Shown here in pieces: positions 1-64,000 of a stretch of DNA of 64,000 nucleotides. The notes beneath the pieces were generated by a model that made no database searches, was not told the origin of the DNA, and worked only from the letters and a program-made list of their open reading frames with translations. The first letter of the stretch is position 1. The number at the start of each line of letters is the position of its first letter. Both the position numbers and the translations under genes were made by a program. This DNA comes from Parasitella parasitica NRRL 2501 (lineage: Eukaryota; Fungi; Mucoromycota), in contig MU619331.1 of NCBI GenBank assembly GCA_025201805.1, forward strand, positions 6,458 to 70,457, read 5' to 3'.

Positions 1-574
1 CGATTGGATTCTCTCTGACAAATTCGCTCAAGAAGAAGCAAGCGACTATCCTGAAAACTGCATTTCTGTATACTACACTGTGGATCTGGAACAAAAACAA
101 ATTACTGACAAGTACTTTGCCGCAAACTGGAATCCTAAATACAAAGAAACATTCAAGCAAGTCAGTGTTGCCTGGCTGGAAGAGTATTTTACAGTTGAGG
201 AAAACGATTTAAAGCAATTGGATAATCCAGAAGAAAACATCATTGCTCCAGGTGGAGAAATCTTTACCTTGCTAGACATTCAGGGTCAAGGTTTAGGTGT
301 CGTTGCTATGCTCCATCATGGGGATTTTGCTGAATTGGGTAAAATGGGTGTAAAGAAACAGTACAATGGCAAAGGGTTATCACATCCCTTGATGTACGAG
401 GCTATTTCGTGGGCTAAAAACCACGAAAGAAGTTATCCACAAGTGGATATCTACACGGCAGCCCATTTGGGTCCGGCTGTTGGTTTGTACAAAAAGTACG
501 GTTTTGAAGTTGTCCCTGTAGGTGGTTATAATAAATTTGCCAGAGTGGATTTGGCTATGAGATTGACATTTTAG
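1..574 (+). CDS. GNAT-family acetyltransferase, copy 1 (5'-truncated by window edge)
   Basis: Frame is open from base 2 (DWILSDKF...NCISVYYTVDLEQ). GNAT motifs ELGKMGV..YNGKGLSH and AVGLYKKYGF. Collinear with the next ORF. Confidence 0.85.
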   Translation, partial: DWILSDKFAQEEASDYPENCISVYYTVDLEQKQITDKYFAANWNPKYKETFKQVSVAWLEEYFTVEENDLKQLDNPEENIIAPGGEIFTLLDIQGQGLGVVAMLHHGDFAELGKMGVKKQYNGKGLSHPLMYEAISWAKNHERSYPQVDIYTAAHLGPAVGLYKKYGFEVVPVGGYNKFARVDLAMRLTF

Positions 575-808
575 ACTAAATCCGACGTTACGGATAAAAT
601 ACTCTATATAATAAAATATTTTCTGGAAGGATCCATTGCTTATTCATTTACTTTGACTATATGCAACTGCAAATCATTTAGAATAACAAAGGTTTAATTG
701 GCTACATTCATAATGACTAGGAGTGAGCAAACCCGTCAAGCCGGAGCCTCTTCTGGGACTGACCATTTTGAGTTGTATAAATAGGGTCTCCTGATTCACC
801 CGATTAGA

Positions 809-1483
809 ATGCTAAATTATTTTAAAACAATACAGAAAATGACAATGGGTACATCTTACAGAGAATATGCACTTGTGAAGGGGAAAGTCATAGATTGGGT
901 TGACTTCACCGAACAGAATACTTGGGCTACGAAAAGTGCGAGCAAGTCTAGTTCACTGCCTGTAGTTTCCAATTGCATATCTGTATACTACGTAGTTGAT
1001 TCAGACAAGAAGACCATTGTTGATAGACTGAGCATGGTAACGTGGGATCTCAAGTACAAGTCCGAGTTCAAAGAATTGAGTTTAGTTTGGGTTAAGCAAT
1101 ATTTCGAAGTCGAGGAATCAGACCTGAAGCAACTTGACACACCTGAAGAAGCCATAATTCAGCCTGGCGGAGAGATCTTCTTTTTACTTGAAGGCTCTGG
1201 TAGAGTAGCTGGTGTTGTGGCCACTGTAATACACCAAGGAGTGTGCGAATTAGCGAAAATGACAGTCAGGAAAGAATGCAATGGCAGAGGCTATGCTCAC
1301 ATTTTAATGCGGGAGTCTATCCACTGGGCGAAACAAAAAGATTATCCTTACATAGAACTACTGTCAAGCGTTGAACTGCAAAATGCTATCATTCTTTACA
1401 AGAAATACGGATTTGAAACTATTCATCTTGGCCCTCATCCTGATTATAAAAGATGCTCTATTATAATGCGTCTTACTTTTTAG
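809..1483 (+). CDS. GNAT-family acetyltransferase, copy 2 (intronless tandem paralog)
   Basis: ELAKMTVRKECNGRGYAH and NAIILYKKYGF motifs; both copies end MRLTF. The true start may be one of the downstream Mets near 839-845. Confidence 0.85.
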   Translation: MLNYFKTIQKMTMGTSYREYALVKGKVIDWVDFTEQNTWATKSASKSSSLPVVSNCISVYYVVDSDKKTIVDRLSMVTWDLKYKSEFKELSLVWVKQYFEVEESDLKQLDTPEEAIIQPGGEIFFLLEGSGRVAGVVATVIHQGVCELAKMTVRKECNGRGYAHILMRESIHWAKQKDYPYIELLSSVELQNAIILYKKYGFETIHLGPHPDYKRCSIIMRLTF

Positions 1484-2749
1484 TCATTACATTTGCATCA
1501 ACTATACGATTTACGCAATCACCTAATAAAACTTCATGTCATGTATTACAGTTATGCGTTCCATACAGGGCATTGTGACAGATGATACATACCATAAAAA
1601 CTGCCAATGGCCCAAACGTGCGTTATGAATGCTCTCTATAGAACAAGTTATAGTCGTATATATTGTTGAATTATTCGCTAGCAAACCCAACTCCTAGAGG
1701 ATTTTATATACATACAACATGTTTGATGAGGTTTTTGTCTTGACATTGCTGAAATAAGCACCCAACCTAGTGCTTCGCAAATCAAGCAAATGTTCATAGA
1801 TGTTTAAAAACAAATTTTTTTTTATTGATTGAAGAACAAATAAATGTGCTAGCTTTTTCAGTTCTCAACTTTGCTTTACAGGTTAGTTGATTAACAGGAT
1901 CCACCACGTGAAGGTAAAAGCTCATTACATCCCAAAAAAGTGGGCAAAAGAAAGTCAAACAAAGACAATCTTTACAACTGACAAATCTTAAATAATATTG
2001 CTAAAGAACCTTAAGAGAGGGAGGGTCAATCACGGATTGGCAAGTATTCCAACACGGCGAAAGTCTATGCATCTTACAAGCCAGTAACAACATTACCTCA
2101 GCACAACGACGAGCCTCAAATCAAGGGTCTCCGAAGAGGGAGATTCTATCGGGTTCGGTCAATACCAACACTAGCAATAGGCTATGCATCAGGCCAGCAC
2201 AACGACAAAGAAATTAAAAAAAAATAGTAGGCTAATGTCCACATCTAGAACAGTCTATACATCTGACGCTTCATAGCATTGTATTAAAAGGTCTCTGGAG
2301 AGGGAGTATTTGTCGGGGTCAACAAATATGCTAACGCTAGCAACATGCTATACATCCGGCCAACACAACAATACAAAACATAGAAACAACAGAGAGAGGG
2401 ATCTGGGGGATGTGGCATTCCACTAAGAAAAGAAAAGAAAAGTAAAAAAAAAAATTTTTAAAAGAAAAGATGAGAAAAGATGAAGAAAAAACGCGTTACC
2501 AAGTTTGTTGCAGTTTTTATTTTAGAGGAGAGGTGTGCCCGAAGAGGTACAGGCTCTCGAAGCCACGCTTTATTTTCAGTAATATACAGTACTATATACA
2601 GTAAGTTATGACTCAATCGAACAGCATCAGTTGGAATGGCAAAAAGGTACTTTATGACAATGAATAGTAAATAGTAGTGTTAGAGAACAAAAAAATACCT
2701 TATGAAGGGTAATTTTTATTGAATAGAAATATAGAAACGACAAAAGGCT

Positions 2750-2838
2750 AACTTCCGTGCGCTACCATTAAGTAGAATATCACGTTCGAAGGGTATAATC
2801 TCAGCAAGGATATTCAAAGGACCCAAGCACCCCTAGTT
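2750..2838 (-). ncRNA. TPP riboswitch aptamer in the THI4 3' UTR
   Basis: Minus strand reads AACUAGGGGUGCUUG..GCUGAGAUUAUACCCUUCGAACGUGAUAUUCUACUUAAUGGUAGCGCACGGAAGUU. P1 AACU/AGUU, P2 GGGUG/UACCC, J3/2 CUGAGA, P4 CGUG/CACG, P5 CUACU/GGUAG with UAAU loop and GCG. It lies about 105 nt after the stop of a thiamine biosynthesis gene. Confidence 0.93.
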
Positions 2839-2943
2839 TTTCGCCGATCATTATGAATCAGAAAAGAAGGATTAAATAACAACCAACATCAAACCTATAA
2901 AAAATTAATAACCCATGGAAATTGCCTTATCTGCTTGTCAGAT

Positions 2944-4031
<1,088 letters not shown>

Positions 4032-4670
4032 TCAAATTTCTTGAGCTCTATTTATAACAAAATTTTACTTTACTTGAAAAATCATATGCAAGTCGTACAA
4101 CGGATCTTATCCGCTCACAATGATTCACATCTTACGTTTACGTCTATAAAGTTTGTAGACTCAATGCTGCCAATATTTTTTGGGCTGATGCCGTATACTC
4201 TATCGTGCCGAACGAGAAAGAAAGATAACCAAAGTAATGATAGCTGTTATTTTCATCACGGCCAAGATTTTATCTGTGAAACTTTTGTCATAGCAGGTAA
4301 AGCTTGGAGATCTTAATACTCATGTGGCAAATATATCATTTCAGCATGATAATTTATTGCAAAACTGTTATAATGGTATATACTACAGCGATATAGCCAG
4401 CACCAATAGTCCCAATACAGCGCCCGTGATCTTAATGAGATGTTTCTTTTCATTGATACAAGTTGTCTTGTATTTCTATATTCGCTATTTTTTTCGGAAC
4501 GGAGTTCAGTGCGAGATCCGAGGAATCCATCTAATAAAATGACAAAATGTGGGAGCCGTGGCTGTGAGAAAAGTATAAATATATCCGACAATAATGCTAT
4601 TATATAAGATGCGTGTAACGTCGCCATTTTTAATCCTACTTCTTCTCCACATTTACACAAGAATAAACTG

Positions 4671-7121
4671 ATGTCTCAGCAAGCACGTATTGACGTTATA
4701 AGCGGTGTCTTTGGTAGACCTCCTCGTGATATTCAATTCCCCAGGAACAGCGCTGGCAAACAGATGGTTGTCTCGGAAATCTTTGGCACCAATGTCTTTG
4801 GCATCAAAGAAATGGGCGACAGACTTCCCAAGCCTGTATTCAAGACCTTCTGCAATCAGCTCAAAGGCGGCCAAACTCTAGACAAAGTCACTGCCGATGC
4901 TATTGCGCACGCTGCCAAAGTTTGGGCTCTTGATCACAATGCTACGCATTTTACTCATTGGTTCCAGCCTCTGAATGATACCACAGCCGAAAAGCATGAT
5001 TCATTCTTGTCATTAAAGACTTCTTCTGTTGGTGGCCTTCGCGAGGTTGATGCAATTGAAACATTCTCTGGATCAGAGTTGTTGCAATCCGAGCCTGACG
5101 CTTCGTCTTTCCCGTCTGGCGGAATGCGTACTACCTTTGAGGCCCGCGGTTACACTGTTTGGGATACCAAGAGGTAAGTTTAGAAAATCATGCAAAATAT
5201 GGATGTCGAGGTATTTATTGTGATACACACAAAGTCCTATGTTCCTTCAAGAAGGCCCTCATGGCACGATGATTCTGTACATCCCATCCGTCTTCATCTC
5301 TTATAACGGCGAAGCTCTCGATGAAAAGTCTGTTCTTTTGAGATCTTCTTCTGTCATCTCCAAGGCCGCATTGGATATCCTTCATCTGATCGAGCCTGCT
5401 GATGGAAGTAAGTTGTTTTGATTCGCCAACTAATCGCGTTGTATAGCTGAAAAGCATATTGCGAGATTATTCTGGGTTTAGTGCAAAGAGCCATGGGTTG
5501 ACCTTTATGTTTGTCTAATTTAGATTCCCCTCGCACAAAAGAGATCTTTACTACACTTGGAACCGAACAAGAGTACTTTTTGATCGACAGAGGTTTATAT
5601 GCCCTTCGCCCTGATCTCAAGACTTGTGGCCGTACTCTTATTGGCGGTCTCCCTGCTCGCCATCAACAACTTGAAGACCATTACTTTGGCAAAATTCCTA
5701 CCCGTGTTTTGGCTGCCATGAGTGAGGTTGAACTGGAATTAGCTAAACTAGGTGTCCCCATCAAGACTCGCCATAACGAAGTTGCACCGTGCCAATTTGA
5801 AGCCGCTCCCATCTTTGAGGAGGCTATGCTTGCTGTTGACCACAATTTGTTAACAATGGATATCATGCATCGTGTTGCACACAAGTACAAGCTCAAATGT
5901 CTGTTTCATGAAAAGCCATTCAAAGGAGTAAATGGATCCGGCAAGCATTGTAATTGGAGTATCTCTACTGATCGTGGTGACAATCTCTTGAGTCCTAGTA
6001 CTTCCCCAGAAACAAATTACCGTTTCTTGATCTTTTTGACCGCTGTTCTTAAGGGTGTCCTTGATCATGGCGATCTTTTGCGCGCTGGCGTTGCATCTGC
6101 TTCCAATGATCACCGTCTTGGCGCTCAAGAGGCTCCTCCTGGTATTATCTCTGTCTTTTTGGGCTCTGAACTCAATGAAGTATTGAATGCTATTGAAGAA
6201 GGTCGCCCTGTCAACAAGACGCTAGCTGGTACCGAAACTACTCACATGCACATTGAGGGTACTACTCTTGACCTTAAGGTTGCTACGTTGCCCAAATTAA
6301 ATCGTGATATGACTGACCGTAATCGTACCTCACCCTTTGCTTTCACTGGCAACAAGTTTGAATTCCGTGCTGTTGGGTCAAAGCAATCTCCCTCGTTCCC
6401 TGTCACTATCCTCAACTCTGCTGTCGCCTCAGCCCTTTTGGAAATCAAGAATGACCTCCACAAGCAAATGGGCTGTAAGGCTGTTGCATCTGAGGAAGAT
6501 ATGTTGGTTGTCATTCGCAAATATATTTCCTTAACAAAGAAAATTCGTTTTGAAGGTGATAATTACTCGGAAGAGTGGGTCCAAGAAGCTGCTCAGCGTG
6601 GTCTTCCTAATATTGTCAAAAGCCCGGAAGCTTTCAAGCGTATCTTGAGCCCCCATAACACTGAAATGCTTACTCGTCTTGGTGTTTTTACTGCGGCTGA
6701 ATTGGAATCTCGTTATCATATTCTTGCTGAAAAGTACACCAAGGAAATTATTATTGAAGCACAAACTCTGTGGGGTCTCTTGATCCAACATGTCCTTCCT
6801 GCTGCCTTTAGTTATCGCCGCGAACTCTCAGAATCTGCTACCTACTTGATGCAGCTTGGTTCGGATGCTGCTCCTGAATTAAAATGGCTGGGAGAATTAG
6901 CTCCCATTGCTACTGCTCTTCAAGAATCTGCTGAGAAACTGGATGCTTTATTGGCCGAACAGCAGCCCATTCAAGAATCTGAGCATGCTGCTGAGCATGC
7001 TTGCACCAAAATTGCACCTGCTATTGAAGAAATTCGCAATTTTACCGATCAGTTGGAAAGACTTGTTGCCGACAAGCATTGGCCACTACCCAAGTATCAT
7101 GAAATGTTTTCCACTCTTTAA
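4671..7121 (+). CDS. Glutamine synthetase type III; exons 4671-5173, 5235-5407, 5524-7121
   Basis: GSIII motifs [91 protein letters not shown] and WPLPKY. Confidence 0.95.
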
Positions 7122-7813
7122 TTACTGATTTACTTGAAATCATTCCTCGTCATTTTCCATTCTATTTTCAAATTAAACAAGTTATTATATGAAAAATAAA
7201 ATCCGAAAAAAGTAACGATAAATACCCTTGATGTAACATGTTTTCAACTGAATCACAAATCATTCATCATCTGTGGCACTGTGAACTTTTTTCTATTAAT
7301 AGCAGAAAGTATGTCGCAATGGTTTCCACGTATTTTCAAGAGAAAGACCTGAACTAAGTACGACAAGGATACTGAACATATTTAAACAATTGTCAATTCG
7401 ATGCGTTTATGCGCAAAGTCTTTTTAATCTGTATGGTTTTACGCATCCATTGAAAAAGGTAGAAAAAAGCCATTGAAGCGATGCAAATGTCAACTTTTCT
7501 TCACTATAGTGTGTGGAGGGGGTGGAATAGCTCGTAATTTTGGTCTTCATAAAATTTTTCATAGTTGCTGGGATGCACCGGATGTATAAAAGGCTTTATG
7601 AACGCAAAACCGAGCTTATAGTTCTTTTATTTACTTCTAAAAGAAACAATACTGTAATTACACACTGCTGAGAGTCCTTGAAAACTAACTAATTGCATAA
7701 ACATCCATCATATAAATGCCGCCGTTGGTGTATAACAAAGTAAGCTTTATTAAAACTTTGCATTTGAAACTGTTTTATAATGCGAATCAAATGTACTTAT
7801 CCAGTATGAGAGT

Positions 7814-9575
7814 CTAAACAACGGATGATGCTCGTTCAAGGACATCTAAAACCTTCTGGCGGATACCAAACTTGCCATTTCTATCGTTGCTAAACCATTT
7901 CACTGTCTCCTCACCAGTTTGCAGATTATGCAGTAGTTTGGCATCTAAAATTTCCTTCTCTGAAGGTAGAGCATATCTGCGGTAAGGGTGCAAATGATAG
8001 TCTTCATCGTTACGGAAGCTGAGACGTCTTTTGACGTTGGCGTGGAAAAGCTTGGTTCGAATGTCATTGTGCAAATCCAGGTCTTCAAGTCTTTTAGGGT
8101 TCCATCGGGGAGGTTTCTTGTGAATAACATGAGAAGTGACACCCTCAACTAAGTCATCTAAGAACTACATGTTTAAATTGTCGAATTAATAACAGTTCAG
8201 GTGATAATGTATATGAATAGTATGCATCAATTTTAAATGAAACGACTACTTACAGGGACAGTTTGCCATAAGACATGTTCCATCCTCAAGCAATCCTTGA
8301 TAGATAATTTAGATCCTTTTCGAAGATGCTCTAATGTCACTTTTAGGCTAGTTGGAGAACGTTTCATTAATGTATCTAATGTATCTAATGCGAATTTGGA
8401 GCCATCTTCCTTCAAAGCGTCGACAATTCTTTCTACAGTGTTATATTGAAAACATTTGTCTATAATAAGTCTATGTTCACCGTGCAATGTATAAGTTTGA
8501 GGTGCGTGGTCTTTTTCGACAGCAAACTCTTCGATTGTAGTGTGAACTAGGTCATGATTGGGCTCATTTATTTCTGCTAAACGAGACCCCAACTCTTTTA
8601 AGCGTGAGGAAGGAACAAAATGTGTGGCGATACCAGAAAATCTAATGTTTTATATGCTGTGTTAATAATGAGGATCAAACTGCTTACGGTATACACTTAC
8701 AAGGCATCTTCTGCTTTTACAATGCGACTTGTCAGACCCATATATCGACCTAATTGACCATCTAATCGAGAATAAAAAAAGCTTGCCCCCACATCGCAAA
8801 ACAATCCAATGGCGGTTTCAGGCATTGCGAACTGGGTGTTTTCAGTTGCGATCCTGAACGGGCCCAAACAGGATATGCCGCCACCAGCGCCCACTATTTC
8901 CAATTAATTAGCATAAAGTAGGCGGCAGAAGTATAAAAGCACTCACTTGTAATTCCATCCATCACGGCAACGTAGGGTGTTTTCATAGTACCAAGGAAAT
9001 GGATCATCTCGTACTCTGTGTCAATTTGATGTTCTAAATTAGAGATTCTCTGAGGATCCTTTAGCTGATTGATGACATCTAGAATATTTTTTAGCTTCAA
9101 AGACTCCGTGGAGAAGAACAAAACGCATACCTTTCACATCTCCACCAGCACATAATGCTCTGCCAACACCTTCCATGAATACAACGTGAACCTTATCTGA
9201 TTCCTCCCACGCCTACAGGGTAAATGTTTAATATCTTGCGTGTCAATAACGAAACAAGGAAATGCAAATACCTTCAAGTTTGGATATATAATGTCCACCA
9301 TCTCCATATCCAAGGCATTCAATCTCTTTGGCCTGTTCAGAATTAAATGGCGAGCTCCCAAATTCTTTTTGACCAGAACAGGAGACTATAAAACATATAA
9401 TCAATATCTGTCAGCAAAATACACAAGATGGGAATCTACCTCAAGGGAAAGCTGTTGCTGTTGTGATGCAAACTGTAAATAGTAACAATTCCTCGTTAGC
9501 AGAGTTCTTGTTATAATATATACACGTAGTAATTACACTTCTGCTGAGAATCCTAGTTATGGATCTTGAAGTCAT
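7814..9575 (-). CDS. EHD3: 3-hydroxyisobutyryl-CoA hydrolase (crotonase family, mitochondrial), multi-exon
   Basis: LILNRPKRLNALD, KTPYVAVMDGIT, RIATENTQFAMPETAIGLFCDVGASFF and RSPTSLKVTL across minus-strand exons. Confidence 0.88.
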
Positions 9576-9887
9576 TTCGAAAGAAGTAACAGAAGAAGAG
9601 CTCTTTCGCACACTGTGCTTTATACATTTGCCGGAGAAGCTACAGTAATGTTACACTCAAATTGCGGTTGATCATCTTTCTACCGTAGTTAAACTCGAAC
9701 GGCAGTTGATGTTATTTCTTTTTTTCAAACAACAGATTTATTTGATACTACTATAGAAGATATATTTATAATTTTGAGCGCTGAAATTTACAATGAGATG
9801 AGGTTATTTGATATAATGATGAAAAAATGGGGTAGAGAGTTATGATTTTTTTTTCCCCTGGATGTTTAATGAAACATTTCAACTGGT

Positions 9888-10646
9888 TTAGTTGGCAGCT
9901 TGTATGGAAAAATCGCTTGCAACAAATCCCCAGCCATCAATGTCCTCGTGTTCTTGATTGTAGCGTGTGTAAGATTCTCTGCGACGAACAACCTCATTTC
10001 CAGCCAGTAATTTCCAACGAGGATAAACAGAAACAACTGTAGCGCAACTAGCTAAATCAGTATCAGGCACAATTGCGAAATTTACAGATTTGAAGCCGGG
10101 TACTCCAAAGTCAACTCCAAAGCCTCTCATTTTAGGTTGCAAAGAAGCAGACGTAGTACAACGAGCATTCTTAAGTTCCTTTGACTTTACATGCACAAAG
10201 TCTTGAATAGATCTTTTCTCGGTCAAGACGAAATCACATGACAGGATGGCACCAAAGATAAAAGAGCAAGTGATATTTTCCATTACATTTGCGACAAATA
10301 TACGGAGACATCCAGGTACTTGTGCAGGAGCGGACGGGTCAGCATCCGCATCCGCATCAGCAATAGCAGCGGTTTCGACAAGGTGAGCTAAACAGTATTC
10401 ATCATCAACATCTTCCATCAGCTTGTTTACAGTCATAAAGTTTTCTTCAATGTCATTCATGATGAAATCCGCATCATTGCTCTCAGCAAAAGGATTGTAG
10501 TCGTAGATGGCGACAACTTGATCAGTCTGAATGGGGTCGTAACAATGCTGCTTGACCTCAAAGTGCTGAAAGGAGCAATGGATTACAACCAGACTATTAT
10601 AGATGGTTGTAAAGGGCGAAAAGGTCTTTAGTAAAATATCCAACAT
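9888..10646 (-). CDS. Hypothetical protein (intronless, about 250 aa)
   Basis: Long ORF with coding-like composition. Likely ATG at 10646 (MLDILLK), with a TATA-like element upstream. No family recognised. Confidence 0.55.
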   Translation of the reverse strand: MLDILLKTFSPFTTIYNSLVVIHCSFQHFEVKQHCYDPIQTDQVVAIYDYNPFAESNDADFIMNDIEENFMTVNKLMEDVDDEYCLAHLVETAAIADADADADPSAPAQVPGCLRIFVANVMENITCSFIFGAILSCDFVLTEKRSIQDFVHVKSKELKNARCTTSASLQPKMRGFGVDFGVPGFKSVNFAIVPDTDLASCATVVSVYPRWKLLAGNEVVRRRESYTRYNQEHEDIDGWGFVASDFSIQAAN

Positions 10647-10825
10647 CTTTGCTAAAGACGGACTCGATGAGACAAAGAAGCCTTTTCTTGCTTTACAGGC
10701 TTTGTTGTTGTGTGTAGATTTCAAGAAAGGGAAGAAAGAGAAAAAAAATTCTTTATATATAATGCAAAAAAGAAATTATTTTTAAGGAGTGCGAGACCAC
10801 CAAGTTGTCTTTCGCACTCGCTGTG

Positions 10826-12696
10826 ATGATGCTGCATTGGTATAGCATGAAGGTTACATTAAAATCACTTGACTGGAGACTGGAGGAGCCATTGCATCCG
10901 AGAGAGAGAAGTCGCTGGTCTTGAATACAATAATGTGGTCAGTTAGCGCCCAAACACGTAATTTGTTTATCACTTTACATCTCTTTTGTGCTTTTCCCAC
11001 TACACATGCCAAATCACAAAGGGCCACCTGTTGCGTCGATTTCATTAACCGTACAAAAGGGAGAGCATCAGTATGCAATTCTAAAGATACTAAGCGATGC
11101 CAATGCTAGCACAGAAACGAAAGCGACGCAGGATGTGATATTATGCACATACTCAATACCGTCTCATATTTCGATACCAGAATTTCTAGAGTTTGTAGCT
11201 CCCATAGACTTGTTTGTAGCTCATTACAGAGTATTTAGGTAAGTCGCCATTGCTGTGCATACCATCCTCCTCCTTGTCTAATGCCAACGCAGCAACGCAT
11301 CTCTGGATACTTACATGGTCTTGCTGAAATTCCGGGATCCCTATTCTGCCAACAACTATTACCAGCAATACAACAATCGTCTGTTCAGTTCCATGGAGGT
11401 ATGTATCATTACTGGAGATCCAATGTATCGCAAATTCTAAAAATGGACAGCCCGAGACATGTCAAGTGGTTTACGTCGAATCAGTCGAGTTCAGCCCTGT
11501 CACCACATCACCTTACACATTTCCTTTTACGCAACAAACAGGGCTCCAGCAAGACGACCTATTGCCAACATGCCCTGTCTGCTTGGAGCCTATGGATGAG
11601 AGTTCTACAGGCTTATTGACCATTTTGTGCCAGCACACCTTCCATTGCCATTGTTTATCCAAATGGGGAGACGGCAGCTGTCCGGTTTGTCGCTACTCCC
11701 AAAAACCACGTCGTCGATCTATAGAAAACGACACTGCTCGAAATACCCCAACCACGACGTTAACAAGGCATTCTAGCGATGAAAACGAATGTGCGACATG
11801 CCATTCGAGAGACAATCTGTGGGTTTGTATGACCTGTGGGAATGTGGGCTGTGGACGATATGACAATGCGCACGCCTATGAACATTATCGCCAAACAGAC
11901 CACCTTTATTCACTGGAAATTGAAACGCAACGAGTATGGGATTATGCGGGCGATGGATACGTACATCGATTGATACAGAATGCTGTAGATGGAAAACTAG
12001 TAGAGTTGCCGAGCACAACCGAGGATTCGAGCATCAATGCATCACAGGTAAAATGGGGCGAACGTCAGGGTCCTGCTCTCGGAATGCATTCTCTGACACG
12101 GTACTCACACTAGGAAAAAATGGAGGCCATTTCACTTGAATACAATTATTTGCTCAACACACAGCTGGACTCACAGCGAATATATTACGAGCGACAAATG
12201 GATCAAGTCGCAGCACAGCTTTCGGAGATGAGGTCCAAGACGAGATCACTGCTCGCAGAATCAGATCAATCACAGACCGAAAATAAACGATTAGAGGCAG
12301 AAAATAGGGAAACGGAAAAGCAGATTGTGGAAATAACCAACGGGAAAGAAAAGGCAAGTAAAAAACTGGAATCTTGGAAGGAGAAATGCGAATCGACCAA
12401 ACTTGTTTGGCTGGAAGAGAAGGAGGTAAGCCAGATTCACGGATGGCTGCAAATCGTTCAAACAACAGACTCTTCTCTAGATGACAAATTCATTACTCGA
12501 GAACAACAATTTATTGCTCAAATGCGCAGAGGATAGGGAAAAGGCGATCAAAGAGCTCAGTGATCAGGTTCAAGATTTAAAGTTTTTTCTTGAAGCCAGA
12601 GAAAAGGTTCAGGGACGTCCAGAATTGCAGGGTGGGAGTATGGAGACTCGCACTCCACAACGTCGGTCAAAGAAAGGGAAAGGCAAAAGGCCTTGA
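10826..12696 (+). CDS. ETP1: BRAP2/ETP1-like E3 ligase (BRAP2 domain, RING-H2, ZnF-UBP, coiled coil); 5' end uncertain
   Basis: LPTCPVCLEPMDESSTGLLTILCQHTFHCHCLSKW and LWVCMTCGNVGCGRY...TQRVWDYAGDGYVHRLIQN. Confidence 0.9.
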
Positions 12697-13010
12697 ACAT
12701 GCATACGCATTACTCAGGGCTGCAACATATGTACATAGCTATATACACCATTCTATCTTGTATAAAAAACGAATGCTTCATTGCAAACTATGGTAAACAC
12801 ATCTTTCAATCATGACGCCATTGTCTATTGCCATACCGATCCCTCTACTTGAAGCGAGTACTTGATCTTCCACGGTAAACACTATTGTCATTGCTGAGAT
12901 TGATAATTCAAATACACATATACTCCTTTATTCATTGTATAATTTTAATGTATATCCGGCCTGACTAATAAATAGACAAACGGTATGCTTAGTTACATTC
13001 CCTCTTCGTT

Positions 13011-14486
13011 TTATAATTGCGGTGGATGCTGTGGTGGTGTTGCGCTCAAACCAAATAGACTTCCAGAAACTCGTCGAGAAGAATTGCTGTTTCTTTGAAA
13101 ACTGCTGCTAGCAGACGAGCTTACAGAAGGTGATCTACTCGTATTACTTCCTGGAATAGATTGTGGGGAGACGAAACTATGGGACGAATTAATAAAGAGA
13201 GATTCAAATTGATCCAGGCTCAGTGGAGGAATAGAAGTCGAGGCTGTTGGAGTAGCAGACCTTTGAGATGAATTGGAAACAGAGCGACGTCCCTGTATCA
13301 AACCCTTTGAGTCTCTTGCATGTACATCTAGTGTAGATGTTGTTTTTTCATACCTGCTTTTCATGATTTGGCGAAACATGTACTGCTCGGAATACCCGCG
13401 GAACTCGCCTACAGATTATCAAAAGACGGGTTAACGGTTATATTCGGATGTAGGACACGAAACACTCGTATATATATACCCATCATCGATATCTTCAACT
13501 GGCAGATTGTTCTCTTTTCTGAACTGAATCAATTCTGATTTATACTTGTTGCATTGCTGATGTTTCTGATTATCTGCATTGATGTATGTATACATGTCAA
13601 ACGTTAGCAATATTATCAATTAATCAAGTATATCTGGATACTTGCATTCTTTTTCCATCTCCAACGCTCTTGCCCTTAAACTAACCAACTCATGTTTGAG
13701 CACCTCTACTAATCCTGGAGGAGCAGGCAAACCAGGATCACCCATAAGCTGTCTTGATGCCACAGCTGCAGGTGTTGCAGTCGGTGTCGTAGGTCGCTTT
13801 TTGGAGGCACTGCTATTGTGTGTACATGTAAGTTGTATAAAACGGAAAATAATAAGCATACTGCTTGTTTTACCCTATTAATGGAGACGAAATTCCCATA
13901 GAGACTACAGGACTAGCCGGTATCGAAGAAGAAGAAGAGGATCCGTGACGAGACGGAATAGGCGAAGTCTGCTGTTGACGAAGCAGCTCCAATTGCTTCT
14001 GCAATCTGTTTACCATGTATTCTTGCTCTTGTTCCAAAATGTTCTCGAGGTCGATTTTCTCCTTTTGAAGCTTTGATTTCATGGTTAGGCAACGTTGCAT
14101 TATAATGGAACATACAGCCATATTGATACCTGCACTAATTTCTTTTGCAACATGTTGGTCAGCCATTCTTCTTCTTGCTCAACTTGGATTAATAGCTCTC
14201 CTTTTTCTTTTTTTAGTCCTGTTATATGCTTGAGCAGTCTGTTGGATATAGACTCTTCCTCTTGCTCAGTGAAAACTGACATGTCAACTGCAGTTTTCTT
14301 GAGCGACTGATTGTCATTGTGCAAGATGTTGGTGTGCCCTTGCTCCATTTCTAATTCAAATTCCAGCTTTTTGATGCGAGCTGCTTGCTGCCTGTGCTTT
14401 TCATACAGTTTCTTGGCTTCTTCTCGAAGATGATCGATGTTACCAAGGGTGGCAATGTGACGGATGTAGTCGTCCTTGGTTGACAT
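13011..14486 (-). CDS. CCDC6/H4-like (DUF2046) coiled-coil protein, multi-exon
   Basis: Repeated EQEEESISNRLLK / EQEEEWLTNMLQKKL / EQEQEYMVNRLQKQL motif and a Ser-rich tail. Confidence 0.8.
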
Positions 14487-15395
14487 GTCTGAATCAATGT
14501 ATTTCTGAATGTACCCCTCCTTTTTTTTTGTCGTTTGTTATTCATTATTGTCAGTTCCTTTTTTTTTCTTACAATGGATGTTTTACCATAAATGTCAATT
14601 TATCAGAACTAGGATAGTGTGTCGCAGCACACGTGGTTGTACTTTTTGCAAGCTGTTTTTCTTGTTCCACATGCAAAGCGCTCATTTGAAACTCGCTTTT
14701 TTCTTTCTTTATGTGCTGATTTTGCAAATCTGTGGGCACAAATCTTCAGGGGGGGGGGAGAGTAGGAATTCCGATAAATTTGTATAAAAGTGGATAAACT
14801 ATATTCTAATAAACCAATCTAAAGCAGAATTGCTTTATGTCCAAAGGGCAAACTATACGGGAAGAAAGGGGGGCAGTGAGAGGGCTACTGAGAAGAGGGT
14901 ATGGTGTTGAGAGTTGACAAAAATCCAGGGGAAGTTGAATGTACTACAAAGAAAATGAAAAAGAAAGAGAAAAGAGGAAAGAGAAGAACCTGTGTGCTGT
15001 GTGTGTGTGTGTAATATTTCTTGCTTAAACTGCATCCTAGCATCGTCTACAGATGTTGGTCAGAAGGCTTTATGGACACCCTCACGTCACTGGCTAGTGT
15101 ATAAAACTTGTAAACAAAATATAAATGAAGCAATTGATACCATTATTTATACGGCACATGTACAACCAATGCATCCCAAAGACAGAATATACACTATATT
15201 TTAGTGTATCTGCCTAGGGGAAAGGGCATGCCGACTCCTAAATGGTAAATTTAGATACAGTACATCCTCACCATCCTCATCATATTAATAGCATCAGCAT
15301 ATATTGAATAATCTCATCAGCAAAACCAAATATAATGCATCAGTTTTGTTTTTTCTTTGCTTTTTCATTTCTTTCTTCCTCTACCTTTATTTAAA

Positions 15396-15777
15396 ATGAA
15401 CACTTCTGATAGCTGCGAAATCTGCGCCCGAAAGGTTTATGTCATTGAAAAGGTAGAAGCCAATAACCGTGTCTATCATAAGGGCTGTTTCAAGGTAAAG
15501 AATGGATTTTTTGTTTGTCCTGGATGGACGGCAGTTTAATTAAACACTGTAAACTATAGTGCAAAGAAAACGGCTGTAGACTGACAATTGCAAATTTCCA
15601 CTACCATAATGGCGAACTATTCTGTCCAAAGCATGTCCCAAAGCTTCAAGCAGTTGTCATCCAAAGTATGTTTCCAGTATCGGCTTAGACTCTATATACT
15701 ACTTCATACTAATTCCAAATCGACTTGTAGCAAAAAAGAGAGCATTATCATCAGAGTTTAATTTAGGTCGTCTTTAG
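15396..15777 (+). CDS. Small single-LIM-domain protein (3 exons)
   Basis: CEICARKVYVIEKVEANNRVYHKGCFK|CKENGCRLTIANFHYHNGELFCPKH, spliced across a GT-AG intron. Confidence 0.85.
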
Positions 15778-15917
15778 AGACAGAGATTTCAATATATAAT
15801 AGCAATAAATTTCATCATAATACATTTATATCAGAGTGAAAAGCGTATAAACGATGCATTTGATTTATTTACAAGTACAACAATTGTAAACAGTTGATAG
15901 AAAAATAAAAAGATGGC

Positions 15918-17882
15918 TTATACATCTTGTTCTTCTTCTGGTACCATTAATTCCTCAATCTCCTTGGTATCAGGGATCTCCAGGGGTATATATATCAAGT
16001 AGACTACAAAGGAAAAATACATGGCACAGAAAACCACTACGTACAAAGGCCATTGCAATTCATCGAGATAGTTGATAACAAGATGCACATTGAATGCAAT
16101 CACAACAAACGAAATGATCCAACACACAATGTTTGTGGTGATTGAATTCTTGAATACCTTGGTCATTACTTGCTGCGATGCCGTTAGTTTTAATATGGGG
16201 ATAACCGCTGTGGGAAGGCACAAACTATCCAGTTGTATGATTTAATAAATGGCTTATTATTTTAATAAGATACGCAACGCATTACCTCTGAAGTACATTT
16301 AAGAATTCACCCATAGTATCAAATCGATCCACAGCTAATACAGCTACTAGCATGCTAGGCACCAACGCAACTGCACGAGTTAATGCAACTCGATGCCATT
16401 GCTTTTTAAATATAGCTCCCAAAAATCCTTCTACGACCTGTGTATAGAAGCGTTGGTCTTAGTAAACTTTGTACTGCATTTAATATGTATAAACACTTAT
16501 GGCGAAACTTACGTACTGGCCTGCGAGTGTACCAGTCATGGTAGAACATTGGCCAGCTGCTAATAGCCCCAATGCCCAAAAATATTTCGCACTTTTGCCC
16601 AGTGTGTTTGAGAGAACTTCAGAAGCATCGTATAAGCCGGGTAATTGAGTGATTATTTGACCAGGTTTGTAAAATACTTGCGCAAACACTACAACAACAG
16701 CTAGGTTGATCAAATAGGACACAAATAGCGAAATTGTGGATTCAATTGCAAAGTAAAAATTGGCCTCCCTCTTTTTATTCTCTGTAGGAGTCGTTCCGAG
16801 ATAACGAGACATTACAAGTGCACTAGTTTGAGAAGAACAAGTAAGTGTGTATACCATATATATAATGTGTCCGTATAAATTTAATCAATCAAGTTGTAAA
16901 TATCTATACCTATGCAAAAACATATTGTGCGGCATAATCACAGCTCCCACCATGCCAACAGCTTGCACCTTTGCTTCAGCTGGAATCTCAGGCACCAAAA
17001 TGCCTCTGATAATCGATTCAATGCTAGGATGAGACGCAAACATTTCCAGCCAAAAGCAGCCAATCATAACACCAATCAATGAAATGAAGAATATCTCAAC
17101 TTTGCGAACGCCATATTGTTGTAGCCCCATGAAAAGAAATGTGTCTGTGGCCGTAATCATGACGCCAATCCACAATTGAAGTCGAAATATGATTTTCAAC
17201 GCAATCGCTGTGCCAATAATTTCCTGGATGTCGGAACCGATGATGGCACATTGAGTAAACAGCCAAATGGCTACGGATGTTGGTCTATTGTAGTTTCTTC
17301 TGATGAGTTGAGCAAGATGGCTCTGTGTCACAACACCTAATCTGAGTGATAGAATCTGGATTGCCAAACCTGATGAACCGCATGTGGTGTTAGCATACAT
17401 GATGTTCACAACATATTCTTGTGATGCTTTACATTACCCGCAACATGAGACCAGAATAAAAGCCATAGCAACTTGTATCCTGCGATGGATCCCGCTTGCA
17501 AATCCGATTCAAGGTTTCCAGGATCCAAATATGCGATAGCCCTATATGTCAGATGATTTTAGTATAAAGCGAGACTAAATAGAAAAAATATATCTTGAGT
17601 TAGATTATTTACATTAGCCAGCCTATGGGTTACAATAAAAAAATCAATTCAGCAATATGAATATAATCTGTTTGTATATACTTTACCAGGGCCAGTGTAC
17701 TGCAGTAGTTTTTTGAATGAAAACGAATTCAATTCTTCTTCAGCGCCAGTGTTCACTTGTCCTTTGACGTCTATTTCTACATTCCAGTCGTAAGAGTTGT
17801 GTTCATTTGCTGTCTGGTAGCTATTTTGTGTGTCTTGAAGTAGCCTTGAAGTCTCTACAGTTTGGTCGCTTGATAATGACAT
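15918..17882 (-). CDS. NRAMP divalent metal transporter, multi-exon
   Basis: [51 protein letters not shown] and [16 protein letters not shown]. Confidence 0.93.
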
Positions 17883-18898
17883 ATTTCTAATGATATTCTA
17901 TGTAAAAGAGAAAGAAAACACATAAAAATAAGATTCAATTTTGAACTTGAATTTCGTCATGCTTTACATCTTAATTGGTCCCTGAATACACTCCTCCTCC
18001 CGCCTTATAGTCTCATGTTGAGACGTTGAGCCCGCAGATACGGTATACATGTACGCTTGCACAAAATCTACCAGCTGTTATTATAATAAAGTGAATAAGC
18101 CATTCATCATAGGACACAAACAGATATGGCGTGTTGTGTGATACTGTATTTACTCATTTTTTGTATACTACACTATATAACGGTATATTTGGTTTCACTC
18201 CTGCTACTATATAAATGGAATGCTGTATATCCATTTAATTTGGCTCCTTGAATCAGATATTTTTCATATAGTATACTAAGTAACAACAAAGCTACCAGTT
18301 CAAAGGTGGGTCTTGTATAAATGTCTATTGATGCCAATGCATTAGCCCGCTTATCATGTAACAAGTATAAATAAGCACTCTATTTATTCAAGAATACATT
18401 TTTAGATGCGAGCCATCACTCAGATAATCTTGGCTTCATGAAATATCTAAGTTTAAGCCTTATTTGTGTGCTTTATTTTAAAAAAAACAAACTACCTCCA
18501 ATCTTGGTTTCAAGAATGATTTGAGTTGTGCCAGATCTCCATAAGGGGATGGTAGATGATTGTATATAGTACTCAATGTGCTAGAACGAGACCTGACGCG
18601 CAGTAAATTTTTGCATAAATATTCTGTTTGACCGATTCAAAAATAGTTTTGATGTACTGATAGCGCAATAAATAAATAAATAAAAGAAGCATTCTAATTC
18701 ATTTTTCGCATATTTCTCATCTAATTTGATCCTTGCATTTATTTAAAATACAATATATCAGTCAAATTATGTATTCGAGCTTTATTATACCAAGTGAGCG
18801 AATGGCCTGAGATGGCCACATTATCTTTAGTAACGTCCTAAAAAAGATAAACGTTGATCTAATTGTTTTGTCCATAGAAACCATTATTTTAATCCCGT

Positions 18899-19225
18899 TG
18901 TCATGGTGATCGTTCCTGACCGGATCTAAGGTTTAGTGTCGCCGGTGATTACATAATCGATTGCGAAGGTAACTTGGCACGATTATATTGATTTGCTGCT
19001 TGAGTGTAAATAGGTCTTGATCTGGCAATAATAATATTGTGTTATAATCTTGTTTAACAAAACGATCTGACTATATTCATAGATTGATTCATACTGATTT
19101 ATTTTATATAAATAGAGGACTCTTCTTACCATTCAATAAAATCGTTAGTTTTGTGTCTAGTAAGTTAAGAGTCTTTGTTACTTTCCCAATTTTGCAACAA
19201 GAGTACTACTTAACGTAGCGTAACA
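18899..19225 (+). mobile_element. Probable solo LTR (family C)
   Basis: Starts TGTCA and ends TAACA, with internal TATATAAATAG followed by AATAAA. The first ~32 nt are similar to the 62459 element. No TSD seen. Confidence 0.45.
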
Positions 19226-19479
19226 GTTACGCATAAAAGTAGTTTGACCTAGCCTATGGTTAAAAAAATATTACTCTAGTATTTTAATAAAGGTATATTC
19301 TTCGTTCATCTATAAATCCCACCTCTGGGAAATAAAAAAGATTTCAGAAAGTTGACCCGAAGCACTGTAGGCGTATGATTAAGCCTTAAAATCCCCCCCC
19401 CCTTAAACACATGGCTAGAACCTTGCATCTATATGGATTCAATTATTTTTGGTATTTGTTCATTTGTACGAGTATTTTC

Positions 19480-19700
19480 GTCCTTGGTACATGTTGGATT
19501 GTCAAATACCACTTGGTGGTAACATCTACCAGCAGTTTCTACCGTATTGAGAAACACTACTTTTTTGATCAGACAATTCCCAGTGACTTCATATCACTTG
19601 AACTTTTGCATGATGCTTCGCAAAGAAAACCTTTGCTTCTCCTTGTAAAAGTCCAAACAAGCATAAAATGGATACAGACGAAGCTTTTTTAAATCCTGTA
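19480..19700 (-). mobile_element. Possible hAT transposase relic
   Basis: Stop-ridden frame SDQKK*CF...KLLVDVTTKWYLTI resembles the hAT motif (SPQR..F ... KL..DV.TRWNST). Confidence 0.35.
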
Positions 19701-20142
19701 AAGTACATATATTACACCCAAATCTGCACACCCAACTAATTTCCACTGATAGGATACCGTTTTAAGCATCTTCAAAAGCTCATTCAAGAATAAAAATTCA
19801 AAAAGTATATTTCTAACTTTATACACGAAAAGATTCGAAAAAAACTGATTTTGTGTACACTCAGTCAACAAAGAAGCACTCCAGCTTTCTTGTGAGTTTT
19901 TGCGGCTATTTACAATAGGTATCCTGTCTTGTCGTCATACAATGCATATGAAACTGATGCGTTAGTCCATTAGAGGCTGTTCATCGAGCTTCAGAGGAAC
20001 AAGATAACCTCAATAAATCAGCTTTAGAAGAACAGGGCAGTTCAAACCAAAGAAAGAAGCTCGAATTGGAGAATTTGGAGAGAATATTACCACAGCTTTT
20101 ATTAGATTTTTAAAGATGTAGGTAAAAATAAACAAAAAGGTT

Positions 20143-22224
20143 TTATCTGCTGCCGACATACGACGATCGACTACTGCTATTGCCACCTGCGGCATTGGCG
20201 CTCCTGCGACTAGTCTTTCGGCGCAAAGACCCACCGCCAGCACCACTACCAGAACTAAAATTGATATTATGAAGACCCATATGGTGAGGATGTGGATGTG
20301 GAGGTCCCATTTCGCCATACATGTTCAACATTGAATTAGGTGGCGGTGGTGGCGGCGGTGGTGGTGGAGGTGGTGGTGGATGATGATGATGTCCTCCCAT
20401 CATATGTGGATGCGGGGGCATTGGAGGAGGTCCACTCAGTGACATTTGATATAGCATTGCCCTAAAGTCTTCGTCATCTGCTTCGTCCAGTTGACGGAAT
20501 ACGTCTTCAGGCTCCTCATCGGAAGCACTCAATTTATGTGATTTACTAGATTTTGTATTGCGATGAATAGATGATCTTCTTGAATGGGGTAGCGATTCAG
20601 TATAAGGAGAAAGGTCATTCATCATCCAAGGCTGTGGCGGCGGTGGAGGTGGTAATGGAGGCCCCTGCTGTCGGCCATACATGGGCATCATACCTGGGTG
20701 TGGTGGACCTGACATGAATGGGTTTGGTGGAGGTGGAGGTGGTGGCGGCGGCGGCGGTGGTGGTGGGGGGTGCATTGAGGGAGGAGGCCCATATCTGGCA
20801 CTGCTTGATCTTTGGCTCGAATAAAAGCCATTCATAGCAGCAGCCATTGCTTCATCTTCCATAGCAGCAGTATTCTCATCCGCATGACAAAAATCTAGCT
20901 CATCACCAGTCTCTTCTTCATCCGGGAATTCTCGATTATATGGCGAATTACCATAGTGATGCCGCATGTACATCATTCGATCATACCCGCCACTGCTTCT
21001 GTTTGATTTATCTTTGGGCGGCGGGCCATAATACATGCGTCTGTCCATCATATATGGAGGCATAGGAGGTGGTGGAGGCACTATGCCATAAAGGCTATTA
21101 TCCATCATGTCGTATTGGGGAGGATAGAATCTTCTCTGCTGATGATAATGGGGCGAATAGTCATCAAATGAACGTCTTTTTTCCTTGCTTTTATTGTTAA
21201 ATTCAGAATGGCGGTAGCCATCAGGTGACCCAGGTGCGTAATGGTGTTCCATTGCGGGTGCACCTCGATCATCTGGGGGAGCAGTGTTTTCCTCGTCATT
21301 GTTATGTTGCTGCTGCTGTTGCTGGCCTCTTTTTGTACTAGATCTTGATTTATAGTATGAAGCATGTCTTTTGCCGCTGCTGTATGGCCTGGATATGTCG
21401 GCAGCATTCAGTTGATATTCATCGTTCTTGAGCTCCTCCAGATAGTTGGCTCTCGCAGTAACATGCCGAAGCCGGCGCTGCAGTTCCATTACCTCCATTT
21501 GCAGCAAATAATTTTCTTCCATGATTGCGTGTATGTCTTGAACAGACAATTGATCTGTGCGGAATGGCATTGGAGGTCGCATTGACGACGATTTGTAAGA
21601 GCTGCTTTTGTTGCCACTGCCATGACGATTAGGATGGTTTTGTTGGTGCTTATGGTACTGAGGCGATGGCGGTTGTCCTGCTGCTGACCTTTGCATGGAC
21701 GGTGCTGGATGATCGTAGACTTCTTTTTGTTGATCATTGTTGTGGTTGTTTTTAGATCTTTTACTGTCTGACTGGTTACTGCTGTTATTGTTGGGTATTT
21801 CGGTACCGGCACCGGTGGCGGCGGCGGTGGTGGTGGTGCCTGCCGAATGGTTTGGCTCATTATTGAACGAAAAGTGTCGAATCATTGATTCGACATTAGT
21901 GGAAGGGGCGTTCAAGACATTCTTGATATCTGACGAAGAAATACCCCTTCTGCTTTGCGAGGTTGCTGAGGATGATGCAGTCATCGTAGGTGGGTTCTTG
22001 TGCTGCCTTAGTTGATCACTATCCATCCAAGAATTAGATGGGGCAGAGCTGGATAAAGGTTGATTGCTAACAAAATTATCCTTTGTAGATGTACCGGCTC
22101 TGCTATTCTTTGGCTGATGGTTTAGCTCGTAGTCGTAATATTTTCTGGCATCTTCTTTTGGGTCTTCTGTCATCATTCTTTGCTGCTGTTGTTGTTGTGT
22201 ATTGATAGCATTTTCTTTTGACAT
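20143..22224 (-). CDS. Low-complexity Pro/Met/His-rich protein with a short coiled coil
   Basis: 2-kb intronless ORF, likely starting at MSKENA (22224). Coiled coil IMEENYLLQMEVMELQRRLRH and poly-Pro tracts. Function unknown. Confidence 0.75.
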   Translation of the reverse strand: MSKENAINTQQQQQQRMMTEDPKEDARKYYDYELNHQPKNSRAGTSTKDNFVSNQPLSSSAPSNSWMDSDQLRQHKNPPTMTASSSATSQSRRGISSSDIKNVLNAPSTNVESMIRHFSFNNEPNHSAGTTTTAAATGAGTEIPNNNSSNQSDSKRSKNNHNNDQQKEVYDHPAPSMQRSAAGQPPSPQYHKHQQNHPNRHGSGNKSSSYKSSSMRPPMPFRTDQLSVQDIHAIMEENYLLQMEVMELQRRLRHVTARANYLEELKNDEYQLNAADISRPYSSGKRHASYYKSRSSTKRGQQQQQQHNNDEENTAPPDDRGAPAMEHHYAPGSPDGYRHSEFNNKSKEKRRSFDDYSPHYHQQRRFYPPQYDMMDNSLYGIVPPPPPMPPYMMDRRMYYGPPPKDKSNRSSGGYDRMMYMRHHYGNSPYNREFPDEEETGDELDFCHADENTAAMEDEAMAAAMNGFYSSQRSSSARYGPPPSMHPPPPPPPPPPPPPPPNPFMSGPPHPGMMPMYGRQQGPPLPPPPPPQPWMMNDLSPYTESLPHSRRSSIHRNTKSSKSHKLSASDEEPEDVFRQLDEADDEDFRAMLYQMSLSGPPPMPPHPHMMGGHHHHPPPPPPPPPPPPPPNSMLNMYGEMGPPHPHPHHMGLHNINFSSGSGAGGGSLRRKTSRRSANAAGGNSSSRSSYVGSR

Positions 22225-22588
22225 GGTCAAATGAAAAAGAGAGAGAGAAAAAAAGGTAAGCTGTAAAAATGTAAAGGTGTAAAAAAAAAAATAAGAGAAA
22301 TGGAAGAGAAGAGAAACAGTTCTAAAACTAGTTGTTTGTTTACATTTATATTCTCTCAAAGATACAAAGATCCTCACATTGCTGTAATCTGATCACAGGT
22401 GACAAAATCACTTCCAGGCACATGTCCAAATATGGAGCAACCGAACACCCTTATAAACGTTCGGTCCGGATCTATTTGAAGCCATAGTTTCAAGGTTATT
22501 CTCACTCAGCGAGAACGTACAAGCAATTGAGCGTATTGAAAACCATAGTACCTCCTCTTTCAGCTCCCATAAGCACCCATTTTGAACA

Positions 22589-23383
22589 ATGAAGTAATGT
22601 ATCACTCTCTATCGAAAATGAGAGACATCCATGATATCGACATTAGATTATGCTGCATGATTGAATTGTGGATGGATGAAATATAAAATTTTACTAGATG
22701 GATTCTAACATGGATTCATATCCAATTTTTTTGTGTTGTTTAAAGGCTTGAGATTTGCTCCTTCTCTGGTCACAAGATTTATCCTGCCAAGGGTAAGACC
22801 TACGTCCGCATCGACTCTAGGTAATTTACGAGATCAAACAGTTGTAGCCACTGCATAACTAACATTTTATCTATAGAGTAAGAAATCAACATACTCAAGT
22901 TTGAGTACAATTCTAATTTTTTTTTTTTTAATGCTGTACAGATTTTCCGTTTCATCAACGGTAAGGCCGCCTCTTATTCCCTTCAACGCTTGAACCCTCG
23001 CAAGATCAGATGGACCGTCATCTACCGTCGTTTGAACAAGAAGGGTATGGCTGAGGAAATCCAAAAGAAGCGTGCTCGTCGTACCGTCAAGCACGAACGT
23101 GCTGTTGTTGGTGCCTCTTGGGATGCCATCCGTGCCAAGCGCAACCAAAAGCCTGATGCTCGTGCTGCTGCTCGTCAAGCCGCTATTTCCAAGTCCAAGG
23201 ATGCCAAGAAGGCTGCTGCTGCTGCCAAGAAGGCTGCTAACCCTGCCGTAAGTTGATTGATTTTTTGTGGGAAATAGGCCAATCTCTCATATTTTTCTAT
23301 TTGTGTATTAGGGCTCTCAAGCCAAGGTTAGCAAGCAACAAGCCAAGGGCTTCGCCCCTAAGGCCGCTGCCACCTCTCGCTAA
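22589..23383 (+). CDS. RPL24: 60S ribosomal protein L24 (eL24); exons 22589-22593, 22746-22820, 22877, 22942-23247, 23312-23383
   Basis: [35 protein letters not shown]...NPRKIRWTVIYRR...AATSR. The frame requires a 1-nt exon at 22877. Confidence 0.95.
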
Positions 23384-23730
23384 ATTGCTTACATCCGACA
23401 ATTTTAAAATTATGAATAAAAAATGTAATGCATTGTTTATTTAAGCCAACTTTTTGACAGTTTGCCACTATGCATTATGGAGAAATGGTGGTTTTTGATG
23501 AGAAATCATACAGGTTCGTTACTCATATCGTGGCGGTATGCTTAATCACATTTAAAATGTGCTGCCATGCAACAGATAGTTTGTTTTACATGCAGAAATA
23601 CAAGGACATTGTACACTTATAGCGTCTCACGGCTACGGCTAGGCAGATATTGAGGATGGCTTTTATTTTGTGAACAAAACAGTGCAGTAACCCAACCGCC
23701 ACTGTCCAGGCGATATTCTTCAGAGACAAT

Positions 23731-24770
23731 TTAACGACCTATTGACAGTTTTAGTTAGTAAAAAGCATGTAAAATACCACTGACATGTGCATTTAAACTT
23801 GCCCATCCATCCACCATCAACAACAAGCAATTCCCCATTGACATAATTGCTTGCTTGACTAGCCAAGAATACAAGGGGGCCCTTCAAATCTTCTGATTTA
23901 CCATAACGCTGGGCAGGAATACGAGCTAAAATGTCGTGGTTGCGAGTTTTATCATTTCTCAAGGCATCTGTCATGTCAGTAGCAATATAGCCTATATCAT
24001 ACAGACGTGTCTATTCGCATTAGTACAAATTCCAACACAACGGACACTTTTATAGCATTACCTGGTGCAATGGCATTGACATTGACGTTAAACTGTGCCC
24101 ATTCGTTTGCCAATGCTTTAGTTAGCGTTGCAACACCACCTTTTGATGCTGCGTAAGACACAACGTTGAGACCTCCTTGGTAGCTCATTAAGCTGGCAGT
24201 GTTGATGATCTTGCCGGATTTCTGTGCGATCATGTGCTTGCCTGCCGCTTGAGACAAGGCGAATACAGACTTTAAATTGCATTGCATCACTGAATCCCAA
24301 TCTTCTTCTAAAAAGTCAACAGCTCTTAAGCGCGTATACGCACATGAATAAGATTTTAACATATCATAATTACGAGAGAACAAAATGGTTTCTTACGGCT
24401 TTCGTTTTACAATGCCTGCATTGTTTACTAAAATATCTAGTCTACCATCAAACTTGCTAAGGACTGATGGAATGCAGTTTTGAATACTGGATTGATCGTT
24501 AGCATCCAAAAAGACGATATGGCACTGGCGTCCAAGGGCAATGATTTCAGTATATACACTGAGATCTTGTGTGTTTCTTTGCAGCAAACAGACATCTAGA
24601 GTAGAACAAATTGTCAGCAATAGTACGCATACGTCACGAACGTTGTGGATGAAAGCACACTTACCGGCACCAGCCTCTGCCAACGCAACTGCCATGTCAC
24701 GACCAATACCTCTAGTGCAGCCTGAAATAGCTGCTACTTTGCCATCAAGAGAAAACAGATCTTTGCTCAT
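23731..24770 (-). CDS. KduD-like short-chain dehydrogenase (2-deoxy-D-gluconate 3-dehydrogenase family), multi-exon
   Basis: [41 protein letters not shown] and VDGGWMGR*. The last intron is GC-AG. Confidence 0.9.
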
Positions 24771-24797
24771 ACTTATTGATAGGATGTAATCTTGATG

Positions 24798-24887
24798 NNN
24801 NNNNNNNNNNNNNNNNNNNNNNNNNNNNNNNNNNNNNNNNNNNNNNNNNNNNNNNNNNNNNNNNNNNNNNNNNNNNNNNNNNNNNNN
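24798..24887. other. Assembly gap (N run)
   Basis: Run of N followed by poly-A. Confidence 0.99.
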
Positions 24888-25099
24888 AAAAAAAAAAAAA
24901 AAAAAGAAAAAGTAGCTTACAAATTACTTTGTTGAGCTTTTGGGGCACTAGCGGGCAATAATTAGCCTCTGTTTTTGCTGTAATACCGTATGTGTGTGGG
25001 GTTCCGAGAATACATCACCCACAGTTTATTACAGTTTGTCTCGGGACCTTTAATCCCAAATTAAGATTGAAGATCGCTGTTATTTATATATCCATCAAA

Positions 25100-25560
25100 A
25101 TGATCATTTATTTACCTTACCAATTCCGGGCAATACTTTCCTTCAAACCACGAGGCTTTGAGAGAAGATTTTTTCTTGCTGATGTACCATTAGATGCCCC
25201 GTTGAACAAAAGTGCAATTCGTATACTGTTGCGCGCGTACCGACGAGGTATTTCGTATCTTGCTCTGCCACAGAGTCGCATTCATCATTATCATACGCTA
25301 TTGGTGTAGCAAGCTAAATTCCAAAAGCGAATTTGGTTGTAATACCGTTTATTGCTATAGCTACTAGGATAGTATGCGTTATACCACGAGTAATATGTGC
25401 TTCCACTATTGCTGACATACCACTGATTGAGCAGGTATTGGAACTCTTCATATTGATGTTGGAGCCAGTTTCGCCCAAGAAGGTGCAATCATCGAGACAT
25501 TTTACATCCGTAATTTCTGCCCATTTCGAGCCAAAGATTGCTCTAAGGTCAGGCTGACGT
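25100..25560 (-). mobile_element. Degenerate Tc1/IS630-like transposase fragment
   Basis: KWAEITDVKCLDDCTFLGETGSNINMKSS..SISGMSAIVEAHITRGITHTILVAI matches the Mucorales IS630-Tc1 pattern (NCVFIDESGFNINM...TRA.SHTILGAI). The catalytic D is lost and stops are present. Confidence 0.65.
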
Positions 25561-26025
25561 TCTCCAATGCTCCCATTGAATTGTGTGTTGTTGTTTAGGA
25601 GTATTTATTTATAAATCAGCAATATGTCTTTGCGTTCCTCCTGAAATTGCGAGGACTTTTGAATAGACATACTCGTCTGCTTTTCGTAAATATTTCATGT
25701 GGGGATCTATTCTCACCTCAACTTGAGCCTTGCAAGCAGCAGGGGCGATTACTCACAGCTTGATTCTAACACAGGAAAATAAAGCTGTCTTTGCACATTA
25801 TTTTAATTATTTAGACCCTTTCTTAAATGATATTTATTGGATCGCCTGAATTGGCCATGGATATTTATACAATATACATTTGAAGGCCATGCCCAATAGG
25901 TACTGTTGCTATGTGAAGTATATCCATTATCAATTAGCGAAATAGATCGGCCCCGCAGAATGTGCCGTGCGCTCAAATCATTGGAACTTTCTGTTACGGG
26001 TCCGTAAATTTTACCGACTGATACA

Positions 26026-26095
26026 NNNNNNNNNNNNNNNNNNNNNNNNNNNNNNNNNNNNNNNNNNNNNNNNNNNNNNNNNNNNNNNNNNNNNN
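26026..26095. other. Assembly gap (N run)
   Basis: Run of N. Confidence 0.99.
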
Positions 26096-26525
26096 ATTTT
26101 TATGAGACCAGTGATTTGATAAATTCCAAATTGTGTCTGCGCACATAGCAAGTCATTGTTTAATGATGTCTTTTGCATTGAGAGTATGCATGTATGTCAT
26201 TTCGAATTGATGATCTTCACTTTGGGACAGTGTGCCACTGATATTTATAGATGGCTGACTGGAGCATATTTATCCGAAGATACAAAAGAAAAGGATCATA
26301 AAACATCCGCCAATGTTACTTTATTCCACGTGGTACACTGCAAAATGAAAGAAAAAAAAAAAAAACTAATTCAACAACAGAAAGTTTAATTGTACTCGTT
26401 CTTCTTTTTTTTTTTTTTGGATTGAGTGATTCTGTTATTCTGTTATTCTGTTATTCTTTTCCTCTTTTCTTCTTTTTCCTCTTTTCCTCTTTCTTCTTTG
26501 CTCTTCTAGTGTTGTTTACTATCAA

Positions 26526-29500
26526 ATGAAATTCACAACTCGAGCCATCAACTTTGTCAAAAGAAACAAGAAAGCAGATGAGGACGACCAAGATGACGCC
26601 AATGACAACGATCAGCAGCAACAATTGCGACGCATGGAATCCACATCATCGTATATGCAGCAGAGAAGACACATCTACGTCAATATGAAGCTACCATCCT
26701 CAGAATACGACGACAAAGGAAATCAGATTCATCACAATTATGCCGGCAATAGAGTGCGAACAGCTAAATACACTCCACTTTCATTTGTGCCAAAGAATTT
26801 GTTTGAGCAGTTTCGGAACGTTGCAAACTTGTACTTTTTATTCCTGGTCATCCTGCAGTGCATTCCTCTGTTTGGCGTGACAGAGCCTGCTGTGTCTGCA
26901 TTGCCGCTCATTTGTATCCTCATCATCACAGCCATCAAGGATGCTCTGGAAGACTGGAAGCGTAACCAAAGCGATGATAAAGTAAACAACTCTCATGTGC
27001 TCAAACTAACAAATTGGCGCAACGTAAATGTGCCTGAGATCCGAAAAGGAACATGGTATTTCCTGCATGTTGTTGCCGGATTCTTTGCAGTTATGTCAGG
27101 TGCTGATAACAAATATGCGCACAGCTATCGACAAGCCATTGCTCCATCAGCATCAGCATCAGCATCAGCGTCATCATCATCGGCATCATTATCCATCAAT
27201 GACCAACCTAATATCAAATCGTCAGAAGACCGCTTGCCTTTGACTGAAATAGAGCAAAATGAATTCCCACCGCCACCGCCACAATCACAATCACAGCTAC
27301 AACTACCTACCAAAACGCTGATGAAAAGCGTCAGAGAACGATCAGATACCATTCGATCAGGTGTTTCTGGTATTTTTAGCAGGTCCCATAATAACCACAC
27401 AACCACCAATTTGGAGTTAGAGAAAAAGCCTTATCGTCCAGGTTCAATTCCACATTCTGTGTTATATCGTGTGTCGACAAAAGATTCTGCTGCTGCTGCC
27501 ATGTCATCTCGCATCACTGAAGAAGGGCAAGAATATGAAGAAGTTGACAGAGCAACTTCGTCCCTGAGGCCAATGCCAAGTCATCATAATACTCAGCCGA
27601 TCAAATGCGCTGATGGTTTCCCCGGAGACCCTCCCTCGGCAACATGTCAGGTGAAATGGGACAACGTCAAATGGAAAGACCTGAACGTTGGAGACTACGT
27701 GTTACTAGAGGACAACCGAGATATCCCAGCAGACATAGTCGTACTGTCGACTTCAGAAGCAGACAATGTTTGCTATGTAGAAACTCAAAATTTAGACGGT
27801 GAAACCAACTTGAAGCAGCGTCAAGGACTACCTGGCACATCTGGCCTGCGTACAGAACATGATTGCGAACGTGCTCGCTTTTACATTGAAAGCGAGCCTC
27901 CACATGTCAATATCTATCAATACAATGCAGTGTTGCGCTGGCAAATTGACGCAGACGAAGCAGACACCGTCCGATCGGGCGTATCACATGAAAAAGCGGA
28001 TGCCGTAACATACAACAACATCCTGCTGAGAGGCTGTGTTTTGAGAAACACAAAATGGGCCATCGGTATCGTTGTTTATACCGGAAACGATACCAAGATT
28101 ATGATGAACACAGGCCGCACACCCTCAAAGCGTAGCAAAATTGCCAAGGCTACCAACCCTCACGTAAGTATGGGGATCCACATGTGCCTGTTTCCTTTTA
28201 TTAAGCTCTTTGTTTTCAGGTTATTGCCAACTTTTGTATTTTGGCTTTCATTTGCATCGTCAGTTCGATAATGGACAGTGTTCAGTTTCATGGAAAAGGC
28301 TCCTCGCGACATTTCGACTTTGGAATCGAAGGTTCAAATGCGTCCTATTCTGGTTTTGTTACATTTTGGTAAGTTTGCATATATGGCTATTTTTACATAT
28401 GCGTGTACTAAGGCATCCATGCACAATAAATAGGGTGACACTGATTTTGTACCAGAGTATTGTGCCTATTTCTTTGTACATCTCAGTCGAAATCGTAAAA
28501 ACATTGGCGGTACGTACAAAGCAGTTATGCATGCACCATGACGTTATTTTTTTTTAATATCCCAAGTTTAGGCCTATTTCATCTTTGCAGATCTCGACAT
28601 GTATCATGCTGAGACGGATACGCCCTGCATTGCAAAAACGTGGAATATTTCGGACGATCTTGGACAAATCGAATACATCTTTTCAGATAAAACTGGAACA
28701 CTGACTCAAAATGTGATGGAATACAAAAAGTGCACCATCAACGGAGTTTCCTACGGCGCTGCTACAACAGAGGCTACAATGGGTGCACTAAAGAGACAGC
28801 AAAGTCAGCGTAATTTTAGACAATCCACAATTGATGATACTCGATTTAGCATGAACGACCCTATTCAAAATGTTGGACCCGATGCCACTGAAATGGAGAA
28901 AATGAAAACCTCAATGTTTGAAAAACAGGCCATGCTGTACAAGAACCCTCATATCGGCGACAACCCAACATTTGTAGACCCTAAGCTATTCGATGACTTG
29001 CAGGACGAATCGTCCGAGCAAGCTGCTGCCATCACCCTTTTCTACCAAACTTTGGCACTCTGCCATACGGTCATTGCTGAACGACCTGATAAAGACAACC
29101 CAGATCGCATCGATTACAAGGCACAATCACCTGATGAAGCTGCGCTTGTTGCAACAGCAAGGGATATGGGCTTCGCTTTTCTGGGTCGCGATACCAACAA
29201 GCTGTCCATCAGAGTCAAAAGCGAAGAAAAGACCTTTACACTTTTGAACGTCCTAGAGTTCAATTCGAATAGAAAGCGTATGAGCGTCATTATCAAGCCA
29301 TCCGACAGTGATCGTATTGTGTTACTTTGTAAGGGTGCTGATTCTGTCATTTATGAGCGTCTATGTGCCGATTTTGGTCACCAACACGAACTGGAAAAAA
29401 AGCAGCAAGAGTTACGAGATGCTACTACCACGGATTTAGAGCGATTTGCCAATGAGGGTATGTTTGTGATGCATAAATTTCTAAAGTCTTCTAAATTTGA

Positions 29501-31199
29501 CCCTATACATAGGCCTTCGTACACTGTGTTTATCGTATCGCTTCATTTCTGCCGAAGAATACAAGCCGTGGAACAGAAGGTTTCAGGAGGCGGCCGCCAG
29601 TATCCACAATCGCGAAGAACGTCTAGACGCAGTCAGCGAAGAGATTGAGCAAAATATGCTGTTGATGGGTGGGACAGCTATTGAGGATAGACTGCAAGAA
29701 GGTGTTCCAGAGACCATTGCTGAGCTCACCAAGTCTGGCATTAAACTGTGGGTGCTCACCGGTGACAAGACCGAAACTGCCATCAACATCGGATTTGCCT
29801 GCAATCTATTGACCACTGATATGGAGCTGCTTATTTTGAAGACAAGTAACCGTGCTGATACTAACCAGCTACTGGATGACACTCTGAGAAAGCTTGACAA
29901 AGAGGCTGAGACTGAAGCAGAAGCTGCAATAGGTGCGAGAAAATACGCTTTGATTATTGATGGCACTACCTTGAAGTACGCCCTGGAGAATGCTACTCGC
30001 GATAAAGTGCTTGCGCTTGGTATGCGCTGTACTAGTGTCATTTGCTGTCGTGTTAGCCCCAAACAAAAAGCCCAAGTTGTAAATCTCGTCAAGAAGGGAT
30101 TGAAGGTCATGACATTAGCTATTGGCGATGGCGCTAATGATGTGTCCATGATTCAAGAAGCTAATGTAGGCATTGGTATCTCTGGTGTTGAAGGCCGTCA
30201 AGCAGTGATGGCTTCTGATTACGCTATTGCTCAATTCCGCTATTTAAGAAAGTTGTTGCTGGTGCATGGCCGTTGGTCCTACCTTCGCATTGCTGAAATG
30301 ATTATGGGCTTCTTTTTCAAGAATATCGTTTGGACTTTTGTCTTGTTTTGGTACCAGATCTTTTGCCAGTAAGCGCTTTGTTGAGGTGTGTCGATTAGAC
30401 AGGAAACTAATAATTATGTAACAGGTTTAATGGCTCTATGATGTTTGATTACTCATTGATCACTCTATACAACCTTGTATTTACATCTCTTCCCATCATC
30501 TTTCTTGGTATCTGGGACCAGGACCTGAATGCAAAATTATCTCTCAAGCATCCTCAATTGTACCGTATGGGCATAAGAAATGACAAGTTCAAAGCATGGC
30601 GATTCTGGTTAACCAGTGTAGACTCCGTCTTTCAGTCAGTTGTGTGCTTCTTCTTCCCCTACATGTTACTTGTAGCAGGTGGCATTGACCCTAATGGCTA
30701 TGATGCTAATGGCTTGTATGAGATTGGCACGATTGTATCGGGTATTTCCGTGTGTGTTGCCAATTTCTTTGTCGTGTTTTCCCTGTACAGCTATACTTGG
30801 CTCCATGCTGTTGTAAATGGTTTGTCCATCCTCGTTTATTATGCGTTTGTTGCTGTATATTCTCAGTTCAATACCTTTATCTTTGCTGGGCATCTGCGTT
30901 TGCTCGGTACTGGTTCCTACTGGCTTGTACTCATCCTAACCTGCGTTGCCTGCTTCATTCCTCGCGTAACTGCTAAACATTATTTGCACCAGTATCACCC
31001 GTATGATAATGATATCATCCGTGAAATTGAACTAGTAATATACAATGGCATAAACGGTCGAGATGATGAAATACCTTGTGAAGATATAGTTGACGTTGAT
31101 GAGGAGCTGGCCTCAAGATCAACACCGTATTCACTGTGTCAAGATCGCAGAGAAGAACCGTCTTTACAAAAACAGCAACAGCTAGAACAGGCCGAATAA
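26526..31199 (+). CDS. P4-ATPase phospholipid flippase (Dnf1/2-like), multi-exon
   Basis: NRVRTAKYTPLSF, ETQNLDGETNLK, IFSDKTGTLTQN, QSPDEAALV, LWVLTGDKTETAINIG and AIGDGANDVSMIQ. Confidence 0.96.
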
Positions 31200-32356
31200 A
31201 CTTATCCGCCTCGCCAAGTTCTTTTCATCTTGGAGCAAAAATGATCTATTGCTATATATTACTACTACGCCTTTAATTATTTATTTATTTTTGTATTGTA
31301 CTTGTGCTAATGTAAAAGTATACCTAATAAAACTTGTTCAATGTATTATAATTTAAAGCAATTAGTTTAGACATATTGCAGTGTCAGTTCAGAAAAAGCT
31401 GAAGCTCTTGTAAGGCAGTTCAGGTCGTTTTTGTTCAGAAATGATAATTGGTTCGGGAGAAGGTCCATATCTAGCAATTGCTGTAGAATCTTGATCCTTA
31501 TAAAAACTTGTAGCATGTGCTTACTTGCTCCTCATCTTTGGAATATTTCTTCATAATGACTTTCATGCATCTATATGGTTTTGACTTGGAATCACTACAA
31601 AATGATAATATACGGATACAGTATAGCAAGCCATATTCCGAAAGATTCGTGTTGTAATCATTGTAATATTTCACGACCAAGATGTGCTTTTCACCACCCT
31701 TATTGGATATAATTTTGCTATATATTGGTCGGATTAAAATAAAGCTGATAATGGGCGATATATACCGCACTGTGGTATGTTGCCGACCACAGGATAATTA
31801 CAAGATTGTTCGGCTAAATAGGATTAGTGTGACATAAAATGATATGAACACCTCCATTTGAAGTATACATCTATGAAGTAACATGGAAGACCAGAACTTG
31901 TTATCAGTTCATAATCACTAGTAATTTATGTATATATATCCAAGTATTTGCGCTGTTGTACATCCAAAATTTGCAAATCTATTTACATTGATCGGCTCAA
32001 CAAGTAGACATCTATGATCGGTGCAGCACGAAACAAATAAACACTGTTAAGCGTGTAACTCCTATAATAAAGATGCCAAAAATACCGTTATTGCTATTGC
32101 ATTGCATCTCTGAAACTGTCGACCTGATTGAAAAATATAGGAATCCGCATAATGTATATCAACACAAGGGAGCTTAAGCAATTCCTCGAACACCCCAGAG
32201 ACAGCTGATGCTACAATTGGATAAATGTTTCGCAAGAGGAATTCAATATCCGTATTGCTTGGCATTGACGTTATGAATACGGTATATATTCTGCAACAAT
32301 CCTTTCTCAACTATTTCCTTCCTCTTTCTTTTTTTTTCGTTTATTTTTTTGTAAGA

Positions 32357-34160
32357 ATGGAGAAATTATCTAAAGCTGAATACGTTGCTGTGCCTACCAG
32401 CGACACTGAACGTGAAGTAGGATTGCCTCCTTATGAAGAGCAAGAAGCTATTACTGCCGACAAGTCAAAGAGTAATTCATATAAACGCATTTCTGTCATG
32501 CTGTCATGGCCCACTGACCACCTTGCAATTTCAATGTAGGCCGTAGACGTTTCAGATTCTTGTTGATCGGTGGTGCCGTTACTCTCTTGGGTTTGACCCA
32601 TCTTTGCACTTCTGGAGCCCTTGGTGGGTCCAATGTAAGTATATTGAAGATAAGATGATAAACCATTATGTTATTAATCACTCGGCAAACAATAGAGTAT
32701 TAGTGATATTGTAAGCAAAGCTAAATACACAGCAATTATTATAGAATAGAGTTATTAATCTGTTAGTTAGGATCTTTTCCCTGAAAATGCTCCCGAGCCT
32801 TGTGCTGTAAGACATTTGGATCAATATAAAGAATTAAAACACCATATGGATACCTTGGGATATTCTTTCGGTGGACCTCACCATGCCCTTTCGGGCGCCC
32901 AAGCTGCTGAAGAATACAGACCTCATTGTAAGCACCGCAAAGATTTCAAGGAAAAGCACTACAAGAGTCATGATGAGTTAGTCTCTGGTCGAGATGAAGA
33001 GAAGCCTCATCATCATGCACAAAGTAGCGACCACCACGGCCACCATAAAGATGAGCAAGTTCACTCTCATGGTGAAGGCCATCATTGCTCTCAACACCAT
33101 CGAGAAGAAAGTGCTATTCAGAAGCATGATGGTGGCCATAAGAAACATGAGCCTTTCTGTAAGGCTGAAGACCTTATCTCTAAATTTTCCGTCTTTGAAT
33201 TCTCTCCCGAGCAATTCAAGCGTGCTGCTATCTTCTCTGACGGCTTCTTTGACAGAGGCAGCCATATTGTTCTATCCAAGTCTACCGACGACTCTCTCAA
33301 GAACGTCAGAGTAAATGTCACTGTATCTGCTGGTCGTGACGATCTTGCTCAAGAGGTCAAGGTATCTGCTTTTGATCATGATGGCGAATACTCTGTTCAA
33401 GTTGAACATGGTCATTTCCATCGACCTCATCGCTATGCTCTTCAGAATATCAAAAAAGGCAAAAAAGAAAAGGGTCACAAGAAGAAAAACTGCCTCATCT
33501 ATAATGTTGCCGTCGAATTTCCTTCCAACCTTGATTACTTTGACCAACTTAATGTCAAGGCCAAGGATGGTTTCTTCAAGGGTGATAAAGACATTGAAGG
33601 CGTCGAATTTGGCTCTATCAAAGCTGGCATTGGCCGCGGAGCCATTATATTTGATGTAAATGCAAAATTTGCACATAACTTCATATTCCTTTTTACTAAC
33701 ATCGATGTCACAGGGCTTGAAAGCAAAGAACTTGTTGCTCGGTGTCTTCAGAGGTGTTGTCATGGGCACTTATCAACCTAGTGAGACCTTCTCTGCTGGC
33801 ACAGTTCACGGTGCTTCCAAGGTCAAGATTGAACCTACCGGCGAAAATATTAACATTACGGCTTCTTCCATTTTTGGTCCTGTCTCTGTAGATATTGTAA
33901 GCGCTTTATAGCATTTTGTGCACTGTAATAGAAGACTGATTTAATTTTTAATTCAGCCCGCTGATAGCTATAAGGGTAGATTCACACTTTTCAATCTTTT
34001 TGGTGAAGCTTCTACTATCGAAGCACCCAATCCAGAAGACATCCATGTCCAAAAGTTCGAGCCTACTTTAAAATCTGGCTATTTCAAGGAAGATAACAAG
34101 CAATCCCACATTGTTGTCGCTGCCAAGCTTAAGGGTGGTGAGAGACTCACCTTTTACTAG
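32357..34160 (+). CDS. Type II membrane protein with a His-rich segment and beta-rich C-terminal domain, multi-exon
   Basis: N-terminal LPPY, RRRFRF followed by a hydrophobic TM, a His-rich region, and highly-expressed-type codon usage. Stop at 34158-34160. Confidence 0.7.
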
Positions 34161-35949
34161 GTTCATAAACATTAAAATAGATAAAATGATAAATTTTATC
34201 ATCCATTCTCTATCAAACCTTTTGTACATTTTTTTCTTTTCCACTAAATCATAGTACAGTACAGTGCCTGGAACCTGGAATCTACCAGAAGCTGATTATG
34301 AAGCTTAACTTTTTTAGTAACATTACCCTCTATTTTTCGTTCTATTTTACATGTCAAGTATTAAAATTACAAAAAAATAAGAACTTTCGAACTGGCATTG
34401 AGCATAATTATAAGCAATAATGGTAAAAGGGCTTCTCTGTCACTAGCAATTAGCAACTTATGAATTATTAACAAATAACAAGGGGTTGTTGCAGCAAAAC
34501 ATTGTATTTATTAATAATCCTCTTCTACTTCCATCTCGATGGGCCACACCTTTTTGATCTTATTACTATTAAGAAAGCTATACCTGTGGCATCAAAATAG
34601 TTGCTTATAGAGCTGTGTCAAGTACTAGAATTGATATTGACGTGATACCATCTCCAGATAGACGTTTTTTACAGCTTAAAAGCAAGAATTTTAGCTTCGT
34701 GTGCCATTTTTGATTGATTTTCATAATCTAAAGTGCCCTGAAAACACCAGAAATAGTATCCATTGGGAAAAAACTATATTATATATGATTTTGGTACAAT
34801 TTGAGCATGATTTTTTTTTCGATGCAAAATGACGGATTTTTTCGATTTTTTCCTTGTATCCACACATCCAAAATCATCGATTACGCATTATCCTCAATTT
34901 TGACCCTAAAAATGCAACTTTTTACTATGGCATATATTGGAGGAAAATGATCGTAAAAGACCAACCCTTGATCTCAAAGACTAAAAATGCCCACTGATTA
35001 AGCAAAATATCGACTTTTCCCTCTTTATCTGTTTTTGAGATTTTTCGGCAGAATTCCTTCCATAGGCATACGGGGATTATGAAAATAACACCATCGTGTA
35101 GCGTGCCCAAATGTACCGCTATTATCATAGACTGACAGCCGTGGTATGCATAGTATCGGAGGATGATATCTTGCCTCAAATGAGTAATTTTGATTTTGTT
35201 TTGTCCAAATGGAGATTCTGAAAGAATTTTCTCTTCCTAATTTTGGACGCGTTTAATCTCCGCTATTAAAGAAAAATAGTGCTTTTTTGAAGAAAGCATT
35301 AGCTTTGAGAAGCCATAGCTTGCCCAGTTTAGAAGAAAAACAACCACGACTTGGTTTATTTAAATGATGTGCTTCTTTGCTTTCTAATGGTAGCACTTTT
35401 ATATCTTTACCTAGCTTGAGATTCTTACGCTCCGATTTTGAAAGATACTTTTCCGAAAAAAGCCAGAAAAGTCGCTAAATTCATCTGATGTCAACTTAAA
35501 AAGTACAAAAACTTGCTCTAAGCTATGCAAATATATAATAAAAAGGTATCTTATGGTCTTATGCATTACTTTGAATTATTTTTTGTGTTTGAGATCGCTA
35601 AACATTGTTTTTTTTTTACAGTTTTCGTCTTTTTTCTGACAATAACACACTGAAGTTCGCTTGACCAAAAAAAAAAAAAAAATCAGGAGCCTAAGATCTA
35701 CGATGGCTTTACAAAGACGCACACTTTTGAACCATTCCAATATTATGGAAAATATGGCATAGTTTTGACTAGCTGTTCTACTGTGCAACTGAATATAGAA
35801 AACCCTGCTTGGTACTTGCCTGATAAGAGACCCTCTACACTAGAAGATGCCAGATCACCTGAAGATATAAAAAAGTCCCAGAGAAACGGAAACAATCTGC
35901 CACCAGGATAACACACTCACTTAAAAAGAATTATCTTTATAGAAATGTT

Positions 35950-36050
35950 ATGAAATCTCAAGGACATAAATGTGTTTATCTTTAAACTTGCTCTCCGTTC
36001 CTGAATCTAATTGGAGGCTTTTGATCCAAAGTCAACAGATACACTTGCAA
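35950..36050 (+). mobile_element. Tc1/IS630 transposase C-terminal relic
   Basis: GHKCVYL*TCSPFLNLIGGF*SKV corresponds to the consensus GYKCLYLPPYSPFLNPIEEFWSKVK. Confidence 0.6.
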
Positions 36051-37419
36051 CTAAAATCACAGATGTTTGTCAATAGAAAACCATGACTTCTTTTAAAAGA
36101 CTACCTTAAACTTAAAGATAAGATGTAGATAGCTTATTTTACTACACATTCTCTTTGTATTTTCACTATGAATGAAATAAACCGATTACTCTTTCTCTCT
36201 AAACATGGAACGAAATCTTTTTAGGCAGACATTTCTCTCCTCTCAAAAACTTCTTAGCTTTTATCAGAGATAAAAGGTTTGTTACCAGAAACCTTAATAT
36301 ATATTATCACAATCACAATAACAGTACACTGCCATCGTTTCCTACTTTTTGGGCGGTCTCATTTTTTTTTGACTATTATAACGATGCTTCATTAACTGTT
36401 ACAGGTGCTGTACAGAGAATTGAATGATTAGTTAATGCCTCAACCATCTTTTGTTTGTTTCTAGTGTATATAAGAGAGAAACTGCATTATTAATCAATCA
36501 AAATTTTTTATCTTTATATCTCGGAGAAGTCTCTGCTATCTCAGCGAATTCAAAAATGCAAAACATATGAGCCATTGATTTAAAGCTTTGTAGCTGTATA
36601 CTCCCACAGTATCGTGCCTCGTATCTTTCATCGCACCAAGTTTTAATAGATTTGTTTATTTATCAAGTCCTATATTGTGAGACCATTGATTAGAGGTACT
36701 AGATGCATTTTTTCGAAAAAAAAAAAAAGGTTATGCAATACCTAATGCTCACAAAAATGCAATGGATATTATATAATCCCAGTGCCTTTATCAGGAACTT
36801 CCAATGCCTTTTATATAATGTCTTCGGACGCCAATTACGTCAACGATGTTAACATGTACGTCGACTGCATAATGATTTTTTACGCTAATGATTCACTATT
36901 ATTTTAGACCCGCCATATGTCAAATACATGCCCGTTGCCCATTCTATATTACTGTCCGTTATTATCATGTTCGTTCTATATACTTTGGTCCAATAAACTA
37001 GTATTTTCTTTTCATATAAGCGCTTCAAATGTTACAAAAAAAAAAAAAAAACTCTTAATTTTATGTTTGTGTCTTCGGACTTATTTAGTTTTAGAGCTAA
37101 CGATAACAGGAATATTAACTTTTAATTTTCGAAAAGAATGAGGATATTGGCTTGAAATATAAGATAGAATTTGGTACAGCAAAATAATTGATATCTTCAT
37201 TTGATTTTTAATCGTCTAGATTATTAATTAAATTCTTCATCTCAGTTGAGTGAAACAATCCCCTAGAGCGTTTAGCGAATAGGGTGCTATGGAAGCAATA
37301 CTGGCAGAAAATATTATTGGGCAATCAGAAACCATGGCAGCAACCATAAGGTATATAAGCTTCCACGTTGAGATCTACAAAGCACTAAAATTATAAAAAA
37401 ATACAATTCATTTTTTAAA

Positions 37420-37980
37420 ATGCAAGAAGCTCTTATTATCGTTGACGTTCAAAATGACTATTTCCCCGGTGGAAAATTGCCTACTTGGAGGCCTGAAGAA
37501 ACTGCTAATGAGATAAAGAAGATTTTGGACAAATTTAGACAAGATGGCAAAGAAGTCATCCACGTTGCTCATCACGTAACACCTGAAGTGGAAAAAGTTT
37601 TGCCTATCTTGAAAAAGGGTACTCGAGGTGCAGAGTTTCACGAAATAGTCAAGCCATTAGCTTCTGAAAAGGTTATCTACAAGAATTATTCTGACAGCTT
37701 CGTTGCTACCGATCTTAAGGAGTATCTTTTGAGCAAACAAATTGATACAGTCATTGTCGTGGGCATGATGATGCACAACTGTGTAAATGCTACAGCTTAT
37801 TCTGCGACTGATGAGGGTTTCAAGACGATTGTTGTGGCTGAGGCTGTCAATACTATGGATCAGGAAATCTTTGGTGAAGTTATCCCGGCTGAGACTATTT
37901 GGAAGAGCTTTTTAGCAGGTATTAAATTTGCTTATGCTCAGGTCAAGAGAGTAGATGATATTTTGAATGGAAATTACTAG
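37420..37980 (+). CDS. Isochorismatase-family cysteine hydrolase (intronless)
   Basis: ALIIVDVQNDYFPGG, K.YSDSFVATDL and GMMMHNCVNAT give the D-K-C triad. TATATAA about 70 nt upstream. Confidence 0.92.
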   Translation: MQEALIIVDVQNDYFPGGKLPTWRPEETANEIKKILDKFRQDGKEVIHVAHHVTPEVEKVLPILKKGTRGAEFHEIVKPLASEKVIYKNYSDSFVATDLKEYLLSKQIDTVIVVGMMMHNCVNATAYSATDEGFKTIVVAEAVNTMDQEIFGEVIPAETIWKSFLAGIKFAYAQVKRVDDILNGNY

Positions 37981-38089
37981 TCTGATTCAACATTTAGCGT
38001 ATAATCGAAATGTATAAAAATAAATCCTACTGGATGCAGTTGTTTTAAACAGTACAAAAATATGCTTTGTTTATTTTTGCATAATATAC

Positions 38090-39177
<1,088 letters not shown>

Positions 39178-39716
39178 TTTTGATGGTTGTTTGATTTTCT
39201 GACATTTAGTCTTTCTATTTATTGCTCAATCACATTCTCCTGAATGGATAAAATACGGATTGCTTATTTGCCGATGGCCGTATTAAGGCTTCCATTTAGA
39301 TTCTCAAGGGTAAAATTGGCTGCTTCGAATTAATCATCAGATACAAGATGTTTGCCACCTATTTTTGGTGAAAAATGCTTCAGATAGTTAGTACGAGCTC
39401 TGGGATACCATTTATCGTGGTTCTAAGTGTTTAGAAAGGTCAGAGAGGATGTAATTTCTAACAAAATTGCGTTAAAAAATTAATTTGTGATTATAAAGTG
39501 TGATATTTACAGAAAATGAGATTATCAATGAAATGCCATAGATGTAATGCCATTTATTTCACTAATGTGGCCATGCAACAGATTCTTTATTATTGCCAAT
39601 TATAGCAGAATTGAGTCCGGTTCGGAGTAGCTTGATCATTGTCAATGAAGGGCAACAAAGACATCCAGAGCAATTGTGTGGCAAACCTAATTCTTCCTCT
39701 TTAAAATTAACACATC

Positions 39717-40463
39717 ATGGGTGCGTACCATCAATATAAAGTAATGGATGGTTGAATTTAATAGCAATAGAGATGGATATGCACAATTAGATAGTAGATG
39801 GATGACTCGATTTTCTTTTATTTCTGATCGACAATAAATGACATTTGATGGATACGCGCAATCAGTTTGAGCGACCAAGATATTTCAACAATGTATACAC
39901 ACGTACACATATACACGTATACGCCCTCTCTCTCTCTTTCTCTCGCTCGCTTTACATGGTTTATTGCTATTGAATTCAGCCAGCATTTGTCTGTTGTGAA
40001 AACCATTGACTTATCGTAATAATATTTAGGTAAGGGACAACCTAGAGGTTTGAATGCTGCTCGTAAGCTTCGTATTCACCGTCGTGACCAACGCTGGGCC
40101 GATAAGGCCTACAAAAAGAGAGCTCTTGGTACCGCTTTCCGCTCTTCTCCCTTTGGCGGTTCTTCTCACGCCAAGGGTATTGTCCTTGAAAAGATTGGTG
40201 TTGAAGCCAAGCAGCCTAACTCTGCTATTCGTAAGTGTGTCCGTGTCCAACTCATTAAGAACGGTAAGAGGGTCACTGCTTTCGTCCCCAATGATGGTTG
40301 TTTGAATTATGTTGATGAAAATGACGAAGTTTTGATTGCTGGTTTCGGTCGCAAGGGCCGTGCTATTGGTGATATTCCTGGTGTCCGCTTTAAGGTCGTC
40401 AAGGTCGCTGGCGTTGCCCTCATTGCTTTGTACAAGGAAAAGAAGGAGAAGCCCAGATCTTGA
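39717..40463 (+). CDS. RPS23: 40S ribosomal protein S23 (uS12); exons 39717-39720 and 40030-40463
   Basis: ATGG|GTAAGGGACAA gives [15 protein letters not shown]. Also [22 protein letters not shown] and KEKKEKPRS. Confidence 0.97.
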
Positions 40464-41078
40464 ATTATTCTTTTGTTTCATCTTTATTTCATTTGCTTTT
40501 TATATAACTATTAAAAATTAAACATCTCTATGTAAATCAGATTTATGCAAATTTAATTTCTCGAACTTGACGATTTTCACTGACTTGTGAAGATATTTTG
40601 TCGTTTATTTTGTTCAAAGGTGTATGAGAAATAACACAGTACCCAAAAAACTCAAACAGTATTGTCTGCGATATACAGAGCTGCTATTGTATACAATTAA
40701 ATGCTGGAACTAGATTGACAAATGCTGATCAACACTGTACGTTCATTGCCTTCTATTTATGATGCTGGCTCCCAACAAAAAATTTGAATTTGGCTACTTG
40801 ACAATTTCAGCTAAGCATACCGCACAATACATTTTTCAAGCGCAATTACTACTTTTCAGTGCATAACATTAGAAATAATACACTACCTCAGATGCCTTTG
40901 TTCTTTTAGCAAGCATATATGTAGACAAATATTTAAAAACATTTTAAGGAAGCATGCTGCGTGTTACAACGATGATACCATCTCGTGTTTCACATGTCAA
41001 AATCTACATTTCTACAATCTCCGAGAACGACGTATTTTATTTTTATCATACCGGTACAGATGAAATCCGTATTATGAT

Positions 41079-41808
<730 letters not shown>

Positions 41809-41967
41809 GCTTTTATTATGATTTCGCAAAAACAAAGAAAGCAAAGAAAGTAAAGAAAGAAGAAAAGAAGAAAAGAAGGCAGAAAGTATGCTGAAATATA
41901 TATGAACATTTGTTGGAGTGACATGATGGTGCTCGTCATTTGAAAAGCCGAATTTTAGGTGTGTTAT

Positions 41968-43820
41968 TCAAATTACACTTGCTTCTGACATTGACAGGTT
42001 ATGATTTAATCGACTGGATAGTGTTTGTGATTCGACATTAGCATGCTCCAGTGTATAACGTAAGAATGGGCTTGTTTCCAGACCTTGCTGTTTTGATTGC
42101 ACATGCGTAAATGATGGATGGCTCATGATGTCTTTTACTGTCGGTCTCTCCTTTGCCTCTGTTGTCAATAACCACTCAATCATCTCGCTCATTTCCAGTG
42201 ATAATTTTGACAATGCAGACTTCTGCTGGGAGAAATCGCCCAGTCTAAGCATCTCCCACGATTCCCCGGTTCCTGGTAACACAACGCCTGTTGCTAGTTC
42301 TAAAAGAATCAATCCCAAACTATAACAGAGATATGGTCAATTTGTGCTAGTAATTTGTGGCGTAAAGAAAAATAGGCGTACCTGAATATATCTGCTGGTT
42401 TATCAAAGTTTTCTCGCAGTAAATCAGGAGCCATGTATCGCCTATCTCCCTCTCCTTTTACCCATCGCATATCCACAGGTGTTTGGACTGATATGCCGAA
42501 GTCGCCAATCTTCAAGTTGCCTTTGTCATCAATCAAGATGTTGGATGGCTTTAAATCTAAATGTGCAATGTTTGCTGCGTGTATATCTTGTATTCCAAGC
42601 ACGACTAGATAGAATATTTGCCAGACTACGCCTTCGATTATTTTTCTGTTTTTAAATTGGATATATTTGTCGAGACTATATGTTGATGTATATCAAAAAG
42701 CTGCTAAATTAATTCCATGCTCAAGTCAAATTTACCTTCCACTGGGACACAGTTCCAGTTGTATATATAAGTAGCCTCTTTCTTCCCATGAGTTGATCAT
42801 ATTTACACAATATTTACTATCCTTTACTTTTCTCAAATGGTCTACTTCGATCAATTGCTGCCATCGATCATCCCATCCAGTAAAGCTGTTTTTGGATTTT
42901 TTGACAGCATACAGTTGGTTGGTTGCCAAGCAACGAACTTTCCAGACTTGAGCAAACTCGCCCGAGCCCATACTACCCAATTTTTCAAATTTAGAGTCAA
43001 AGTACGATGTAAATGGCACTGCTGAGGTGTTTTCTGATGCTGGCAATGATCTGTCTTGTGGGCCATGGTGTTGGAAATAACTGTCTGTCAGAAAATGAGG
43101 TTTATCTGTCTGCCACAATGGTCCGTGTTGATGTTGTCGCTGCAGAATACTCATTTTCACAGCTGAGGACAATACAAATTCTGGTTCGTCTGCAGGATTA
43201 TGACTTGAGAAGAGCCGATCCACTTCATCGTCAAAACTCGTCGGCTGTGCACGCTGAAAATACGGTCTGCTGAGCGGTAGGGTTGTTTTATCTTCGGAAT
43301 CTATTGCTCCTTCTTCATCTTCTTCTTCCTGGTTAAATAAAGATGAGGGTATCAAGTTGCATTTTCGTCGATCTTCCTCGTCCGGTAGGTTGCTACTAGA
43401 TACCAGCTCGCTGTAGAGAGACCTTCGGTAAAATTTCTGGTCAATGTCAATAGTATCATTAAAGTAATCGTCCTCGTCGTCTTCCTCGTCGTCTTCATCG
43501 ATGTCCTCATCAATGCCAAGCAAATCATGGGCCATGCTTGACCCATGGTTGGTAGAATCTCTAGTTGGTGAGCGGTCGTATCCACTGCCCGGCTCCAATA
43601 ATGATCCTATCCGATTTTCAAAAGTGGGAGTTTGTGCACCTATCGACGAGAGGTAATTATCGCCAACGGCCAAGTCAGACACTTGATCTTCTTGTGTCGA
43701 ATTGTCAAATAGGGTATCCAGGCGACTTTTTTTTGCTGCTGCAGTTATAGAAGAGCTTGAGGGCGATAGTTCCCTTTTACTGTTCTGGGTATTTTTAAAA
43801 TTTGACGTGGACGAGGCCAT
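41968..43820 (-). CDS. WEE1: Wee1/Myt1-family kinase, 3 exons
   Basis: MGSGEFAQVW, YAVKKSK, YLYIQLELC, HLDLKPSNI, KIGDFG, EGDRRYMAP and GESWEMLRLGD. Confidence 0.9.
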
Positions 43821-44066
43821 GTTTATCTTTTTAGATAGGAAAAGGAAACGGGAAAAAGAAAAAAGGAACATCAAAAAATTTTCCTGCCAATGTGTGAAAT
43901 ATAAAAGCATGGAAGGCCTTTCAATATTGTAATTTTGATTGGTGATGCAGATAGACCTTAACACAAGAGACGTTCGGTTGACAGCATTCAAACTTAACAT
44001 TATGGTTGCAATAACGCTACATTTTACTCATGAATACACAATAAAGGGGGAGGGGATCTAAATTAT

Positions 44067-45907
44067 TTAATGCTTTGATTTCTTGTGCTTTTTAGTAGAC
44101 TTTTTGCCTTCGTTTTTTGATGATTTATGCTTTTTGCTTGCTTTAACTTCTGCTTTAGCCAATTTACGTTGTTCTTTTTCAAGCTCCTTAGAAACGGATT
44201 TCACATGTTTGGTCAACATCTTTTTCTTCTTCTTTTGGTTTTTTTCGAATACATTGTCGTCTCTCTCCTTCTTCTTCTGAGGACGGTAGGGTGCCAATGA
44301 TTTCATACCAACGTATTTGTTTAATTCTGCATCTTCTGCCAATAAGATTTCTTCTGCCGTTAAACCATAGTCCTCAGGCTCGGTTCTAGCATATTTGAAT
44401 CGAGTATATAAATCACCACCAATAACATCTTCATAATTAAGTGCATAGTACTCGTCCATAAGATCATTGAATTTTCTCTTTTTCGATTCTACTTCAGTGG
44501 CGGCTGATTTCTTGGTAGTGCCTTGCCCTTCATACTTGTCTCCACCTGGGAGGTAATCAGCATCCATTATATCCTCATCAGGTAGACCAGTTTCAATGTC
44601 ATCGTCCCAAACAGGCTTCTCGTTGAGACCGCCTTCTTGATCGTTATAGTAATCATCGTCAAACACATTGTCCATTTGAGCATCAAAGATAGAGGGGTCA
44701 AAATCGCCATCCAAATCGATATTTTCTAATCCAACAGCCTTGTTACCAGTAATAAGACGAATATCTTTGAGTTTATCATGGATCTCCTTCATCTTTTGGT
44801 TCTTTTTTTGCTTCAGCTCTTCCATCTTTTGTTGCTTGAGTGCTTCCTTGCGCGCCCTCTCATTAGCCCTTCTCTTTGCTCTTTTGCTTTCTTTTCTACG
44901 GACACTGCCTTCAACCTCACGGGAGTAAGTTTTAATAGTGGATGCACCCTCTTCTTCGAAACGGAAATTGTATTTACTCTCAAATCGATCAACATCATCA
45001 AGATATTCCTCCTCTTTCTCTTTGTCGATTTCATCTAAAGTTTGTACTTTATCTCCCTTTTTATCGACCCAACCGCGATTTAGTACATAATCCATCAAAA
45101 AAGCCTCTTCGCGATCGACATTGGGGTTTTGCTTAAAGTTGCTCCACTCTTCAAATGCCTTTGCAGAAGGTGCGTCGTCTTTCATATTTTCCAGCAAAAA
45201 CTTGCGGTAAGCGTTCTCTTCCGCCTCGTTCTCTTCGCTTGATTTATTTTTCTTGGTCAAAAACCCATCATCATCCTCATCTGCGTCGTCAGAATCAGCA
45301 GCATTTTTGAAGGCGTTGCGCAAATCCTCTTGTTCTTGTTGATGGGTTTTAGTTTTCACAGATTCATCCTGTTCATTGACAAAGCCACCATGCTTTAACA
45401 AGATATCACGCTCGTAATCTTTGAGCTTAATAACAGGTTCCTTAGTCTTGCTGCTTTTCTTTTCGGGTTTGTTGGTATCTATATGCTTGAAGAAATTGGT
45501 TGAACTTTCGTATACACGAGGATCTTTGGCTTGGATAGCGGCAATTGTCTTGAAGATTTGTGAATCAACAGCAGGTGTCAACAAGTTGGCATCATCGTCT
45601 TCTTCTTCATCAGAATCATAAGACGAACTTTCATCCTCTGTATCACTTCCAGCTGCAAGCCTTTCAGCAGCTACTTCAGCTTCAATTTCTGCGAAAACAT
45701 ACATTTATTAAAACCAAATTTTGACAAATAGTGTTCTGATTCGCATTTACCTGCAATTGCCTGATTTACTGTTTCATTAGAAATTTATAGCGTTAGTCCC
45801 CTCAAGACGATCAACATTAATACAAACTTACATAGTTCAGGGCGCTTGTATTCTGAAGAAGGGCTGGTTCTTTCTCTGATTTGAACTTTGAATTCGTTGG
45901 TAGCCAT
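44067..45907 (-). CDS. KRI1: KRI1 40S biogenesis factor
   Basis: FLMDYVLNRGW, FESKYNFRFEE, YYALNYEDVIGG and YGLTAEEILLAEDAELNKYVGMKSLAPYR. Two short 5' exons. Confidence 0.92.
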
Positions 45908-46162
45908 GTTGAGTTGAAGAGAAAAAATATTTTCTCTGGCAATGTTAGGTTAACCAACTAACTGTTACCGGTTTTTGATGGGTGGGACCGTCCAATTCTT
46001 TTTGCTTCCAGCTACCATAACGATGTTTACCATGGTTGATCTGCCAACTTTTGGATTCGTCTCAATTCCTATATTTTAAAGCAAAATTTGTGGATTACTC
46101 TTTTGCTACATGGTTTTTTTTTAGAAAGATTTCGAATAGGATACACATAATTTGTTGAAATT

Positions 46163-46620
46163 TCATTTATGACAATAACCGCCATTCTCCGGGCACATAC
46201 CAGACTTGCAGCATTTGCCAGGTTTACAGCAGTTTTGACCTTCTTTGCAAACAGAATTATCTGTAAGACAACTTGTACCAGTCGATAGTGACCCGCAGGA
46301 CCATCACATTGAGTACTATTTGTGAAATCTTCTCTTAATTTCTTGCATCTAGCTTTGCTGTAGATACCGCCATAGCAATATAATGGAAAGCAACTAACAC
46401 TTATTCCATCTGACTCTGGACATGTAGAGACATTTTCAACAGCAGTACGTCTTTTATACTCAAAGCATCCTTGCGGATGACATGACCCTGGATGCTCCTT
46501 ACAAACTCGTAAACTTGGGCAGTCTTTTTTTACTTCGCAGGAAATACAATCAGTAGAACAAAACGTAGTGAATGTATTTAGATAAACAGAGAAAGCTAAC
46601 ATATAGGCTTTTGCAAGCAT
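46163..46620 (-). pseudogene. Cys-rich, probably secreted protein gene with a frameshift
   Basis: Cys-rich frame from MLAKAY. After GPAGH the Cys pattern continues in another frame: TGTSCLTDNSVCKEGQNCCKPGKCCKSGMCPENGGYCHK*. Confidence 0.55.
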
Positions 46621-47203
46621 TTCAAGAAATAATAATAGAAGTTCTGAAGGACAGGAAATCATTGTATTTATAAGAAAATTGTAACTATGAATAATGCGGT
46701 GCAGTGATCTTCAAATTATCGTTCCAAAGCAATAATATGCGCGCTCGCTACCTGTTTTCAGACACAATTATGTGTAGTGTTATTTATACTGAGGCATCAT
46801 AATAACAATTGAAATTGACAATACAGTTTACATAATTATACGAATCACTTACCATTGCAGGGTTATCCTTTTTTTTTTAGAGGGTCAAACGATTAATCCT
46901 GTTTGTGCCTTCAGAAAAGAGAGCCACATTATTCTCCTGTTGCTCTATAAAAACATCAGTTAGCTATCACAAGGCCAAACCATAAGATAGCTATTCCTGA
47001 ATGTACTGTACGATAGAACTCAAGTTTAGGATTTTAAACATGCTCTTAAAAAGCTATTTAAACTTGAGCAACCACTATTGATATAAACACTCATTTGTGT
47101 CTCTCAAAATTGTAGTAGTATGCTTTAGTTGATCGCGTATGACGTCTTGATAGCGCCATCTTCGCAACATTACATTATCCATTCATGTCAAAAATAGCAA
47201 GGA

Positions 47204-47483
47204 TGTAACAATAGTGATTTATCAGAGTGAGAAATTATTCTAATAAAATGGTTGTGAATTAATCAGGTAAATATTTCGTTAATTACATGGAAAAGATGAT
47301 GGTTTATATACTAGTGAATTTAAGTGGGATAAGATATAAGTGTGATTTAGAGAATGGAACGATAGATTGTATCTATTGTCCATGAACATGTCATGTTGAG
47401 TTATAAATAGGGAACATCATCCATTGGGATTTGTTCCTGGATTGTGAGTTACTTGAGTTTGACTTTCGGTTGGGAAATTGACA
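47204..47483 (+). mobile_element. LTR-like dispersed repeat (family B), uninterrupted copy
   Basis: TGTAACA...TGACA ends and internal TATAAATAG. A second copy at about 61323-62277 is split by an insertion. Confidence 0.6.
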
Positions 47484-48705
47484 CATGAAACAGTAGTACA
47501 TGGCTAAGAAGACTATACAAAATCTTTTTATGCTAGCTGTTATGTCAAAATAAGTCAATGAAAATGAATCTGCTTGAGATTTACACTATATTAGAAATAC
47601 ATCTTTTGGTAGTATTTTACAAACCAACATTATGTGCTAACGTCATAATTTACGACTGTAACAAAGGTTTAGTATTTAGAGCATGCGGTGGAGATCCCCG
47701 ATTTACCTACGCACATTGGCTTTAGCTCTTTGCTCTGAATACAAGCCTTATAGCATGTTATTGATATAGCATTTCCGGATATACCTATTCTTCTATTTTA
47801 CATAAAAGAGAAGATTGGGTACGATGTCTCCCCGACATCCCTCGATCTGACCTTGATGTAATCTTTGAATAAGCCTAGAAGCTTACAAGAGGTTCAATTA
47901 CAACCTGTAGCTTATTCCTTATTTGTAAAAGAATTACTAACAATTAATATCATGATCCTTACATTATAACTTTAGATATGATATAAGTTGCCTTTTTATG
48001 GACACAACATATCTGATTGGTTTTCTAAAGAAAAATTTAGTGTTAACAGCATAAACCATCTCTCCCTACGACAACTTTATTGTTTCTGATCAAGAATAGC
48101 CTTTATACAGATGATCCAAGCAATTAAAATTAAATAATGCCGCGGGATAGATTCTCACGCACATTGTCATATTCGACCAAGCGATAGGTTATATTCTATT
48201 ATATAATTATTACAAATACTGTTCAACATTATCGTACAAGATAACATCGTTAGTTAACATTTATGCTTGTATTTGAATATATAAAAAATGTGTCATAACT
48301 GTAAATTGACGAGGTATTTCTCTGCAACATTTACAACAAAATTTAACTCAATGATGAAGGACTGATGAGAGCTTTTATTATGTAGATCCAGTTGGAACTT
48401 GTGTTCTCCTTAACAAATCACTTGTGAATAAACTGTGGAATAAACCGATGAAGCCGAAAAAATAAAAAGAAGCTTCAGCAATAGTAAAAGAAAAAGAAAC
48501 AGTGCATAGTTATTTGGCTTATGCTACATCTTGTTTTGATTTCTCTCAAGCTGCGCAATTACGCAGGAAATTATTTTGTACACCTTAATTTAACTATCAC
48601 ACGAATTGATATTAAAAATCTCCCCACCACCACCCCTTCTCTTTGTTTTTATTTTACTTCCTTTTTCTTTACCCTCTTGTGTATTATAATATAAAAATAA
48701 ATAAA

Positions 48706-49884
48706 ATGAAACGACGATTTCCGCCTTGTATATTGATATTCTGCTTTTTACTATTAAATTGTATAAAAGGACAGCTACTACTAAATCCCTCCAAAACAAC
48801 AATGAAAAACGGCCTGATAGCTCGAGACAATGATCATAATAACGACGATGATAAACTTAGCAATGGACAAAACAAGGACGGTGATAACGATAGAGATAGA
48901 GATAAAAAAAATAATCAGGAACAAGTTACAACAGAAGTCAACATTATCTACACTACTATTGTCTACACATCAGCTCCAACAGCTGTATCTTCAGCTGCAA
49001 CATCTTCACCTTTACCAAGCATGTACAACGTGTCTAATACAGGATCTGCTCACCAAGAACAACAGCCACAGCAGAAATCACCATCTTCCTCGTCAAATTT
49101 AGACGATCCGAATAAAAAAGAAGATCTGGCAGAGAGCCTCAAAGATGATCAGCAAGCATTGAAGCGAATGATTATGATATTATCCCTTGTGGGCGGATTA
49201 GGTGCGATTGCTGTAGTTGCAACTATAGTAATATTCACGAGGATGAGAGTAAAAAATAGAAAACAGCGAGAAATTGACCAAGAAGGACACGAAGGCTCGA
49301 CATTTGAATTAAGTGCTGATGTAGATCGACGTTCGTCCAACTCGAATACGAGTGAATCAGATAATAATGACAGAAGGAGCGGTGGAGGGGCACAGGGCTC
49401 ATTATTAGGTTCAAATTCACCAAGTGTGTCTATATCTTCAACTGCATCATTGGCGAATGGTAGGACATTAACTGAACCATCAGCGCCACCGGCGCTCCTG
49501 ATGATTGACGGATTGGAACCCTTGCATAGAAATCGACGCAATATTATATCCATGAGCTCGCAGACTACAGCTCCTTCGCCATCAGCACCTACAGCCAAGG
49601 AATTAGACGCTATGGAAGAAGATGAAAATAACGGAGCAACTTCATCCACGTCGTATAACCAGCATATACTTCACCACGGCCATCATCATCATCAACAACA
49701 AATAAATAGCTGTTCAAGATGCACACCCATGATGATGGCACCTGAATTACCGCCGCCGGCCTATACACCGAGTGCACCACCACATTACGCTCTACCAATA
49801 GAAGCGACTGTGATAGAAACATCCCCCTCTTCTTCGTCAAGTATGTCACCATTACCTTCAAGGAGACATTCGTTGGGAGGTTAG
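48706..49884 (+). CDS. Single-pass type I membrane protein with a cytosolic PPxY motif
   Basis: Signal peptide MKRRFPPCILIFCFLLL, TM MIMILSLVGGLGAIAVVATIVIF followed by basic residues, and ELPPPAYTPSAPP. Confidence 0.75.
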   Translation: MKRRFPPCILIFCFLLLNCIKGQLLLNPSKTTMKNGLIARDNDHNNDDDKLSNGQNKDGDNDRDRDKKNNQEQVTTEVNIIYTTIVYTSAPTAVSSAATSSPLPSMYNVSNTGSAHQEQQPQQKSPSSSSNLDDPNKKEDLAESLKDDQQALKRMIMILSLVGGLGAIAVVATIVIFTRMRVKNRKQREIDQEGHEGSTFELSADVDRRSSNSNTSESDNNDRRSGGGAQGSLLGSNSPSVSISSTASLANGRTLTEPSAPPALLMIDGLEPLHRNRRNIISMSSQTTAPSPSAPTAKELDAMEEDENNGATSSTSYNQHILHHGHHHHQQQINSCSRCTPMMMAPELPPPAYTPSAPPHYALPIEATVIETSPSSSSSMSPLPSRRHSLGG

Positions 49885-50248
49885 ACTGCTGGCACAGAAA
49901 TATCAGGGGAGAGGATACTGATATTCCCTTTTCCTGTTCCCTGTTGCTGTAAAATTCATTATACATGACATATACCCAACTACTATTTAATAAATGTACA
50001 GCAAACATGCCGCTGTAGGCTCATTATACAACTCGCCATGTTCGTTTTAATATCATCTACACAGTGTTGCCTCCATAGGATTGCCAATCGTCAAATGTTG
50101 CCATGCATGTATCTCCTTACAAAGCATCTCCTGACTGTCTACAAATCATCTCCTTTTCGTAAACTTATATAAAGCGTTCAAGAACCTTCAATCTCTCGGT
50201 TTCGACACTTTCTCATCCTTTCTTTGTCTTGCTACTTTGTTTTGAAAA

Positions 50249-50518
50249 ATGTTTAAACTCGTCTTGGTGGTCGCTCTGTTCTCTGTCATCATCACATTAG
50301 GCCAAGCTGGTAGTTATCATCGAAGCGCAGTTCTCAAAAGAGAAGAAGAATTCTGTGACATTTCTTGTCCAGACCAAACTTGTATAAATAGCTGCTATCG
50401 TAGCTTGGAAGCACACAGATTGAGTGTAGACAACATTCCTTCGCGCAACGTCTCTGCTGTATGCCACGACGGTTACTGTTTTTGTGGTTTCGAGGCTTGT
50501 CTTGATGGTCAGTGCTAA
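50249..50518 (+). CDS. Small secreted cysteine-rich, defensin-like prepropeptide
   Basis: Signal peptide, LKR Kex2 site, and a mature region with CxxxC and CxC. TATATAAA upstream and AATAAA downstream. Confidence 0.8.
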   Translation: MFKLVLVVALFSVIITLGQAGSYHRSAVLKREEEFCDISCPDQTCINSCYRSLEAHRLSVDNIPSRNVSAVCHDGYCFCGFEACLDGQC

Positions 50519-50822
50519 GACTGGTGACTGTAATAATACACTATAAAATTAAATAAATTTTTGTTGCTTGATCAAACCACATTTGTTTATGAGTAATCTA
50601 CTGCCAAAATCACTATTTTCTGCCTCTACTCTGAAAAGAGAGCCAGTTGAAGAGACGTTGGGTAAAGAAATTAACTGACATTGATTCATAGTCCTAATAC
50701 CGCTCGCTATAGAGTCGCATCCATCATCACAGCAGCAACAAAAAAGACAGAGACACAACAATAAAGTTACTGCTTCCTCGCAGCAACCTCACTCCATCAA
50801 AACACCTGTCGACTCACCTTTC

Positions 50823-52680
50823 ATGGATCCAAAAAGATCGATCCGCAGCAAGGGCAGATTAGCGAATGATCTGCAAAACACAGACGACAGTGGCAATGAC
50901 GACAGTTGTAGTAGCAACAATAGTAGTAGCAGTAGTAGTAGCAGTAGTAGTAGTAGTAATGAAGAGGAAGAGGAAGATATTGAGATGAAAATGCTACGGC
51001 AGGATCATGTGTCTGTGTCGCACATCAACCATACCATGCACCATCTGCTATTAAAGGTATAGTATTTCTTGCTGTGGTGGTATACTGCATTTTGGACTGA
51101 AGGTTAAAAACAGCTCGAACGACAGCAATCAAAACAAAATCGTTACCTTGCAAAACTTAAACAGATCAGCAAGTCAATTAAGAAAACTAGTCGACTGATC
51201 GGATACAATGCGAATTTGTTATCTGAGCAATGCAGCACCGCAACAACAAAGAATATGCCTGCCACTCTTATACCAGCTCCTCAGCTTGCGAAAAGATCTG
51301 TACCATTCTCAGCAAGGATAAAACAAACAAAATCTACACAGGACACAAACAGCAATGGTGATGGTAGTACCGAAAGGGAGGCACTTCCAGATGTGATGAT
51401 AGTGAGCCCAGAACCCCCACAAATAGTGCTACCACCTGCACAACATCCAGGTCCTCGCCCAGCCTCTAGATTCCCAAAACCCAAGCATCTATCTAACAGG
51501 GATTTCAAGGAAATTGGATTCGGCCGTAGTCAGCTCATGGACATCTACACTCTTCGTAGGAAACATGGAGACGTAGTATTCAATAAAAAGCCACGATCTT
51601 TGCTGTACAACATAACTGATGGTAGTTTGAACAATGGCATGAATGAGCTCATGATTACGACATCTTTGGATGGAGAGTTGCAATTCTGGAACGCTGCTGA
51701 AAGAAGAAAGATTAAAACGATCGGCAAAGACCACATCTACGATTCTTGGATTGATGATATATGCTGGGCCACGCCTACCACATTGGCATTTTGCCCCCCA
51801 CAGAAATCAGACGAGCCTGTCAAACTGGTCCACATTGGTAACGTGACCAAAACGAATGTAGAAGGCCGCATTCAGACACTGGAGGAGTCTCCTCATGATA
51901 ACGGCATTTCGGTCATTGGATCATTGGAAACTGGCGATTACAACACAAGGAATACCGAGAAATGTAGCTTTGTTACAGGTGGATATGACAAAAGCGTCTA
52001 CCTCTGGAGTCTCAAGAGAGAATCCCCTGATGATAATTTCACATCAACTGGTATTTCTAGGCTGAACATCAAACACACGTCTGCCGTTTATTCACTCTGT
52101 TATGACAGATTCAAAAACGTGCTATTGTCTGGCGGTGCTGATGAGAGACTGGTGCTATTTGACATTCAAGCAAATACATCACTTCGAGAATTAAGACTGG
52201 CACAGCGTGTCAGTCAGATAATTCAGAGTAAGGCCAATCCAAATATTATGCTCATCACGTAAGTCTCTCACAACTTCATGATGTAATTTTATACTTAATG
52301 AAAATAATAGCTCTACGCTTCGCTCTGAGCAATTTTATATTTATGACCAACGGATGCCTGGCTATGATGGCATCAAATTAAGATTTGGTCAGCATGAATC
52401 AGAAACACTTTCAAGATTCACGAAGCCTGATATGCATGAAAATGGTTATGTTGTGTGTTGTGGGCATCAAAGCTCATCTAAGCTTAATTTTTGGGATCTG
52501 CGATTTACGGATGTTCATAAATCAATATCATTTAGTATGGATACGCCATCTACCACTCGCATTCTTCGATCTATGTTTATACCTAACACTGAAACAATTG
52601 TCTCTCTCTCTTCGTCCCGTACCATGAGCTGGTTGGATTATAACGTCAAAAAAGATGAGGTTGTTAAATGTCTGGTTTGA
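50823..52680 (+). CDS. WD40-repeat protein with an acidic/coiled-coil N-terminus, 3 exons
   Basis: TTSLDGELQFWN, VTGGYDKSVYLWS, LSGGADERLVLFD and LNFWDLR. Confidence 0.85.
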
Positions 52681-52734
52681 ATAAATGCTTTGCAATTTAG
52701 ATTACGTATTTATTACAGTTTGACTCTTTAATAG

Positions 52735-52735
52735 A

Positions 52736-52791
<56 letters not shown>

Positions 52792-52797
52792 AAGAGA
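52735..52797. repeat. Compound (GT)n(GA)n microsatellite
   Basis: Seen directly between two convergent genes. Confidence 0.95.
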
Positions 52798-52885
52798 ATA
52801 TTACAGATGTAGAATATAGTGATGAAAAAGGGGTTTATCATTAATATGTTTGATTTTGTATACTTTTTTTGTAGGATAACACAAT

Positions 52886-54043
52886 TTACTCTTCTTCTAG
52901 CAAAACATTGTCTTGCTGCTGCTGTTGCTGTTGCTGCTGTTGCTGTAAGACGCCACGAAGACGACGTTCTTTCTCACTTTCAAGCTGTCCGTACAGAAGA
53001 TAAAGCGCCCTCTCGTTAGACTCCATGGTTCCTTGAATAGTAAACATTCGTTCGCCAGATTCATCATGAGGCGTTTTAGCAATGGATATGTGAGATCCCG
53101 ATAATTGACGAATCTCTGAAATCTTTGATCCACCTTTACCAATGATACAGCCTACCATATCGCTTGGAATAGAAATCTGTTGTGTGCGAACATCAGCATT
53201 GGATGGGGGTTGTTGTGGTTGTGGAGGCTGGAACGATGTGCGACGAGATGATGACGATAAAGATGATGAAAGATCTGTTTGATTGAAATCCGCACCGTTG
53301 CCGGTGCGAGTAAATGAAGCACGTCTATCGCTTACGGTCGAAACCTTGGTTGGATTATACAAAATTGTACCATAAGCTCTATCTTTGTCCTCAATAAGAC
53401 AAGCACCGATCTCTGAAATGGCTTGCAAAAGTGCCTCGACTGTACCGCGTACTTCAACAACGCGTTCTGTGCTCTGAGGCAATAGCGTTTTACTTGCTGT
53501 CATGCGAACGCCTGAATTATCTTGGATCTGCTTGATCTTGGCACCCTGTCTTCCGATTACTGTACCCATCAAGTTGTGCGATATTAACAATCGCAAAGTA
53601 GCCACGGAATTGATAGCCGTAGAGCTATTAATAGCATCTTGGGGTACAGATGGCGCGTTGTTAGCAGTGATGCCATCCATAGTGGCCCCAGCAGTTGGAT
53701 TATCTATCACGGTGCGGGCAATTAATGAATAGGCCTAATCAATGCTTATTAGCATTCAGCAGCAAACGGGCAATATATATATATTTATATATCCTACCAT
53801 GGCAACGCCCTCCGGAGTACCACTCACTGTCAGCACACGATCATGAACACCTTGAATCACTTTGGAAACACCAGCTTTTACACCAGTTTCTTCTCTTAAT
53901 TCGGCGACATTTTTACCTCCTTTCCCAATAATCACACCTGCCTCTCTTGTAGAAACCAAAGCGCGGAGCGTAAGCTGATCCTCTTGGTTAGAATATGATT
54001 GTTGTTCAGATACGGCAGAGTTGTCGTCTTGATGCTCAGGCAT
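52886..54043 (-). CDS. Three-KH-domain RNA-binding protein (hnRNP K/PCBP, Hek2/Rnc1-like), 2 exons
   Basis: Three GxxG loops: AGVIIGKGG, MGTVIGRQG and VGCIIGKGG. Confidence 0.92.
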
Positions 54044-54161
54044 TTTACACTTGAGAAAAATAGAGAGAGTGAGAGAGGAAAGAAAGTAGAAAAACGAAAA
54101 AATATACAGAGGATATTAAAATTTTTAGGGTGATATGGTAATACAAGATTTAGATATTTTA

Positions 54162-55606
54162 TTAAATACAGCTAGTACAAAACACTATGGAGAATCCCTG
54201 TTCATCCTGTCTCATTTTAGCAGCAGAATCCAGTTGTTTACAGCATTTAGTACACGATAGACACTTTTTATGCCATCGAGTAGCCAGAGGACCAGGCGTA
54301 TCTTCCATAATTGAAATACTAGTCTGGCATTTGGGACATGTCTTGGATCCCCCCAGCTTGGGTGACCTTCGTTTTGGCACCATGCTGAATGCATGGCAAG
54401 CATGGCAGAATGGGTTGCCGTTGACTTCAAAGACTGGCTCCCCTAGATTGATCTTACAGCCATTAGCGTGACATTTGAAGCAATCGAAATGGTAGGATTT
54501 GTTGTTGAATTTGAAGGCATCTTGTTTGATGGGTCTGTCACAGCTGTAGCAGTATCGGTCGCACTGTGAATGATAAAACGTCCTTCCATCTGTGGTACAT
54601 TCGCCATCTTTGAAGGGCAAATGACATTTACTACAGAGAAAACAAGATTTGTGAAACCATGCATATTGTTCTGGAGATCCAATTGCAATTTTGATCTTTT
54701 TGCGTGTAGCATCCCCCAGTGGTTCATGGCAGTGATGGCAAGGCTTTTGTGATAATGATGATTTTTTAGGTGTGGCTACAGGTGTAGATTGAGAGGATCT
54801 AGGTGGTATAAACATCGATGTGAGGCCGTGGTTTCTATTTGATTTGGTGGGTATATATTCTTTTTCTCGGTTATCTGGAGACGGCGTTCTTGACAGGGGA
54901 GGGGTGATTGACAAATCTTGGAGTTTTGATTGAAGGGATCTATCCATTGAAGTGCAATTATTCTGGCCATATCGTCCGGTGCCAGCTTGAGCCATAAAGC
55001 ATGGTTCACAGCACGGACGGTTCTGTAAATCGACTAGCGGATTGGCATCAAGTTGTCTTTTACATTTGAAACAAACAAAGCATCCTGTGTGCCAGCATTT
55101 TTTGGAATACTCAATATAGCTTTGACTGCTCGAAACAGGCTTATGGCATGCTGGACTATAGGCAGATTAGGCGGCAGTCTAGAATATTGTGTTTATACAT
55201 ACCATCCACCTTTGCTAAACAGTTTTGAATGGCAGTCTTTGCAGTAAGAAAGCTTGTCTTCCGTAACAACTTGTTTGTATTCCAATATTTTGCTACAGCA
55301 AGTGCATAATTTACTAATGGGATCATAGAATGCTGACTGAGTAACTGGGATTCTTTTGGCAGAAGGAGATTTAGGCGAAATATTTGTTGGGGATAGTATT
55401 GTGCCTGCATACTGCGATTGCCATCTATCAATTACCGACACTCCACCCTCAGACATGATGGAACTGATTGTGGATTCTATTTCGTTTTTAACATTAGAAC
55501 ACAAATCTTCAGCCAGAAGAGAATTCTATACTTTACGAACTGATCTTCCACCACATTTGCCACATTTTGTATCTGCAAGTTCACCACAGTGTTTACAAAA
55601 TCCCAT
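54162..55606 (-). CDS. Multi-LIM zinc-finger protein, multi-exon
   Basis: CHHC..FHKSCFLCSKC, CYSC..YHFDCFKC and CPKC..WHKKCLSCTKC. N-terminus MGFCKHCGE. Confidence 0.85.
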
Positions 55607-55762
55607 TGGAAATAATAAAAGATAAGAATAAAACGAAAAAAAAAAGGGGGGCAACATCTAATGACAAGCTAATTTATATTACAACAGACATTAGAAAACA
55701 TTCCCAAAATGGTACAAAAACAACATTGTGTTTTTTATGGCAACTTGTATACAATCAATATT

Positions 55763-56365
55763 TTATTCCATTATATTAGAAACACCTTTTTCGACGAATT
55801 GTTTGTCTTCTTCTACAGGTTCCTCGTCCTCCTCTGTCAAAGTCTCCAAAAAGAATTCCGCGACCTTTTCATGATTTCTTTGTTGTGCTTCGTATATGGG
55901 GGAGTGGTTCATGTTATTTTTAGTCTATTTTCGATATGAGCATTAAGATCATCCATCAATCTCTTTGAAAGACTATCGCAATACCTTGCAATTTCCTCCT
56001 GCTTTGACCAAAGCCTTGACTACATCTAAATGACCGTTCAGAGCAGCCCAATGAAGCGGTGTGTTGCCTTCCGCATTCTGGGTGTCGATTAATTCAGCTT
56101 TAGTTTTATCATCCAAATCAGCAAGCTTCTCGACAATGTATTTCACGATATCTAGTAAAAAAAAATCAAAAAGGTGCCCAGTGTCATATCGACATACTGT
56201 CTTACCAATATGGTTATTGGCACTAGCCATGTGCAGAGCCGTCTTTCCAGATTCATCCTTTTCGACAAAATCTTTGGGCGAAGCCTTGATTTCCTTTAGA
56301 TGCTCCAGCTCACCTGCACGAGCATAGTATATGATATCGTCTAACATTTCTTGATAATCTGTCAT
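55763..56365 (-). CDS. YAR1: Ankyrin-repeat protein, Yar1-like Rps3 chaperone, 3 exons
   Basis: DIIYYARAGELE, TALHMASANNH, GNTPLHWAALNGHLDVVKAL and an acidic tail. Confidence 0.85.
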
Positions 56366-59188
56366 TTTTATGCAATATGAGATAAAAGAGTATACTTTTG
56401 TTGAGATTGACAGGTTGATTTGTAAAAAAAATTGTTGAAAATTGAGGCTTTGATTCTTCTGTTGTGATATGCTCTCCGACGCTTTGTTTTGATCTTGTTA
56501 CGCATGATACCAAATAATAATATCGAGAAGTTTGTAACCTGTTGATCCAAAATTCTCATTGTCTTCGTTTTTATATATACATAGAAAAACAACATATCTG
56601 TTTATGAGATGCTGCCATGATAATTAAAACGATGTAGAAAAATTTTGATACAATTCTGTCTCTGATGATAATCTTGTTTAACAATAACAGGCGCAAGAGT
56701 CTGTCAAACAAATTTAAAGAGTAAGGCTTTTATTATCCATTGATATTTACAGTATTAAACATTCATCCAAACCACACAAGGTGTATATGCGCAAGTTGGT
56801 GAAAGAAAAACAGGCATTTTTTCAAGCTTAAGAATGCGCAATGTCTGTCACTTTTGCGTATCGAAACGCACCCAAGAGATTTGGAGAGGAACAGATAACT
56901 GCTCGCAAGCTGAAGACACTCCAACTATTGGACATTACCACGCGCTCAAATGATTAGGCATTCAACCGACGGCCTCTGCTGGTTGCAACTTCGATCTGCA
57001 AGTGATTGGTTGATGGGATAGCCTTGAAGATCTTACTATCACATACAATGACGAACGGCTATCCGTCGAAGTGCCGCCCTAAACATGCAATTGGCTCGAA
57101 TATGTCTTTTTTCTAAATACATCAATCTCAAGCCATATGTATAGTATTCGATTACGGATATTCTAAGCGAACTGGATCTTGATTTTTGTGGTTCATTAAT
57201 CAATTTCTGTCCTTTCCAAGGCTGTTCGTAACTTTATTTTCGGAAGAACCTCAATTCCATGGCAAATTTCTAAACTAATTTACAATTTAAAATCGAATAT
57301 GCGCAAGAGTGCTGATGACTTTACGAATTCACCCAAATCCTAAACGGTTACATCTCTCTGAATTAAATGGATCAAATCTTTCCGAAATTAACGTGGAAGA
57401 CCCTTACTACAATGAAGGACCTGACCTTACAGCTCCTATTCGGTAACTGAACATATCCATCGATTTGACGATTAGTTTGGAAATGGAGATGAAGAGAATG
57501 AAGAGAATGAGAGAAGTTTTATGCTTGGCAGGTTTTTGTCCGGATAAGGTTATGTCTGAGGATCGATGGCAGATTGGTTCCAAATCCTCTACAAAACATT
57601 GAGAAAATGACTAAATTGACTCATTTGGAGATCGGTTGTGAATAGAGACTAAACGCAGCTTAATTTTTTTCCCAAATTGCGAGCCTTGAGAGCAACACAC
57701 GCTATAATGTATTATCAAGTTAAATCACACATATATATTAACTTGCATAGATTCTGTTTTTGGAATCTCCTTTATTTGCTCTTGGGTAAAATTGATCAGC
57801 AAACAAAACCAAAGATTTGCGCATCAAAATTGACTATATTCAAAGTTTTGTTGAAATTTACAGAACCATACATACATTAACTGATTTTTTGTCTTCTTTT
57901 CCTAAACTAGATTCACTTTGAATTGAGATAGAATGCGTATCAGAGCGTCTCCCTTGCATCGAATTGCTTGAACAAGATTGTGTGGTGAACGACCAACGGA
58001 TACATGTGAGAAACAGGATATAAATCCTTATAATGTCAAATAGGCATTTGCATAAATGACCTGTGATTTACTATACCGTCCTGGCTTTAAGCTACTGATA
58101 CTGAAAGTGGTATCCCATGACATTAAATTGTACATTACACGTGCTTAAACGAATATAGGAGACTCATGGAAGATAATCGCTAGCGAAATGAACTTCATAG
58201 AAATTATAGTACCAGCTTGAAATCCATAACTTGAGATTAATTTGTCATTTGATTAACGTCGTTTCTATACAAATATAAAAGTTGGGCCACTAGCATAGCC
58301 AAATACTTGAACCATTTACCGTGCTGTGTTTGATAGGTCTCGTAAATCAAAGTGTTCTTTTGAACTCCCTTGTCTTATACTTTAGTGTAAATACTGGCAT
58401 CAGATTTTCATATATCAGTACAATTGGAATTATCATAGAGCAAGTATTTAATTATACCTCTGACTTCAGTAAGCAGAGTCTCAGACTGGTTCTACTTTTA
58501 GCAGAATAGACATTTGAATCAAATAATGGCAATTTTGAGCCTGTCTACGATGATGGAAGCAGCATTGCGTCGATATTGCTAGAATAATATTTGATGGAAG
58601 ATTTGATTGTACCAAGCCATTAAATGCCGGTGTTCAGAGAATGACAAGTTTAATGTTTACTAGCAATCATTATCACTAGAGCCCTACTTGTAACAATACG
58701 TTCAACATAATATGACTAGGGGAGGATTAAAGAGTTTACAAAAATTAGCTTCTTTACAAGGCAATTGTAACCGTTTTGGGGCACGATGAATCCAACTCGC
58801 ATCAAAACTTGCCTTCACATATCACTAAGATGAGCTATTGGCGAATCTTAGTTTCATGTGGTCTGACAATACCATTGTAAACAAGCTATCGAACTTCTTG
58901 CTGATAATCTATCTATTTCTTGATTAAAGACCATTCATACCAAGCGCATGTAATTCAATAGTTTAGATCTTTCTTTTGTTATACAGAAGACAGCTACTGA
59001 GCTCAATTTTGAATAGTTTATCATGACAAGAAAAAGTTACTTGCACCTTTTTTTTTTGTTTTTGTTTTTGTAAAAGCTGGTGTTCCTAATGAATATGTAG
59101 GCATTAAACGAGAATACGATATGTATCAACAGATAAAAATGATTTCAGAGTTTTGATGATAGTTTTTGTCTGATTTTGGATATCCGGT

Positions 59189-59824
59189 TGCAATGGAATG
59201 GTATAACTAAAAGCAAGTAACTAAAAAAAAATAAGACTCAAATGTCACGCATAGTCAATTCATGCCATTCGAGTTCACATAACATATTAAGTCATATAAA
59301 TCAAATCGAATTACAAATACAATTTAAGACCTTATCAATGAATGTCGTGTGAAGGAAAACACTCCTGATCAAAGTGCTTTCCCTTACACAATAGACATTC
59401 AGAATAAGAATAATAATGACAAAGATATCACTTATGGCAGCTCGTCATTCAATGAGTTTTTCCCATCATTCTAGATAAGGATATCTTTAACAGAATAACT
59501 AAAGTATGACGATAGCCATCCTAACACGGCCAACCAATGTTACGCAAATCTCCATCAATGGTGAAAGCATTCAGCATCATTTGCTTCTCCTTAAAACCTA
59601 AAATTAAACAACAACAAATTAACGCATTGACTCTAGGATCAATGCTTCATTCATGAGAACTGATATACAACAATTCAAATCCTATAAATACTAAGATGTT
59701 TTTCTCTAGATAAAACCTCAGTATACTTTTATAATAAAGAACCCCAAACTTGATTATAATTGTAATTTCATATCGCTTTTATTTTTATTTTTTTTTATTT
59801 CGTAAATCTTTCAAATTTACTGCA
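59189..59824 (+). mobile_element. Solo LTR (family A, copy 1) with 5-bp TSD CCGGT
   Basis: CCGGT|TGCAAT...ACTGCA|CCGGT, with internal CCTATAAATA and AATAAA. Near-identical to 61478-62120. Confidence 0.85.
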
Positions 59825-60566
59825 CCGGTGTTTCCATAAGAGGATATAGACCAAAATTCTTATTTAATATACGGGGTACCGTAGTAATGTAGCGAAAATG
59901 TGATCAAGATATCATATCATCAATAGAAGAAGAATATTTGCCAAAGAGATTGCGTGGCACAATAATAAGATTGAACATATTTACTTAGTTAAGCGAAACA
60001 TGCCTATGGTAGAATGTACTAAACCACTCGAAACGGGGCAGACATGCTGTAGAGATATTTTACTCTTTGAATTGTGAGTTTATTGTACATCTGGTTTAGA
60101 ATCGCTACGTCACAATTGAAAAACTAGATAATGATTGTAAATCTCGCACCGTTAAGCAATTAGTAAAAATAGCTAATAACGGCTCATTACTAAAACGAAG
60201 CATTCTATTATGGTAATTAAATCAATTTGTTTTAATAAATTAAGAGGTCTTAATATGGAATTAGTAGTTGACAGTTTGAAATACAAAAAAATAAAATATC
60301 ATCTTGTATATCTTTATATTTTATACACATCTATCAAAACAAAACACAAAACTAACCCCATCTCTGAGCGCGGCAACGTTTATCTGCATTTTTTTAATTA
60401 CGTAATTCAAATAAGATAAAGTCTATGATGGTGTTATACTGTAACCTTTTTTTTTTTTTTGTATTTCATTTGAACTGATATTTACAATAACTAAAAAGAC
60501 TACACACAAAAACTGTGTGCATCTGACAACGTCTTATGTTATTGTCAATAAAATTTGACAAAAACA

Positions 60567-60639
60567 TGAGGCTACCAGGGGTCGAACCTGGAATCTCCTG
60601 ATTCGTAGTCAGACGCCTTATCCATTGGGCCATAGCCCC
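60567..60639 (-). tRNA. tRNA-Arg (anticodon ACG)
   Basis: GGGGCTATGGCCCAATGGATAAGGCGTCTGACT-ACG-AATCAGGAGATTCCAGGTTCGACCCCTGGTAGCCTCA, a 73-nt cloverleaf followed by a T-run terminator. Confidence 0.97.
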
Positions 60640-61322
60640 TCATTAATTTTTAAAATGTGTTGTAAATAATTTATTGTCAAATTATCAAAAAAGGAAGCAT
60701 GTGATATGAGAAGATACACAAGATGTAGTCTGTCCAAGAACTCGGTACCTAAGACATTAAAAGTAGAAGTTGATCTTCAAATAAACATTGAGCTTTCTTT
60801 CATAATTTGCTTATATTAATTGTTGCCTATTCCAATTGAAGAACAGATCAGAAACACCGTAAACCCCTTAGAAGGAACAATTACTCAAACCAAATAATAC
60901 GAATATTCTTTGTACAAACATTCTGTCTCGGCAATTCGAACATAGGAGAAAAAATTGCTTCACAAAACAAACCAATCCATATCACGTCTTACCAGCACAA
61001 ACGTATTATTTTTATCACATAACCATATAAATATTGAGAATAATACAGAAAATGTAATGTGTTTGAATAGAAGAAATAGTAGGTTTAAGATATTATATAA
61101 TAGAAAATATTATAGCTTTATTAGTTGTAGCGAGATGAAAAAGCGCTTTTATTTTCTTGTACTTGTGAGAAGAATATAAACTAGATAATTTTGGGTATTA
61201 TGGCGTGTAGCCGTTGTCTAATGTTTCTTGATGTGAATTACTGGCTGGCTGCTGTCGTGAACCTGTCAAACTAAACAACTATCCAACTCTGCATATGCAT
61301 ATGCAATGCTAGTCCTACTTAC

Positions 61323-62277
61323 AGTGATTTATCAGAATAAGAAATTATTCAAATAAAACGGTTATGAATTAATCAGGTAAAGAGCTCGTTTATTACATGG
61401 AAAAAATGATGGTTTATATACTAGTGAATCTAAGTGGACTGATGGGAGGATAAGATACAAGTGTGAAACATGGTGTGTGCAATGAAATGGTATAACTAAA
61501 AGTGCACAACTGAAAAAAATAAGACTCAAATGTCACGCATAGTTAATTCATGCCATTCGAGTTCGCATAACATATAAAGTGTCATATAAATCAAATCGAA
61601 TTACAAATACAATTTAAGACCTTTTATCAATAAATGTCATTTGAAGGAAAACACTCCTGATCAAAGTGCTTTCCCTTACACAATAGACATTTAGAATAAG
61701 AAAAATAATGACAAAGATATCAATTATGGCAGCTCGGCATTCAATGAGTTTTTCCCATCATTCTAGATAAGGATATATTTAACTCAGAATAACTAAAGTA
61801 TCACGATAGCCATCTTAACACGGCCAACCAATGTTACGCAAATCTCCATCTCAATGGTGAAAGCATTCAGTATTATTTGCTTCTCCTTAAAACCTAAAAT
61901 TAAACAACGACAAATTAACGCATTGACTCTAGGATCAATGCTTCATCCATGAGAACTGATATACTACTATTCAAATCCTATAAGTACTAAGATGTTTTTC
62001 TCTAGATAAAACCTCAGTATACTTTTATAATAAAGAACCCCAAACTTGATTATAATTGTAATTTCATATCGCTTTTATTTTTATTTTTTTTTATTTCGTA
62101 AATCTTTCAAGTTTACGGTAGTGTGATTTAGAGAATGGAACGATAGATTGTACCTATTGTCCATGAACATGTCATGTTGAGTGATAAATAAAGAACATGA
62201 TCTATTGGAATATGTTCCTGAATTGTGTTCAGGATTAAATTTACTTGAGTTTGACTTCCGGTTGGGAAATTATGACA
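61323..62277 (+). mobile_element. Family B repeat copy interrupted by a family A LTR
   Basis: 61323-61466 and 62121-62277 align in order to about 47213-47483. Confidence 0.75.
61478..62120 (+). mobile_element. Solo LTR (family A, copy 2) with 5-bp TSD GTGTG
   Basis: GTGTG|TGCAAT...TTTACGGTA|GTGTG. The 3' end is mutated relative to copy 1. Confidence 0.8.
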
Positions 62278-62458
62278 CATAATGCATCATACAGTACATA
62301 TGTATAATAATTCGAACTACATATACTGTATGATTGAACTCTTGAATGACATATGCACAACAATTTGTATTGCAGATGCATAACAGTTCATACGTACTAC
62401 ATATGCGCCATTTTGTTGTATCCATAGAATACCATGGTTGCCACCATCTCAACTCAGT

Positions 62459-62696
62459 TGTCATGGCAACCTTTCCTGATCGGATCTAAGTGTTATATCA
62501 ATAACATGGCAAGGTCTCACATCAGGATCTCAGATCAGTCCCAGGGTCTTACAGTAAATCATGGGTAGTCATGATTTACATTATGCAGCTAGACAGTAGA
62601 ACCCTAGTGTAATGAATGTGTATATAATACATCGAGAGATGTATTATGAATAAAGGTGTAATTCTTTGGCAGATTTATTTTATCAGACTTTTGACA
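62459..62696 (+). mobile_element. Probable solo LTR (family C-related)
   Basis: TGTCA...TGACA inverted ends, with TATATAA followed by AATAAA. 5' end is similar to the 18899 element. Confidence 0.55.
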
Positions 62697-62749
62697 TAGC
62701 ACTAAGGTTAAATGGCATCGGTTATTCTATCTAGTAAATAGAATTTTTC

Positions 62750-63500
62750 AATAGAATTTCTTGTATAAGAAACCATCTATTTGGATTCTACTTATTCTAA
62801 ATTGCGAAGCTCATATAACCTATCGATGAATGATTCACATTGATAAAGATTAGCTGTGTGAAATACATTCACTATGATGATCTGCATTCCACTTCTAGAT
62901 TCATCCAGTTACCTTAAATTGATATAGACTACATATGGGCGCACAGATAATAAGATGTGCAATGCAGATTTATACTATATAAGATGTAAGCTAGAGATGG
63001 CATCATTAGGATCGATGACGGTATAGACTGATACTCATATCTCGACACGAGCCTTAGATATTTTACTAAATTTAGTATTTGCTACGGGCTTTTGCTATAT
63101 AAGATTTATGCTTCAGATGCGTATTCCCAGTTTCTAGATACGCACTATACTAAGACATATACTTATATCCATCATGATACTAGCCACAGATACATTATGT
63201 AGTACTACTGATCTGCCATAATTATAGACAGGAGATCATGGCAATGTACTTCAATTGAAAATTGAAGATTGTCCTCCAGCAATGATGTGATGTGATACGC
63301 TTGTGTAAATTGGGGAATAAAGTCTCTGTTTCAAATCAAGAAGGTTATTCCTGTAAGTAACACAGATCTGAGCACCAGGATAAAGGTTAAAACACTGTAA
63401 GATTAAAGACGTGTAGCCCTTGCTATAAAACCTCATATCGTACCCTGTCAAGTAGATTGTCCCTGTGAATTAGTCTTGTCAATTAGTAATCTAAATAAGT
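62750..63500 (-). mobile_element. Possible heavily decayed CACTA/En-Spm-like transposase
   Basis: Broken frames TKFSKIS...YTVIDP and LLDLKQRLYS resemble the R.SEL.RL..FD..TVIDPMH and LVD.LK.LY motifs. Many stops. Confidence 0.3.
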
Positions 63501-64000
63501 CACCATAAATTTATGTACAGTAGTTGTAAAGAATATAAATAGCATATGCAATTTCGATCTTAAATAAATTATCTCAAGTTTTCGTATCATCTCGTTAACA
63601 TTTGGTTTTTTATTGTCTTTTTTAACCCAACAACTACAGATTTTTACAACATGTGCAATGCTATAGATGTGCTTATGACATGCTATACACATATGCTACA
63701 TATACCGATATATGCTAAAATGAATACTAAGTGATATACACTCAGACACACGTTCTAATTAATATAGACTGGATAAAAGACTATACAAGAAATGATATAC
63801 GCTTATGGATCGATATTAATAATCTTCGCATAGAAGATTGATCAGGGTACTACTTTGGGTAAAGTCTATCTCCTCACTCAAATAGATTTAACTTATCTTG
63901 AGTCTGCTGACACCATGGCTAACTTCAGTGCTATTTTTTTTCACATTTATCATCAGTTCTAATGACTAGTGATTAGGTGTATTACTGGATGACTGGTGAT

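Follow-up and report, generated by a model that had tools for sequence, protein, structure and literature searches.

A TPP aptamer and two conserved competing helices in the 3' untranslated region of Mucorales THI4 point to a two-state riboswitch

The window analyzed in this study, a stretch of 64,000 nucleotides from Parasitella parasitica NRRL 2501, carries on its minus strand the gene for the thiamine thiazole synthase THI4, which is present as a single copy in the P. parasitica genome. Coding exon 1 (positions 3192 to 3989, 266 codons) was delimited by its open reading frame, by protein matches and by a splice joint in RNA contigs; a protein search with the product of this exon alone as the query returned 100% identity to the P. 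parasitica thiazole synthase and approximately 96% identity to Mucor THI4, together with the Pfam family PF01946. Intron 1 (3131 to 3191, 61 nt, GUAAGC..UAG) was placed by its sequence and by a joint at 3129/3191 (cut +1) in an RNA contig, and exon 2 (3092 to 3130, 39 nt, 13 codons) by sequence and RNA contigs. Intron 2 (3040 to 3091, 52 nt, GUAUAA..UAG) is present in both spliced and retained contig paths: the contig with the joint had a depth of 563 and the contig that passes through 3011 to 3120, retaining the intron, a depth of 1026, such contig depths being rough. Exon 3 (2944 to 3039) closes with a UAA stop codon at 2946 to 2944 and encodes a C terminus that is conserved in all orthologs. 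If intron 2 is retained, the frame reads GUA UAA, an immediate stop, and yields a product of 280 amino acids; because the deposited Parasitella protein model has exactly this length, the public THI4 model looks like the intron-2-retained isoform. THI4 proteins of the Mucorales are approximately 75% identical to plant THI1, and many of their records are named "chloroplastic."

On the same strand, a TPP aptamer (RF00059) with helices P1 to P5 occupies positions 2737 to 2844, starting 100 nt past the THI4 stop codon; it was recognized by an Rfam match, by its fold and by its invariant core. The segment from 2844 to 2737 matched model positions 1 to 105 of 105 with 50.8 bits (E value of 8.9e-9), which is 3.5 bits below the RF00059 gathering score of 54.3 bits, and a default Rfam scan missed it because its score lies under this cut-off. 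When the spacer that precedes the aptamer was barred from pairing, the window sequence folded as a canonical aptamer with an extended P1, P2, P3, P4 and P5, and blocking the spacer gave a recognizable aptamer fold in most of 11 loci. THI4 was also retrieved from 11 other assemblies, a small set, confined to the Mucorales, that covered a second Parasitella, three Mucor species and one Mucor paralog, Benjaminiella, two Rhizopus, Backusella, Mycotypha, Rhizomucor and Absidia. In 10 of 11 other Mucorales loci RF00059 matched the THI4 strand, with scores of 43 to 56 bits and at a distance of 80 to 200 nt past the true stop codon; the Backusella aptamer scored above the Rfam cut-off. The ligand-contact motifs GGGGUGC, CUGAGA, ACCC and GCGCACGGAAG form invariant columns in a 10-sequence Mucorales alignment, and the THI4 RNA is predicted to bind TPP. 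In Rhizomucor pusillus, no TPP aptamer was found within 3 kb either side of THI4 and no match to the model of the competing helices described below; in this lineage the element has been either lost or placed elsewhere. Two scans of metagenome contigs with the conserved aptamer-core patterns gave no matches.

RNA evidence came from a single public run, available to us as contigs and of unknown thiamine status, which is taken to be RNA because its contigs splice both THI4 coding introns. One contig spans 2681 to 3040 without a gap and contains 96 nt of exon 3, the stop codon, an intron proposed in a preliminary description of this locus and the entire aptamer; therefore, exon 3, the spacer and the aptamer share one RNA. 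The only joints in the RNA contigs were those of the two THI4 coding introns. An AAUAAA poly(A) signal lies at 2715 to 2720 on the minus strand, and an equivalent AAUAAA was found 10 to 70 nt past the aptamer in all 11 loci. The contig ends at 2681, 34 nt past the signal, which marks a probable cleavage region, and no contig of this run was found for 2470 to 2680. Contigs do not prove an RNA end and drop rare forms; an abundant second path through the untranslated region (UTR) would probably have been kept, since the assembler retained both paths at intron 2.

A 2024 catalogue (PMC11683625) includes TPP aptamers near THI4 in the Mucoromycota, in tables without any 3'-UTR entry. Its supplement assigns the Mucorales THI4 aptamers to "5' UTR, Type I," with one from R. 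microsporus given as "INTRON," and enters the one from M. lusitanicus as "ATP binding protein, 5' UTR." Taken at face value, these labels would assign the aptamer to a different gene farther downstream, as part of its 5' UTR or of an intron. We consider this extremely improbable, since the aptamer and THI4 exon 3 are on one RNA contig, the next genes lie on the opposite strand in the window and in two of the comparison loci (L006 and L007), and AAUAAA follows the aptamer. The arrangement typical of fungal Type I elements, an aptamer in a 5'-UTR intron with alternative donors and uORFs, was not found in the window, where the aptamer lies past the stop codon on the coding strand, and the label "5' UTR, Type I" does not fit these Mucorales loci. 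Furthermore, the catalogued M. lusitanicus aptamer is identical to positions 4163 to 4264 of L007, 114 nt past the THI4 stop codon, and the gene named for it is probably a mis-assignment. The catalogue record is thus corrected to a 3'-UTR position rather than a 5'-UTR or intron position, with one wrong gene. A downstream exon or gene that might own the aptamer was also considered and rejected: conservation was confined to the first 60 nt past the aptamer (two Parasitella assemblies) and to the neighboring acetyltransferase genes.

Between the stop codon and the aptamer lie the 5' strands of two helices, alpha and beta, that compete with it. The alpha 5' strand, or anti-aptamer (2906 to 2940, minus strand), starts 3 nt past the stop codon and was identified by RNAduplex, minimum-energy folds and covariation. 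Its partner, the alpha 3' strand (2738 to 2767), takes in L5 and the 3' strand of P5, the 3' strand of P4, GGAAG, the 3' strand of P1 and a UUUUGUCG extension, and reaches 9 nt beyond the 3' strands of P5, P4 and P1. An anti-aptamer just past the stop codon had been proposed in the preliminary description, as a pairing of 2928 to 2906 with 2767 to 2744 that has 21 pairs, 2 mismatches and 1 bulge; its letters and coordinates are correct, and both RNAduplex and the minimum-energy fold recover this pairing with the 3' strands of P5, P4 and P1 as the core of the longer alpha helix. In an RNAduplex comparison of the spacer with the 3' half of the aptamer, alpha (2940 to 2906 with 2767 to 2738) had an energy of -27.8 kcal/mol, against -14.9 +/- 3.0 kcal/mol (z -4.3), and none of 300 dinucleotide shuffles was as low; the z-scores of the individual loci ranged from -0.9 to -4.8. 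Alpha also forms when the entire window 3' UTR is folded to minimum energy, and it was present in the minimum-energy folds of all 11 loci, the window included, with 13 to 36 pairs, beginning 3 to 19 nt past the stop codon in 10 of the 11.

The beta 5' strand (2876 to 2895, GGUUUGAUGUUGGUUGUUAU) pairs in minimum-energy folds with the P1 5' strand and its upstream flank (2835 to 2854), which together form the beta 3' strand, and beta had at least 6 pairs in 9 of 11 loci. The core of its 5' strand, GUUGGUUG, is conserved and is covered by helices 5 and 6 of the covariation analysis. Because alpha takes the 3' strand of P1 and beta the 5' strand, each strand of P1 has its own upstream competitor. 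The universal core of alpha is the capture of GGAAG and the P1 3' strand; alpha additionally unzips P4 and P5 within the Mucor clade. Two conserved motifs in the spacer are fully explained as complements of both P1 strands.

The anti-aptamer helices are conserved and covary across the Mucorales, and they exclude P1. Conservation of the pairing in other Mucorales had been suggested as a check on the preliminary description; alpha was found in 10 other THI4 loci, with compensatory changes such as a P5 3' base that is U opposite an A in alpha and C opposite a G in alpha. When partners were swapped between species, the cognate alpha strands bound with a mean of -23.95, compared with -20.92 for swapped strands (permutation p of 0.0009), and the cognate beta strands also bound better (p of 0.037). 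A covariance model was built from five close sequences and then used to align all eleven; in the model-fitted alignment, 83.2% of cells paired, as opposed to 34 to 55% with slid partners. Changes on both sides were counted at 17 pairs in the model-fitted alignment of 11 sequences, compared with 8.4 in shuffles, a value that none of 500 shuffles reached; however, the sequences share ancestry and their alignment was guided by the structure, so that the shuffle tests are inflated. The covariation count was not significant when only the 5 close relatives were used.

In every locus, the ligand-free fold was more stable than the fold in which the aptamer was enforced, by 6 to 16 kcal/mol and, in 9 of 11 loci, by 11 to 16 kcal/mol. 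A cost of 6 to 16 kcal/mol is of the order that a tight nanomolar ligand and tertiary contacts could pay; because the calculated gap is so large, switching may require co-transcriptional kinetics. The gap also bears on the idea that the aptamer is a conserved but nonregulatory relic, with alpha and beta merely a stable UTR structure. Diatom 3'-UTR TPP aptamers offer a precedent, in that they are reported not to regulate their genes (PMC9544697). In the Mucorales, however, the core that contacts the ligand does not vary between families, the competitor strands covary with precisely those strands that P1 needs, and the energy gap is similar in most loci, all of which makes a relic very unlikely.

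The preliminary description went further than the anti-aptamer and proposed that alpha masks a splice donor at 2912 and that TPP promotes splicing to an AG at 2833, so that an 80-nt intron is removed, a distal poly(A) site is used and the mRNA becomes less stable, as with plant THIC. The letters are as described (GG/GUUAUU with the G at 2912, and CUAG/GGG with the AG ending at 2833, slashes marking the proposed cuts), the alpha pairing is real and it does cover the donor GU. In addition, 80 nt is of the order of the 43- to 77-nt second THI4 introns in these loci, CUAG/G resembles the true acceptors of these THI4 genes, and nucleotides of P4-P5 hide a 5' splice site in plant THIC as well as in fungal NMT1 (PMC3597705). 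Retention of the stretch in an apparently high-expression RNA sample is also what would be predicted for the ON state. The splice signals themselves tell against this model. In the minimum-energy folds, the alpha 5' strand lacks a GU in 5 of 11 loci (Benjaminiella, both Rhizopus, Mycotypha and the M. circinelloides paralog; a longer RNAduplex version of alpha in Benjaminiella does include one), and the proposed donor is GUUAUU, whereas 21 of 21 THI4 coding-intron donors begin with GUA, a trinucleotide that occurs nowhere in the window spacer. The acceptor CUAG/GGG belongs to the aptamer consensus, and its AG, at the base of P2, is missing from two loci, Absidia (CUUGGGG) and the M. circinelloides paralog (CUGGGGG); in R. 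microsporus, the sole GUs lie no more than 32 nt from this AG.

The consequences ascribed to the proposed splice are not supported either. Because AAUAAA lies past the aptamer in every locus, downstream of the acceptor, removal of the 80-nt intron would leave in place the processing signal whose loss is central to the plant mechanism (PMC3597705, PMC12371167), which argues against plant-like poly(A) switching. The proposed junction would stand 32 nt past the stop codon, which is short of the usual distance between stop codon and junction for junction-dependent decay. RNA data had been named as a check for the 2912/2833 junction, and none was present in the contigs of the one RNA run: positions 3040 to 2681 were unspliced, and the contig for 2681 to 3040 was without joint or branch, even though the intron 2 bubble was kept in the same assembly. 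Since these are the contigs of a single run, a rare or thiamine-induced 2912/2833 splice may occur. Of the plant-like platform, then, the conserved anti-aptamer helix against the aptamer stands, but conserved splice signals and a plant-like intron do not; with regard to THIC-type features, the window has a 3'-UTR aptamer, but a masked functional 5' splice site and a signal-bearing intron were not found in it. We regard the 80-nt intron model as quite unlikely, and as less likely than a switch that controls the fate of the mRNA in unspliced form.

Splicing could instead be the output through other, lineage-specific sites that are exposed by TPP, such as weak donors in the spacer, or the U-rich ...UAUAG/G before beta acting as an acceptor. 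Every experimentally validated eukaryotic TPP riboswitch to date acts via splicing (PMC3597705), and in most loci a Y-rich tract and then an AG stand before beta, with UAUAG/GUAUGG in Absidia. Against such sites, the window spacer is without a canonical GUA donor, the candidate sites vary by clade, pairing with the P1 strands accounts for most of the conserved letters, and the contigs contain no joint. The released spacer also showed no significant complementarity to the last THI4 coding intron (z -1.5 to +1.4). Splicing at lineage-specific sites is therefore judged unlikely, and a splicing output of any kind, the 80-nt intron included, remains doubtful.

With moderate confidence, we favor a two-state TPP riboswitch that fills the THI4 3' UTR with mutually exclusive folds and whose output is probably the fate of the unspliced mRNA, namely its stability, termination-coupled decay or 3'-end processing. 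In the absence of ligand, the alpha 5' strand (2940 to 2906) would pair with the 3' half of the aptamer (2767 to 2738) and the beta 5' strand (2895 to 2876) with the P1 5' strand (2854 to 2835); with alpha and beta occupying these strands, the ligand pocket cannot form. The stop codon and AAUAAA would then lie at opposite ends of one helix and the UTR would be one compact domain, since the base of alpha ties the stop region to the sequence just before AAUAAA. When TPP is bound, P1 to P5 would form and the U-rich spacer of approximately 90 nt would be freed as a single strand. Both the switching and its direction, in which high TPP would lower THI4, are predicted.

As to the output, the prospects of mRNA-fate control as a class are about even, and such probability as it and splicing do not take up falls to an absence of regulation or to something unforeseen. 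What favors a nonsplicing output is chiefly that no conserved splice signals are present, together with the contigs of one run whose thiamine status is unknown. It can be imagined, more tentatively, that this is a eukaryotic riboswitch free of splicing, in which TPP would select between two forms of the THI4 mRNA, mature or nascent: one where a helix clamps the stop codon beside the poly(A) signal, so that the UTR is compact and the mRNA stable, and one with the approximately 90-nt U-rich spacer released; this version is possible but on balance doubtful. In the second form, the UTR would be extended and exposed to termination-coupled decay, to decay factors or to a change in 3'-end processing. 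Because the helix starts 3 to 19 nt past the stop codon in 10 of 11 loci, terminating ribosomes would be expected to open its base in each round.

In the literature available to us, we found no description of such an alpha/beta platform or of a fungal 3'-UTR mechanism, and in a 2018 survey the 3'-UTR cases were only those for the eIF5B gene in Postia. The Mucorales element resembles plant THIC and non-seed plant THI1 in carrying its aptamer within the 3' UTR of a gene for thiamine synthesis, THI1 being the plant THI4 ortholog, with a TPP aptamer in its 3' UTR in non-seed plants (PMC11521341). The shared aptamer position and the likeness of THI4 to THI1 raise the question of common ancestry versus convergence. 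In plant THIC, as here, a ligand-free upstream strand pairs with P4-P5 nucleotides of the aptamer (PMC3597705); however, plants mask a 5' splice site and the intron that is removed holds the processing signal (PMC3597705, PMC12371167), whereas Mucorales THI4 has no conserved donor or acceptor, its poly(A) signal lies past the aptamer, and the core of the competitor pairs both P1 strands by means of two separate upstream strands.

The Neurospora crassa switches of NMT1 and THI4 (5'-UTR intron) and of NCU01977 (long-distance alpha-alpha') are likewise fungal, and in them too an upstream element pairs with the aptamer only without TPP (PMC3597705). Unlike the Mucorales element, which has its aptamer past the stop codon in an unspliced UTR, they have aptamers in introns, either ahead of the coding region or inside it, and select among 5' splice sites. 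In bacterial TPP riboswitches, the ligand similarly stabilizes P1 and a competitor otherwise captures a P1 strand. In bacteria, the competitor usually follows the aptamer and controls a terminator or ribosome-binding site, but both Mucorales competitors are upstream and their target is a eukaryotic 3' UTR. To our knowledge, no conserved competitor helices have been described for the 3'-UTR aptamers of diatoms and prasinophytes. These aptamers share the 3'-UTR position and have no known mechanism (PMC4260697, PMC9544697); those of diatoms differ in being reported not to regulate.

All eukaryotic riboswitches whose mechanism is proven are known to work by alternative splicing. The presence of a deeply conserved fungal 3'-UTR TPP riboswitch with a two-helix P1 competitor and no conserved splice sites, as we propose, would make action on an unspliced mRNA testable, and Mucor lusitanicus is a tractable fungus that carries the same element. 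The Mucorales include agents of mucormycosis, against which TPP riboswitches have been suggested as drug targets; the position of the element and the way in which it would switch matter for that proposal.

The P. parasitica genome has two other good TPP aptamers, at 1501 to 1624 (minus strand) of locus L002 and 1501 to 1600 (plus strand) of locus L003 (contigs C48 and C161 of assembly G000). Each follows a sugar-transporter coding region on its own strand, the next gene at L003 being convergent, and in both there are well-formed intron signals (GUA..UACUAAC..YAG) between the apparent stop codon and the aptamer. The sugar-transporter class consists of 5'-UTR elements in the published catalogue (PMC11683625). 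A coarse duplex test for an upstream anti-aptamer was not significant at either of these two aptamers (z -1.0 and +0.1).

Just past the 3' end of THI4, the window also contains a separate transcribed block (1982 to 2415, contig depth of 422) made up of about three tandem modules of approximately 100 nt each. An Rfam scan of 1850 to 2700 gave no match, and conservation of the block at the same place was absent in the other Parasitella assembly and in Mucor. Finally, a small hairpin (ACCCUU..AAGGU) was seen by eye between AAUAAA and the contig end (2721 to 2690, minus strand), and an equivalent hairpin (ACCUC..GAGGU) at approximately 4290 to 4320 of the M. lusitanicus locus, where the pairing, again by eye, seems to be kept despite the change in sequence.

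Follow-up and report, generated by a model that had tools for sequence, protein, structure and literature searches.

The mRNA of the thiamine synthesis gene THI4 of Parasitella parasitica carries a TPP aptamer downstream of its stop codon. The aptamer is part of the 3' UTR of the processed mRNA. Judged from sequence and covariation, it is a genuine TPP aptamer, predicted to bind TPP and kept by natural selection in the THI4 3' UTR of P. parasitica and at eight other Mucorales loci. The explanation that we rate best as a whole, and to which we give an even chance, is that of a selected TPP aptamer in the processed THI4 3' UTR of Mucorales, with the cleavage and polyadenylation region as the riboswitch platform. 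Coordinates refer to the window, i.e. the whole stretch of 64,000 nucleotides that was analysed.

The aptamer occupies 2737-2844 of the minus strand. An earlier note, made from the letters of the window, had described a complete TPP aptamer on the THI4 sense strand. In accordance, a local cmscan aligns RF00059 to this strand over its full length (model positions 1-105 of 105; 50.8 bits; E 3.2e-9 in the window). The RF00059 search that the note proposed also gives a significant match when extended to the whole 32.8 Mb genome (E = 6.2e-8), though under the gathering score. Rfam sets that score at 54.3 bits for this family, 3.5 bits above the window aptamer, so a default scan omits the aptamer; the gathering score is an operational cut-off, not a structural feature. 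At this cut-off the only match in an Rfam scan of the whole window is a tRNA gene (60567-60639, minus strand, 59.7 bits). The low score of the aptamer is due to a deleted P3a arm, a P3 loop longer by 10 nt and a P4-P5 junction longer by 3 nt. The generic TPP model is reported to perform poorly on fungal sequences (da Costa et al. 2024, PMC11683625).

The aptamer is composed of P1, a P2-P3 arm and a P4-P5 arm joined at a junction, and the cmscan alignment spans all of these helices. The inner P1 is a short helix, in which AACU (2838-2835) is paired with AGUU (2753-2750). Its two ends coincide exactly with the limits proposed earlier for the aptamer, 2750-2838, which therefore define the core from P1 to P1. 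P2, P3, P4 and P5 are recovered by RNAalifold on nine orthologues. The CUGAGA core of J3-2, the ACCCUU-GAAC core and the GCG...GGAAG core of the P4-P5 arm are intact in the window and match the Rfam consensus, and the columns that contact the ligand are invariant in Mucorales orthologue alignments of seven and of nine sequences. Two peculiarities noticed beforehand, a P4 stem of CGUG/CACG and three extra nucleotides before P5, are both present in the RF00059 alignment.

THI4 lies on the minus strand and is composed of three exons. Exon 1 (3191-3989; ATG at 3989-3987) is defined by its open reading frame and by an RNA-contig joint, 3129>3191, and is 100% identical to a P. parasitica Thi4-family protein carrying Pfam PF01946. 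Intron 1 (3130-3190; 61 nt; GTAAGC...TAG) is skipped in an RNA contig. Exon 2 (3091-3129; 39 nt) is bounded by two RNA joints. Intron 2, the last one (3039-3090; 52 nt; GTATAA...TAG), is removed at the joint 3038>3091 and is also seen retained, in a contig that covers 3011-3120 without a gap; intron 1 is listed as spliced only. The coding part of exon 3 extends over 2944-3038 and ends with a TAA stop at 2946-2944. The three exons total 933 nt and encode 310 amino acids, the same length as the 310-aa Mucor proteins. The C-terminal tail aligns with the THI4 tails of Mucor, Rhizopus and other Mucorales, indicating that the protein does end at the 2944-2946 stop. The aptamer thus begins about 105 nt after the stop, as the earlier note had placed it.

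The public P. parasitica THI4 protein model (P0001) has 280 residues and several Mucor and Rhizopus models have 273-288, compared with the 310 encoded by the RNA-defined exons. It seems that the short models run on into an intron; the Backusella circina gene model does so by retaining the last one. The donor of intron 2, GTATAA, is weak, and retention of this intron would introduce a TAA two codons in and remove the conserved GPTFGAM C-terminus.

The 3' UTR, as defined by RNA, extends over 2681-2943 of the minus strand, is unspliced and contains both the aptamer and a poly(A) signal. The evidence is an RNA contig of 365 nt that spans 2681-3040 without gap or difference, apart from five unmatched letters at the 2681 end. 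It passes through the last coding exon, the stop, the entire aptamer and an AATAAA on the minus strand (2720-2715), and ends about 35 nt past this signal. The signal is where it had been predicted, about 30 nt past the aptamer. The aptamer is therefore in the 3' UTR of the processed mRNA, within the transcript of a thiamine synthesis gene. That transcripts might never extend to the aptamer, which would have spoken against a riboswitch, is contradicted by this contig, in which spliced THI4 RNA continues through the aptamer to just past the AATAAA. The run is identified as RNA by its contigs, which have both THI4 introns precisely removed; the evidence consists of assembled contigs from one public run with growth conditions unrecorded, and the exact 3' end, the strand and isoform ratios lie beyond its reach. 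Logan contigs L014-L017 were considered as cDNA evidence and rejected, as they are genomic and retain the introns. In the RNA run no read-through contig extends beyond about 2681, and only the proximal end is seen, so that TPP-driven read-through is unsupported. The segment 2471-2680, within which another AATAAA follows near 2570, has no contig coverage in this run.

Further downstream, 1982-2431 corresponds to an RNA contig with good coverage. This segment is unique in the genome and has no ORF of at least 45 aa. Within it are two units of about 165 nt with 74-76% similarity and a third, partial one; a T-rich tract precedes it. An Rfam scan of the transcript region 1900-2700 gave no match. 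The segment could be an unannotated cluster of non-coding RNAs; less likely, it is a distal 3' exon of THI4, entered through an acceptor-like site, tttcttag, at 2423-2430. THI4 is flanked on the plus strand by two tandem ORFs resembling GNAT-type acetyltransferases (80-574 and 809-1483) and by a type III glutamine synthetase gene (5511-7121). The order of neighbours is the same in Mucor lusitanicus and in the second Parasitella assembly, and Circinella umbellata keeps the glutamine synthetase neighbour.

To place the aptamer among relatives, THI4 loci of nine relatives and two further Logan contigs were compared. Eight of these 11 loci have an RF00059 match on the sense strand, 80-200 nt past the true THI4 stop. 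The scores are 53.1 bits in M. lusitanicus (L005), 52.5 in the second Parasitella assembly (CBS), 51.2 in Rhizopus microsporus, 43.2 in Absidia repens, and 52.3 and 48.0 in two other Mucorales; the aptamers of B. circina (56.4 bits) and C. umbellata (65.9 bits) exceed the Rfam cut-off. In Rhizomucor, Linnemannia (Mortierellomycota) and Calcarisporiella no aptamer is found within 3 kb of THI4 at E <= 1. Among the nine aptamers, seven of the 20 predicted pairs keep pairing despite changes on both sides. P5 occurs as CUAC/GUAG, CUGC/GCAG, CUGU/ACAG and CUGG/CCAG, and P4 exchanges G:C for U:A. Conservation downstream of THI4 across Mucorales, which had been proposed as a check, is thus borne out at eight other loci from several families, with compensatory changes as expected of a TPP aptamer.

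The aptamer is closely followed by a poly(A) signal in most of these loci. AATAAA begins 5-30 nt past the end of the RF00059 match in eight of the nine and 77 nt past it in Circinella. The background rate of AATAAA in these loci is 0.0013 per position, corresponding to a probability of about 0.037 of finding one within 30 nt. The probability that at least four of five independent lineages have AATAAA within 30 nt is about 1e-5; the background used is less A/T-rich than the UTRs, so the true figure is less extreme, and the coupling is still well beyond chance.

Two further RF00059 matches in the same genome allow a comparison. L002 (G000:C48:57606-57729, minus strand, 48.8 bits) and L003 (G000:C161:54304-54403, plus strand, 36.7 bits) are each on the strand of an MFS sugar-porter gene, 216-259 nt past its last long ORF. 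Neither has a nearby AATAAA downstream, indicating that the poly(A) coupling is particular to THI4. Each sugar-porter ORF end is followed by a branch-site-like UACUAAC motif, and the L003 aptamer is followed by CAG|GTAACG, so that L002 and L003 may lie in a terminal intron, not in a plain 3' UTR. This class of aptamer was called 5' UTR by da Costa et al. 2024 (PMC11683625). A fourth match in the genome, L004 (21.7 bits), was not confirmed on re-scanning.

Upstream 3'-end elements of fungi normally occupy the site where the THI4 aptamer sits. We infer that the riboswitch would use the region of cleavage and polyadenylation as its expression platform. By folding in a TPP-dependent manner, the aptamer and an extension of P1 would change the efficiency of the neighbouring poly(A) signal. 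Removal of the last intron, about 195 nt upstream of the aptamer, could be affected as well, and with it how much productive THI4 mRNA is made. Judging from all known thiamine riboswitches, the output of THI4 would be expected to fall with TPP. A plant-type splice that removes the poly(A) signal would be unnecessary in such a model. The occurrence of intron 2 both spliced and retained in RNA contigs fits this idea about the poly(A) signal and the terminal exon, without proving it. We regard it as possible, at somewhat less than even chance, that ligand-dependent folding tunes the use of the adjacent poly(A) signal and, through that, the maturation of the terminal exon. The more specific claim, that a riboswitch in the processed 3' UTR directly gates cleavage and polyadenylation, with a knock-on effect on last-intron removal and no alternative splice site, is more doubtful.

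Candidate platforms around the aptamer were compared with controls. The 3' flank, GCC followed by UUUUGUCG (2738-2748, minus strand), can pair with 2839-2849 to extend P1 (-8.7 kcal/mol). In eight of the nine species differing sequences allow such an extension, of roughly 6-12 bp; in the CBS Parasitella assembly it is weak. Compared with shuffled flanks, the extended P1 is favoured in Rhizopus, Backusella, Absidia and Circinella (p = 0.004-0.03) and is not significant in this window (p = 0.108). The flanks of a species are not preferred over those of others, which pair about equally well. Upstream of the aptamer a hairpin is predicted at 2835-2895 (minus strand; z = -1.9), whose 3' strand (2842-2854) overlaps the outer 5' strand of P1. 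It is a weak candidate for an anti-P1 element, which would compete with the P1 extension for the segment RAUCGGC. Such a hairpin is predicted in six species with modest z-scores, and alignment by MAFFT and RNAalifold yields no consensus for it. Masking of the 5' splice site of the last intron by the aptamer (10-12 bp in Parasitella and in L014) was also considered and is unsupported, as the control with other windows failed and the register is not conserved.

Two alternatives would have the aptamer act on splicing. In one, as in Arabidopsis THIC, TPP would free a 5' splice site in the 3' UTR, and the resulting splice would remove the poly(A) signal and give long unstable transcripts. The location in the 3' UTR, shared with plant THIC and THI1, is consistent with this mechanism, as are an AG|GUUYGA upstream of the aptamer in Mucor and Parasitella, which is predicted to pair with the 5' strand of P1, and good donors between the stop and the aptamer in Absidia (GTATGG) and Circinella (GTACGT). 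However, a consensus donor between the stop and the aptamer is lacking in seven of the nine species, and GUUUGA is a poor one. Moreover, the poly(A) signal is 3' of the aptamer, and the RNA contig retains the full aptamer with no joint in 2681-3040; no contig with a spliced 3' UTR occurs in the run. We therefore consider this mechanism improbable. In the other, the aptamer would control the last coding intron (3039-3090), by long-range pairing with its 5' splice site or through terminal-exon definition, and retention would truncate THI4. The contigs of intron 2 in spliced and retained form, next to an intron 1 listed as spliced only, would agree with this. So would the complementarity of GGUAUAAUUU at the splice site to AGAUUAUACC of the aptamer over 10 bp in Parasitella, and the pairing of GGUAUGA with UCAUACC in Rhizopus, which carries an apparently compensatory change from A:U to G:C. 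Nevertheless, the window at the splice site does not stand out from other 16-nt windows of the gene in its pairing with the aptamer (a fraction of 0.40 of them pair at least as well here, and 0.04-0.87 across the nine species), the register of pairing varies between species and is absent in Backusella, and any GGUAU will trivially match AUACC, which is universally conserved. In addition, masking a needed splice site at low TPP has the wrong regulatory sign. This control of the last intron has about the same small probability as, or a slightly smaller one than, a plant-type splice.

The remaining alternatives concern whether the aptamer acts on RNA processing at all and to which transcript it belongs. 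It may bind TPP and affect mRNA stability, translation or localisation, or be conserved with no measurable response. No expression platform passed its statistical control in this window, and a conserved 3' aptamer need not regulate: diatom 3'-UTR TPP aptamers are reported to be unresponsive to thiamine, and marine algae (Micromonas, Aureococcus) carry 3'-UTR TPP aptamers, some on genes without splicing, whose mode of action is left unexplained (PMC4260697). Against this, distant Mucorales families have kept both sequence and structure, with covariation, and the close, non-random association with the poly(A) signal speaks for a role linked to processing. A role apart from RNA processing is thus unlikely, though less so than either splicing mechanism. 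Alternatively, the aptamer could belong to another transcript, as a 5' leader or intron element of a downstream gene. The labels of da Costa et al. 2024, which place orthologues in a 5' UTR, in an intron or upstream of an 'ATP binding protein', would suggest this, as would a same-strand gene model that begins 150 nt past the aptamer in R. microsporus and the unexplained transcript at 1982-2431. In Parasitella and Mucor, however, the next annotated gene is convergent to THI4, and the aptamer therefore cannot be a 5' leader there. The RNA contig joins the aptamer to the last exon of THI4 and stops about 35 nt past AATAAA, and 2471-2680 has no RNA contig. Assignment to another transcript is very improbable.

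The THI4 aptamer of Mucorales resembles known systems in part. The fungal TPP riboswitches that have been studied are located in introns, either of the 5' UTR or of the coding region, and work by selecting one 5' splice site over another (Mukherjee et al. 2018, Types I-III). Those of Neurospora NMT1, THI4 and NCU01977 and of Aspergillus thiA share with it the aptamer class, the missing P3a arm and an association with thiamine synthesis genes. Unlike Types I-III, the Parasitella aptamer comes after the stop codon, and none of the introns seen in RNA contains it. In plants, TPP aptamers are found in the 3' UTR of THIC in all land plants and of THI1, the THI4 orthologue, in non-seed plants (PMC11521341); in response to TPP, THIC undergoes a splice in the 3' UTR by which the processing region is lost (PMC12371167). 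Plant THIC and THI1 share the aptamer class, the 3'-UTR location and a link to 3'-end processing with the Mucorales gene (PMC12371167), and THI1 belongs to the same gene family (PMC11521341). The contrast drawn by the earlier note between fungal 5' introns and plant 3' UTRs agrees with this literature. THIC differs in that Mucorales have no conserved donor, the poly(A) signal is 20-50 nt past the aptamer, and the Parasitella contig keeps the aptamer unspliced. Algae and diatoms share the 3'-UTR position in other genes and lineages, and the algal report, in the part covered here, describes no coupling to a poly(A) signal for their aptamers (PMC4260697).

The same RNA is present in earlier surveys. 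Schwartze et al. 2014 reported a TPP riboswitch in all basal fungi and nothing more for Mucoromycota, and Mukherjee et al. 2018 described a single case in Mucor, NMT1, and placed aptamers in the 3' UTR only for Postia eIF5B genes. In da Costa et al. 2024 (PMC11683625), Mucoromycota 'TPPsw-THI4' entries are labelled 5' UTR Type I, intron Type III or next to 'ATP binding protein'. The M. lusitanicus entry reads 'ATP binding protein, 5' UTR', and the location labels are mutually inconsistent. The sequence of this entry matches L005, and the Mucor circinelloides and Rhizopus entries are near-identical orthologues, whereas in the annotated loci examined the aptamer follows the THI4 stop codon. The suggestion that surveys may already list Mucoromycota 3' aptamers thus holds for the RNA, since the 2024 survey lists orthologues, but not for the location, since no row of its table reads 3' UTR. 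The RNA is therefore already catalogued, while, in the literature covered, which does not extend to Moldovan et al. 2018 or Wachter et al. 2007, neither its 3'-UTR position nor its link to the poly(A) signal seems to have been reported.

A second thiamine gene was sought in the same genome. Pfam NMT1 (PF09084) gave no match in a six-frame search of genome G000, a result that does not imply absence, as the search was made exon by exon on an assembly of 450 contigs. Mucor and Rhizopus have been reported with riboswitch-linked NMT1 genes. If the absence is real, the mycoparasite Parasitella may lack the pyrimidine branch of thiamine synthesis.

Our results correct the published placement of the THI4 aptamers of Mucorales, which the survey proposes as antifungal targets in the agents of mucormycosis. 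The Mucorales THI4 aptamer and the 3'-UTR aptamer of plant THI1 may share ancestry. The results also raise the question of whether the 3'-UTR arrangement in THI4 and THI1, common to Mucorales and non-seed plants, is ancestral. To our knowledge, all eukaryotic riboswitches with a worked-out mechanism act via alternative splicing. Direct gating of the poly(A) signal, if true, would add an expression platform that has so far been described in no eukaryotic riboswitch. M. lusitanicus is transformable, and a conserved aptamer that is kept in the processed mRNA beside the poly(A) signal offers a tractable system for the question of whether a metabolite-binding RNA directly controls 3'-end formation.
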